Source: Isurus oxyrinchus (Eukaryota). From it: a DNA stretch of 64,000 nucleotides. Below are positions 1 through 64,000 of this stretch, one piece after another. The stretch is from NCBI GenBank assembly GCA_026770705.1, contig JANJGN010000039.1:3596001-3660000 (forward strand), written 5' to 3'. The notes under the pieces were generated by a model. That model was not told where the DNA came from, made no database searches, and saw nothing but the letters and a program-made list of their open reading frames with translations. The position numbers were made by a program, and so were the translations under genes. Numbering within the stretch: position 1 is the first letter of the stretch; each line of letters opens with the position of its first letter.

Positions 1-212
1 ATTTAAACATCGGTGTATTAGGAGTTAGATCTTTATCGTCAGGTAATTGGCAATTCGTAATTTTACTTTTCTGAACACAGATTAGTCTACAGACTCAAAT
101 CTTTTTGCCCAACATGGACAACCTTTATCGCAATTTTATGCACTTGGTACCCAGAAAAAAAATCAATTTTAAGCTTCACCTTCAAATCACAGATGTTGTC
201 ATTGAGACACAA

Positions 213-709
213 GCGATTGTGTCCTAAAACATACATTTTTCATTTCTGCTGAGTGGGCCACACTTGAATTTATTACCCTTACCTTGACCCCATGTGTTCC
301 ATTCCTTCTAATCTTGTTGCTAAATGTTTTGACAGCTCGGCGTATTTTGGCAGCCAGTAAAGTTCGCAGGGGTCTCCATAGTTGCAGTAATGGAGAACAT
401 CACAAGGACTCTGAAATAAAAAGCCGAAGAAAGTCCATTGTTTTACTCTTCAGTATTACCGGCAGCTATATATTGCTCTGGACAACTTCTGTTATATATA
501 TTATCCCTCTGCATGTAACACTCACTTCAAATTCTGAGGTAAATGAGCTTAAGTCAGTTGGATTCATGCTAGGGGACCTCAGTTGCTGCACAAATGCATT
601 CATTTATGTGCTGACGCAGGCTAGGTTTAGGGAGGAGCTGAAGAGCGGAATGCAGTACCTTGTGAAACTGAGCGCAAAACTGTGCAAATTACAATGGATA
701 ACCCATTGA
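213..709 (+). pseudogene. 3' half (ECL2, TM5-TM7, C-tail) of a GPR139/GPR142-like class A GPCR; 5'-truncated or interrupted paralog of the 26636-40189 gene
   Basis: Reads DCVLKHTFFISAEWATLEFITLTLTPCVPFLLILLLN...SRRKSIVLLFSI...SCCTNAFIYVLTQARFREELK, collinear with the 26636-27525 exon. Homology stops at ~213 and there is an in-frame TGA at 203-205. Confidence 0.8.
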
Positions 710-2279
710 CCTGTACAGGCGGACATAAACATTATGCCCTGAAACAACTCATGTTAGAATAACGCTTGTAACAACGTTTAATATCCTATTAAAAAAGGTT
801 TCCTACTTAACATGCTCTGTTATAATGAACTATTATTCACAGTATACAGTAATCAGTGGTGAATTGTAAGTTGTGATAATAGTAATAAATAATAATTATA
901 ATAATACTGAACAGCTCCTGTTAGTGTTGCAGAGTTTGAAAGGATGAATTGTGATGCCAGGTTTTGACAGCCTTGTGTTCATTGGAACAGTTGTTCTGAT
1001 CAGCAAGAGAAGACCCAAACATCACCAGCTGGATCATGACAACTCGACAAATGTAACATAGACAAACTTGGCAAATTTCCTACGACGTCTATTCTGGGGC
1101 AATTAGTACATAGGGGGAGTTTTCAGAACATGTTTCACGAAGTCTGGTACCTTTCAAATATCGAACAGTTGCGCAATGAGCTGCTTCTCAGATTTCCATT
1201 TTCCGCACATGATTAAAACAAGGAAGGCCTGGTCATCACGTGTTTTGTGAAAGGATGGGCAGTGGCGCAACTGATCACTCATTACCATGATTTATCGGAC
1301 TGCGAGTCGACTCCATATATTGGATTCTGTACATTTAAATCCGATTTCCCTCCGATTCATTTGAATACGCAAATGGCTCATACTTGTTTTTTCACGATTA
1401 ATGAGGCTACTTCCTCTCCACATGCTCATTCACAACACTCTCTGTTTCATGTTATCTGCTCCTTTCACATACGCACAGACACCAAATGGCTGTTATCATA
1501 ATTCTCGAATATTTTCATATGTATGACTTGAAATCCACTCATCAACATAGCGAGTGACGCTTCAGCCAGGTATCTGCACGAATTCCCAGCCAAGAAACGT
1601 CTGATCACACATGGCCCTACCATTAATTTCCTTTCCTGTATACCTACGCATATTGAATGTGAAAAATTGTAATGTAATTCTTCTCGTCGCATATTCTTAT
1701 CATTTACTTAACTTAAAAGCCGTTCGTAGAATGCAACCATAGAAGGTCTACAGCACAGAAGCAGATCATTTGGCCCCTCCTTTCCTTATTGTCTCACTTA
1801 AGGAAGATGCAGCCGGCAGTCACTCCGCCGGCTTCTCCCTGTTATGTGGGTCATTCGCTTTTCTCAGATATTAATCCAAAATTGTCTTGACGATTCCTGA
1901 TTAACCACCCTAATCACCTGGGAAAATGATTGTCCAGAACAACTGCCAATTAACGTTGCATTAAATAGAAAACTAGAACCACTTTCCTTGAATAAATGAG
2001 CATTAAAAACACGACAAGTTCGGTCATGGCATGAGGCGCATAGTTGGCAAGAAAAACAATTATTGTCAATCTTTAACTGCTCTTACAGAAAAGCATACGT
2101 GATCCGTCTTTTCCAGCAGCTACAGTGTTTCTGATATCTTCACACTGGATGCTTAGGGCCTGAATTACTAAATGCTCACACCGCCGGCTCAGCTACCACT
2201 CTTTTCTAAATGTTAGCTCTGGCTTTTCGCCATGTACACTTTCTAAATGTACATCTCGACTGCTCAGCTCCCAGTCCTT

Positions 2280-3225
2280 TTAGTTCCTGAGAGAACATCA
2301 GTTCTTCAGGGTAATGTCCAAGGCTCAATGATGTTTAGCTCCATCATCAATGACTTTCTCTCCATCTTAAGGTCGGAATTGGAGATGTTCGCTGATGATT
2401 ACGCAATGCTCAACACAATACGTGACTCCTAAAATCATGAGGTTGTCCATGGCCAAGTGCAGCATGTTCAGACTTTGGCTGAGGAGTGGCAAAGGACATT
2501 GAAGCCATACAAGTACCAGGCAATGAATATCTCCAAAGAGAAAATCAAACCATCGACAGACAACATTCAATGGCATTACCATCGCTGAATGTCGCACTAT
2601 CAGCATTGTAATGCTTATCATTGACCAGAAACAGAACTGGATTGGCCATATAAACAGAACGTCAAAAATTGCAGTTCAGAGACATGGAATCCTGCGGCGA
2701 CTCCCCAATTCCATTCCACCATCTACAAGCCAGACGATAGTACTGTGATGATATACTCCCCACTTGCTTGGGTGTGTGCAGGTCCAAAACAGCCAAGAAG
2801 CACGACAGCATCTGGGACAAATCAGTCGTAGATTGACACCACATCAATAAACATTGACTCCCTCCACAACCGACGAAAAATAGCAGCAGTGTGTACTATC
2901 TGAAAGGTGCCACTGCCTGAATTTCCGAAGTCACCTTTGACATTACAGTCCAAACCCACGACCGGAGCATCTAGAAGAATAATGGGCAGCAGATTCATGG
3001 GAGCTCAACGATTTGGATGTTCCCCTCCAAGCTACTCACCAGTCTGTTTGAAAAGATATCCCTGTTCCATCATTGTAATTGGGTCAAATTCCAGGAACTC
3101 CCTCCCTAAGAGCACTATGGCTGCGATTCAAGAAGGGAGCTCACCACCATATTCTCAAGGGTACCTACGTCTGGGCAATAAACGCTGTGCGAGTGATTGA
3201 CGCCAAAACCCCCTTAATCAATAAT
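2280..3225 (+). mobile_element. CR1/L2-class LINE (family B), degraded 3' part
   Basis: RT motif LEMFADDYAML (ORF 2247-2432). 3' tail ...gggcaataaacgctg... is shared with copies near 10380, 24030 and 40690. Confidence 0.75.
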
Positions 3226-3799
3226 AATAAATTATCATTGTCTCTGTGGCTGCACAGATACAGCGCTTCCTGTTTCTCCAGTCTGACAGCTCTCTTCTAC
3301 TATAGCAAAATCAATGTCCTAGACAATACTTCCTGCTTCTTATAAAACTATGCTCTACCTCTTTAGCTTCCTTACTTTTATTAACTTCTGCTTTGGGAGA
3401 AGAGTGTCTTTTACTTTCCTATCTGTGTTTTGATTATCTAGCTCCAATTATTTTTAAATCTGTTTTGGGGGGGTGGGGCAGTCACTTTCTAATCCTTGCT
3501 TTGAATACCTCGCTGTCGCTCTTTTTAAAACTCTCCTCTGGCAGCTCAGCTACCGCTCTTTTACCTTTCTGCCCTGGCAACTCATCTACTTCTCTTCTAA
3601 AAAAATGTCACCTGTTCGTGATCAGCTCCCCACTCTCTCTAAATCACTGCTCTGACTGTTCAACTGCCGCATTAGACGAATAATTTAACCTGCCCTGACT
3701 GCCAAGAGTCTAGCCAGCAATTGGAGACGGTTGAGTTTAATTAAGAATGGCCATTGGTTTGTAACACCATGACTTAAAATAAGAATATGCTTGTATAAC

Positions 3800-4330
3800 C
3801 TACTAGCATTTTGATATCACAACAGAGAAAATTAATGAATTAATACATGGCGAAGTGGATTTTGAGATATTAATTGACAACTAATCGCAGATAAGGCTGC
3901 TTAAGAACATTTACGCTCATTAAAAAAGACAGAGGCGCGGATTGTGGGAGAGGGAGGAGTCGCTTTCCAATTGCATCAATTGTGGTAATGCACAGAAAAC
4001 AGAAACTATTTATTATCGTTTTCATTTAGTCTGGATGATGGTAGCTGGTGGCGTTCCCCAGGAATCCGGGTTTGTTTTATTTTTGGTCGACATAGACCAG
4101 TGGAACCTTGGATTACAGCACAGCGTCTCAAAAAGTGTTAGTGATGCAGACATGGTGGGAGTTTACCAGTGAGGATGATACGAATCGGACATCGAGAGAC
4201 CGGCAGAATATGCAGGGGATTAGCAGATGCAATTTATTGTATTGCTATGTAAAATAATACAATTTGGCAGAAGGGGTAATGAAGGGAAATAGAGACGGAC
4301 TGTCACTGTCCTAAAGAATGTGATAGAATG
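3800..4330 (+). mobile_element. CR1 LINE reverse-transcriptase fragment, highly decayed
   Basis: GVPQESG..LFLVDID and SDADM remnants of the RT motifs; similar to the 20900-21250 copy. Confidence 0.55.
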
Positions 4331-4699
4331 GAGGGACCAAGGTGCATGTGCTTCGATTTTAGAGTATGGCAGACAGAGCTGTGCCTCGGGTATGGAAAAT
4401 TGTGGCGACCGGGCCTGGCACCGCACATTGAGGGCAGATGTGGACTGCGCTGCGGGACCTGTGAATGCGGGCGACAATTCCTACCTGGGTAAGTTTGAAG
4501 GTGACTGTTTAAGTGACACAAATGTGCCAGCTTATTCGTATTTAGGATTCAATGGCTAGCACGTGCAGAGACAAAGGAAATGGGGACAATATTGCTTGGA
4601 AGCGAAGAAAAGACAGAGAAAATAACGAGAGAATGATAAGACCTTGAAATATTCTCTGGAAAATATCTGACATGTTCTGTGATTTCTGCTCTGGCTAGC

Positions 4700-5450
4700 A
4701 CGTGACAAAAGTAGTAATCCTCAGATCAATCATTTGAGGTCCTACTTTTCAACATACTTCCTAACTCCTTGCATCCTGCTATTAGAAGCTAATCCCGGCA
4801 TTGACCTATGTCGTTTGTAAGAACGAATACCACGGCCATTGTATGTTCACCCTCTCACTTCAGGATGTCTTTTAGCCGCTCTGAGACATCCTTCACCCCA
4901 GCATCAGGGAGGCTACATAGCATCCTAGAGCCTCGTTTGCAACCACATAAAAGTCTATCTATTCCCCTTACAATTGAATCACCTTTTACAAGTTCATCCC
5001 TATAATGTTCACTCATCCCCTGTGCAACAAAACCAACCGTGGGGCAACGGTTTTGACTGCTGTTGCTTTCCCCTGAGAGGCCACTACCTCCAAATGTTTT
5101 CATAGCAGCATATCTGTTTTTCAGTGGAACAGCCACAGGAGATTCCTGCAATCTCTGTCTAGTCTTCTTGCTCTGACTGGTGGTTACCCCTTCCCTTCCT
5201 GTCTGAGGACTCTAATTCTGTGGTGTGACCACGTGCCATCCAAGATATTCTGCGCCTTGCAGATGCACCACAGTGTCCCTACACGCCACTCCAGCTGCGA
5301 AACCCGGGCTTCTAGTATATGCAGCTGGCGACACTTTGTGCACACATGCTGGACCCGGGCTTTGGAAGTGTTCCAGGCTTCCCACAGAGAGCAGGAGGAA
5401 GACACCATGGCTTTGAGCCCTCCTTCCAGGCATACCCATTTAACTTAAAT
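4700..5450 (-). mobile_element. CR1 LINE ORF1 remnant (zinc finger/coiled coil plus SGNH/GDSL esterase)
   Basis: CSSCSLWE...HVCTKCRQLHILEARVSQLE (5184-5408) and PLKNRYAAM...LVKGDSIVRGIDRLLCG...CSLPDAGVKDVSERL (4855-5151) match the established ORF1 architecture of CR1 elements. Confidence 0.8.
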
Positions 5451-7899
5451 TAAACCTTTAGGAATATATTTAATATCACATAAAATCAATTAATTTAAGG
5501 CTCCTCTTTGTTATAGAGTAAAACCTTGACAATCGATGAGCCACAAAATAAAACTTCAATAAGTATATGCTTTAAAAGTAGCAAATCGTTGCCCTTACCA
5601 TACTCACAGGAAGATCTCGTTCCCTCGTCGCTGAAATCCATTAGTCGCTACTGCTCTCCCAACTCTTTTACAACCCACGACTCCTCTGGGGCTTCTCTTC
5701 AACTCCCAGCTCCTCTCGTGCTTCTTCTCAACTCCCGAATACTGCCGCGCTTCTCTCCTCTTAGTTAAGCCCTTGGTTAAACACTTTTTAGTAGTGGAGC
5801 ACGCACACAAACCATATTTAACATTAAAAAATCAGCTTTCAAACCACTTTTTAAAATCAGCTTCTCTGGATGTGCCAGATGCGACAGTGATATTTGTTCC
5901 GAAATGATTTTGCATTAATCAGGAGGATTTTGACTGATTGTGCTTAACCTTCCCCTCAGATCTGCCTCCACGTCTAATCAACCATCTCTCCCAATATCAT
6001 TTTATAAAATGTGATCTTGCACGAATTCATCTGCTGGCTGGATAATTGAGAATTTGTAGTCGCAGAAAAACTGACAGCAATTTAGGTGCAACAGATATTG
6101 AAATTTCTTCAGTTAAAAGGTTGCGAATCTTTGACATTCTCAACCACAGAGAGCTACTGATGCTCGGACGTTGAGATTTTACAATATAAAAATGATAGAC
6201 GTTTTTGGTACAAAGTGGATTAAAGGTATTGGGATTTTTTATTACAATTGGAGCGAAGTTAAAAGATCAGGCATGTTGAATGTGAGTGGGAAAGTAATCT
6301 GCAAGGAACAAGTAGCCTTCTCTTCTCCAGAATTGAAGTTCATATGACCACATGTCTGCAGTGAGATTCGGCCTTTATCCTTCTCTCTCTTTTTACCTAA
6401 TCCTATCAAAGCCTCTCATTCTCTACATGAAGCTGTCTGGACTGTGTTGTGACACGCGAAATCGTAACACACAAGAGCAGAGTTGAAGTAGTCAGGATAT
6501 TATTAATGGAGAAATTGGAATAGGGAAGCAGCAGGGAGATGGAACAGGTGGGGTATTTTCAACTTGTCAGGCTGGAACTCGGGATGCGCCAGAGGGATTA
6601 CTGCTTGAGACTCTGCCATTCCCAACTGATATTAACGATCAGCTGATGGAGACTAATGTATTTACTTCTGGAAAACGTCCACAGCTGGAAAGAAATGTGA
6701 ACTATAAGGAGAGAAGAAATAGACTGCAAATAGATAATACATTTTAAATAAAGGGGGAAACAAGGAGTCAGTTGCTGTCTGATATTAAAAAGTAAGAGTT
6801 TTTAAATATTATTAGTAAAGTCAGTAAACAGATGAATGTTCAAGTTTTGAAACGCCTGAATATAGAAATGCACAGGGGCTTTGGTTTACCCAAACAGGAA
6901 CAAGGAACGAGGACGCTTGCATGAAACAGCGCAAATCTAAATTGGAAGCCAATTGCCTGTCGTCAGTAAAATGACAATAAAGGAGAAGATGATGAAAATC
7001 AAAAATATCGATTCCTTTATCTGACCTTCTTTTGTCTTTTTGTTGGTAAAAAACTTCCTTTTGCTTTTAACCTCTGCCAGCGACCCACTTCAACACCTCA
7101 CCCACTTCCAATCCTGAACTCGTTTTGTTATTGGGATATGCATCTGTCGCTGATTATTGAACGTAAATGGATAATCAAAACCCTGGAAAATCGCGGCAAG
7201 GATCAGCCATTTATCAGTAAGATGTGAACAAATTTCTTCACTGAAAAGCGTTGGGAATCTGTGGAATTTTCTCCACAGAAAGCAACAGATTGCTCGGTAG
7301 TTGAATTTAATCAGAAATCTTTTAATCAAATATGTTGATGCTGGTGGGATGAAAGTTTACATGGAGAGTTCAACGTTTGACAAAAAATGACGATATACAA
7401 GTAAATTGAATGGGGCCTCAACCTTTGTTAACAAAATAACCTAACCCGGCATCATTAGCACATGCCCTGATGAGTGCATGAGTTCAATATGTTTCGCTCT
7501 GGTCATCTTCTCTGCTTCCCCTCCCCCTCCACCCACCCTTATTTTCCACAGCCTGTCTCTGTAACTGAAGCGATGTCGTCAGTTTCTAAATGTTTCTTCA
7601 GCATTAAAATAATAGGCAGCAAACGGTTCTTGCTGCAAACGGTATTTCCGTCTGGCAAACAGGCTGCTCGACGAAGGGAGGAACATAGACCGTTTAAGTA
7701 ACGCTATGTGCGTTCTACAGCTCAACTAACTTTGGAGAAAATTGGATGAAAATATGTGACCAAAGTCTTGAAATGTTTAAATGCCCCGCGTTAGGAAAGC
7801 GTTCAGTTGTAATTTCAAGCAATATCAGCCAGATTTAGAAATATGAATATAATAATAATATTAAAATGTATACAAATAATTATTACATGTTCTACGAAT

Positions 7900-8885
7900 A
7901 GATTGGAGAACTTGATGTTAGTGACTATGGTTGATTGGATTAATAATATGTTGGAACAAGTTTCTTTGACGAAATCCCACATAGCTGATTGGTTAAAATC
8001 TATGGAAGCCCATGTGTTCCAGGGCAATATAAACAGCTGGATATAAAAATAATTCAGTGAAAACAAAGAATAATTGATGACAGCTACTTTTGTGACTCGA
8101 GGGCCGTTCCCACTGAGCTTCATCTGGACCTAGCAGTTGTGACTCTGCTTTGTATGACGTTTATTAATGGTTTTAGTTACAAATGTAGCGGGACTGAGAA
8201 AGATGTTGTAGGCCTCAAAAAAATTGACCGTGCGATTGATAGCGAGAAGGAATTCTGTAGATTGCAGCAAGGTATTCACGGACTGGTCAGGTGGACAGAA
8301 ATGTTTCAAGTGGAATTCAACCCACAGAACTGTGAGGCAATGCATTTAATAAGGCCAATCAAAGGAAATCATTGTGCAATAAATGGAATGATAATAAGAT
8401 GTTTTGAGGATTCTGGATTTTAAAGGGATAGCCCACTTATGCCTGAAGGCAGCAGGAAAAGTTGGTGAGGCGGCTGAGAAGCCATCTGGAATGCTTCTAT
8501 GTTTTTTAAACGAGGCACATAATATAAGGGTACGGAGGTTTCGCTGGAACGTATCTAAAACATTACTTAGAAGTTAACCTTAATGCTGTGCACAGGGCAT
8601 GTCGCCATATTACAGAAAGGATGCAATTGCATTAAAAAGGGTAGAGAAGATATTTCCAAAGATGTTGCTAGGACTGGAAAATTAAAGCTTTGAGGAAAGA
8701 TTGGATCGGCTAGGGCTTCATCTCCTTGAAACTGAGCAGACTTGGTGTGATTTAATTGAGATGCACAAAACTGTGGGGAGCCAGGATAAAGTAGGTGCAA
8801 GCGTCTATTTGCATGAACAGAGAGGTCAGTGACGAGCGGACACATATTTACAATGTTTGTTGAAAGAGTAGAGGGGGACATTCAT
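7900..8885 (+). mobile_element. CR1 LINE 3' fragment, interrupted; resumes at ~10440-10660
   Basis: RLQQGIHGLVRWTEMFQVEFNPQNCEAMH is the post-RT region of CR1. The sequence breaks after agagggggaca and CR1-like sequence resumes at ttttacgcagaggtatgtgggtgcc. Confidence 0.65.
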
Positions 8886-8899
8886 CTGCCAATTCGATT

Positions 8900-10435
8900 C
8901 ATTCCACGTGATATCAAGAAATGTCTGAAGGCAGAGGATACACAAGGACACTGGGTCTTATCAATATTCTAGCAACATTACTGTGGACCTGTGTTACAGT
9001 ACTTGCCGCGCTCATTGCTAAGCCTTTCCAGTACAGCGGCAAAACTGGCATATACCTGGAAACATGGGCAATTGCCCAGGTACGTCCTGTAGTAATAAAG
9101 CCGGGCAAATCCAACGCAGACAATTGTTGTACCATCAGTCCGCTCTCCATATGAAGTGGTGATAGAAGGCGTCATGAATATATAATGAAGCAGCGGTTAA
9201 TTAGTAATAACATATTCGCTTCAGTGTTTTTTTTTCTGCCAGGATCACTCAGCCATTGACCACAGTACAGCCTTGGTCAAAGAATATATAGATGATTAAT
9301 AGTCAGAGACGAAGTAAGAGTTGCTGCCTCTAGCAAAAAGGCAGCATGTGACAGAGTGTGACATCATGACGCCCGAGAATATTTGGAGTCAATGCTAAAG
9401 AGGAAAAATTCCAGGTGGCATAATTCATACCTAGCCCAAAGCAAGGTGTTTGTGGTTTTTGGAGGTCGATCATCTCAGTCCAAGTGCATCATTGCATAAG
9501 TTCCACATTGTTGTGTCCTCGGCCTGCTATCTCAGCTGCTTCATCAATGTCCTTATTTCCATCATAAGGTTACAAGTGAGGATGTTCACTGCACAAGGTT
9601 TAGTGCCATTCGTAAGTCCTCAGAGACTGAAGCAATCCAGATCCAAATATGCCATGGCTTGCACAATATGCAACATTTGGCTTTCAAGTGGCAAGTAGTA
9701 TTCAGGCACACAATTGACAGGCAATGTCCCGAATCTAACCGTGCCTCTGACATTGAATGGCACTGCCATCACTGTAGTCCCCACATTCAACAGCGTGGAA
9801 TTTATCATTGATCAGTGACTGAATTGTCTGCCATATCAATACCTCGGCTTCAATTACCGGCCAGAGGCTAATACTACTGCGGCCAACAGCTCCCAGATTC
9901 CTGTCCCCTATCTTGAGGGCACAGGAGAGGTTTCTTATGGAATGCTTTGATCTTGCCTGGAGATGGTCAGCTCCAACATGCAAGAAGCTTGAAACCATCC
10001 AGGACAAAACAGTCCGCTTGATTGGCACAATATTCACATATACCCTCTCCCTCCAACACTGACCCATATTTACAGAGCTGTGTACTATCGACAAGATGGA
10101 TCCAAGAAGGCGCCAAGACCCTTAGACAGCCACAACTAAATCCACAACTGCTACCATTTAGACGGACAAGCAAAGCAGATTCACGGGAAAACCACCACCT
10201 GTGAGTTCCCATTCAATCCACACATCATCATCAATTGAAATATGTCACCTTCCATTTGCTGCAGCTGGGGCAGGAGCTGGACCTCCCCCAGAATAGCATT
10301 GTGGGTGAACACACATCACAAGGCATGGAGCCGTTCATGAGGGCAGCTCACCAGCACCATGTCAAGGGCATTTATGTTTCGGCAAAAGCATGATAACTTG
10401 GCTAGCGACGCTCAGATAAGAGGATTGCTTTAAAA
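8900..10435 (+). mobile_element. CR1/L2-class LINE family B, nested in the CR1 above
   Basis: LAALIAKPFQYSGKTGIYLETWAIAQVRPV..KPGKSNADNCCTISPLS (RT N-terminal region); same 3' tail as 2280-3225. Confidence 0.75.
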
Positions 10436-11629
10436 AAAGGCATGTTTTCTTTTTACGCAGAGGTATGTGGGTGCCTTGAACTTACTGCCCGGAAAGGCAG
10501 CAGAGGAACAAAACCCACAAGTCAATTATTGTATGGATATACACCTCAAGTGCTGTAAACAGCAGGGCTACAGACTGAGAATTCGAAATTGGGATGAAGC
10601 TGGACGTTTCATTTTCAGCTGGTGCAGACGCTGTGTTGTAATTTCGACAATTCTATGAAAAGAATAATGATGGGCTCCATAAAATGCAACATATGACGTT
10701 CAATTATTACATGTGGATGATCAGAGAGGGAGCACAGCAGTATGAAATATTAAAAAGATGATCAATATAATGGAGGAGATGTAATACATGGACAACAGAT
10801 TCAGCAACACACTACTACCAGTGCAGAAGAAGATCTGAAACAAAAGACACTCTCAAGCACAAAAGCTTTTGAGAGTAAATAAGTATGTGCTAAAAAGCTA
10901 AACCATAGAGAACAGAATCGAAAACATTTTTTTCAAGCAAATGCAGATTAACTGACCATAATCATTGTAAAGTAATATTAAAAAAAAGGAACAAGCTATT
11001 TCACGAGAACTTAAATGGAAGGCGGGTCTATACGAGATTGGATAGCCTAGGATTCAGGGCTTAAGGCAAAACTCAACAGTGAGTACAATGACAGGAAAAG
11101 CAGGAGTGATAAAATGAAAGAAATAATCAGGCTTGGGAAGGGGTCGAAATGAATGGAAAAATAAAGTACACAATTAAATTATGAGCGAATATATAAAATG
11201 ATGTTAAAATGCTCTACAGACAAATAAAAGTAAAACCAGAAGCAGGATTTGAAAAATAAAGTTGCATTTGAAAAATCTTACAGCAAATGACAAAGTTAGA
11301 CTCTGTCTAGGTGCATTTCATTCTCTTCCCTCCACCACCAACACTCCCCCCCCCTCTCACCACCCCCACCCCCCGCCTCAACAAAGTTCTACCGTCTTAT
11401 GACAAGATTATTGTCGTCTCATTTCGTCGGAAGGCAAACACGATCTCACAATCCCAACAAGCATGCTGAACATAGTCAATGTCACGAACTCAGCATTTAT
11501 ACCCCTCGTTGTCACATGAGCCTCTCTGTGGTTTTTAATCCTGCTCGTGTTTGTCTCTAAACAAGATGAAACCGTATTTATGGTTTCAAACATTGCAGCA
11601 GATTTCCCTCCCCATCACATAACACATGG

Positions 11630-12960
11630 GAACATATGAAAATACTCATTAGGAACAGTAGTCCAATTGGCCCCTCGAGACTGCTCCACAATTGTTAATA
11701 TAAAGACTGACTTGACCATATCATGATCTCTATATTCCCTCCTACCATTGATAAAATTTCAACCGTCTTGCCTACCAGCAATTTATCTTGTTCTGCCTTA
11801 AAATATTATTTAGAAGTTTTGCTTCCACTGGCCTTTAAGGATGAAAACTCGAACGGTGCGTGATTCTTTCAGTGAAAAAAAAAGCCTCCTTATTTCTATC
11901 TTACGGGATTCCCCCGTCATTTTTAACAATGGGCAATATTTCTAGATTCGCCCACAAGAAAGTCATCCTTTCCACATCCATCCTGTCAATAGCACTCAGG
12001 ATCTAATATATTTCAGTCAAGTCGCTATTACTCATCGAAACTCCATTGGATATAAGCCTAGCTTGTCCAAAGTTTCCTCAAAGGACAACGATCCCATCCC
12101 AGGTAATAGCCCAGTAAATATTCTCTGTTCTTCTCACAACGCATTTCCATCCTTCCTTAAATAAGGAGACCAGTACTCTACTCAGTGCATCAGATGTGGT
12201 TTCCCCAAATCCCTGTAAAAATGAAGCCTATCCGCTTTATATTTTTAAACAATTAGGCTCGCAATAACGTTATATTAGCCTTCCTAAACAAAAGCAGTCC
12301 CTGCATTCTAACCTTTCGCATTTCATGCACTCAGTCACAAAGATATCTTCGCATCTCAGAGCCATATCATTTCTCACTCTTTACACAATATTCTTCCCAC
12401 CAATATGGTGAATTTCACACTCTACTGTCTTTGTCAGACCTTACTTAATTCTGTTCTGTCTCCGGATGCTTTTGCGACGACTTCCTTTCATAACTATATT
12501 TCTGTTATCAGCAAATTTAGCAAAAATAAATTAGATCGCTTATTTACAACCTTGAGACACCAACCGTGACTCTTGGGCCATTCTATTCATTATGCCTTCC
12601 CTGTTAACTAGCCAATCGTCTATATAAACGAATATGTTACCCACAATACATTGAGCCTTAATATTCTACACTAACCTTTCGGATGGTAACTTAACAATTG
12701 CCTTCCAGAAATCAAATTAACAGTACATCCACCTGTTGCCCTTTCCTCAGCACATTCTACTTCTTCAATAGAAGCCGTTTGATTAATTATGACTTCCAAC
12801 TCACAACATTATCTTGTCTTTTTCTAATTAACTTGAATTGTACTAGCTGCTTTCCTATAACATGTTAAAATATAGTTTCCAACACTTCCCCTGTTATAAA
12901 TGTTCAGCTAACTGGCTTGTAGTTTTCTATTTTCTGTGATTGTCGTATTTTGAATAGGAG
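11630..12960 (-). mobile_element. CR1 LINE 3' fragment, decayed
   Basis: Reverse complement resembles 20700-21980; tail microrepeat near 11630-11660. Confidence 0.65.
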
Positions 12961-13578
12961 AGTGGCATTTACATTGGGGGAAGGGATGTGGGGAGGGGTT
13001 ATGAATCTGAAGTTGTCACAGGAGGTCTCACGTGATTGTGCTGAAGGGTGTAGCGAAAAAGAGGGTTTGTATGGTACTGCCTGCTATTAATACTTATGTT
13101 CTTATGTTTAGAATTCAAAGTGCTTACTGCGACCTATGTCACAGTTTCCCCATTTGCGTTGTCCATCAATGTCTTTTTCCAGTGTTCTGTTTGCATCTAC
13201 ATTGCTTACAATGATGTTCCTAAATCTATCATTGGTAATATTATATTTGTAATGTTTAAATCCATATTCTACTTATTATTGAGCCCAGTGAATATCTGAG
13301 ATCCTTGCGGAACATCGCGATAATGCCTCTCATTTTTACTATTCACTTTTTTACGTCCTCTCTGCCCTAGACAATTCATAAGATTTAGTTCCAGCAGTGC
13401 TAATATCAGCTAACAGTTTCTGACGTGAGCCGTTATCACGCACCCTCTGAATGTTGACATAAATAGCATCCGTGAGCATTGCACTGATAAATGCTTCTGT
13501 TGCCTCGACAAGAAAATGCACTGCGTATTGCCAAATATGACTTATTTTAAAAATTACATGTTTGCTTTCTCTTATCAG

Positions 13579-16465
13579 CCAAAAAAAAATGAAGGCGTCC
13601 AGAGGCCCCTTAATTCACAGTCAACTCTCGCGATTTTGAAACAGCTTTGTCGAAATGCCATATATTTCCTTAGTTTCAGTCTGAGACCTTTCTTATGTGG
13701 CAGAGCGACAGGTAATATTTTTCAATTGAAAAGAGTGGGAGCAATGTGGAGAAAAACATGTTACATTTATGATTAGGGCATTATACAACGTTCCCATTAA
13801 CTTCCTTTAAAACCCTGGAATTAAAAATTCTTGTCTTGGAGATTTGCCCCTCCCATGTCTGTATAATTTGTCTATTAATATTATTTTTGTTCACATTAAG
13901 TTTGTTGAATCCCTGCTCCTGATTCAGGAATAGTTTCCATGCGATGTCTGACAGGCTGATCTATTCCTCAACTTCAGTAACTGAAACATGGTTACCATTC
14001 AGCGTGTCCGCTACCTGATTAGTTTCATTGACAGGAACATCGTTATGAGTATTGAACTGACCAACAGTGCTTATGCGAACCGTGCTTTTCCTCATATAAT
14101 TGTGACATATTTAGGTGCTGATTCGAATATCACGAGCAGCTTTCGTTCCACACTCCATCCTTGTGTATGTTCTCCTCAATTTAACTTTATGTGAAGAGCT
14201 ACTGAGGCATAGGCATGGGGTGGGTGTAATGGTGATGGGAACAATACCTTTGATGCTGCAAATGGTAATGATTAGGAACTTGCTGCTTTTAAATGTAGAA
14301 GCAGGGATAGTCATGATATCAAAAAAAAATTGTTTGGAGGAAATTAACATACAGGGACATGGGGATAGGGCGGAGGATGGGGCTACACTTATTGCCACGA
14401 ACTTGCATTGATGGAAAAGCCGTTTGTCTTCTTTCTCTGTCCTAGTGACTCTACAATTGTGTCTCACATCGAGTAACACGCTTTTAGTTCCTCGAGGAGA
14501 AACTCTGGGAACTTCCCTCCTTCGCCCCCTGCAACCATTTCCTCCTGATCGTTTTGTTTCATGTTCTCCTGCACGGCCCACCACAGAAAAGTGGCCTCAG
14601 TCCTCTGCAGAGCCCTGGACTAAAGAACTGCAACACTGCCGTCCGATCCTTCACTCTTCCACATTGCTCCTTTTCCTTTTACAGACAATCCATACAGGGA
14701 AACTCAGATTCAGCCTCCTGACAATAGGTGCAGCTGCAGTTTCAGCTACACTGCACCACTTAATTACACCCCAAGACCCCCTTCACTACGTTCAGCAAGC
14801 GGCCAGCGAGTGGAGCTCTGGCCTGAAGCCTTCACTCAGGTAAATGAGATGCAGCAGGAAGTGAAAAGCCTTCTGTCCCAATAAGTTCAGTGATTGATGT
14901 CACTACTCGTTCGTGTGTGAATATAAAAGCAGCACAATTTCAGAGATTAGAATAAGGGCACTTCAGCTCCAACATCCTGATACTAACTCTGAGCAAATAC
15001 ACTGAACATAATGAAAAATCTCATCTTGCTGATAGTAGTTTTAATGCTTATTCAGCCCAGTGCCATTGCTGGAGGAATGTCCCACTGAGCCACAGAGATA
15101 TATAATTCTACATTTCACCGATGACTCAGCAGCCAGCTTTCGTACAGTTTGATTTGTATTCATTTAAATGTTGATAATTGAAAATCATGTTTTAATCTGC
15201 TGAAGTAAGATGACTGTGCGTGAGGCAGAAAGATTTAACATTAAACAGTTCCACAGGTTAATTCACTGAATGTTTAGCCACTAGTTGAGCAGCTAGAGGG
15301 AATAGCGGTTGTTGGGAGTTGATCTGAACCGAAGACCAAGAAAGTGGCAGCGCAGTGGATCACAAGTGTATGAATGACCTGCATACGAGACTCTAGAGTT
15401 GATCTTGCACAGATGCACCGCATGGTGGTAGCCCCGATTAGCCGGTTCCATTCACTGTTACCGGCTCTGAAGTGTGAGAGTGCGGACTATGTACATGGAC
15501 TCGAACGGATGACCCCTCAGCCCCTTTGACACACTCTCACTGTCCCGCCTCCCAGGTGGTGAATGAGGAATTCGGAGAGACACCCGATGAATGTCAAACA
15601 AATACCCAGACATCGGTCAGCTTCCCATAATGATGGCGGGGGGGGGGGGAGGGGGGGGGGGGTGGGGGGTGGGGGGTGGAGGGGAGGGTAAAACGTTTTA
15701 AGACTGGCTCATTAAATTATGTCAAACTGCATCTTTCAAAGTGATTGGAGTGAGAGAACACAGATTATGTCTGTGAGACAAGTGGTTAGTTTAGCCGTTG
15801 TCACTCTGCCTCAGTCGGGTTTTGAGTGAACAAATTGGGGGTTGATGTCACACTCCAGTAGACCCACCCCAGCACAGGGAGTGTGCTGCATTGCTGGATG
15901 CGTCAGTGTTTGGATTAAATATTAAATAGAGATCCCGTCTACCTCTTCATCGGAAACGATTATATCAGATAAATTGTTTGAATTTCTGGCAGTTCTCTGT
16001 GGTGTCCTGGAACAGCATCACTCTTTCAACATGGTCTGTGATTCCTCAGAGTATCAAATGTCAGTCTCTGTTCGTGGGAGTTTGTTGAAAGCTGGTTGGC
16101 TGCAGTGTTTTCCATAAAACAGTCTTAGCACTTCGGAGAAAATATTCATGGTCTGTTCAACTCTTTTGAACGTTCGATGACAGCAAATGGCGGACCTTTC
16201 ATTGTATTATCTCTGGTCTCAGATTGTGAGTGTAATCGTGTACCCATTTGAGAAACCAAATCTTGGACTGACTTTCAGGCAAAGCGCATGTGTGTAGAGA
16301 TCCAGGGGAGGAGGGAAGTGTGGGCTCTAATTAAAGAGATGCCCATTCACACTTTATTTTGGTTTACAGGATTCCCGGTGTTCTGCCGTGTGGACAGAGG
16401 AAGTGATAGGATTCGGATTAGTGGAAGCAACGTCCGTGTCGCCGTCTGTGAAAGGAACAAAATAG
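13579..16465 (+). CDS. Candidate spliced gene or lncRNA of unknown function; exons 13579-13711, 14685-14839, 15556-15615, 16370-16465 (5' end not found)
   Basis: Acceptors ctcttatcag, ccttttacag, cgcctcccag, ggtttacag; donors gtaata, gtaaat, gtcagc. Phases 0-1, 1-0, 0-0, 0-stop join into one open frame. AATAAA at 16637-16642 is followed by a T/GT-rich tract. No start codon or recognisable domain. Confidence 0.35.
15780..16200 (+). mobile_element. Decayed Deu-domain-type SINE
   Basis: cacactccagta...gggagtgtgctgcattgctggatgcgtcagtgtttggattaaatattaaatagagatcccgtct resembles the central region of chondrichthyan Deu-SINEs (from recall). Confidence 0.45.
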
Positions 16466-17559
16466 TTTCCTACAGACCAAAATGGTAACATCCAGTGCCG
16501 GATTCTGGCAGCTTGAGCGCTCCAAGTTCTTAATGAATGATATCTTCGTTCATTGGAAACACGGTCTGTTTGATTGTTTAACTCAGTGACCCTGAACTGT
16601 GTATTATTGCTGTCTGGATAAGGGGCTGCAGTCTGAAATAAAACGCATTGCATTAATCACATCTTTTTGCCCGTGTCTCGTTTCACTTTGAGATTAGGGT
16701 GTCTCATGACAAGGTGATTGAGGAACTAATCAGGCTGGACGAAGATGTGGGAATTACATGGGATGGGGTGAGGAGTTCACTGTAAGGAACCTCTGAAATG
16801 TCAGAATAACAAACACAGAAGCGGACCGGGATAAAACAGGTGTCCCAGGGTGTCACCACTCTGAACATTCACGGAGCAGGATATCTCAAAAATATCAGGG
16901 TGCAGATAAGGCTCTCGGGGTTTTGAAGTGGACGGTGAAAGGCGCTGGGGATTGGGGAATTGCATCCGGGATGGGGAAGGGGCACGAAGGGAGGTTCAGC
17001 ATTTGAGTGGACGGGGAAGTGTCTAAGCCTTAGTAAATTGGTACAATAGTAGGCCATTCAGACCATTTGCCTGCTCCTTCATTTAATAATAACACAGTTG
17101 ATATGATTGTGCCCACATGTTCTCACCCTGCAGATCCCAGCACACTTTCACTCACTTGTTAATCAAGAACAAAACGATTGTAGCTGCTGAAATGTTGATA
17201 GGATGGACATTTTTGCAGGTTCAAGAAGAATGTCCGTAACTTCCTTTGAGGGAGCAGCATAATTGAATGGCAATTCCTCACTTTGCATGTTTTCACGAGA
17301 AATGACTGAGTTTTGCAGGAAGCAGCATTCGGACAGTTTTGGGAAAACAGGGTTCTCAGTTTTCAAACCTGAGGCTCTACCAACTGATCCAAGTTGCCAC
17401 AGGGCAGACAAATGAACTTGCTTTGTTTCAAAACAGAATTTCTTAGCGTGTCAGGAAACATGAAATCCATTACAGTGTGGAAACACGTTAGGCATACGTG
17501 AAATATTTCCCAGGATGTTGAAGTTGATCGCAGTGTGGTGAGTGAGTCAGAAGAATGGA

Positions 17560-18060
17560 AACGAGTTTCTTTTGTTGGGGAGTCTCTTCAGTGGGTGGGG
17601 GAGCGAGACCAGAGTTTTGGGAACAGTTTAACTGGGTGCCTAAGGGCGATCAAATGGATGCGAAGAGTTTCAACGGGTTTGGGGTTTAGGAAGAGGAAGG
17701 TCAGAGGACTGCTGAGAGTTTCATTCGGCGGTGAAGGGAGATCCAGGGCTGAGAATAATTCCAGCGGGTGGGTCAGATATTTTGGGAAGAGTTTCAGTGG
17801 GTAGGAGAGTGCGATGAGATGAATGTGAAGTGTTTCTGTGGATGGGGAATGATGATTAGAAATTTCGGACAAGATTAATTGACTGGGGAAAGTAGATGAA
17901 ATGGCTGCAGAGTGTTTCTGTGAATGGGAAAGTGCGATCAATTGGTGGGAAGGAGTTCCAGTGGGTGGGGAACGGGAATTACGGGGATTCAATAGCTGTA
18001 GTAGATGTGCAATCGTTGTCAGGAGTCTGGAAGAACGGTCAGAAATCATGGGGAGGTTTT
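17560..18060. repeat. Degenerate purine-rich tandem repeat
   Basis: Recurring (ga)gtttcagtgggtggg-like motifs; visible as the duplicated peptide ETLxIHLIALxxPxKLFPK in ORF 17588-18049. Confidence 0.6.
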
Positions 18061-18299
18061 TGTCTCGTTATGTTGTGCAGGGCAGCACAAAGGCTCCAAT
18101 GAAAATTTAAATCACATTCACATTGTGTTGACTGGCCTAATTCATTGTTTTTGTTTATCCTTTCCGTTTTTCTACGCAAGGAAATATAATGTATGTCTCA
18201 AAGTCAAGATCCAAGAACATTAAAAACAATGGCATCCTTTTAAAATGTAGTCGCTGCTGTCGGAAATACAGCAAATACATTTCCCTGATGTGAACTAAA

Positions 18300-18790
18300 A
18301 CAGCTACAGTACTGCAGAAAGTCAAATGTTGAGAGATGAGAAGCTTGGGAGAGGAAGGGGTGAAATTAAAGGAGAGAACAAGATGGAAGTCAGTGAACGG
18401 AGAAAACACGTTAGAGGCAGAGGATTTTCGGGAGGCAGTTCCAGAGCCAATATCTCTGGAACCTGAAGGCACAGCCACCAATGGCGGAGAGATTGAAGCC
18501 TGGTTTCTCCTAGGATTAGAGGTGTGGAGATGTCTCAGAGCATTGTCGGGCTGGACAGTCTTCCAGAGATAGGGACAGGAAAGGCCATATTGCGATTTGA
18601 CAAAGGGGAGGTGAATTTTAAATCTGAGACCAAGAATCCATGCAGGTCAACGAGGCCGGGCCTGATAGGTGATCGATATTTGGCGCAAATTCAGATATGG
18701 AAAACTATTTTCTTTAATGATCATCAGTTTCTGGAGGATGAAAAATCAGACGCTGGCCAGGTATCTGCATTGGCACACTCAGCTGCTTCT
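18300..18790 (-). mobile_element. L2-class LINE 3' fragment
   Basis: gttccagagc...ctgaaggcacagccaccaatggcggag is the reverse complement of the L2-type 3' region also seen at 56300-56595 and 23380-23930. Confidence 0.5.
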
Positions 18791-19189
18791 GCAACTCTGC
18801 ATGCCACATCTGAGAGTTCAGCAATCTCTCAACATTTAGATCATATGTTTCTTTTTAAATAGTTATTTTCCTGCCACTGTGGATAATTCCACATTCTCTA
18901 CATTATATTGAATTTTCCAGTTCTATCCCATTAACGTAACCTGTGTCGCTACTTTTATCAGCTCATTATGTCATCTTCTCAATTTACTTTCCTACCTGCC
19001 TCGGTGTCATCAACACATGTAGCACTGACTGCACAAGTATGTTATATATGGTGTAAATGTTCCTCAACGCTGGGTCAACATCTGTAAATACCGCATCTAA
19101 GATGGCGGGAAGTTCGTTGATGTAGCAGCAGAAAAATGTTTTGAAGGGGGAGCTGGAAGTACAAGGGGGACAAGTGCTCTGTCCTGATG

Positions 19190-21985
19190 CAAGTGTGGCA
19201 CAGATTGAAATTGGCAGATATGATGCGGTGGGCATCACAGAGACATGGCTGCTAGGGGATCAGGACTGGGAGCTAAATATCCATCGTATCGAAAAGATAT
19301 GCGGGTTTGCAGAGGGGGTGGGGTTGCTTTTTTGGTAAGAAATGAAATGAAATCGATAGCTAGAAATGACGTTGAGTCAAATGAGTTAGAATATGTGGGT
19401 AGAGTTGAGGAACCACAAAGGTAAAAAAAATAAACATAATGGAAGTTATGTACAGGCTTCTGAAAAGTAGTCAGAATGTGGGGCTGAAGATACACGAGGA
19501 GATAGGAAACGCGTGTAAGAAACGCAAGGTTACAGTAATCAAAGATTTTAAAATGCAGGTAGAGTGGGAAAAGCAGGCTGGTAGTGAATCCCAAGAAAAG
19601 GAATTTGTGGAATGTCTACGAGATGTCTTTTTGGAGCAGCTTGTGGTGGAGCCCACTAGGGGACAGGCAATTCTAGATTTAGTGATGTGTAATGAGGCAG
19701 ATTTGATCTGGGAACTTAAGCTGAAGGAACTCTTAGGAGGAAGTGACCTTAATATGATAGAATTTACCCTGTAGTTCGAGAGGAAAAAGATGAAATCGGA
19801 TGTAGTGGTATTACTGATGAATAAAGGCAACTAGAGGGGCATGAGGGAGAAGCTGGCCAGATTTGACTGGGAGATGAGCCTAGCAGGAAAGACAGTGCAA
19901 CAGCAATGGCAGGAGTTTCGGGAGTAAATTGGGAGGCACAGCAAAAAAATCATCCCCAGGAATAAGAAGCATACAAAAGGGAGGATGAGTCAACCATGGC
20001 TGAGAAAGCAAGTCAGGGACAGCAGAAAAGCTAAAGAGAAAGCATAACAAGGCATGAAGAGTAATGGGATTACAGGGGATTGGGAGGTCCACAAAGACCA
20101 ACAGAGGATAATTAAAAAAGAAATAAGGAGGGAGAAGTTTCAATAAGAGGGTAAACTAACCAGTAGTATAAGAGAAGATTGCAAGAGTAATTTTTAGACA
20201 TATAAAGGGTAAGAGAGAGGCAAAAGTGGACATTGGGCCACTGGAAAATGACGCTGGAGAAGTACTAATGGGGGACAAAGAAATGGCGGAGGAACTGAAT
20301 AAGTACTTTGTGCCAATCTTCATGGTGGATGACACGAGTAACATCCCCAAAGTTCAAGAGAGTCGGAGGGCAGAGATGAGTATGGTGGCCATTACCAAGG
20401 AGAAGGTGCTAGGAAAACTGAAAGGTCTAAAGGTGGATAATCATCTGGACCAGATGGATTACCCCCCAGAGTTCTGAAGGAGATAGCTGAAGAGGCAGTG
20501 GAGGCGTTAGTGGTGATCTTTCAGGAATTACCGGTGTCAGGGAGGGTGCCAGATGACTGGAAAACCGCTAATGTAACCCTACTGTTTAATAATGGAGTTA
20601 TGGAAAAGAGGGGAACTTATAGGTCGAATAGCCTGACCTCGGTCATCGGTAAGATTTTAAGGTCCATTAATAAGGAAGAGATTTCGGAATACTTGAAAGT
20701 TCTTGGTAAAATAGGACAAAGTCAGCATGGTTTCATCAAGGGGAGTTCACGCCTAACAAATCTGTCAAAATTCTTTGAGCAGATAACGAGTAGATTAGAC
20801 AAAGGAGACCCAGTTGATATTACCTACTTGGACTTCCAGAAGGCCTTTGAAAAGGAGCCCCACAGGAGGCTGCTCAGTAAGATAAGAACCCCCTTGGTTT
20901 TAGAGGCAAACTACTACCGTGGATAGAAGATCGGCTGTCTTGCAGGAGGCAGAGACTGGAAATAAGGGCGCAATTCTCAGGATTGCGGCGGGAAACTCTT
21001 GAAGTTCCACAAGGGTCAGTGTTAGGACCACAACTTTTCACTTTATACATGAATGATCTAGATGAAGGAACTGAGAGAATCCTGGTTAAGTTTGTAGATG
21101 ATACAAAGATAGGTGGGGAGACACGTAGTAATGAGCAGGCATAGAGGCTGCAGTAGATTTTGGACAGGTTAGGAGAATATGCAAAGAAGTGGCAGATGAG
21201 ATATCACGTGGGAAAATGTGAGGCCATGCAGTTTGCCCGCAAGAATAGAGGCATGGACTATTTTCTAAATGGGGAGCGAATTCAGAATTCGGGAGTGCAA
21301 AGGGGCTTGGGAGTCTATGTCCAGGACACTTTTAAGGTTAACTTGCATGTTGTGTTGGTATTTAGGAAGGCAAATGCAATGGTGGAAATTATTTCGCGAG
21401 GAATAGACTATAAAACCAGATATATGCTGCTGAGGCTTTATAAGGCTCTGGGCAAACCACATTTACAATGTTTTGAACAATTGTGGGCCCCATATCTCGG
21501 GAATGATGTTCTGGCTCTGGGGAGGGTTCGGAGTAGGTTCACGAGAACGATCTCAGAAATGAAAGGCTTAACTTATGAGGAAAGTTTGAGGACTCTGAGT
21601 CTATAATCGATGGAGTTTAGAAAGATGAGGGGGGATCGGATTGAATGCTACAGTATACCGAAAGGCCTGGTTAGTGTGGAGGCGGGGAGGATGTCTTCAT
21701 TAATAGGAGAGACTAGGACCCGAGGGCACAGATGCAGAGTAAAGTGAAGACCTTTAAGAACAGAGATAAGGGGAAAATTCTTTAGCCATAGAGTTGTGAA
21801 TCTATGGAATTCATTGCTACAGAAGGCTGTGCATTCCAGGTCACTTAAGAACGAAATAGATATGTTCTTGGATGGTAACGGGATCAAGGGTTATGGGGAG
21901 AAGGCGGGAGAATGGGTTTGACAAGCATATCAGCCATGATTGAAAGCGGAGGAGACTCGACGGGCCTAATGGCGTAATTTCTACC
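19190..21985 (+). mobile_element. CR1 LINE, near-complete ORF2 (APE endonuclease plus RT) with stops and frameshifts
   Basis: VGITETWL and PTRGQAILDLVMCNE...GGSDLNMIEF (APE); QHGFIKGSSRLTNL, YLDFQKAF, VPQGSVLGP, FVDDTK (RT); 3' tail region ending ~21985. Confidence 0.93.
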
Positions 21986-22374
21986 CCCATGTCTTAGGGT
22001 TTTCTGGTATTAAGTGTGAAATTGAAACTGCAGGTTATGCCTCTTGGCCATTGTAACCAGGAATGCCAGGAGCTGGCTAAAGATATGGTCCCTGAGCTGC
22101 CTTTACCTCTTCTGAAATCAGCTTGAAATAAACCAATATTGATAGCGATAAAAGGTCATGGTAACCAGGCCATTTTTCCAGAGTAATTCCCATTGGAACC
22201 ATCAGTGCGGACACTGTGTAGAGAGCCTATTTTTTTCATATGTTTCTGTTGGTCTGTGCATTATAATTGCAAAAGCTACAGTTTGAGAAGCTGGTTTACT
22301 TGAACAGTGTGAGGGAAATAAATAATTCTGCTCTCCTGGAACAGTCTTTGCCATGTATGACAGATTTTATTCAA

Positions 22375-22485
22375 TTCATGTTTCACCATCTGCCGTGGTG
22401 GGATTCAAACCTGGGTCCCCAGAGTATTACCCTGGGTCTCTGGAGTACGAGTCCAGTGACAAAACCACTATGCCACCGCTGCCTC
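22375..22485 (-). mobile_element. tRNA-derived SINE head
   Basis: Reverse complement ggcagcggtggcatagtgg (A box) ... ggtttgaatccc (B box). Confidence 0.7.
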
Positions 22486-23379
22486 CCCACCATGTATGAC
22501 AGAGTGGTACCGAGGAGGAGTCCAATCTAATTGGGAACTGCATTGCCGCATCATATTATTTATTCCCTGGTCAGGCAACCAGGGCTTGTTTGAAAGACAT
22601 GCAGCAGATTTGCTACTGCCAGAACATATTTCTCCTGTGTGTACAATATAACAACAATTTTGTAATGATACGCAGTTGTTTTTCACCCTAACATCTCTAT
22701 ACCCTGCTCTTACCCTCTCTGGAAATCCCCTGCCAAGAAGAAAAGGGGAAAAGCACCTTTCGAAGCACTGAAAGACAAGTGTTCAACTAGTGAGCTAAAG
22801 ACTGAAGACACTGGAAGGGCACCTCGTATCATTATCGAGAACAAAAATGAATTTCAAATACATTAATCAATATCAACTAATCGAACCCTGTAGTCAGGAA
22901 TTGCCGTTATTAATCTTTTTCATCTCACCCTTCCAATGTTTCTTGTGACTTTTGAATATTGTGTCTCTGTAAATAGGGTTTTAAGGAGGGATGGGGTTTA
23001 GGTCATAGAGTTAGTATTGACTGGTTCATATTTCTTCCTTTAGCCTCTGGTTAAAAGTTTTTTTTTTCAATGTGCAGTTATTTATTTATTTAGTTTACAA
23101 CCCTGTTGCTTGTATTCTGCTAACCTAAATTAAACAATATGGAGGTTTGATCAAACCTTTCACATGTGTCGTGGTTCAGGGAGCAGCACAATATTCCCAT
23201 CGAGTCATGGCGAAGTTTCTGGACGACAGCGACATATTTTGGATCAAAAGACAACGTTGATTCGAGTGGAGATTTAGAAAATAATAAATGCTTAAAGGAA
23301 AACACCAAGTTTGTACTATAAAAAATACGATGGCGCTGGAAACTGCTCTCCAAAGCTTACGGGCCAGGCTCCTGCAACC

Positions 23380-23930
23380 CTGGCTATCATTCTAGTTCGA
23401 CTGAAATCAGGAACATACAAGGTGCTGGAATTAGAGGAACCCAGAAGTTGCATACTGCTGTGGGGGCTGGAGGAGATGACAAGAGTTGGGAGAGGCAAGT
23501 GATTGATGGGATTTAAAAAGAAATTTTAATAAATTGAAGGCAACATGATGCTTGCCCGCTATCCCCTGCTGGCTTGAGAACATAGGATTGATAGAGAAAT
23601 GAGGCTTGCTGTAAGCTAGGGCGCTGCAGCAGAGATTTAAATGACATCAAATTTATGCAAGTTAGAGTGTGGGAGGTTAGAATTGCTGCGTTGGAATTCT
23701 GAAGTCTAGAGGGAACGAAGTTTTAGATGTGGCTCCAGCAGTGAATTCAGTGAGGCAGGATTAAAATTGAGAGATAGAAACGGCCTGTCTAAGTGATGGC
23801 GTCAACTGTATGACAGCACGGCTGTTAATAGCCCGGTTCAGACTGAGACGGGTGTTAGGCAGCGGAATGGCTTGGAGAGCTAATTAATGGAGTGTGAAGA
23901 ATAATCACACGGACTGAAAACGCTACATTT
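23380..23930 (-). mobile_element. L2-class LINE fragment, decayed
   Basis: Similar to 18400-18790 and 57400-57640. Confidence 0.4.
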
Positions 23931-23994
23931 TGTTTCCCCTCCGCACACCCTGTTAGAAAGCGCGGTAGATCTGCAGCGACAGAGACGATTTTTA

Positions 23995-24960
23995 TCATTA
24001 TTATTCTTTTACGAGATGTGGGCGCCATTTGTTAGGCTTGCATTTATTGATTTGTTCCCTTGCAAAGCTGGTGGTGAGTTTCCTTTTGAACTGCTGGAGG
24101 TGCTGTTGTGTCCGTACAACCACAGCACTAATTGGAAGGGAGTTCCAGGGTTTTGACCCAGAGACAGTGACGGGACGGCGATATACTTCCAGTCAGAATG
24201 GTGGGTGTCTTGAAGTTCAACATTCAATTTGCAGGTTTTCCTGTGCACCCGCTGTTCTTGCGCTACTGGATGTAAGCGGTCTTGCATTTGGAAGGGGTTG
24301 TCTAAGGAACTTTGGTGAATTTGTGCAGTGCATGTTGTAGGTGGCGGACACTGCTGCTACAATTGCGACGGTGGTGGAGGGAGTGAATATTTGTGAAAGT
24401 GGTGCTAATTAAGGAGGCTGTTTTGTCCTGGATGGCGCATTGCTTCGTTCGTGTTGCTGGAGCTGTAAGCTTCCAAGTAAGCGGAGAGCATAACATCACA
24501 ATGTGACCTTGTGCCTTGTCCAGTTAGGAAGGGTTTGGGGAGCCAAGAGAGCAGTTACGCGCTGCGTTATTAACCTCTTGCCTGCATTGATATGCATAGT
24601 GTTTATATGGTTATTCAAGATCCAGTACTGGCCATTGAGAAGCGAATAAAGTTGATAGTGTGGAAGTTATCCATGGTAATGACATTGAATTTCAATGGGC
24701 AATGGATAGATTGTATCTTTTTATGATGGTCATTGTCTGGCTCGTGAAAGTTGCTTTCCACATGTCAGCTAAAGGGCGTGTATTGTCCAGTTCATTCTCA
24801 ATTTGATCACGGACTGCTTCATTACCTCACGAGCCAAGAATGGCGTTGCACCTTGTGCAATCATTAGCAAACAGCTCCAGTTCTTACCTTATGATGGATG
24901 GAAGGTAATTGATGATGCAGCTGAAGATGGCTGGACCTAGCACACTGCCCTGACGAACGC
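23995..24960 (-). mobile_element. CR1/L2-class LINE family B, 3' part
   Basis: Reverse complement of the 2280-3225 and 9500-10435 elements, including the tail (gcatttatt..., atgtgggcg). Confidence 0.8.
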
Positions 24961-26635
24961 AGGTTCCCTTAGGAACAAAACGGACGGAGGGTCGTGCATT
25001 TAATGTGGAGATTTAGAAAGTGCAGATGCCGAAATGTCAGAGCAAGTATTTAGAAAATATTGCTTGATGTGCTTATTGTAGGTATTCAGATTTCCAGGTC
25101 CTTTGCAGCCAGTACGAAGATATCACCTACACGGTAGCTGTTCATAACGTCTGCTCACGATCACCTTGTGCTAAGAACAATTAGGGATTGAAAATAACTG
25201 TTCTTGTTCTTGACAGAGATGCCCCTCATGACTTGAAGGAGTGCACATTTTAACAAGGTGAATGTTTGCCAGGGTGACAGGCATAGATTTCCATTTCACT
25301 CCAAATGTCATTCGCCATGTTAATTGGCAGCTCTTCTGATAAAGTATCTGGCAGGATGATTCGAAAAAATCAACTAGCAATGGTCAAGACGATGTTGGGT
25401 TATTTTCTGGAAAAGTCGAATGACCTGATCATCAGAGAAAGCAGAAGGGTTGTTTCCAGATTGTTTGTTCCTTGAGGGGGAGAAAGGGAACACGGCTGTC
25501 CAATGGTCTGCTTCTGTGCTGTAACCAGCATCAGATGACATTCTTCGAACTGTTTTTCAGTAAAGTAAATGAGAAGAATTGATATGAATATGTAAAAGAG
25601 AAGAAGTACATAGTATTTGTTCATATTCAATGTGCATAGCAATAGAAAGGAGGAAGCTGATGGTCAGTAATTATGCAAGCAGATGACTGATAGCTGGGAA
25701 ATCGTGCAGATGTCTTGCTGAAGCATCACTCGGTAGATTGATGATTGGGCTTCAAATTAATAATTTTAAATGGATAACATGAGAATTATGATAACAATCA
25801 TTTGCTGACCATGTGTGAAATAACCAGAGAAAAGGAAGCAGAGAGTTTTGTGAATGAGCATTTGGGGAGGAGGGACCCTCTGTGATCATGAAAAAAATAC
25901 ATGAGCGTTACGGGCTTTCAAATGAATCACAGGGAAATCGGATCTGAACATTTTTAATCCAATGCATCGAACAATCTCTCTGCCCTATGGATCATGGGGG
26001 GTGGGGGGGTTGGGGGGGGGCTGGTGTGGCGGGGGGTCAATGCTTCATTTCACCTTGTGATCACCCCTTCCAAGGCGCATCCTTTCACAAAATGCATGTT
26101 GATCAGGCTTGCACTTTTTTAATCATGTGAGCTATAAGGAAAACTGAGAAGCAACTCCTTGTGCAACTCTCCGAGATTTGGAGGGTGCCAGATTTCATAA
26201 AATTTGTTCTACACATACACCACAATTACTCTTTGAATCAGAAGAGATATTGCAGAAAACACGTGATGTTTCTTTTTCTTGTTAAATGTTTTCATGTCAT
26301 GGGTGAAACAGCTGGTGATGTTTGATGTGGTGTCCTACAGAAATGAACAACTGTTCCAATTATACGGTCAGAGCCTGGAGCGTTAATTCACTCTTTCCAG
26401 CTCTTCAATAATATTCGGCACTGTTTAGAATGTTTTACTATTATTACACATCACATTCACCTTTGACTACATACTATGGTGAAAAAGAGTACATTTTGAG
26501 CTTATATTATAAAACAGTAGGTATACAATTTTATCCAGAGAGTATAAGCATCATCTAAAGCACTTTGCCAATATGAGTTGCTTCAAGGTTCACGTGTGTG
26601 TTCTCCTGAGTATGTCAATGCATTTTCAGCTGTAA

Positions 26636-27525
26636 TTATGAATTGAATAATTTTATGCACAATTTCATAAGGTACAACATCCCATTCTTCAGCTCCTTCC
26701 TAAACTTAGCCTGTGTCAAAACGTAAATGAATGTACTTGTGCAGCAACTGAGAAGTACAAGCATATATGCAACTGATTCAAGCTTATTAAGACCAGAATA
26801 TGAAATAATTATTGTATGCAAAGAGACAAAATATACAACCAGAGTGGCCCACAACAATATACAACTGCTGGATATACTGAACAGTAAATTCATGGATTTT
26901 CTTCGGCTTTCTATCTCTGAATCCTTGTGATGCTCGCCATTGCTGCAAACATGGAGGCCCCTGCGGACCTTATTGACCACTAAAATACGCCTAACCATCA
27001 ACATATTTAGCAACAAAATTAGAATGAATGGAACACTCGGGGTTAAGGTAAGGGTAAAGAAGTCAAATGCGGCCCATCCAGCAGAAATGATAAATGTCTG
27101 TTTTAGGACACAACCGTGATTTACATTGTCCACTATATTTTCAGGTTCATCTGCAAAATACCAGGGAATGTTTATCAAGCAGCTCAACACAGATACCACT
27201 GTTATGATAGCAGTTGCCGTTTTCTCTGTGCAATATTTTTTATTATGCTTCTCACAACATATGGCCACAAAACGATCGAATGTGAACATCACTGTTAGCC
27301 AGACACAGGCTGATGTGACTACATAACTCAGTGTTAGTGTTAGACAGCACACAGGGGGCATTGAGAAGAATGAACTGGGGCAATAAATATCTACTGTACT
27401 CGTAAGTATTACGTCAGTACAAACAACCAGGAGGTCAGTTGCTGCCTTGGCCATCATATAGCATGTAAGACATTTCGAGAGACCACACTTTCCACGGGAA
27501 AGAATCACAATTGCAACAGCATTCA
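26636..27525 (-). CDS. GPR139/GPR142-like orphan class A GPCR, coding exon 2 (late TM1 to C-terminus)
   Basis: Open 890-nt exon after acceptor ttttgtctctacatctctgacag. Reads NAVAIVILSRGKCGLSKC..DLLV (TM2), FTFDRFVAIC (DRY-equivalent), NIPWYF, TPSVPF, LLW (TM6), STFIY..TQAKFRKEL (TM7/helix 8). Confidence 0.93.
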
Positions 27526-30500
27526 CTGTCAGAGATGTAGAGACAAAACATGAAATATTTGACAAAGGTGAAACGGTTTTTTTCCGATGGCAGCAAAGGG
27601 TGCTCAATACATATTTTGTTTATTTTTGCATCATTTCATGTATTTCATCCAAGCATGTGTTGCATGCTTCCTGAGAGTAACGTGTGCTAAACATGGACTG
27701 AACCTTATACAATTGCACACGGATGGGAAACGTTCATTGATTATTCGTTTTCTGGTAGAAAAATCCTCCATTAAGACTGGGCAGCTGTTGGGCCTGTTAA
27801 GCAAGAATGTGAAGAATTTGAAGTCAGAAAAGTGCCTTGGCATGGTAATTTTTCAGTGTGATATGGGACACGGTAAAGAGCCAATTCATGTGTAAAGGTG
27901 CAACGCGATCTGGGCAGAGGACGCAATGTAGAGTCTTGCAATAAGTTCTGGGAATGGGTATTGTGCAACAAGGCTGACAGCTTGAATGCAAAATGTTGCC
28001 CAGATGCACGAATGTACTCAGAACACTTGGGAGGGTAAAGTTGAGATTGAACAGGACAAGGTGTAATAGTGAATAGACTACAAAGAGGTACCAACATATG
28101 CGAGGCTGAGTGAACGTTCACTGGGACATCATAACGGTGGTGGTGAAAGACAATCAAAATAAGGTAAAATGCTTATGCAGATCGCAGGGTGAAGTATTTC
28201 TGCGAGCTTAGGGCCGCTCAGTCAGGTCGTTTAAGGCAATTTGAGTGTTGCAAGATTGATATGCAGGCTAAGCATTATAAAGTTCTGGTTCAGGCGGAAT
28301 GTATCGCTGCTTCATAGCAGCAAGACTGAATTAAAGTTGCTACACAGGCTGGGCAGTCTGAATGGGGCAGTTTAATATCCAACTAGGATGAAGTTATATT
28401 GCTATACCGACTGCTCAGATTGAGTGAGGAACATATATTGGCAAAGAAGAGGTGCTGTGCGGGGCAACGTTTTTTCTGGGCAGGCTAGTTTTTATGTAGA
28501 TTGCATCGATATCGTAAAATGGAGAGGCCATGAGAATCAGAGTGATTCCCACCATATGGCAAATGAACAAATCAAAATTGTTATTCAAACGTGGTGTAAG
28601 TCTGCTTTTCGCTACTCAGGAGTCAGCAGAGATGTTCCCTTCTTTGATCGGATGAAGAACGAAACTCTTGGTTGCTGAAAAGTCAGAAAATATTACTATT
28701 CATCTCAAGAACCGCATCATTGTGAACTGTTTCGATACATGAAGCTGAACACAGATTCCTGTTGGACACCAAGTGCAGAAGATACAGAGAGATATTGACA
28801 GTGATGAACAAATTGACTTGAGTCAGTAACGCATTTGGAAAACTAAGATATGATTAGAAGTGTGAATTTGTGAATTGTTGATGACCTTATATTATCGAAG
28901 TAACTCTTAACAAAACTATATTTATAATAAAACCCTTTGTAGCTAATTTCATTTTAGATTGGGCGGCTCAGAACAGCCGCGAATTTTAAAAGGATTTAGG
29001 AACATTCATGTTTATTTTTCAAAATTCAGGAAACTTTTCATAAATTAGTGAATTAATCTAACGAATAGTTATTACTTGGGAGATTACAGTTAAATCATTT
29101 CGTCTAATAACTGATTACAATCAATAATGAGTATAAATCAAATGGGTTTGCTGTGAACCTTAGCTTGTCAGGGCTGCATGTTATAATTCATGTTGCTTAC
29201 TTAATTAAACACCGTATGCTTTTCGAATTATAACATTTTCAGTTAAACTGATTGAACCAACTTGTTGCTACTGGAAATGCTTTTTTTTCATTGCATACAT
29301 TCGTCAAATTATTATGTACAATTTTTAAAAAAGCATAGAACACGTGCTTTCATTAATATCCAAAGTAAGTAATTGAAAATTTCTGAATTTGAATTGAATT
29401 GAAATTTTGCGTGGAGCCCTGGTGGCTGTGTTGTAAGATCGGAAATCATCGATCTGGTAATCGTGCAGAATATTGTTTAGACTGAAATCTTTGGTCAATC
29501 ACAGGGGCACAGTTTACGGAACGGAAAATTCACATTTTCACAATGGAAGGAAGAATGAATAAGGAGTTCATTTAAGTGCCAAGTGCTTTTTAAGGCTATA
29601 CAAAATGGTGCAGAATGATGTAAAGTTTTTGACATTTAGGATAGCAACAATGCAATGGAGCAAGACTGTCGATGGGTTGACGAAGCAGCGTTTTGAATAA
29701 GATTATTTAATTCAGTTGCTGATTAATGCTTTAAACTAATTTTTAAAGCAATAAGTAGAATTATTCGGAGAAAGGTAAACAGATTTTTATATTTCTGTAA
29801 TGAATGTTGATAAGCTTTGACCACCCAAATAAAAAGCCGTCTCTTCATGTTGCATTCGCAGCTTATGTGGCAGCTGCTGCCTCTCATTCAAACTTTTCAA
29901 ACTCGAAAACAAGCATCAAACTTCATTGACTTGATGAGAAGTGCAACAACTAATTATAAGCAGACTTGCAAAGACTGGGTGATGGGCATAAATTGAAAAT
30001 GCAATTCCTGATGCCAGTGTAGGCTGTACTGGAAAGGAGGGAAGCATTGGAAAATCAAAGCCAGTTTGGTTAAACTACAATCCGAGAGAAATGTTGACAA
30101 AAATAAAGGTTGACATCAGTTGCCCTATACATATCAATGTTTCAGCTGAGCAAAATCAATATTTGTATCAGTACAACACCATGAATTTACAATGAGAGAA
30201 TTAAGTTGTATTTTGCATTCTAGGATTTCACTGTTTTGATTTATATAACGATGTTTCACCAATATATCATCACCCAAATTGTCCTGGCCAGCACTGTCAA
30301 GATGCAACCCTTTAACAAAAACCCAGTAATGTACACAACTATGTACTTAACGAGCCAAAATTAGAATACAACTAATTACAAAAAAAAATAAATTGTCAAT
30401 GCACTTCTTAAATGTTCCTCCAAATATAACGTTGAAATATACATTGAATGAAGTACTCAATTATCTGCCAAATTGAATAGTAAACTAGCAAATACATTAT

Positions 30501-30573
30501 TCATTATGTTAGCTATCAAATTACGCGTACCAATAGCAAACAAATTATCACGGAATGTCCTGCTGAATTAAAA

Positions 30574-30574
30574 C

Positions 30575-30622
<48 letters not shown>
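30574..30622. repeat. (TA)n microsatellite
   Basis: Direct inspection; one interruption. Confidence 0.97.
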
Positions 30623-30627
<5 letters not shown>

Positions 30628-30754
30628 GGAATTATCCATTTAGGTATGCATCTGCAATTTGTGCTTGACCCGTTATTGATTTTTAATCTGGAAAAGAAAC
30701 ATAGATCAGGTGCACTGCACTTTGGTTTATGTTCCTCTGGTGTCGTTACTGCAA

Positions 30755-30960
30755 AGACCCAATCGGATAAGCGACAAACCGACTGAGTGTCTTCCTTTTG
30801 CCTTATCAGTTTAACAGCAATGTGCCCTTCGCAAGAGGGAGGAGGCAATGAGAGATGCAAAGTGGGGTCCACGTCCAATCGGCAGTTTGAACCAGGACCT
30901 CAGGCGGCAGATTATGAAGCTGTGAATACAGTTCGATAGGGGGCGGGGGGCGGCGATTTA
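30755..30960. promoter_or_regulatory. Possible promoter-like cluster inside the GPCR intron
   Basis: Two CCAATCGG motifs (~30759, ~30875) and tandem GGGGCGG boxes (~30940-30955) in an otherwise AT-rich region. Confidence 0.25.
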
Positions 30961-31659
30961 TGGTCAAATAATTCGGCCAATTTATTTGGTTACAGGCTTA
31001 GATTGTCACGAGCGATTGAACATACAGGTCCTCACTTAGGGACGAGAATACTGGGAAAAATTAAAGCAACATAAGAATGTTATATTTAATCTTAGTTTAC
31101 CCTACACGAAAGAAACAGAAAGGGCCATCATTTTAATGCACAAGGGCGCAATAAGCATAGATTCGGCAAGATGCATCATTTTCCTTTCAATCGATTAATT
31201 GATAAGATCAGCGTGTATTCGTTTTCACTAATTCTTTTTGAAAGGGATTTTTTTATAGTTTTGCAGTCCATATGATGCAGATGGACACACTGTGCTACGG
31301 GCTAGGGAGTTCCAGCTGTTGATCCAGTGTCAGTCGGGAAATAAAAAGGTAATATATTTCCAAGTCATGTTGATGTGTGACTTGGAAAGGAATTTGCAAT
31401 TGTGCTTCCATGTGGATTCTGCCCTTGTACATCTAATTGTTCAAGGTCACCTGCTCAGAGGTATTGAGGAAGGACCTTTGTTGACATATGTCATATGCGT
31501 AGAGTTGAACCAGAAATAACAGATAATGCTTACCCGATGAAGCTCCAAGGCAGGACAACTTGCAAGCAAAGTAGGGGAAGCAGGGCGCAATTGACAGGGC
31601 AAATCAATAACCAAATCTAAGCTCTGAAGCGCTGTTACATACTGTTTTGAATGGTGATG

Positions 31660-33050
31660 GGCAATTGAACAAATCACTGCCTGAGCACTCTCGATCAGCA
31701 TCTTCATCAGCAATGATTGTTGAGCCCAGGTCATTACTGCAAAGATATGGCTAAAAGGTTTGCAGCCACATTCATCCTGAAGTAACCAGTGGATGAAACG
31801 TTCCGGCCTCCTCCTGAGGATGACAGCATCTGAGTTAACAGCCTTCAGCCAATATGATGCACAGTACGTTATATTATGAAACGATTGATGGGACTAGATT
31901 ATGCAGAGGCTACGGTTCCTGTAAGTTTCTACCAGTAAGGCGGGAGACCAGTGCCCTTCAACAAGCCATCAAGCTGGAGCTGTACAGCTAAAATATTGGC
32001 ATTTTAGCGAACATGGGAAACAAAAAGCACAAGTATGTCGTGCCCCAAAAGCAAGGCATACACAAAAATCTAATTTCGAGACCACCCACTTACTCTTGAT
32101 CATTAGCAAAGCGATTTAAAGTGTAATGTATAGTGTTGAAATTGCCATTTACCGGACAGTCAGCTACCCAGTGAAGGAAATTTTGTGTTTTGTATGATCC
32201 CCAGCTATTAGTTCAGTCTTGATTCAAACATGGAGGACTCATGACGTGATGGGAGATAGCCTGCGCTGCATATCGAGACAATTGACAGAGTATGATCTCA
32301 AAGACCCCAAACAATTTCGGAGTTGATAAGAATAAGCAGGAAAGGCCTCCATTAAATGGAATAATACCTAGCACAATTAAATATGTTTATTTGCAGGTGG
32401 TACCTCTCAGCCTCATTACATCATTGCACGAGATCCTCGGACCAGAGTCCTCTTCCAAACAATTTTCATCTTCTTTATCGTTGAAAGTCTATCCATCAAT
32501 AGCACAGAAGGGTGATTATTGTGGTGAAGGTGTCTAGGGAGTGGTAGGCACGTGCAGAACTGGGGTGGATTAGTGCCCGCTGATGAATGCTCAAACTTCA
32601 GCACCATTCTCAACTTAACAGAATTCCATGCCCATGTGTAACAAGGCCTCCGCCATATCCAGTCTGGTGTTGAAAACCAATGAGTAATATTCGCTCCACA
32701 TAATTGACAGACAGTGGCCAGCGAAGCCATCAGAGTTTCCATGAAAATATCCTTAAACGTTAATGCCATTACCATCGCTTAATCCCCCATCTCCAACATC
32801 CTCGGTCCCCCATCTCCAACATCCTCGGAAATATCATTGACCAGACACTGTGACTAGACGGGCAAGTCAGGACCTGAGAATCCTGCAGGGAGGAAATCAC
32901 CCTCTCAATCTGCAAAGCCTTAATTTCAAGGCGCAAATCAGGAGTGTGATAGAATACACTACATTGTCTTGATGAGTTCTGCTCCAACAACATTCACAAA
33001 CATTGAATTAATCCAGGAAAAAGCAGCCTGTGGTGCTGAGATACATTCTG
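31660..33050 (+). mobile_element. CR1/L2-class LINE family B, heavily decayed
   Basis: Patchy similarity to 8900-10050 (e.g. catcttcatcagcaatga..., atcattgaccagacactg, tccaggaaaaagcagcctg). Confidence 0.6.
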
Positions 33051-34513
33051 TCACCATCATTATTCAACCTATTTACCTTTATCGGAATAATTGTTCTTAT
33101 TGATTACAAAGTTCATCTTAATCATCAGCCAAAATCTGAGTAAGTAACCTTTGCAAAATGTGAATTTTACACCCATTTTCTGGGCATCACCCAATAGACT
33201 TTTTGCTTCCCTAAGTGCCATTGCTTCAAAGTATTTACGTTAAATGTGAAGAATTGGTCTTAGCATTAAAACGACTTGGTAATTCAATGAAATCTCATGG
33301 CATCAGCTAAAACATGGGCATGGATTACCCCCTGGTTTATGCTACCTACCGTTCCCTTCAGCTGATGATCATCAGTAGAGGGAGATTTGGGGTTCCAAGT
33401 AAAAGCTATACTCTACATGGGGGATTTCGATGTTTATGACCAAGAGAGTTTCAGTAGCACAACTAATGCTGAGCTGGTCTAGACGTGAGGATAACTGCTA
33501 GGCTGGGACTTTGGCAAGTGCTCAGGGAACAAACAAGGTGGAAAACCCTTACTGAAATGGCTCCACCAACCTGCACGACGCAGGTCCATGTGCCCATAAC
33601 GTTTTTGATTGGATTGACTACCAACAGTTCTTGTTCAGAGGAAATCCACCTTCACATTGGGGATTCCCTCCATCGCGTTGTATGGCACTATCATTGTGTT
33701 AAATGGCGTACATTTCAGCCAGAGCTGCAACTTCAAACTGGGTTTTCATGACGCACTGAGCAGAGTTGTGCACAAACAGAATGTGTAACCTAAAGCCCGA
33801 TGTATCCCCAAAACTGCCATTCCCGTGTAGAATGTTTGTGGTGACTGTTGTGGTGCTGATCAAGCAGTACACGTTGTTCAAATTGTTACAGAGTTTATTG
33901 GTTGTTCTCAAATCATCCGGGCAATCTCAAAGTGTCACACAAATCTCCGGATGATCAGTTGATGGTGGTCAGATTGTGAGGAGTTAAGAGTTGAGATGCT
34001 TCCCGCAGAATTTGAAAGGTCTAATCTACAATTCTAGGCCCGTTTTTACACGGCCGGCACGATTAATTTAACCACGATGCTGAGATGCTGAACGTAGCGG
34101 ATAGTGCAATGGCAAACCCCTTCAAGAGCAATTGGAGATTTCCATTTTCGTTGTGGATAGTTATTCACAGACGCTAAGGCTGAGAACATGCTACTTTCCG
34201 TCAAATTTCCTCATGTGGGCAACCCCACGTTCAGGGTGTGATGACGTGTGAATGTTAGTTCTGCAACCATCAACGGGGATCCCCATTACTTTCCAAAGTA
34301 TCGATGAAACCACATTGATATAGCAATTGAATATTGACGACCAAACAGTTGTGACTTATGGGCATTAGCGCAAATGAAGTGTCACGTACACTGTTGGTCT
34401 TTATAACAAAGTAAAAAAAAAATTGCCACGGGCTGTCAGTGGGGAAGTGTGTGGGGAGTTAAGAGGCGACGTCATGTGGCAAGCAGAGTTCACCAAACTA
34501 ATGCCTTGTAATA

Positions 34514-36927
34514 AAAACAGAATTACCTGGAAAATCTCAGCGGGTCTGGCAGCATCGTTGGCCAAGAAGAGTTGACGTTTCGAGTCCTCATGATCCTTCG
34601 ACAGAACTAGGTGAATCCAAGCAAGGCGTGAAATATAAGCTGGTTTAATGTGTGTGTGTGGTGGGGTGGGGGGGGGGGGGGGTGGTGGTGGTGGGTTGGG
34701 TGGGGAGAGAGAAGTAGACGGGGGTGTGGTTGTAGGGACAATCAAGCAGTGATAGAAGCAGATTATGAAAAGATGTTACAGACAACAGAACAAAAGAACA
34801 CATAGGGGTTGAAGTTGGTGATATATAGCTAAACGAATGTGCTAATTAAGAATGGATGGTAGGGCACTCAAGGTACAGCTCTAATGGGGGTGGAGGGAGC
34901 ATAAAAGTTTTAAAAATATTTAAAAATCATGGAAACAGGTGGGAAAAAGAAAAAAAATATATAATTTATTGGAAAAAACAACAGGAAGGGGGAAGAAACA
35001 GAAAGGGGGTGGGGATGGAGGAGGGGGATCAAGACCTAAAGTTGTTCAATTCAATATTCAGTCCAGAAGGCTGTAAAGTGCCTAGTCGGAAGATGAGGTA
35101 TTGTTCCTCCAGTTTGCGTTGGGCTTCACTGGATCAATGTAGCATGCCAAAGACAGACATGTGGGTAAGAGAGCAGGGTGGAGTGTTAAAATGGCAAGCG
35201 ACAGGGAGGTTTGACTCATTCTTGCGGACAGACCGCAGGTGTTCTGCAAAGCGATCGCCCAGTTTACGTTTGGTCTCTCCAATGTAGAGGAGACCACATT
35301 GGGAGCAACGAATGCAGTAGACTAAGTTGGGGCAAATGCAAGTGAAATGTTGCTTCACTTGAAAGGAGTGTTTGGGCCCTTGGACGGTGAGGAGAGAGGA
35401 AGTGAAGGGGCAGGTGTTACATCTTTTGAGTGGGCATGGGGTGGTGCCATAGGAGGGGGTTGGGGAGTAGGGGTTGATGGAGGTGTGGACCATCGATCAT
35501 GTCCTGGCTGTGTGTGCGGGCAATTTTGCATCATGGGACCGAACTCTCGCCTTCAACGTCCACTTGCTCTTGGTCCCAGGTTGTCCTGGAGGGAACGATC
35601 CCTACGGAATGCTGATAGGCGGGGGGGGGGGTGAAGGGAAGATGTGTTTGGTTGTGGCATCATGCTAGAGTTGGTGGAAATGGCGGAGGATGATCCTTTG
35701 AATGCGGAGGCTGGTGGGGTGATAAGTGAGGACAAAGGGGACCCTGTCATGTTTCTGGGAGGGAGTAGAAGATGTGAGGGCTGATGTGCGAGACATGGGC
35801 CAGACATGGTTGAGGGTCCTGTCAACCACCGTGGGTGGAAAACCTCGGTTAAGAAAGCAGGAGGACATGTCAGAGGACCTCTTTTTGAAGGTAGAATCAT
35901 CGGAACAGATGCGACGGAGGCGAAGGAACTGAGAGAATGGGATGGCGTCCTCCCTCACACGATATTTCTCTACCCTCACCTATGGAACCACCCCTTGCCC
36001 ACGCAAAAGATATAACATCTGCCCCTTCATTTCCTCTCTCCCCACCATCCAAGGGCCCAAACACACCTTTATAGTGAAGCAACATTTCACTTGCATTTCC
36101 CCCAACTTAGTCTAATACATTCGTTGCTCCTAATGCGGTCTCCTCTACATTGGAGAGACAAAACGTAAACTGGACGACCGCTTTGCAGACCACCTGCGGT
36201 CTGTCCGCAAGAATGACCCAAACCTCCCTGTCGCTTGCCATTTTAACACTCCACCCTGCTCTCTTGCCCACATGTCTGTCCTTGGCTTACTGCATTGTTC
36301 CAGTGAAGCCCAACGCAAATTGGAGGAACAAAACCTCATCTTCCGACTAGGCACTTGACAGCCTTCTGGACTGAATATTGAATTCAACAACTTTAGGTCT
36401 TGACCTCCCTCCCCCATCCCCACCCCCTTTCTGTTTCTTCCGCCTTCCTTTTTTTCCCAATAAATTATATAGATTTTACTTTTTCCCACCTGTTTCCATG
36501 ATTTTTAAATATTTTTCAATCTTTTATGCTCCCCCCACCTGGAGCTATACCTTGAGTGCCCTATCATCCATTCTTAGTTAGCACATTCGTTTAGATATAT
36601 ATCACCAAATTCCACACCTATGTGTTCTTTTGTTCTGTTGTCTGCGACATCTGTTGATGATCTGCTTCTATCACTGCTTGCTATTCCCTAACAACCACAC
36701 CACCCTCCCCACGTCTCTCCCCCCACCCAACCCACCCCGCCCACACACACACTCCTTAAACTGGCTGATATTTCACCCTTCCTTGGATTCACCTAGTTTT
36801 GTCGAATGATCATAGGACTCGAAACGTCAACTCTTTTCTTCTCCGCCGATGCTGCCAGACCTGCTGAGTTTTTCCAGGTAATTCTGTTTTTGTTTTGGAT
36901 TTCCAGTATCCGCAGTTTTTGTGTTTT
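34514..36927. mobile_element. Penelope-like element, tail-out inverted pair (left arm minus 34514-~35951, right arm plus ~35955-36927)
   Basis: RT-thumb AIPFSQFLRLRRICSDD, Cys linker PCPLKRCNTC and GIY-YIG LVYCIRCSQCGLLYIGETKRKLGDRFAEH. Arms are reverse complements. TSD taatgccttg(t/g)aata at 34499-34513 and 36928-36942. Confidence 0.93.
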
Positions 36928-37734
36928 TAATGCCTTGGAATACTGGGATTCACCTGAAATAGCCCCAGGTAGAGTTATTGACGAGAGTGAGCCTGCACTC
37001 TCTGAAGACTTGCTAAATTAGAAGTTATCTCATGGAACCAAACAATGATCTGACAGGGTTTTATTGGAGCAGATGCAGGATGGATGTTCCCCTTGGTGCT
37101 CGTGCCTGAAAACAGGAGGCACACATGCAGAAGATGAACTATGCCCTTTTGGATTGAGATGAGGAGGATCCATTTCGTTCAGAGGATGATGAATGTTCGG
37201 AAGAACATGCCTCAGACTCTTTGGAGGCTCAGTCATTGAGTCTGTTCAGGTAAGCGATGAACTGAATTCTAAGTATTTAATGCATCCAGAGATATGAAAT
37301 AGTGTAAAAGAATGGATTGGAGCCATGATTTCAGCCATGGTTTACTTGAGTATTGGAGCAAGGTCGAGCAGCTTAATGGCCAAATTCTAGTCCTATATCT
37401 TATATCCTTATGTCCATTTAAAAGCACCTGCAGTTAACGTGGGAATGTGAGTTTCCCAATGACACCAGGGAGTCCGACAATGCTTAATTTTAATTCACTT
37501 CATTTCTCACTATAAATCATATAGATTTTGGAGTAAGAACCAGCAGGAAGTGGACGTCGAGAAGTTGAAATAATCAGAATAATGAAGGAAAAATAAGTAC
37601 TCCCAGTGTACAGGTGTTTCAAAAGTGTACCAGTTATGGCTCATCCAGTTGCAATTTCTGTACCTGTATTGATGTTCGTACATTTATGACAGGCCTCAGT
37701 ACTTGAGAACAAGATTCAAGACTAATAATTCTTT

Positions 37735-39540
37735 GCTGAAAAGGTTGTTGAAGACAAATGTCGGCCCCTCACAGTCAGAAACAGGGGACTTTATAACTGT
37801 GAATAAAGAAATGCTGGACCAACTAAATTTGTACATTGGTACTGTCTTTACAAAGGAGGACACAAAAAACATACCAGGTGTTTTGGGAACAAAGAGTTTA
37901 GTGAGGGGGAGGACCTGAAAAAAGAAACATAATTAGTAGGGTGATTGTGTTTTATAAACTGATCTAATTGAATTCCGATAAATCCCCAGGACCAGATCAT
38001 CTACATCCCAGAATACCTAAGGAAGTGGCCCGAGAAATAATGGATGCAATGGTGGTCATCTTCCACGATTTCATAGACTCTGGAGCAGGTCCAACCATCT
38101 GGAGGGTAGGTAATGTAACTCCACTAGCTAAAAAGGCAGGTTGAGGGGAAAAAGGGAATTATAGACCAGTCAACCTGACGTTGGTAGTTGAGAAAATTCT
38201 AGAGTCCAGTTTAAAGGATTTAACAGCTTAACACTTGGAAAACAGTGGCAGAATCGTACAGACTCAGCGTGACTTTAAGAAAGAGAATCATGCTTGGCAA
38301 AGCTACAGGAATTTTTCGAGGAAGTAACGAGTAGACTTGATGAGGGGGAACCAGTGGATCTGGTTTTCCTCACATTTCAGAATGTTTTCAACAAAAGAGA
38401 TTAACGAGTAAAAACTAAGGCGCATGGGATTGGGGGTAGTGTATTGAGATGGATAGAAAAATGGTTGGAAGGCAGGAAACAAGGAATGGAAAAATGGGTA
38501 TTTTGTCTGAATGGCAGGGAGTGACGATTCGGGTACCGCAGAGATCGATGTTGGGACCGCAGCAATACAAAACATTAAATGAGGGAGCTAAATGTATTAT
38601 CTCCAAATTTGCAGATGACACAATGCTGGCTGGGAGGGTGTGCAGTGTGAAAGTTGCCGAGATGCTTCAGTGAGATTTGGACAAGCTAAATGAGTGGGCA
38701 AATGGGTGGCAGATGGACCATGATGTGCACAAATGTGATGTTGTCCACTTGAGTAAAAGAAGCAGAATGGAAGATTATTATCTGAATATCTGTGAATTGA
38801 GAGATGGAAGTATGCAACGAAACCTGGGTGTCTTCGTACACCAGTCGCAAATGGTAAGCATGCAGTTGCAGCAGCCAGTAAAGAAGGCAAATGTCTATCA
38901 TAGTGACAGGATTCGAGTATAGGAGCAGGAATATCTTGCTGCAAATATGCAAGGCATTGTTGAACCGCACCTCGAATATTGTGCACAGTTCTGGCCTCCT
39001 TATCGAAGGAAGGATCTTCTTCTTGTAGAGGGAGTGCAGCAGATGTTTCACAGATTGATTCCTGGGATGGTGGAGCTGACATATGAGGAGAGATTTTGTC
39101 GTTTAGGATTATTTTCGATGGAGTTCAGAAAGGAGAGAGGGGATCTCATTGAAAGCTATAAAATTCTAACAGGACTAGACAGGGTAGATGCAGGAAGCAT
39201 GTTCCGAATGTGGGGCAGTCCAGAATCAGCCATCATAGCCTGAGAGCAAGGTATTTACCATTTAGGACTGAGATGAGGACAAAATTCTCACCCATAGAGT
39301 GGTGAGCTTGAGGAATCAGCGACCACAGAAAGTAATTGAGGCGAAAACATTGTATGATTTCAAGAAGTATTTAAATATAACATTTAGAGAGCAAGGGACC
39401 AAACTATATGGGGAGAAAGCAGAGCAGGCTATTGAACTGGATGATTAGTTATTGTTTTCATGAGTAGCGTAGCAGGCTCGAATGGGAGAATGGCCCACTC
39501 CTGCTTTTGTTGTCCTTCTTTCCATGATTCTATGTTTCTG
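37735..39540 (+). mobile_element. CR1 LINE ORF2 3' part, decayed
   Basis: YRPVNLTLVVEKILE, VPQRSMLGP, ISKFADDTML, PHLEYCAQFWPP, RGDLIESYKIL; tail ttccatgattctatgtttct. Confidence 0.92.
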
Positions 39541-40118
39541 TTTAAAGCCAGTAAGGTGATCTGCAAACGGGACTAAATAAATAAATGTCTTTCGAGATAC
39601 AAGTAAGTAAGATGTCGCAATGTTTTCACCACATCCAGGTTTGTGTTTTACCCCAACTTCCAGCTACCTTCACTGTACACTGATCTGTTAAAGATCGCTG
39701 CATTAAAATCTAAGTCGTTTGATAGGGTGCCCGTTGCTTGTAATAGTGAAAAGCAGATGAAAATCATTCGCAAGCGCTTTCAATTATGTCAAGGTGAATG
39801 TTGCAGAATGCAAAGTTCCTCTTCATTGGATATCACAGATTGTGTCATCTACAATTTCAAACTGGGATTGAATTTGGTTATGATATTTATTGCAGAGCGC
39901 ATCCATTTAAATCATTCCCAAATTAATTAATAATGCATCGCCGCTGGAGAACACGGTGTAAAAGATAAGTCAGCTTTAAGAAATCAGGTGATGTTAGGGG
40001 TAAACAAGCACCCGAGACTCTCCAAACGTAAATCAGCACCTTTTAGAGATCAGAAACGTCGTTTGAGAAGCAGGTAACTAACAATTATAATGTCTAATTG
40101 CTTTGCATAGGCTCCGAC

Positions 40119-40189
40119 CAGGAACACCAATAGCCGGGAGAATAGGATAGTAAATCGCCTCTATCTGGTGAAGGATCAGTTCCCCCCAT
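40119..40189 (-). CDS. GPR139/GPR142-like GPCR, coding exon 1 (N-terminus and start of TM1)
   Basis: ELILHQIEAIYYPILPAIGVP|G followed by a GT donor (gtcgga). The phase-1 join to exon 2 gives IGVPVNAVAIVILSR; intron 27526-40118 (12.6 kb). The ATG at 40189 is one base out of frame because of a 6-G run. Confidence 0.85.
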
Positions 40190-40479
40190 CTTTTTGAGAA
40201 AATGTGTTTCTTGCTGAGATGAATAACCAAGATGGAATGGAACTTTTGAGCTGAAACATACAAATCCTCTTCTCCTTTAAATACATTTCAGAGAACCAAA
40301 AAACAGAATAAAATCACCGGAGGCTCGGAAGGAGATTCCACAGTCAATAAAAGGTGAACATCGGAGTCAAACTGGCAGCAGAGCATTGATGGCAGGGAAC
40401 ATATAAAAGCTGCCAAGTTTTGCAGCAATGAGTTCCTGCAGATAACCTTCCAAATCTATTTAGAAATAATAGGGCCAGA

Positions 40480-40740
40480 TAGACATGTGAATGCCACCAC
40501 CTGGAGTCTCCCCTCCCCTCCAAACCACTCATCGTCCTGATTTGGAAATGTATCGCCCTTCCTTTACTCCGGCTTAAAGCTCTGAAACTCGCACCCACCA
40601 GCAAACGGCACTGTGGCTGTACCTGCACCGCACAGCCTGCAGCACTTCAAAAACAGCTCAAACAACATTCTCAAGGCCAATTAGGGATAGGCAATAAATG
40701 CTGCCCTAGGTCGCTTCACCCACATCCAATTAATTGAAGG
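40480..40740 (+). mobile_element. Family B LINE 3' end
   Basis: ...ttctcaaggccaattagggataggcaataaatgctg...cccacatcc tail. Confidence 0.7.
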
Positions 40741-42289
40741 ATACACAGAAAGGCATGTTGAGTCTGGGAGTATAAACATAAACTTACATAGAATAACGAG
40801 AACTTCGAGAATAGGTTTGTAAATGGCCAGTAACTGATGACACAAAACAAATTCTATTCAGTGTGAAAGAGCTAATTCCTGTTGAAGCAGATACACTGCA
40901 TCAGCTGGAAAGATGAGGTGATCCGATCAGAGCAACTCTCACTTATACAGCAGGTAAATCCCCATTAGCACTTCCATGTTACCTGAAGATATATATTAGT
41001 TTCAGATATTGAAAAAATTGGATGCATCAGCCTCTCTCCTCCCAGGTTAACATTATGAAATGTCCCACTACAATGTTAAATGTCAAATATTGGAATAAGT
41101 TCTGCGGTCAAAACAATGGAAGGTGCTGCATGTTACCGAACAACAGGCAAATATTCAATGTGTTGATCGAGGCGGGAAATGATTGACCAACAAAGCAATG
41201 ATGGGAAATAAGCCTTTAATAATATAGATTTAAAAAATCTAGAAAACTCAATGGGCTTGAAACTCCAGGAGAAATAGTGTGGAAAGAGCAGTTGTTCACC
41301 ATTGGTTTTTGTGTCTGGCCCATGCTATGTTGCAACATGGCATATGTGTGATACATGTCTGTGTCATTGAAACTTTCAGAGTGAAGACATAACCTGCCCG
41401 GGTCCACCCATACATTCCTCTGGAACTGACGCTTCTGTAGTTGACTTCGCCTGCATTCCAAGACGTAGCAGAGAAACGTACACCATTCCATCTGGAAAGT
41501 ATCATTGCAACCATTTGACTTGGGCTTTGGCATTGCTGGTTACGTGAATTGCAACAGAAACTGCGCGAAGAAGTTTCCTGCTTCCTCAACAGGAACACTG
41601 CAAAATAAAATGTTCAGAAAAATCCAAAAGCCATACACCCTCAGATACGATCCCCTGACTCTGCAATTGCTCCTCCTCACCCACTTCAATGGGCTGGATG
41701 GAAAATAATATTTCTGAATGAAATCATAAGCTAACAAGATAACAACGCTGGGGGAATAGTTCGCGGGTAACATTTAATATTCGGCCTTCTTATACAGTTT
41801 TCAGCCGATCATTTGGAGATGGAGACCCTCATTGTAATGGGCCAGAATCGATGGCGTATTATTGTGTTGTTTTGGATGGCATTTCTTATAACTACCAGCA
41901 ACACAAGAACGAAGGATAGTGTTAGTTCATTCCGTCTGTTGAGGCTCCTCTGCCAATCCATATGATCACGGTTTTTCTGATGGGGGCCTCAAATCCACTT
42001 TAAAATTCCCACCTTGCCCACCCGCACCCCCTCCAAATATCGTCCCACACGGACAATCACCACCCATCCCATCCCACACCACCTACAACATCACAGACAC
42101 CCAAACGCACAGAGGCATATCCTCATTATTAAACTCTCCCTTTTGGAAAAACAGGTATACAACCCAGTCTTAAATATATGGCAGCCCCGAAAAAATCATC
42201 AATTTCATTCGTTCTTTTGATGATAACATAATGATAAATTTAATGCAACATGGTCCATCAGAGGACAACATTCCTGTCACAAACGGCAT

Positions 42290-42980
42290 CAAGGCATGCT
42301 GAGCGATGACTCCAGTTCTGCTTGTCATATTCTTGTCTGGCATTCTCTAGTATGCGCTCTAAGAACTTGGCACAGGATTACACATTCAATTCAGAGGAAA
42401 CTGCAAGCATCTCAACGAGTCAAAGCAAAAATCTTGCACAGAGTCTACTGAGGGATGTCTTATTTTAAGACCAATGCAACCTCATGGGCAATACTCCGGA
42501 GACATCTAGCTGCTTGCTAACGGCTTTGCCTAGAGTCAGAATGCTTCGGACTGACAATATCTCTGAAGATAGAGAAACAGGGTAAAAGTATGCTGCTTGC
42601 CACCTGCTCCAAGATATAGAAATCGGCATGAAAAACCATGCTTTCTGTTCTGTACGGAAGGTTTACTTACTTGGACGTAATGTCTGCAGGACAACTAACT
42701 ACATGAAGAAAATTAGTCATTGGCTGACAAAAACAAGCTCAGCGTTTGGCAGACTGAAGTAACAGACTTGAAGAAAGAATGGGTCTGTCTCAGAGGAAAG
42801 ATGGTATACGACCAGTCACGCGTTTTACTTCACTTCTTTATCAATTATGTGCTTTCATAACAGAGTGCCCTCATCAGATACGAATGATAATTTTCCAAAC
42901 TTACTCCATGAAATAATTTTACAATGATGAGTGGCAGTACAAAGTTCCGAGCACCATTGTTATTGCAAAGGGCAGCACAT
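42290..42980 (+). mobile_element. RTE-clade LINE reverse-transcriptase fragment, decayed
   Basis: Remnant peptides FGLTISLKIE, FTYLD and KTSSAFGRLK are typical of the region after the RT core in RTE/BovB-like elements. Confidence 0.6.
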
Positions 42981-43009
42981 CTGGTATGAGCAATGCTTTC
43001 GGCAAGGAT

Positions 43010-43660
43010 TCTTTTCACAAGAGTGGGGAGGTTAAACTAGCGCTGTTCGCATGGTGGTTAGACAAGGGATGTTTCACATGCTGGAAGGATTAGACAAGGC
43101 TTTGTTAAATTGGTGGATCGATGATGGCTGTTCACATGAGGCAGTTGCAGGCAGGTTGCTGTTCAAATAGGTGGTTATGTACAGCGCTGCTCACATGTAT
43201 GCAGGGGAGGATTAGACAATGGCTGTTCACATGTGGACTGATTGATTAAAGGGGTGTTCATTTGCCTGAGTTTTAGATTAGGGGCTGTGCATACGAAGAA
43301 ATAGGGGCACGACTGGTCACTGGGTGGTGGTGGTTTAGTCAAGGGCTATTCAGATGGTAGGTTTTCGAAGGGGCTGTTTAGGGGGTTTTGACAAATACCT
43401 ATACACATTGGCTATGAGACAAATGGAAGTGTTAGGTTGATCGTGGAACAAGTGTTATTCACATGGTGGTAAGCGTTAGGCCAGCGAATCTTGATATGTT
43501 AGTGCTAAACAAAGGACAACACAGATATTGATTAGGGACTGGAGACATGGGTGGAGAATTTTAGACAAGGAGATATTCACATGTTGCGGGGAGCAGAGTA
43601 AACAGTTAGTGTTTATGTTAATAAAGCAATGCTTTTCAAGACGAATTAGCCAGGGCACAA
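43010..43660. repeat. Degenerate ~33-36 bp minisatellite
   Basis: Recurring ttagacaagg(g)ctgttcacatg(gt)gg-like unit, more than ten copies. Confidence 0.75.
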
Positions 43661-43669
43661 ATAGGAACA

Positions 43670-44740
43670 ATTCTGGGAAATCTCAGCTGGTCTGACAGCA
43701 TCTGTTGGGAAGAAGACAGAGTTAATGTTTCGAGTCAGTATGACCCTCCTTCAGGTCTCATGGGAAGCAGAAAAGTGATGAAATATATATTGTTCAAGAG
43801 GGGTGGAACAGGTGCAGCTCGATTGAAGGTCAGTGATAGATGGATGCAAAGGAGAGATTGGAAAAATTGTCATAAAGGAAGGGTGAAAGGATCGTGGTGA
43901 TACTGGCTGAGGGAGCTGCTAATGGCCCAATTAAGGTAGAAGGCAGAATACGATAATAGGCAGACCAGGGTAGGCAGTCTTCGAATAAAATCTGAGCAAG
44001 TGATAGGTGTCACTCAATGGGGCGCCATTGAGTGAGGGGACGGTGGTGGGAAGAAAAATATCGTAAACAGGAAAAAAGCTGGGGATAAAACAATAAATAA
44101 AAAAATGAAACAAATTAAAAAAAGCAATTATAAAAATAACGTGAATGAAATAAATAAAATAGTAAAATGAATATTGAAGGAAGGAAATCAAAAACGGACG
44201 AGTTTGGACGAGACACTTCATGGTCTGATGTTGTTGAACTCAATTCTAATTCCTGAATGCTGTAAAGTGTCGATCCAGAATATGATGTGTTGTTCCCCAG
44301 TGTGCGTTGAGCTTCACTGGAACAATGCAGCAGGCCAAGGACGGACATCTGGGCATGAGTGCAGGGTGGACTGTTGAAATGGCAAGCAACAGTGAGGTCT
44401 GGGTAATGCTTGCAGACAGTCAGTCTGCGTTTGCTCCCTCCAGTGTAGAGGAAACCGCATTGGGAGCAGCGAATGGAGTATTCTAAATTGAGGGAAGCGC
44501 AAGTAAAATGCTGCTAGACTTGAAAGTAGTGTTTGGGGACTTGGACGTTGAGGAGAGAGGAAGTAAGGTGGCAGACGTTGCACCTTCTGCGGTTGCATGG
44601 CAAGGTGCCATGGGAGAGGGTTGAGGTGTAGAGGGCGATGAAGGCATGGGCCAGGGTGTACTGGAGGAAACAAAACCTGCTGAATTCCGCCAGGGGGGGG
44701 AGAAGGGAAAATGTGCTTTTTGGTGGCACTGACACGATGG
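43670..44740 (-). mobile_element. Older Penelope-like element, 3' part
   Basis: HGTLPCNRRRCNVC..VQVPKHYFQV and MSVLGLLHCSSEAQR; terminal region homologous to 34514-34620 and 53930-54030. Confidence 0.85.
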
Positions 44741-45344
44741 AAAGAGTGGCCTCTTGATATGCTGTAAGTTCGCTACTACTCTGCAAGTACTTCAGATGCG
44801 GCCTATTAGGAGCATCATACAGCGTTGTATCCTGCACTTATTTTCTAACATATTCTTGGCCATGCTAAAATTGCTGTAAACAGAAAAACAGCCAATACTC
44901 TCCCTCCTATTTGCCTGTGTATTTTATCACCCAACTTTGTCCAGAGATCTCAACTCTGCCTCCGATCTGAAGCGAACATTGGTCTCGCTCTGTGAAAATA
45001 AAACATGCTCCTTATTGTAAACGCTGATATTTTATAACATGTGACAAAAGGTGTAACATCCAGCCATGTTAAGCACATGGAAAGCATATATCAAGTGGTA
45101 TACCAATAACGCAAGGGGATTCAGGGAATGGAGAAATCGGAGAAAACAGAGCCTTAAACGGCAGTGACCTGGGCAGCTTGGTACTGAGATAGTAAGGCAG
45201 GTGGCCTTTTTCACACACAGTACCATAATGTGCTGCAAAAAACATTGTGCTTATTGAAGTATTCTAGCAGAATATTTCTGCTTCTGGACAGTTAGACAGC
45301 TAAAGATAATTAAAATGAATAAAAACATATATTTCTCTTTAGCA

Positions 45345-45450
45345 CTGAAGAAGAGTAATACGGACTCGAAACGTTAACTCTGTTGTTTCTCTCTCCGCTG
45401 ATGATGTTGGACAGGCTGAGCTTCCCCATCAATTTCTGTTTTTGTTTCTG
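45345..45450 (+). mobile_element. Penelope-like 3' terminal fragment with a minimal hammerhead motif
   Basis: CTGAAGA-A-GAGT-aatacgg-ACTC-GAAACGTT followed by the same terminal sequence as the other Penelope arms. Confidence 0.75.
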
Positions 45451-46039
45451 TTTTCATATGTTGGTAATCGTTCACCTTTTCCATTTAGTTGGTCTTAACG
45501 GTGCTTGATGATGGGGAGAGTCTCTTCTTCCGAGTCTCTCATAAACAAGTGTCCCTCCTTCTTAAAGGCTGTCTTTTTCTGATTTCTGACATACGGTTTC
45601 ACAACCACTCCTCACAAGAATGCAAATAGGAGGCAGAATCAGACGCGACTCTTGATTCACTGTGGAACTCAGCAACATACCCGGTTTTAACTCAGGGAGT
45701 TTTAGACCCGACATCTTGGGGAGCTGGAAAATTAATGAAATTATTTAGATTCTAAATAAACTATTTATTTTGATGCACATTGTGAGCTTGGTAAAGTGAT
45801 GAAACATTCAGTGGCCCTTTCAACGCACAACACAACACAGCACAATGATGTTCTGCAAAAAAATATAATTATTCAGTGCGTCTTCGCATAATAGCACTGT
45901 CACTGGTATATTAATTCAGAGGGGAAGGGAGGTTTTCAACTGTTTAAATCCTACCGTGTAATTTCAATTGGATGACGGAAGGTGTGGTTGACAGCGCCAT
46001 GAAGCGGCATGTAATCAGCAAAAATCTGCTCTCTCTCAC

Positions 46040-46850
46040 TGAGCTTGGGCCAATCAGCTACTGACCTCATTAAAGGTTTGCAGCCTTGGTTCCACCATGG
46101 AGCAAATTGCTGGCTTGGCCTAAATAGCCAAGTGGTTATGGTACTGGGCTTGTAAACCCAAGATCAAGAGTTCAAATCTCACAATGGCAAACAATGTTAC
46201 TTCATCTGAATAGGAACAGATGGAAACATGTTTGTGCTCGAAAGAGTTATATATGCCACACCGAACAACCATTAAAGTTATGGAGCAAATTGCTGAACTG
46301 AAGGGCTCAAGCACGAGTGTGTGTCATTGACATCAAAGCACCACATGAACGAATGAGGCAGCAAGGAGCCCGAGCAAAACTCGTATTCATTGGAAAAAAG
46401 AGTGGTTTGGGGTCCGGGGCGTGGGGGGGGGGGGGGGGGGTGGGGGTGTGGTCGGGGGTGGTGGTGAATGGGTATTTGGTGGTTGTGGGAGCGGACGGTG
46501 AGGCGGTCGGAAAGAGCTTTGTATTATTTGGGTGATTCCTAGCAGAACGGATGGCTATTGTATGAGATCGCTCATCTCAGTAGCAGGATACTGCTTCAGG
46601 GGATCTTCAGAGTGGTTTCCATGGCCCAACTGCCTTCAGCTGACTCATCAATAATCTTCCCTGCACAATAACCCTTAAGTGGGTATATTCCTGGATGACT
46701 GCACAATGGTGCATACCTCCTCTCCTATTGCAGTATGTGTTCATGTGGAATAATGTGGACGACTTTCAATCTTGGGTTGGTCGCTGGCAATTAGCATTCA
46801 CGCAACACAAGTGTCAGGCAATCAATGTTACCAGGCACCGTGAGGTCTCC
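46040..46850 (+). mobile_element. Family B LINE RT fragment (host of the 46113 SINE)
   Basis: ctgacctcatta..., ttgacatcaaagcaccacatgaacgaatgaggca, ggcccaactgccttcagctg, ctggatgactgcacaatg (DDCTM); collinear with 9250-9730. Confidence 0.65.
46113..46279 (+). mobile_element. Short tRNA-derived SINE (tRNA-Thr(TGT)-like head) with a perfect 16-bp TSD
   Basis: A box tagccaagtgg, anticodon-like arm tggg-cttgtaaa-ccca, B box gagttcaaatc. atggagcaaattgctg is duplicated at 46097-46112 and 46280-46295. Confidence 0.8.
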
Positions 46851-47779
46851 TAGCACTGTCCCATGAAGCTATCTTGCGATCAGATCTAATATATGTGAGT
46901 GCATAGACACTGCAATGTGGTTGAATGTCAACTTCCCTTTGGAATTGCTGGCAAAGTGCTAAACTTAAGAGGGCAAGTAATGTTAGTCTTGTCAGAGACG
47001 CCCTGATCCCCCGAGATAATAAATAAATAACTAAAAATTCTAGAGACTCAGGTTAATGCTCCGTCAGAGTGTAAGGATCCATTGACGCTGCCCAATCAAA
47101 TGTGACAGGAGAATGTGCTTTTCCCTAAACGCTGCACAATCAAAACTGTCGATGTTCAGGTCTCTAAACACAGCCAAATATGTCCTCCCGGTTCAGAAAG
47201 TAGAACTAATACACGCTTTCTGATCAAACATTCCCTGCAATAAGTTGGTAAAGGCCACAGCATAATCTCCAAGAAAACCCACCAAACTAAGATGACATAC
47301 ATTTCATGTAACACAGATCAGCCATTCCCTACCGGAGACAACGTGTACAACCCATCTAAACCTGACCAATTAAACCACCTTGCGGTGAAAAACAGTCTTA
47401 CAAAACCAACCTGGGTCAGGTGAGGTCACTGTAGGAGAGTTCACTGAGAAGCTGATAACCACAGAAGAAAGATAAATTTATGAGTTTAATGGATCACAAG
47501 ACAGAATTGAGCAAATAAGGCAGAAAGTTGTTGAAAACGAGAGCAATGCAGCAGTGAACAGAGAGGCAGGATGGTTGGTCAGAGAGGGATGGATTAAAGT
47601 GTGTCCCAGTGCAAGAGGGAGCAGGGAGACAGGACTCCCGCAGACACAGACCAGGGGAGTGCTCACAGAGTAAAACACAAAGTGAAGAGTACTGAGGAGC
47701 GAATGAACAAAGTGAACTGATATACCGGGGGCGCTATCATGGTTTTGGATGCATGAGTGATGTGCACCGAAGCACTTAC

Positions 47780-47814
47780 AATCAGACAGAGCTAGGTGAT
47801 AAGCATGACCTTTA
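47780..47814 (-). CDS. Repeat gene possible stop-containing exon: VKVMLIT*
   Basis: cattcggtccaacag|TAAAGG...TAG, then donor gtaagt 12 nt after the stop. Confidence 0.5.
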
Positions 47815-50800
47815 CTGTTGGACCGAATGAAATGCACTGGAATATTTGTAAAAACAGAAAGCTGACAAACCAGGAAGGGATTATGCCAGGAAGCGTGTGG
47901 TCAAAACTCATGCCAATGTGATTCTGAAGAGTTTTTGTTGTGCTGCCTATCCTCAGTTCTCAAGGTGCCCGCATTGTCTTGACACCAGCTCACTAAAGAC
48001 ACTTGCAGGGGTAATTCACTGGTCTATTCCCATGTGATTGACTCGAATAATTACAAATTCTCTTCATGCCTCTTGCACTGCCTCATGATCTTACACCCAG
48101 CCTTTTCCCTGTGTCTCGACTCCAAAGATGTTTTAATCAGGGACCAGGTACGACAGGTACAATTTTAAGTACAATTTTTAATGAGTGCTTTTCAGCGGAA
48201 ATATTAGAGTGTACTCCATCTGGGAGGGTGTGATTTTTAGTCAGCAGCTCTAAAACATCAAGGATTGAGCTGAGCAGAAATGCCTGTGGAGCCAAACAAA
48301 GCACATAATTAAAACAAAAAATAACCTGCCAGATAACTGCAATATAACTTTATAAACAGGCGCACCTTCTTACCCATGGTCAAAAATTCAGACAAGAAGT
48401 GCAATGCCCAAATCAGATTGAATATTCCATATTCATCTCTCCACGTTCCAGAAATCTTTGCTCAAAGGGCAACATGAAATTAGTACAGTTTGTTGCAGAT
48501 ATAACGGAGCCAATTCTGCGTGCTGTGTCCGTTTTGGCTTTCAGGTCGAGCTGCTAAATTAATCGCAGCCTTTGCGCATCCACCCCACGCACTATCCCCC
48601 TCCAGTGTCCCCACACGACACCCAACCCGCTCCCCCCGATCAAAAAGAAGCATTCTGGTCATGAGGAATTCTCACTCAGAAGAAATTGCTGCTTGAAAAA
48701 AAGCATCTCCTCATCTCAAAACTGGCTGTTTGATCAATGAGCTCAAATGTATAAGAGCATAATAATTAAAATAAGAATTATTGTAATAATAATAATAATA
48801 GCCTCAGGAGCAGGGCACGTAACCCCTGAGGTGTGCTCTGCCATTCATGGCTGATATTATTTTAATCCCAATTCTAATTAACAGTCTGTTCACCATTACC
48901 CTTGCCAATTCCAGCCATGAATGTCCTTGAATACAGGGGCAAGGACACATTACTGCAGCTGGAAAGACCCGCAGTGAGAAAACACCTGGGGTATTGTGTG
49001 CAGTTTTAGTCTCCTTACCGAATAAAACACACACTTACCATAGGTGGACTCCAGTGAAGGTTCATTGAAGTGATTCCTTGCAATACAGGATTGTCATAAG
49101 AGGGCAGCCTGGGCCGGCTAGGCCTGTACACAGTGGAATTTAAAAAGCTCAGAAGGAATCTTAATGAAACCTAAAGAATTCTGACAGGGCTGGACAGACT
49201 GGGTGAACGGAATGTGAACCTTCTGGCTGGGGGCGATTTAGGTCAAGGGGTCAAAGTCTCATGATCCGGGGTAGGCCATTTAGGACCTCTTCACTCCGAT
49301 GTTGGTGAACAAAGGTTTATGAAGTCCAAATCACTGAATATATTTATGGAGGAGATAGATATATCTCTCATCTCTAAAGACGTCAAAGGTGTATGGCGAC
49401 AGAGTGGCAGCACGGCGTTGAGGTAGTTGGTCATGCATGATCACATTGAATGTTGGAGCAGGCTTGATGAGCCGAATGACCGTCTCCTGCTCTTATTATC
49501 TTTCTTTCTGGGCTATTTTGACGGTCTCTGCAGCTCTCTGGGCTGGATAATGGAAACAAATCAGCACCATCTTAGAGGGGAAGATGCTCCTGGGCGTAAT
49601 CAGTTATAGACGCCTTCTGATTCCCAATCGACGCTCCATTTCTTCTAGATTCCCCCATGAGGGGAAAATTCACTCAATATCCACCCCCTTAACTCCCATC
49701 AAGATTACGAAACGATTTCAAAGCGTTTCCTCATATTCTTCCACACCCCAATGAGTATCAAGCTAAACTGAGTTATTTGAAGAATAAAAAATATTGAACC
49801 TCTTATGGAGGGGTTCCAAATCATTTATATTATTCCTCACATAATGCGATCAATATGGCCTGCAATATGCTCATTTGCAAACTGCGCTGTTGTCCCAATA
49901 AATCCCTATGCTTAAGAGCCAACCGTTTTCAATAAAGGTGAACATTCATTTTCCATCCGGTAGCTGTTCCAACTGCATTCGAATGCTTTGTGTCTCATGT
50001 ACAAGGACATACGGTTCTCTCCATGCCGCAGCATTGTATAATCACTCTCCACTGAAAACCTATTGTTTTTAGAGCGAGTTGTTAACCAACCTTCGTGCAA
50101 TGGAACTGTCGTGTTTTTATTTACACTCTCCAGTGAACAGCAAAAACGCCACCACTTGACATGAGCCCATATCCCTCGAAGAATACCCCTAAATCTCAAC
50201 AGTCTTTGCCCTTAATACGTCCCAGCTTTTTCCAGCTGTCCATTCGTTTTTAGTTACTTATGTACATGGGTTCATAAATGGGCTCCTGAATAAACGCCCC
50301 CCAACCCCACCAACCCCTACCCCGCTTCCCTCTGTGTGTAAAAATAAAGCCATAAAAAATCTTTGAAATTGGGTAAGCATGGATGATTTCCTGTTTCTCA
50401 CGGTGCACCCTGAATTATTTGAAGAATATGAATGCAAACAAATGCTTACGGACACCGTACTCTCGCAGTATTAAAAGATGTTGCAAGACGGCGCTGAGAC
50501 TGGCGGCATCAAGCTTATCCAGAAGAGAGTCGATGATTTCACGAGGTTTCTCTTCCCTGCCAGTTGCTGTTGCTGAAACCATACAGGAATGTTTTTGGCT
50601 TAAACACTGGTTTTATATTTCTGCATCAACAGAATAAACTGATATTCACAAGGCGACTTTCAACATACCGAAAATCAGCTAAAGATGCTAACGGGTGCCT
50701 GATCAGTCAGCCTCAGCTAAATAAACACCTGGGTCAGGTATACCTGAAATGTTCCTGCCATGTATTTGCCTACAAGTTGGAACAAATCAGGGTAGGCTAA

Positions 50801-53800
50801 GGGCAACATTGCCTGGGCTGCAAGAAAGATATAAAAAGGGGAGGAGGGGGTGTGGGGTGTGGTGGGGTGTGGGTTGGGGGCATTCTGGGAGGCAGGGGAT
50901 CAAGCAAATTGTATGGTATCCCTTGAATTTTAAAAATTCAGAAATAACCTTCTCGACATTTCCACGATGTTAACTAGAGCTGAGACTGACGATTGAGAAA
51001 AATAAATGAATAAGTAAACGATTAGCTCATTGGACATGTCAGCATGCTGGGGGTTGTTGCGGATGTTCGTTGCGAGGTGGGTACAAAAGGTAAATAAAAA
51101 AGTAGGCCTGAACTTCTCTAATTGAAATAAAATGAAATGTCATTTAAATGTTAAGCTTTTGATAAGTTGAAGTAATGTTGATTTTGTCTATAAGTGTTTT
51201 CAAATTGAATTTTATACAGTGCCAGACAACAGACCTGTGAGCGAAATTCAATGCCATGGAATAAAAAGGAAAGTAGGCAATTGAATATGAAATTGGCTGA
51301 TTGAAAGGAAGCAGAGAAGAGCGATAGATGGTTGTTTTTCAGATTGGAGGAAGGTTTGGAGTTCCTCAGATAACAATCCTGGGGCCCTTGTTCCTCCTGA
51401 TATATATTAATGACCCAGAATCTGGTGCGCTGGGCATGATTTCAAAATTTGCACATGATATGAAGTTTGAAATTGTTGTGAACTGCGTCGGGGACAATCT
51501 TGAACTTGAAATGGACATAGGTGTGTTAGCGGATCGTGCACAGAAGAGACAGAGGAAGTTCATTGCAGAGAGCGTGAGGTGATTCGTTTCATCAGGAAAG
51601 TTATGGTGAGACGATATGAAATGAAGGAAGAGCTTTTAAAGGACGTGCATGAACAGAGGAATCTCAGTGTATTCGTACATAGGTCTTTGAAGGTGGGAGC
51701 GTGTGTTGAGTGCACAGTTCGTAAATCATATAGTATCTTGGGCTTTATTAATAGGGGCATTGACTACAAGAGTTAGGCGATCTTGTTGAACTTGTATAAT
51801 ACAATAGTTAGAACTCATGTGGAGTGCAGGTCCTGTTTCGGGCACTGTACTTAAGGAAGGATGTGAAGACAATAGATCGAGTACGGAGGAGATTCACAAG
51901 AAATATCCCTGGCATGTAGATTTGTAGCTATGAGGATAGATTGGAGAAGTTGGAACCGCTTTCCCTTGAAGAAAATAAGGCTGAGAGGAAACTTTATTAA
52001 GGTATTGAAGATCCTAAGGAATGTGAACAGGGGAAATAGTGAGGAAATATTCCCACCTAAGGGAGCATCAAGAACGAGATGGCACATATTCAAAATGATT
52101 AGCAAACGTGCAGAAATGAAATGAGGGAAACTGATTTTTTATCGCCCAGATGGGATTTGGCATCCGGAACAAATTTCCTGGAATTAACTGGATGCAATTC
52201 CCATCGAGGATTTCAAAAGGGAATTGGATTCTTACCTGAAAGGAGAGAATATACAAGGTCACAGGGATAAGGCAAAGGATAGTGGACTAGTTAGAATGTT
52301 CTTTCAGAGGGAACTTCATGTGCCAAACAGCCTCCTTCTGCATTGTAAAGATACTGCAATGTTGTGAAGAGATCTTCCAATAATGGGAATTTACCCTTGA
52401 ACAATTATAAAAATTGAGGTGTAGATTAGCAGTTTTGTGAACCAAATGTCCAGAGGGATAGGGGGCCAAGAGGTGAGGGTTATGAACCACAGGAAAGTTA
52501 AAGCACAGAAGGGGCCTAATCAGCCACCGTGTCTGCACCGGCCATGGAAAGAGAAATCCAAATGAACCAGTCGCTCAGTTTTAACCCCAGTTTCCTGCAC
52601 TTGTTCCATAACAATGTGGGTTACAGCACGTCAGGTCCAGACGCAGGTACCATTTAATTCAGTTGAACGTTTCAGATTCAACCACCAGTTTAGGCCGTGA
52701 TTCCCAGGCACCCAGAATCCTCTGGGAAAAAGTGTTTTCTTTATGTCACCCTTAATCCCTCTACCAATGTCAGCCCCCTAACCCCTCCCCCAGCCCATCG
52801 CCGGCACAGCCCCTGCCACACCCCACTCTTCGTTTAATGACTTGGCAGCATTCCTGGAAATCCATTCTGCACAGTCATAGAACACTGTTGCCCTTCCAGT
52901 AATGTGGTGACTGGAATTCTACACAAAATTCCAGCTGCAGCTTAACCAGTATTTTAGACATTTCCAGCATTGCATCCCTGCTTTTGTATTCAATACCTCA
53001 CCCAATAAAGATAAATATTCCATTTGTGTTCTTTACCACCTTATCCACGTGCACTGCAACCTTCGGTGACCTGTTGACATGCACTCCCAAGTCTCCCACT
53101 TTCTCAACCCCAATCAATAAGTTCCAGTTTATTGAGCATCACCTTGCTTGGGTTGCCCTCCCCAAATGCATTAGCTCACGCTTCTTCTGGATTAATTTCT
53201 ATTTGGCAACATTTTGCCTACTCATCCAAACCATTGGTAGCATCATGAAGGCAGCACTTATCCAAATTACTGTTATGTACAGGATCAATTTTTGGTTCCT
53301 CGGAAAATTTTCCAATCACACTTTTAAGTGCAAATTGGATACAAACAGCAATAACCCCAGCACCGAGACCTTTGGAATCCACTGGAAACGCTTTGCAATG
53401 ATAAAGACATCCATCGACCATTGCAATTTGTCTCCTGTCAATGAGCCAACTTTGCATCGAACTTGGCACCTTGTCCCGTATCCAATGGGATCTCACTTTT
53501 TTGACGAGCCTTTCATGTGGGACCTTGTCAAGTGTTTTGCGAATATCCTTGTTTATAACATATGCTGAACTACTCTCATCAATCCTACTTGTTACTTCCT
53601 AAAGAAATGTCTATTTATTTGGTAAGGCACTATCATCAACTAACAAAACCATGCTGACTATCCCTAAACAATCTCTTCCTTTCTAATTGACTGTATATCC
53701 TGCCTCTCACAATTGATACCAATTATTTGACCACCGTCGAAGGCATACTGATTGGACTATAAATCTATGGCCACTCCCTCACAAACTTTTTCAAAATTTG

Positions 53801-56800
53801 GTACAGCTCTTGCAGACTCCCAGTCTTATTCTACCTTGCTTGTATCTAGTGAGGATTGGAAAGTACTCCTCAGAGCATTCGCTATTTCCTCCCTGGCTTC
53901 CTTTAACAGCCTGGTATATTACCCAAAACAAAAGCAGAATTACCTGGAAAAACTCAGCAGGTCTGGCAGCATCGGTGGAGAAGAAAAGAGTTGACGTTTC
54001 GAGTCGTCATGACCCTTACACAGAACTTGAGTTCGAGTCCAAGAAAGAGTTGAAATATAAGCTGGTTTAAGGTGTGTGTGTGGGGGGCGGAGAGATATAT
54101 AGAGAGAGAGGTGGGGGCTGTGTGTGTGGTTGTATGAACAAACAAGCAGTGATAGAAGCAGATCATCACAAGATGTCAACGACAATAGTACCATAGAACA
54201 CATAGGTGTTTAAGTTAAAGTTGGTGATATTATCTAAACGAATGTGCTAATTAAGAATGGATGGCAGGGCACTCAAGGTATAGCTCTAGTGGGGGTGTTT
54301 TTTTATAATGGAAATAGGTGGGAAAAGGAAAATCTTTATAATTTATTGGGAAAAAAAGGAAGGGGGAAACAGAAAGGGGGTGGGGATGGGGGAGGGAGGT
54401 CACAACCTAAAGTTTTTCAATTCAATGTTCAGTCCAGAAGGCTGTAAGGTGCCGAGACGGAAGAGGAGGTGTTGTTCCTCCAGTTTGCGTTGGGCTTCAC
54501 TGGAACAATGCTGCAAGCCAAGGACAGACATGTGGGCAAGAGAACAGGGTGGAGTGTTAAAATGGCAAGCGACAGGGAGGTTTGGGTCATTCTTACAGAC
54601 AGACCGCAGGTGTTTTGCAAAGCGGTCGCGCAGTTTACGTTTGGTCTCTCCAATGTAGAGGAGACCATATTGGGAGCAACGAATGCAGTAGACTAAGTTG
54701 GGGGAAATGCAAGTGAAATGCTGCTTCACTTGAAAGGAGTGTTTGGGCCCTTGGACGGTGAGGAGAGAGGAAGTGAAGGGGCAGGTGTTACATCTTTTTT
54801 GTGGGCATGGGGTGGTGCCATAGGAGGGGGTTGAGGAGTAGGGGGTGATGGAGGTTTGGACCAGGGTATCTTGGAGGGAGCGATCCCTATGGAATTCCGA
54901 TAAGGGGGGTGAAGGGAAGATGTGTTTGGTGGTGGCATCATTCTGGAGTTGGTGGAAATGGCGGAGGATGATCCTTTGAATGCGGAGGCTGGTGGGGTGA
55001 TAAGTGAGGGCAAGGGGGACACTATCATGTTTCTGGGAGGGAGGAGAAGGCATGAGGGCGAATGCCCCACACAAAAGAAGTAACACCTGCCCATTCACTT
55101 CCTCTCTCCTCACCGTCCAAGGGCCCAAACACTCCTTTCAAGTGAAGCAGCATTTCACTTGCATTTCCCCCAACTTAGTCTACTGCATTCGTTGCTCCCA
55201 ATGTGGTCTCCTCTACATTGGAGAGACCAAACGTAAAGTGGGCGACCGCTTTGCAGACCACCTGTGGTCTGTCCGCAAGAATGACCCAAACCTCCCTGTC
55301 GCTTGCCATCTTACCACTCCACCCTGCTCTCTTGCCCACATGTCTGTCCTTGGCTTGCTGCATTGATCCAGTGAAACCCAACGCAAACTGGAGGAACAAC
55401 ACCTCATCTTCCGATTAGGCACCTTACAGCCTTCCGGACTGAATATTGAATTCAACAACTTTAGGTCGTGAGCTCCCTCCACCATCCCCACCCACTTTCT
55501 GTTTCCCCCTTCCTTTTTTTCCCAAGAAATTATAAAGATTTTCCTTTTCCCACCTATTTCCATTATAAAAAAAACATCCCCACTAGAGCTTTACCTTGAG
55601 TGCCCTACCATCCATTCTTAATTAGCACATTCCTTTAGATAATATCACCAACTTTAACTTTAACACCTATGTGTTCTATTGTACTATTGTCGTTGACATC
55701 TTTTGATGATCTGCTTCTATCACTGCTTGTTTGTCCACACAACCACCTCTCTCTCTCTCTATCTCTCCGCCCCCCCACACACACACCTTAAACCAGCTTA
55801 TATTTCAACTCTTTCTTGGACTCGAAATCAAGTTCTGTCGAAGGGTCATGAGGACTCGAAACGTCAACTATTTTCTTCTCCGCCGATGCTGCCAGACCTG
55901 CTGAGTTTTTCCAGGTAATTCTGTTTTTGTTTTGGATTTCCAGCATCTGCAGTTTTTTTGTTTTTATCTTGGTATATTTCCCATCTGGCCCTGGTAATTT
56001 ATTGAACTTCAGTGAAGCCATTCCTTCAGTGCACCCTCTCTCACTATGCTTATTGCATGTAAGCTTTCACATTCCGAACCCCTTAAGTAGAATGTCTGTC
56101 ATAAGGCCTTTTTTATCTGCTTTATCTTAACCCAGAAACTTCTAGGTAAATTTAGGTCATTGAATGAGGACACAATCTTGAACGGATGAATGAACTACTG
56201 GTGCTCGTATTTCTTTATGAGAAATAGACAGAGATGGTAGTATCAACAGCAGAGGCTTATTAGAGAATGGGAAGAAGTGGAACACAGGGAACACCGTATG
56301 GCAAACATTCCATCTCTGCCCCTTGGTTTCTGACATCAAGAGCATCATTATTTTTAACAACTCCAACATTAGTTACCAACTGCTTATATTCTGAACTTAT
56401 GAATCCCTCTGCCAAGCCTTTCTGCCTCTTTAATTGTCTCTGTTCCTTAAAACCACCCCTTTGGATGAAATCCTGATTAGCCTGTCCTCACGCCTCCTTA
56501 TATGAAGCGGTGTTAAATGACCGTTTGATATCATTGCTGTCAATCGCTACAATTAGTTTGTGTACTAAATGGTGCTCTATAACTAATGGTTATCATTCTC
56601 ATACACATGGCCAGATTTTGAATCGGTGACCAATGGTTAAAAGCAAGAGGCAAATCCTCAAACAGAAGTTAAGCACAGTGCATGCTGGGAATCTGATTTG
56701 CCTCCTTAGCCACGAGACCCAGGCCTCAAGCCAAGCTGGATATAATCATAGATTCACAGAGGTTAAAAGGACAATAAAAGGACATTCGGCCCATCGAGCC

Positions 56801-59409
56801 TGCGCCATGCAATCACCCAACTATTCTAATCCACTTTCTCAGTACTAGGCCATAGCCTTGATGGGACATCACAAATGCACACATCAGCTCAACATGTTAG
56901 TGATTGTACATTTTTCTGTCAGTATCCTTGAACTTTGATTGTGTAATAATAAACTGTAGACATACATTAATTTGTTTGTATAATAATAACCTATGGGCTT
57001 CCATGAGCTTCGCGTGTATAATAATAAACTGTGGACATACATGAACATTGATTGTTTAATAATAAACTGTTGGCACGCGTGTTCTTTTAGATATCTTAGA
57101 CGATAGGAGCTGTGACTCACCTCCAGCAATGGAGATATAGCTTGATATAATCTGCTCAAAACTTATCAGATCTCCTTCCTCTGTCTGGTCGAGAAGATAG
57201 TCGAGATTTTGTCGATGAGTCTTTGCATTGTTCCAGTCACCACTGGAGATAATTCCTGTAAGTGAAATGAAGAGCAGTCACAGAAGCCAACACCAAACGT
57301 TCGCACTGTGGAGTTAGAATTTGTAAAGTGCTTGACATAGGAGACCGAGGACTTGGCTTTTCATTGACTGGGGAGTGTGTGACGGAGGCGATGTGTAACG
57401 TAGTTCAAGACATGTCTGACAATAGCCAAGTGATGATTATCAAGAATGTACAAGGGCCTGGATCTGGAGGAATGCAAGGAGCCAGGAGGGTTTGAATGAC
57501 TGGAGGATGGAAAGGACAGAGCGATTTGCTAATAGCATATATGAAAATGTTAAAGTTCTGTATCCTTATCCAGTGAAGGTCCGTGGATCCGTGGATCCCC
57601 GGTTGACGAATGAATGTGGACATCATTGAGCAGGAAACCTTATCACTCAACAGAACGGTTACAATCCACCTGCAGAACTCACTTTGAATGTCGTTTCTGA
57701 AGACTAAGAGCTGATTAAAGAAGAAGGCGAGCAGATTGTCATCACAGCGGTCGAGCAGATCACTGATCCTCTGCCGGGAATTCTTCAGACTTCCAGAGAC
57801 CTTAACTAGAAATAAGAGAGCAGCATTTTTCAGAGTACATTAGTTCTATCAATCTGGCAGAAAAGACAGAAATGAAACGAAGGAAGAGGGAAGTTAGTTT
57901 GGAAGAAATGAATGATGTATGGCAGTGAATGCCGTGAAGAGGGATGCAATTGAAGGTAGGAAGGGGGAATAGAAAGTGGTTGGAATTACATAGAATATAC
58001 CGCGCTGTAACTGATCACGCGGCCCTTTTAACCTGGGATGGTGTTTAGACTTCACCAAGTCTCATCCCATTGTCGCTTCTCATTTCAACCTAGCATCCCA
58101 TATATCCAATCACCTTTATACAAGTGCTCTCCCAGGATCACTTTAAGATGCCTGCCAGAAACATTTGCTGTGCTCATGCATTACACAGTACACCCACTTA
58201 CTCAATGAAGAAATGAGAGCTTCTCTAAGCATCAGTCAATAATTATTATGGATAGGGCGAGAATTCCTTTCCACAGAAATTGTGTGCATTCACTCTACGT
58301 GAACCCTGCCTAAACCATTCACAATTTTAAAGGATTCTTCCTCTTAAAAGTCAACACAAACTAATCTCTAACGTAATTACAATAGTGACTTCCTGCACAA
58401 TAATATATAATTTTGCATAGATTGCTATGCAGAAAGAGGCCACTTGGGTCAGCGTGTCTTCACCAGCTGGAAAACGACCCGTCTTACCTCATCCTAATAT
58501 CCAGCATTTGTTCTGTAAGTGCCAACAACACTTCATGTGCGTATCCACACACATTTTAAGTGAAATGAGGGTTTCTGCCTCGACTACACTTTCAGGCAAT
58601 GAGTTCTGGATCCCTGCATTCCACAGTCTGAAAGAAATTCTCAACTCCCTTTCTATTTTTTTACAAACGTCAACTTAAATCTATGCCACCAAATCACTGT
58701 TCTCTCTGGTAAAGGAAATATCACCATCATATGTTCTCTAGCCAGGCCCCTAATAATTATGTACATGTCAACATATCCACCCCTGGGACTCCTCTGTTCC
58801 ATGGAGAACAGCCCCAGTGGATCCATTCTTTCTGCACAGCTGCAGTTTTCCAGTGCGAAGTGGCGACATCCTCTAAAGCCTCCACTGTATCTTCTCCAAT
58901 ACAATCAGATCTTTGCTGTAATACGGTGACCAGCACTACACACAGGAATCACTTGTTGTCTGATTAATGCTTTGTGCAGTTGCAGTATATCCGCCATGCT
59001 TGTCTTTTCTATACCTCAGTTAGAAATAAAAAATTCCATAGGCCCTCTTAAACTCTTTGTAAACCTGTCCTGCTATTCAGGAACATGTGGGGAATCACTG
59101 CAAGGATTTCGGAAGAAAGGAAGGAGTTAAGAGTGGGTGGAAGCATCGTATCTATAAAAGAAGAGAGGACAATTAAAGCCTCCAAAATAGGAATCAAAAT
59201 TGAGCAAATGTTTCTGCTCTCTTATTCCTAGTCATGCAACAAAAAAATTCAAGGAAACCATCGCTTAGAGCGACAGGGTCGGCCTTACAGCTGATGAAGT
59301 CTCTGAAGGTCAACATGTGCCTCAAGACGAACTGAAGATTCGGAGTGTCGAACTTATTCAAAATGTCCTCGATCTTCCCGCGAGGGTTTTCATCAGTCAT
59401 GGACGCCAT
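47792..59409 (-). CDS. Unidentified multi-exon gene encoding a ~216-aa protein with four ~41-45-aa helical repeats; coding exons 59409-59289, 57805-57683, 57255-57121, 50572-50450, then (less certain) 50051-50013, 48460-48374, 47814-47792
   Basis: The four main exons have polypyrimidine-AG acceptors and strong donors (gtaagg, gtgagt, gtgagt, gtaagc). All are phase 1-1 with lengths 123/123/135/123 nt, stop-free when joined, and align to each other without gaps. Confidence 0.8.
48374..48460 (-). CDS. Repeat gene possible exon: PKISGTWRDEYGIFNLIWALHFLSEFLTM
   Basis: Good donor ATGG|gtaaga; 87 nt, phase 1-1 and open, but requires a rare GAG acceptor. Confidence 0.4.
48820..49505. mobile_element. 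CR1 3' fragments (short minus-strand tail 48820-48910 joined to a plus-strand piece 48910-49505)
   Basis: cacacctggggtattgtgtgcagttttagtctcc; 3' hairpin region gagcaggcttgatgagccgaatg. Confidence 0.7.
50013..50051 (-). CDS. Repeat gene short exon: LESDYTMLRHGEN
   Basis: ggttttcag| ... AACC|gtatgt; 39 nt, phase 1-1. Confidence 0.55.
50450..50572 (-). CDS. Repeat gene exon R4: ATATGREEKPREIIDSLLDKLDAASLSAVLQHLLILREYGV
   Basis: ctgtatggtttcag| ... GTCC|gtaagc; 123 nt; closest to R1. Confidence 0.85.
51170..52350 (+). mobile_element. CR1 LINE RT and 3' part
   Basis: GVPQITILGPLFLLIYINDP..MISKFAHDMK; ILGFINRGIDYKS; RLRGNFIKVLKIL. Confidence 0.88.
53926..55969. mobile_element. Penelope-like element, tail-out inverted pair (left arm minus 53926-~55061, right arm plus ~55062-55969)
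   Basis: 242-aa ORF 54400-55128 carries a complete GIY-YIG domain (LVYCIRCSQYGLLYIGETKR...LEEQ...PSGLNIE); ORF 55004-55366 is its mirror. TSD tggtatatt(a/t)ccca at 53912-53925 and 55970-55983. Confidence 0.95.
55831..55869 (+). ncRNA. Minimal type I hammerhead-ribozyme-like motif in the Penelope terminal repeat (homologs at 34570-34608 -, 36795-36832 +, 53989-54027 -, 43720-43757 -, 45345-45379 +)
   Basis: AGTT-CTGTCGA-A-GGGTC-atgag-GACTC-GAAAC-GTC-AACT: stem I AGTT/AACT, stem II GGGTC/GACTC, palindromic ACGT in place of stem III. Confidence 0.7.
56300..56595 (+). mobile_element. L2-class LINE 3' end
   Basis: ...tccttaaaaccaccccttt...aaatggtgctctataactaatggttatcatt resembles an L2-type 3' terminus. 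Confidence 0.55.
56940..57075. repeat. Local imperfect direct repeat (aataataaactgt...catacat...ttgttt)
   Basis: taataataaactgt occurs three times within ~130 bp. Confidence 0.75.
57121..57255 (-). CDS. Repeat gene exon R3: RIISSGDWNNAKTHRQNLDYLLDQTEEGDLISFEQIISSYISIAG
   Basis: ctcttcatttcacttacag| ... GGAG|gtgagt; 135 nt. Confidence 0.85.
57683..57805 (-). CDS. Repeat gene exon R2: FKVSGSLKNSRQRISDLLDRCDDNLLAFFFNQLLVFRNDIQ
   Basis: ctctcttatttctag| ... CAAA|gtgagt; 123 nt. Confidence 0.85.
58410..59090 (-). mobile_element. CR1 LINE 3' fragment
   Basis: ERMDPLGLFSMEQRSPRGGYVDMYIIIRGL (ORF 58653-58904). Confidence 0.75.
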
Positions 59410-59411
59410 TG
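59289..59411 (-). CDS. Repeat gene exon R1 (probable start): MASMTDENPRGKIEDILNKFDTPNLQFVLRHMLTFRDFIS
   Basis: tattttcag|CAATGG ... AGCT|gtaagg; 123 nt. Confidence 0.85.
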
Positions 59412-59769
59412 CTGAAAATACAGATCAACATTTTTTGTTCCCTGATTGGTCAAACCAGAAATCAGATGCGACCTAAAAAGTCATAACACGAGTGGGGCCA
59501 TGAAACAATGGAGCTGCCAGCAGCTGGGAGTCAGAATGATCAATGTCTGTGGGAGAATCAATGATTATCGCAAAAAAAAACTGCATTTATGTAGTGCCTA
59601 TCAGGATCTCAGTTCGTCTTAAAGAGTTTCACAGCCAGATAATTATATTTTAGAAATATGCGCAATCTATGTTGAAAGGTGTATATTGTGGTTGCCAATC
59701 AGTAAACAGAAAATATCTTCATATTTCTGTAATGTTCACTTAAGTGGAAAGTATTTGTTTCAGGACACT

Positions 59770-60420
59770 AGCGGTATTCAAACGCATTACCAATTTTAAA
59801 ACCCTGACCATCAAGATCTTGGGAAGCAACATTGAGCAGTAACTGAACTGGACCAGGCATAGAAAAGATTTGGCTACAAGAGCATGCCAGAGGCCGGGAA
59901 TCCCGCTGCAATTACTCACCTCCTGATTGCCCAAGCCATGCCCAACACCTACAAGTCACAAGTCAGGGGTGTTATGGAATATTCTCCTCTTCTCTGGACG
60001 GGCGCAGCTCCAACAACACTCAAGAAGCCACCATCCAGGGCAAAGCTGCCTGTTTGAATGTCACCCCACCTATAAGCATTAGGCCCCCACCATCGATGCA
60101 CAGTAGTAGCAGTTTGTGTGATCTACAACATGCACTGCAGTAACTCACCAAAGCTTCTGAAATGGTACCTTCTACATCCACCACTACTACCATTTAGGAG
60201 GAAAAGGGCAGCGGATATATGGCAACTGCACCAGCTGGAAGATCCACTGCAAGCTATAGGTCATCCTGACATAGAATTGTATCATCATCTCTTCACTGCC
60301 GCTGAGTCAGAATCCTGGAACTGCCACCCTAACAGCGCTGTGGGTGCACCTACACTAACAGGGTCTGCTGTGATTCAAGATGGCAGCTCAACACTACTTT
60401 CTCAAGGGATATTTAGGTTT
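59770..60420 (+). mobile_element. Family B LINE 3' fragment
   Basis: Collinear with 2560-3170 (cattgagcagtaactgaactggacc, ctccaacaacactcaagaagc, tcaagatggcagctca). Confidence 0.75.
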
Positions 60421-60954
60421 TTCAACAAACGCTCATCTAAGCAGCTCCTATATCATTTAAATGTATGATTAATAATAACAACCACTTGTGCTTGGTCGAA
60501 TGCATGTGAGGAATATTTTACACCTTCAAACAGATGGGTGAGCAATGAGGTGAGTTGTGAGTGATAGACGGAGTGGGGGGGGGGGGGGGGCAGGGGAGTG
60601 AAGGAATGAGGGAGAAAGGAATTGAGGTCAAGTCTGATGGAAACAGTGAGACTGAAACTGCATAAAATAAGCTCCAGTTCCGTGATTCGATGCTGTTGCA
60701 AATCATTAAGTCAATTGACCTTACAGAATCCAAAGTCCAGAGCATAAACGTTTTTCAGTGATAACGGCAATATATGTTTATTATTCGTGCTCTGTATTAT
60801 TGGCTAAGGTTTTTCATTATACTATAACTGTGTAAATACAATGTCGACAACAGTCAGCACTCTGAGGTGGAATATCAAGGGATCCAGTCACACTCAAGAA
60901 ACTTTAGCCCAATGCTCCTAGCCTGCAAATGTTGTTTAGCAGTTCTAACAGAGA

Positions 60955-61350
60955 GCTGCATTTGCAGAGGGTGAGCAATCAGGGAGCGCTGTACTATGGG
61001 AGAGTCAGTACTGAGGGAGTGCTGCACTGTCGGAGGGTCAGTATTCAGGGAGCACTGCACTGTCAGAGAGTCAGCACTGAGGGAGTGCTGCACTGTTGGA
61101 GGATCAATACTGAGGGTGCGCTGCTCTGTCTTATTTCAGTACTGACATTGTGATGCACTTTCGGAAGGTCAGTTTTGAGGCAGCGCCGCAGTGCTGGTGA
61201 TCAGCACAGACAGAGTGCTGCACTTTTAGAGGCTTTGTACTGAGAGAGCCTTGCATTTTCGGAAATGGTCTATAAAGGGAATGCTGCACTGTCAACCTTC
61301 TGTACTGAGTTCCTGCTGCCTTGTCAGAGGGCCAGATAATAATGAGCTCC
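60955..61350. repeat. ~30-bp minisatellite (gtactgagggagtgctgcactgtcggagggtca-like), about a dozen copies
   Basis: Direct inspection; copies become more degenerate toward 61350. Confidence 0.9.
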
Positions 61351-61606
61351 GCACTTTTGGGCTGGCTGCTCAGACAGATGAAACATAGGTTCTTTCAGTA
61401 ATGAAGAGACATTCGTTCGCCAAAGGTTATGAAGAGGTTCTGCGTAACTCCAGTTTTCGGTGTTGGGTGAGGGCTGTACTGTTCTCTATCACATTATTCG
61501 AAGGGGAAAAGTTTTTTTTAAAAAAAGACAATTCGTGCTCGCTCACGTTTTCGAAACTTTCTACCCTAAGCACCTGTATAGACAAGAGCAGCAACATTTC
61601 ACTTAC

Positions 61607-61685
61607 TCGTAGGGGCTTTGGAGCTGGTTGTGGGAATCGAGATATGCACTCACGCTCACAGGGCGAGAATGAATTAAACATACAT
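61607..61685 (-). other. Probable 5'UTR exon 2 of the repeat gene (contains uATGs)
   Basis: attctctgtag|ATGTATG...CTACGA|gtaagt; 79 nt. Confidence 0.6.
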
Positions 61686-61779
61686 CTACAGAGAATTTTC
61701 AATAGACAATCAATCGCACAGTACTTTGAAAAAGCTAATATTGCACACATTAATTCTGTGAGAAAAATGTGTAAGTTAC

Positions 61780-61945
61780 CTTGGATCACTGCTTTCTGCT
61801 TGTACACCAGAAGCTTCTCAGATCAATGCCCTGAAAGTCGATCTGCCAAGAAGTGTCAATACCAGCTGATCGAAGTTCAGATCTTATCGATGTGAATGAT
61901 TCAAAATCAAGAAGTGAAGTCCCGCCCCCTTTTAACTACAAAGGC
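61780..61945 (-). promoter_or_regulatory. Probable promoter and first non-coding exon of the repeat gene
   Basis: Donor CCAAG|gtaact at 61780/61779; minus-strand gttaaaagggggcggga (AT-rich element plus GC box) at ~61920-61940. Confidence 0.4.
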
Positions 61946-62224
61946 TTGGAATGCAAAGCTGGGGGAAGCACATTGCAGTTTACAGAGCCTGTGTCAGATC
62001 CTGCCAGCAGCGAACAGCAACTGGATCTTGGCAGCTAAGGGGGACACTGCGCAGGTGTATGCGAATGTTGCCGTGGGATGAAAGAGTTTGATGGTGGACC
62101 GGCTGAATTAACAATGTTGACAATGGATGATTAAGTGATATGGTTGTGTGCTTTACAGCAATAAATCCCTTTTAAGACGGTGTCGAGAACAAAGTGATAC
62201 TATTGGTGTGGCATTCAGGAGGCA

Positions 62225-62545
62225 CGGCAGGCAGCACGGGGAGATGGTGGCGCATTGTAATCAAAGATCTCCGCAGCATCCAGTGGAAGCTAAACTCAGC
62301 TGTTACATATGGACATATAAAACTCATCTCATTTATGGTGACGAACTATGTAAAAACGCATCTGGTTCATTAATGTCCGTTAGGGAAAGAAATCTGCCGC
62401 CCTTATGCGCTGTGCGAGACATGTGACCACAGGGCCACTGCAATGTGGTTGAGTATTAAACAGCCGAGAAGAACATTCAGTTCCAGCGCAATTGGGGATG
62501 GTAAACAAATGCTGCACTTGCTAATCCACCGACATTCCAGGAAAC
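62225..62545 (+). mobile_element. tRNA-derived SINE sharing its 3' tail with LINE family B
   Basis: ctggttcattaatgtccgttagggaaagaaatctgcc...caatgtggttga...ggggatggtaaacaaatgctg; the tail matches those near 40690 and 46975. Confidence 0.7.
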
Positions 62546-64000
62546 AGCAACAAACAAATTATTAAAACACTGTTAGTGGAAATTTGGAACTGACTCCAAA
62601 AAAGGGATCAACTTTGGTTTTCGAGACTGAGACTGAGGCATTTAACAGAAGGAGGATGAAGGTATTTGAAGGTAAGTTGGTGGAATTGAGTTAGTGAGCA
62701 GGGCACATTTTTATTATTACAATCTGGTGCAGGCTCCAGGTGCTCCTTGCCTCTCATCTGTTCCTAAATAAATGTTCAAATGAATTTATGGCCTCTTTCT
62801 GTCCCAGTGCCAGAGGCCCAAGGGGCTGAATGGCCTTCTCCTGTTATTATGCACCAGGTTCGACGGGATTTGGGACACCAGTGCGATTGTCTCCTTGTCC
62901 TAGAACAAAGGACAAGTTGCATCAAGTCTCCAAAATGCCGAGCATGTGGCTAAACAATCCCAGCGCACATTTTGCATTGTTTGACGGATTTAAATCTTCA
63001 TTGATAGGGGCGCACGCCTCCGCCTGATAAAGCCGCCATTTTGGATTTCAACACTCAATGAAACACCCTCACTTTGCCCCTCAGTGATGGACATGCGAAC
63101 AAGAACTAGAATGACCCCCAAGCCTCCAAAGAATACCCTTTGTTGTTGAGTTGCTGATTGATTTCGACTGGTGGTTGTTAAGTGGATTAAAGTCATTGGT
63201 GTATTTTGTACTGCTAGGTCAAGTTACTGCAGCTTACATGAAGTCTTCTTTCGCGTGGTGAAGGCCATGAATCTGAACATGATGTTTCTGCTCAGATCTC
63301 CCGCACCCAATCACGAGAGAAATGTTTCCGCCTACCTTGGTCTGTAGTCTGGCCGGTAGAATGGACAGAGGATACCCAGAGTGCGACAGGGCCCTGGGAA
63401 AGGGAGGAATGTGTTTTCAGATTTGAGTCTACAGGCATAAATTCTACAACGTATCCTCAATGAAGAGCAGTGTGAAATATATTTGATTCCCTCTACCTTT
63501 TCTCATGAAATCTGCTCCTTTTCCGGAAGAATGAATAATGCTTTTTATCGCTAATGAAGGTGATAGTGGCCATTTTAACCCGATATCTAACTGGTCGCTA
63601 CCCAGAAAATTAGAGGGGAATTTAACTATGTTCTATATGCAAAGAATGCATACTATGTTTCCTTTTCACTCAGCAGGAAGCAGAGAAACCAAGGAGAAGC
63701 AGGAGGCAGATGAGGGAGATGGAGTGGAATGGATCTCACTAACCCACGCAGATCCTTTCTGACTGGACGGCCGATCTTGGCCTCATCTGACTTTGGCACC
63801 AGTGAATGCAATAACAAACTCTCAGTGAACATCAGAGCCACACTTTAATTTCTGCCGGTACTGTGCCCTCTCTGGCACAATGAAGAAACGAAATGTACCA
63901 CAGAAATAAATCTTGTAATTTTTTAAATCAAACTGTTAATCAATTTCATTCAGAAATCAACAAATTATCTTCTGCTTTCGCTTTGTACCCGCCGTCTGAC

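What the first reader, a model, noticed from the sequence alone, without database searches (positions are those of the whole stretch)
47780..61945. Hidden multi-exon gene built from one-exon-one-repeat modules of an unrecognised ~41-aa helical domain
Seen in sequence: four minus-strand exons scattered among retroelements (59411-59289, 57805-57683, 57255-57121, 50572-50450) have consensus splice sites, are all phase 1-1, and three are exactly 123 nt. Their peptides align without gaps: RGKIEDILNKFDTPNLQFVLRHMLTFR / RQRISDLLDRCDDNLLAFFFNQLLVFR / RQNLDYLLDQTEEGDLISFEQIISSYI / REIIDSLLDKLDAASLSAVLQHLLILR. The consensus is RxxIxxLLDxxDxxxLxxhhxxhhxhR, consistent with a helix-turn-helix. Conservation is mainly at the protein level and no exon has a stop, which implies selection. 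Two upstream UTR exons and a GC box complete a gene model. Inference: a ~216-aa cytosolic protein with no signal peptide, belonging to no family I recognise. The ORF track shows only R1.
Basis: partly seen in the sequence, partly recalled or inferred. Interest (0 to 1): 0.9.

Follow-up and report, generated by a model that had tools for sequence, protein, structure and literature searches.

The report
Expressed shark gene with four helical repeats
This is a real, transcribed and correctly spliced small gene, found so far only in some sharks, that encodes a 175-residue protein made of four copies of an unclassified two-helix repeat whose function is not known.

Summary
Four minus-strand exons (59411-59289, 57805-57683, 57255-57121, 50572-50450) have AG/GT borders, are phase 1-1 and are open in one frame.

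Contigs of three RNA-like runs from one sample carry the predicted junctions. These are 5' exon to e1, e1/e2 and e2/e3, plus a loose end at 57121 that continues into e4. A DNA-like run lacks all of these joints.

I found a fifth coding exon at 48283-48258, encoding (R)ISAQLNP and a stop. The CDS is therefore 525 nt, or 175 aa, not about 216 aa.

A profile of the four exon peptides, searched against 1.84 billion proteins, found only shark proteins. They are automatic "uncharacterized protein" models: 175 aa in Cetorhinus maximus (at least 10 loci) and Mustelus asterias (4), a partial one in Scyliorhinus torazame, and later Heterodontus francisci.

Pfam, PDB sequences, Foldseek and the ESM Atlas give nothing significant. 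AlphaFold models are weak (pLDDT 60-63) but show eight helices in four hairpins. PYD and CARD domains recur among sub-threshold structural matches, which is a lead only.

Verdict: a real but uncharacterised shark-restricted gene family. The function is inferred, not shown. The scan had already noted this same stretch once (s1-897782), not other DNA.

The parts
61921..61929 (-). GC box (Sp1-like) just upstream of the 5' exon; putative promoter element
   Evidence: Read directly. No functional test was done. The transcription start was not mapped, because contigs cannot show starts.
61780..61900 (-). 5' non-coding exon. The 3' end is exact at 61780. The 5' end is approximate.
   Evidence: Joints 59411->61780 (X2, depth 109.8) and 57805->61780 (X2, 47.9), both with GT..AG on the minus strand. 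There is no ATG in 61925-61781. It is homologous to part of the N-terminal extension of Cetorhinus models P0002 and P0011, but the window carries stops there.
59289..59411 (-). Coding exon 1 (repeat 1), 123 nt. The ATG is at 59409-59407, with G at -3 and G at +4.
   Evidence: Joint 57805->59289 is seen in X1 (170.5) and X2 (119.7). tblastn with P0001 gives 83% identity, E 4.6e-19.
57683..57805 (-). Coding exon 2 (repeat 2), 123 nt, phase 1-1
   Evidence: RNA contigs are identical to the window over 124 nt in X1 and X2 and over 105 nt in X3 (table 8). tblastn with P0001 gives 90% identity, E 2e-19.
57121..57255 (-). Coding exon 3 (repeat 3), 135 nt, phase 1-1. It is the repeat most unlike the other three, but the best conserved between species.
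   Evidence: The e2/e3 joint 57254/5->57682/3 is seen in X1 (242.9), X2 (181.4) and X3 (44.8). Fifteen of the 19 invariant columns of A2 lie in this repeat.
50450..50572 (-). Coding exon 4 (repeat 4), 123 nt, phase 1-1
   Evidence: The loose end at 57121 in X2 and X3, reverse-complemented, equals the first 30 nt of this exon at 29 of 30 letters (read by eye). tblastn with P0001 gives 78% identity, E 1e-16.
48258..48283 (-). Coding part of exon 5. Two bases complete an Arg codon, followed by ISAQLNP and TGA. The 3' UTR continues downstream; ATTAAA lies at 48182 and 48137, and the true end is not determined.
   Evidence: The tail is identical to that of Cetorhinus P0001. This junction lies outside the stretch laid, so it rests on homology and the AG acceptor only.
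53923..55935 (.). Penelope-like retroelement palindrome inside intron 3. It is not part of the gene product.
Evidence: Inverted repeats I1-I3. The ORF at 54400-55128 matches GIY-YIG at E 8.4e-5.
63338..63391 (-). Possible alternative upstream exon, by homology only
   Evidence: 89% identical over 18 aa to the N-terminal extension of Cetorhinus model P0002. It is followed by GT. It lies outside the laid stretch, so there is no RNA evidence.

Best explanation
Window positions about 61900 to 48258 on the minus strand hold an intact, transcribed, GT-AG spliced gene. It has one 5' non-coding exon and five coding exons, and its CDS is 525 nt (175 aa).

Each of the first four coding exons encodes one unit of about 41 residues: a short helix, a turn and a longer helix. 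The four units are ancient internal duplicates that have been kept at the protein level.

The gene belongs to a multi-copy family found so far only in galeomorph sharks. The family has no detectable relative among characterised proteins.

Shown here: the exons, their splicing, their transcription, conservation of the 175-aa architecture in other sharks, and the lack of any known domain.

Inferred: the product is a soluble intracellular all-alpha protein. It has no signal peptide or hydrophobic span by eye, and pI is about 6.4 in its relatives. Its eight amphipathic helices probably pack into a small bundle that serves as a protein-protein interaction module, that is an adaptor or regulator. 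Repeat 3, the best conserved part, is the likeliest binding surface. I put about 0.3 on this mechanism. The confidence value given here refers to the gene and family statement.
For: - Exon anatomy.
- Spliced contigs in X1-X3 at exactly the predicted junctions. In those runs, bins that overlap exons reach depths of about 30-213, against 0-11 in non-repeat intron bins. None of these joints appears in the DNA-like run X5, which covers all 30 bins.
- The window's own copy is expressed. X3 record 17 matches 57121-57199 with 0 differences and then runs on into e4.
- Relatives: 175-aa proteins in Cetorhinus and Mustelus, a 202-aa model in Heterodontus and an 88-aa partial in S. torazame, 49-63% identical between orders, with one one-residue alignment gap (the 203 columns of A3 = the 202 residues of P0018 plus one) across the core.
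- Repeat homology. Codon-position pattern.
- Two independent AlphaFold runs place eight helices at the same positions, two per exon.
- No Pfam, PDB-sequence, Foldseek or Atlas relative.
Against: - The function is untested.
- The structure models are low confidence (mean pLDDT 60.0 and 62.7, pTM 0.47 and 0.50), so the packing of the helices is not established.
- Of 9 exon differences listed between the window and paralogous or allelic transcripts, 7 change the residue and 2 do not. That is about what no constraint would give, so recent copies show no clear purifying selection. The numbers are small and the table was truncated (251 rows not shown).
- 'RNA' for X1-X3 is the tool's guess. I infer it from the splicing and the exon/intron depth contrast.
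- The e4/e5 junction and the 3' end have no read support.
- The tissue of expression is unknown, because sample identities are coded.
Confidence: 0.85

Rival explanations
1. The protein is a derived death-fold (PYD/CARD-like) module. It would act as a small decoy or adaptor in shark innate-immune or cell-death signalling, by analogy with PYD-only and CARD-only proteins.
For:
- Multi-copy, lineage-restricted families are common among immune genes (general knowledge).
Against: - In model 2 the top rows are designed three-helix bundles and docking domains.
- The models themselves have pLDDT of about 60.
- No PYRIN, CARD, Death or DED hit appears in Pfam even at E up to 10, or among PDB sequences with either profile.
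- Foldseek found nothing at E up to 0.001.
- A death fold is one six-helix unit of about 90 aa, not four 41-aa duplicates.
Confidence: 0.12
2. The four hairpins form a short open alpha-solenoid of the HEAT, TPR or Sel1 type, rather than a closed bundle. The protein would then act as a scaffold.
For: - The unit length is about 41 aa, with two helices per unit and one unit per exon.
- The repeats are homologous to one another.
Against: - No HEAT, TPR, Sel1 or ARM model matched in Pfam at E up to 10.
- No solenoid protein stands out in the fold searches.
- pTM of about 0.5 gives no reliable tertiary arrangement.
Confidence: 0.15
3. This is a recently amplified, transcribed but functionally dispensable family. 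Its copies would drift neutrally and spread by segmental duplication.
For: - Many near-identical copies exist in Cetorhinus (95-99% identical).
- Several paralogous transcripts, and intron contigs 2-8% diverged, are seen in organism A.
- The nonsynonymous to synonymous count among listed differences is 7 to 2.
Against: - The 175-aa length, the start, the stop position and all four repeats are kept across three shark orders, with no frame disruption and one one-residue alignment gap across the core.
- The codon-position pattern among the old internal repeats shows long-term protein-level constraint.
- Repeat 3 has 15 invariant residues.
Confidence: 0.1
4. The exons are only the N-terminal module of a larger gene, for example a receptor with a large downstream exon, as with the N-terminal peptide repeats of teleost NLR-B30.2 genes.
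For: Teleost NLRs carry N-terminal peptide repeats of about 30 aa that shuffle between family members (Howe et al. 2016, PMC4852459; passages read).
Against: - Exon 5 ends in a stop, and its tail is identical to that of the Cetorhinus 175-aa proteins.
- The profile search of 1.84 billion proteins found no NLR or other long protein with these repeats. The only long hit, P0006, is an unrelated repetitive protein at E 3.6e-4.
- The window has no NACHT-sized ORF. The largest ORF is a 323-aa GPCR 21 kb away.
Confidence: 0.03

Closest known systems
Automatic gene models 'uncharacterized protein LOC144672842' and paralogues (Cetorhinus maximus), LOC144486488 and paralogues (Mustelus asterias), an uncharacterized protein of Heterodontus francisci, and scyTo_0023665 (Scyliorhinus torazame)
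   Same: They share the same four repeats in the same order. The Cetorhinus and Mustelus models have the same 175-aa length, and Cetorhinus has the same C-terminal tail. The window's exons are 78-90% identical to P0001 and 50-67% identical to P0003.
   Different: These are predictions without any described function or domain. The window's copy was not among the proteins returned from the collection (no exact look-up of it was made). Some Cetorhinus models (301 and 336 aa) read upstream exons as coding. In the window those exons carry stops.
Death-fold domains (PYD, CARD)
   Same: Both are small all-alpha intracellular modules. Weak structural matches recur in both models.
Helical hairpin repeats (HEAT, TPR, Sel1-like)
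   Same: The unit is two helices of about 41 residues, arranged in tandem.
   Different: No Pfam model matches. There are only four units, and their signature (R..I..LLD..D...L..hL..LL..R) is not one I can assign to those families. That last point is from recall, not a test.
N-terminal peptide repeats of teleost NLR-B30.2 proteins (Howe et al. 2016, PMC4852459; passages read)
   Same: Both are short peptide repeats found in a lineage-restricted, amplified family.
   Different: The teleost repeats are about 30 aa and sit in front of a NACHT domain. The shark protein is stand-alone, and the profile search found no NLR. I could not compare the sequences directly.

Membership tests
Shark 175-aa four-repeat family (Cetorhinus LOC144672842-like) | Four homologous units of about 41 aa in the order R1-R4 | tested here: met
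   tblastn of P0001 and P0003 maps R1-R4 onto e1-e4 in order, at E 1e-10 to 6e-20. The profile search returns these proteins with 4 matched stretches.
Shark 175-aa four-repeat family (Cetorhinus LOC144672842-like) | Total length of 175 aa with a short C-terminal tail encoded after R4 | tested here: met
   The exon lengths 121+123+135+123+23 sum to 525 nt. The tail (R)ISAQLNP plus stop is identical to that of P0001.
Shark 175-aa four-repeat family (Cetorhinus LOC144672842-like) | The same exon-intron structure in the relatives | not testable with these tools
Death-fold superfamily (PYD/CARD/DD/DED) | Match to a death-fold sequence profile | tested here: not met
   No such Pfam family appears at E up to 10, either for the four exon peptides or for P0001, P0003, P0011 and P0002. 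No death-fold chain appears in the PDB profile searches.
Death-fold superfamily (PYD/CARD/DD/DED) | Six-helix antiparallel bundle of about 90 aa | tested here: inconclusive
HEAT/TPR/Sel1-like solenoid repeats | Match to a repeat profile | tested here: not met
   Searches list no such family at E up to 10.
HEAT/TPR/Sel1-like solenoid repeats | Two antiparallel helices per unit, stacked into a superhelix | tested here: inconclusive
   Two helices per unit are predicted. The stacking is not reliable at pTM of about 0.5.
Teleost NLR-B30.2 N-terminal peptide repeats | Repeats followed by Fisna/NACHT in the same protein | tested here: not met
   A stop follows exon 5. The window has no NACHT-sized ORF. 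There is no NLR among the profile hits.

The most novel reading that the evidence does not exclude
The roughly 41-aa unit is a previously unclassified helical domain. It arose in galeomorph sharks, or diverged there beyond recognition from a death-fold ancestor. The amplified 175-aa proteins are stand-alone regulators or decoys of shark innate-immune or cell-death assemblies, which would make them a new class of small signalling adaptors specific to cartilaginous fish.
Probability: 0.12. Interest if true: 0.75.

Novelty: new variant of a known kind. Interest (0 to 1): 0.45.

Why it matters
The result shows that a first-pass reading of raw sequence can recover a real, unannotated, expressed gene.

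It also adds a documented member, with exact exon borders and splice evidence, to a shark-restricted family that exists in databases only as unnamed automatic models. That family is not covered by Pfam, and I found no paper on it (the searches covered only the open-access library).

The family has been kept for the whole history of galeomorph sharks and is amplified to at least 10 loci in the basking shark. It is therefore a candidate for lineage-specific biology.

If the weak death-fold resemblance were real, the family would bear on how inflammasome-type signalling is organised in cartilaginous fish. As it stands, this is one of many taxonomically restricted small proteins of unknown function.

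Tried and rejected
Tried without result:
- Pfam on the four exon peptides gave only E 0.14-0.16 hits, below the cut-offs. Pfam on four full-length relatives gave at best DBD_HTH at E 0.013, 15.7 bits against a cut-off of 25.
- PDB sequence searches were run with the family profile and with the repeat profile. The first gave 1 hit at E 0.85 to a designed protein. The second gave 3 hits at E 0.12-3.6. None is meaningful.
- Foldseek against the PDB gave 0 matches at E up to 0.001, with TM of about 0.2.
- The ESM Atlas gave no usable hit for e4 or for P0001.
- Literature searches for the family's accession numbers gave 0 papers. A search on shark lineage-specific families gave 41 papers; I saw the 10 listed, in the listing only, and none was relevant.
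- A look-up of earlier findings by words gave nothing related.

Rejected:
- A fifth repeat at 41988-41812. It scores E 0.87 and is only a hydrophobic stretch.
- P0006 as a relative. It is a 1093-aa, highly repetitive, low-complexity protein at E 3.6e-4. This is my judgement from its sequence.
- The 301-aa and 336-aa Cetorhinus forms as the true product. The equivalent upstream exons carry stops in the window.

Could not do:
- Read support for e4/e5 and the 3' end.
- A direct profile comparison with a PYD alignment, because no PYD sequence was available from a tool.

The window's exons were never joined into one protein for any search or fold. Full-length analyses used natural database proteins (P0001, P0003 and their relatives). 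No supplements were requested.

Full report
**1. The observation**

On the minus strand, the four segments 59411-59289, 57805-57683, 57255-57121 and 50572-50450 are 123, 123, 135 and 123 nt long. Each is preceded by a pyrimidine-rich tract and AG, and each is followed by GT. Each is open in only one of three frames, the one that makes every exon phase 1-1. Exon 1 starts with two bases and then ATG, with G at -3 (once spliced to the 5' exon) and G at +4.

A profile of the four peptides finds only these four places among 2210 open six-frame pieces of the window (E 2.5e-24 to 6.4e-20). The next best is E 0.87 and is a chance hydrophobic stretch. That scan is circular, so the evidence in sections 2 and 3 is what counts.

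**2. Transcription and splicing**

One search for sequencing runs gave four small runs of one sample (X1-X4, organism A, kind guessed as RNA). It also gave six large runs of organism B, each holding about 27% of the words.

I laid X1, X2, X3 and X5 on 57000-62900, which is 5901 letters. X1-X3 carry contigs with these joints, all GT..AG on the minus strand:

| Joint (window places) | Junction | Depth by run |
|---|---|---|
| 57805->59289 | e1/e2 | X1 170.5, X2 119.7 |
| 57254/5->57682/3 | e2/e3 | X1 242.9, X2 181.4, X3 44.8 |
| 59411->61780 | 5' exon to e1 | X2 109.8 |
| 57805->61780 | 5' exon to e2, skipping e1 | X2 47.9 |

- At 57121, contigs of X2 and X3 run on into letters whose reverse complement equals the first 30 nt of e4 at 29 of 30 positions. 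I compared these by eye.
- X3 record 17 matches e3 without any difference and then continues that way, so the window's own copy is expressed.
- In X1-X3, bins that overlap exons reach depths of about 30-213, while intron bins without high-copy repeats have 0-11.
- X5 covers all 30 bins with contigs collinear with the genome, differing by about 3-4%. It has none of these joints.
- I therefore read X1-X3 as RNA and X5 as DNA of a close relative or of paralogous copies. This is an inference; the tool marks the kinds as guesses.
- Variant joints with a few extra letters (57255->57684, 57805->59293), and intron contigs 2-8% diverged, show that several paralogues exist and are transcribed in organism A.

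**3. Relatives**

The alignment of the four separate exon peptides (A1) was searched as a profile against 1.84 billion representative proteins. Six proteins had E up to 0.001:

- P0001: 175 aa, E 5.5e-68, four matched stretches
- P0002: 301 aa
- P0003: 175 aa
- P0004: 88 aa
- P0005: 60 aa, an exon-1 read-through from an unnamed JGI contig
- P0006: 1093 aa, E 3.6e-4, a repetitive protein that I judge unrelated

By exact look-up, the named proteins are:

- **Cetorhinus maximus.** P0001 is 'uncharacterized protein LOC144672842', with eight further members of its cluster from other loci or isoforms. P0002 is another Cetorhinus locus.
- **Mustelus asterias.** P0003 is one of four loci.
- **Scyliorhinus torazame.** P0004 is a partial hypothetical protein.

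Two word-based searches of 5.8 billion clusters added only a 202-aa protein of Heterodontus francisci. In the second search, 5 proteins passed among 8000 candidates scored. A blank for other species says little, because unannotated genes such as this one would be missed.

tblastn puts the relatives onto exactly e1-e4. P0001 is 78-90% identical and P0003 is 50-67% identical. Between orders the full proteins are 49-63% identical, with one one-residue alignment gap across the core (the 203 columns of A3 = the 202 residues of P0018 plus one).

These species belong to Lamniformes, Carcharhiniformes and Heterodontiformes. That assignment is from recall, not from a call.

**4. The complete gene model**

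The relatives end in a short tail after repeat 4. A search for that tail found it once, at 48281, behind an AG acceptor at 48283. Two bases there complete the Arg codon begun by the last base of e4. The sequence ISAQLNP and TGA follow.

The coding lengths 121+123+135+123+23 sum to 525 nt, or 175 codons. This is the same length as in Cetorhinus and Mustelus, and not about 216 aa.

The 5' exon ends at 61780. It has no ATG between 61925 and 61781, and it lies just downstream of a GC box at 61929-61921.

The longer Cetorhinus models translate upstream exons. In the window these carry stops, at 61867-61781. A further possible upstream exon at 63391-63338 rests on homology alone.

Intron 3 holds a Penelope-like palindrome at 53923-55935, with a GIY-YIG match. 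The intron between the 5' exon and e1 holds very high-copy repeats.

**5. The repeats**

Profile-profile comparison of the four units across species gives these P values:

| Pair | P |
|---|---|
| R1/R4 | 6e-11 |
| R1/R2 | 1.9e-6 |
| R3/R4 | 7.6e-5 |
| R2/R4 | 1.4e-4 |
| R2/R3 | 0.0023 |
| R1/R3 | 0.21 |

- As DNA, the 123-nt exons are 44-52% identical. Identity is 45-65% at codon positions 1 and 2 and 30-38% at position 3. The duplication is therefore old and was kept at the protein level.
- Repeat 3 is the most divergent from its sisters, yet it holds 15 of the 19 invariant columns of the family alignment.

**6. What kind of protein**

The relatives have pI 5.0-6.4, slightly negative GRAVY and no Trp in two of the three computed. 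By eye there is no N-terminal hydrophobic signal and no membrane span.

Two AlphaFold runs were made, on P0001 and P0003, each with a 13-row alignment. They are of low confidence (pLDDT 60.0 and 62.7, pTM 0.47 and 0.50). They agree on eight helices, one short and one long per exon.

Sequence-level searches find no family. Foldseek finds nothing, and the Atlas finds nothing.

The exhaustive structural search gave the following:

All of these lie below the tool's stated noise level for helical proteins.

**7. Mechanism**

Shown: this is a real spliced mRNA encoding a conserved 175-aa four-repeat protein in an amplified, shark-restricted family.

Inferred: it is a soluble intracellular helical bundle or short solenoid that works by binding other proteins, with repeat 3 as the likeliest interface. 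I put about 0.3 on this.

Evidence against strong constraint among recent copies: 7 of the 9 listed exon differences change the residue.

**8. Comparison and novelty**

The nearest known things are the unnamed automatic models themselves. The teleost NLR N-terminal repeats are about 30 aa and sit in front of a NACHT domain (Howe et al. 2016, PMC4852459; passages read). They are an analogy in gene architecture only.

I found no paper on the family. The open-access library is incomplete, and I did not request supplements, which were announced as closed.

I rate this an unclassified variant of the small helical-repeat kind. It is real and of moderate interest.

Noticed in passing
window 26636-27607 (-): An intact single-exon ORF of 323 aa matches the rhodopsin-family GPCR profile (7tm_1, E 3.9e-14). 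The closest solved relative is GPR139, at only E 1.9e-7, so this is a divergent receptor gene about 21 kb downstream of the repeat gene.
   Followed up: partly
window 60940-61267: A tandem array of a 33-nt unit (6 register copies of a 66-nt reference) has an enormous word depth in the DNA-like run X5 (about 6.7 million in the bin 60940-61136). It is also present in the RNA-like runs, so it is a very abundant genomic satellite or SINE-tail repeat.
   Followed up: no
window 53923-55935: A Penelope-like element is arranged as a palindrome, with arms of 508, 244 and 165 nt that are 84-96% complementary. GIY-YIG ORFs lie on both strands.
   Followed up: partly
window 57805 / 61780: An alternative transcript joins the 5' exon directly to e2 and skips e1, which holds the start codon (X2, depth 47.9). 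The same join appears in Cetorhinus model P0002. Its coding consequence in this species is unclear.
   Followed up: no
P0010 (Cetorhinus isoform X2): This 147-aa isoform replaces repeat 4 with an unrelated 21-residue tail. The family may therefore have alternative 3' exons. I did not look for an equivalent in the window.
   Followed up: no
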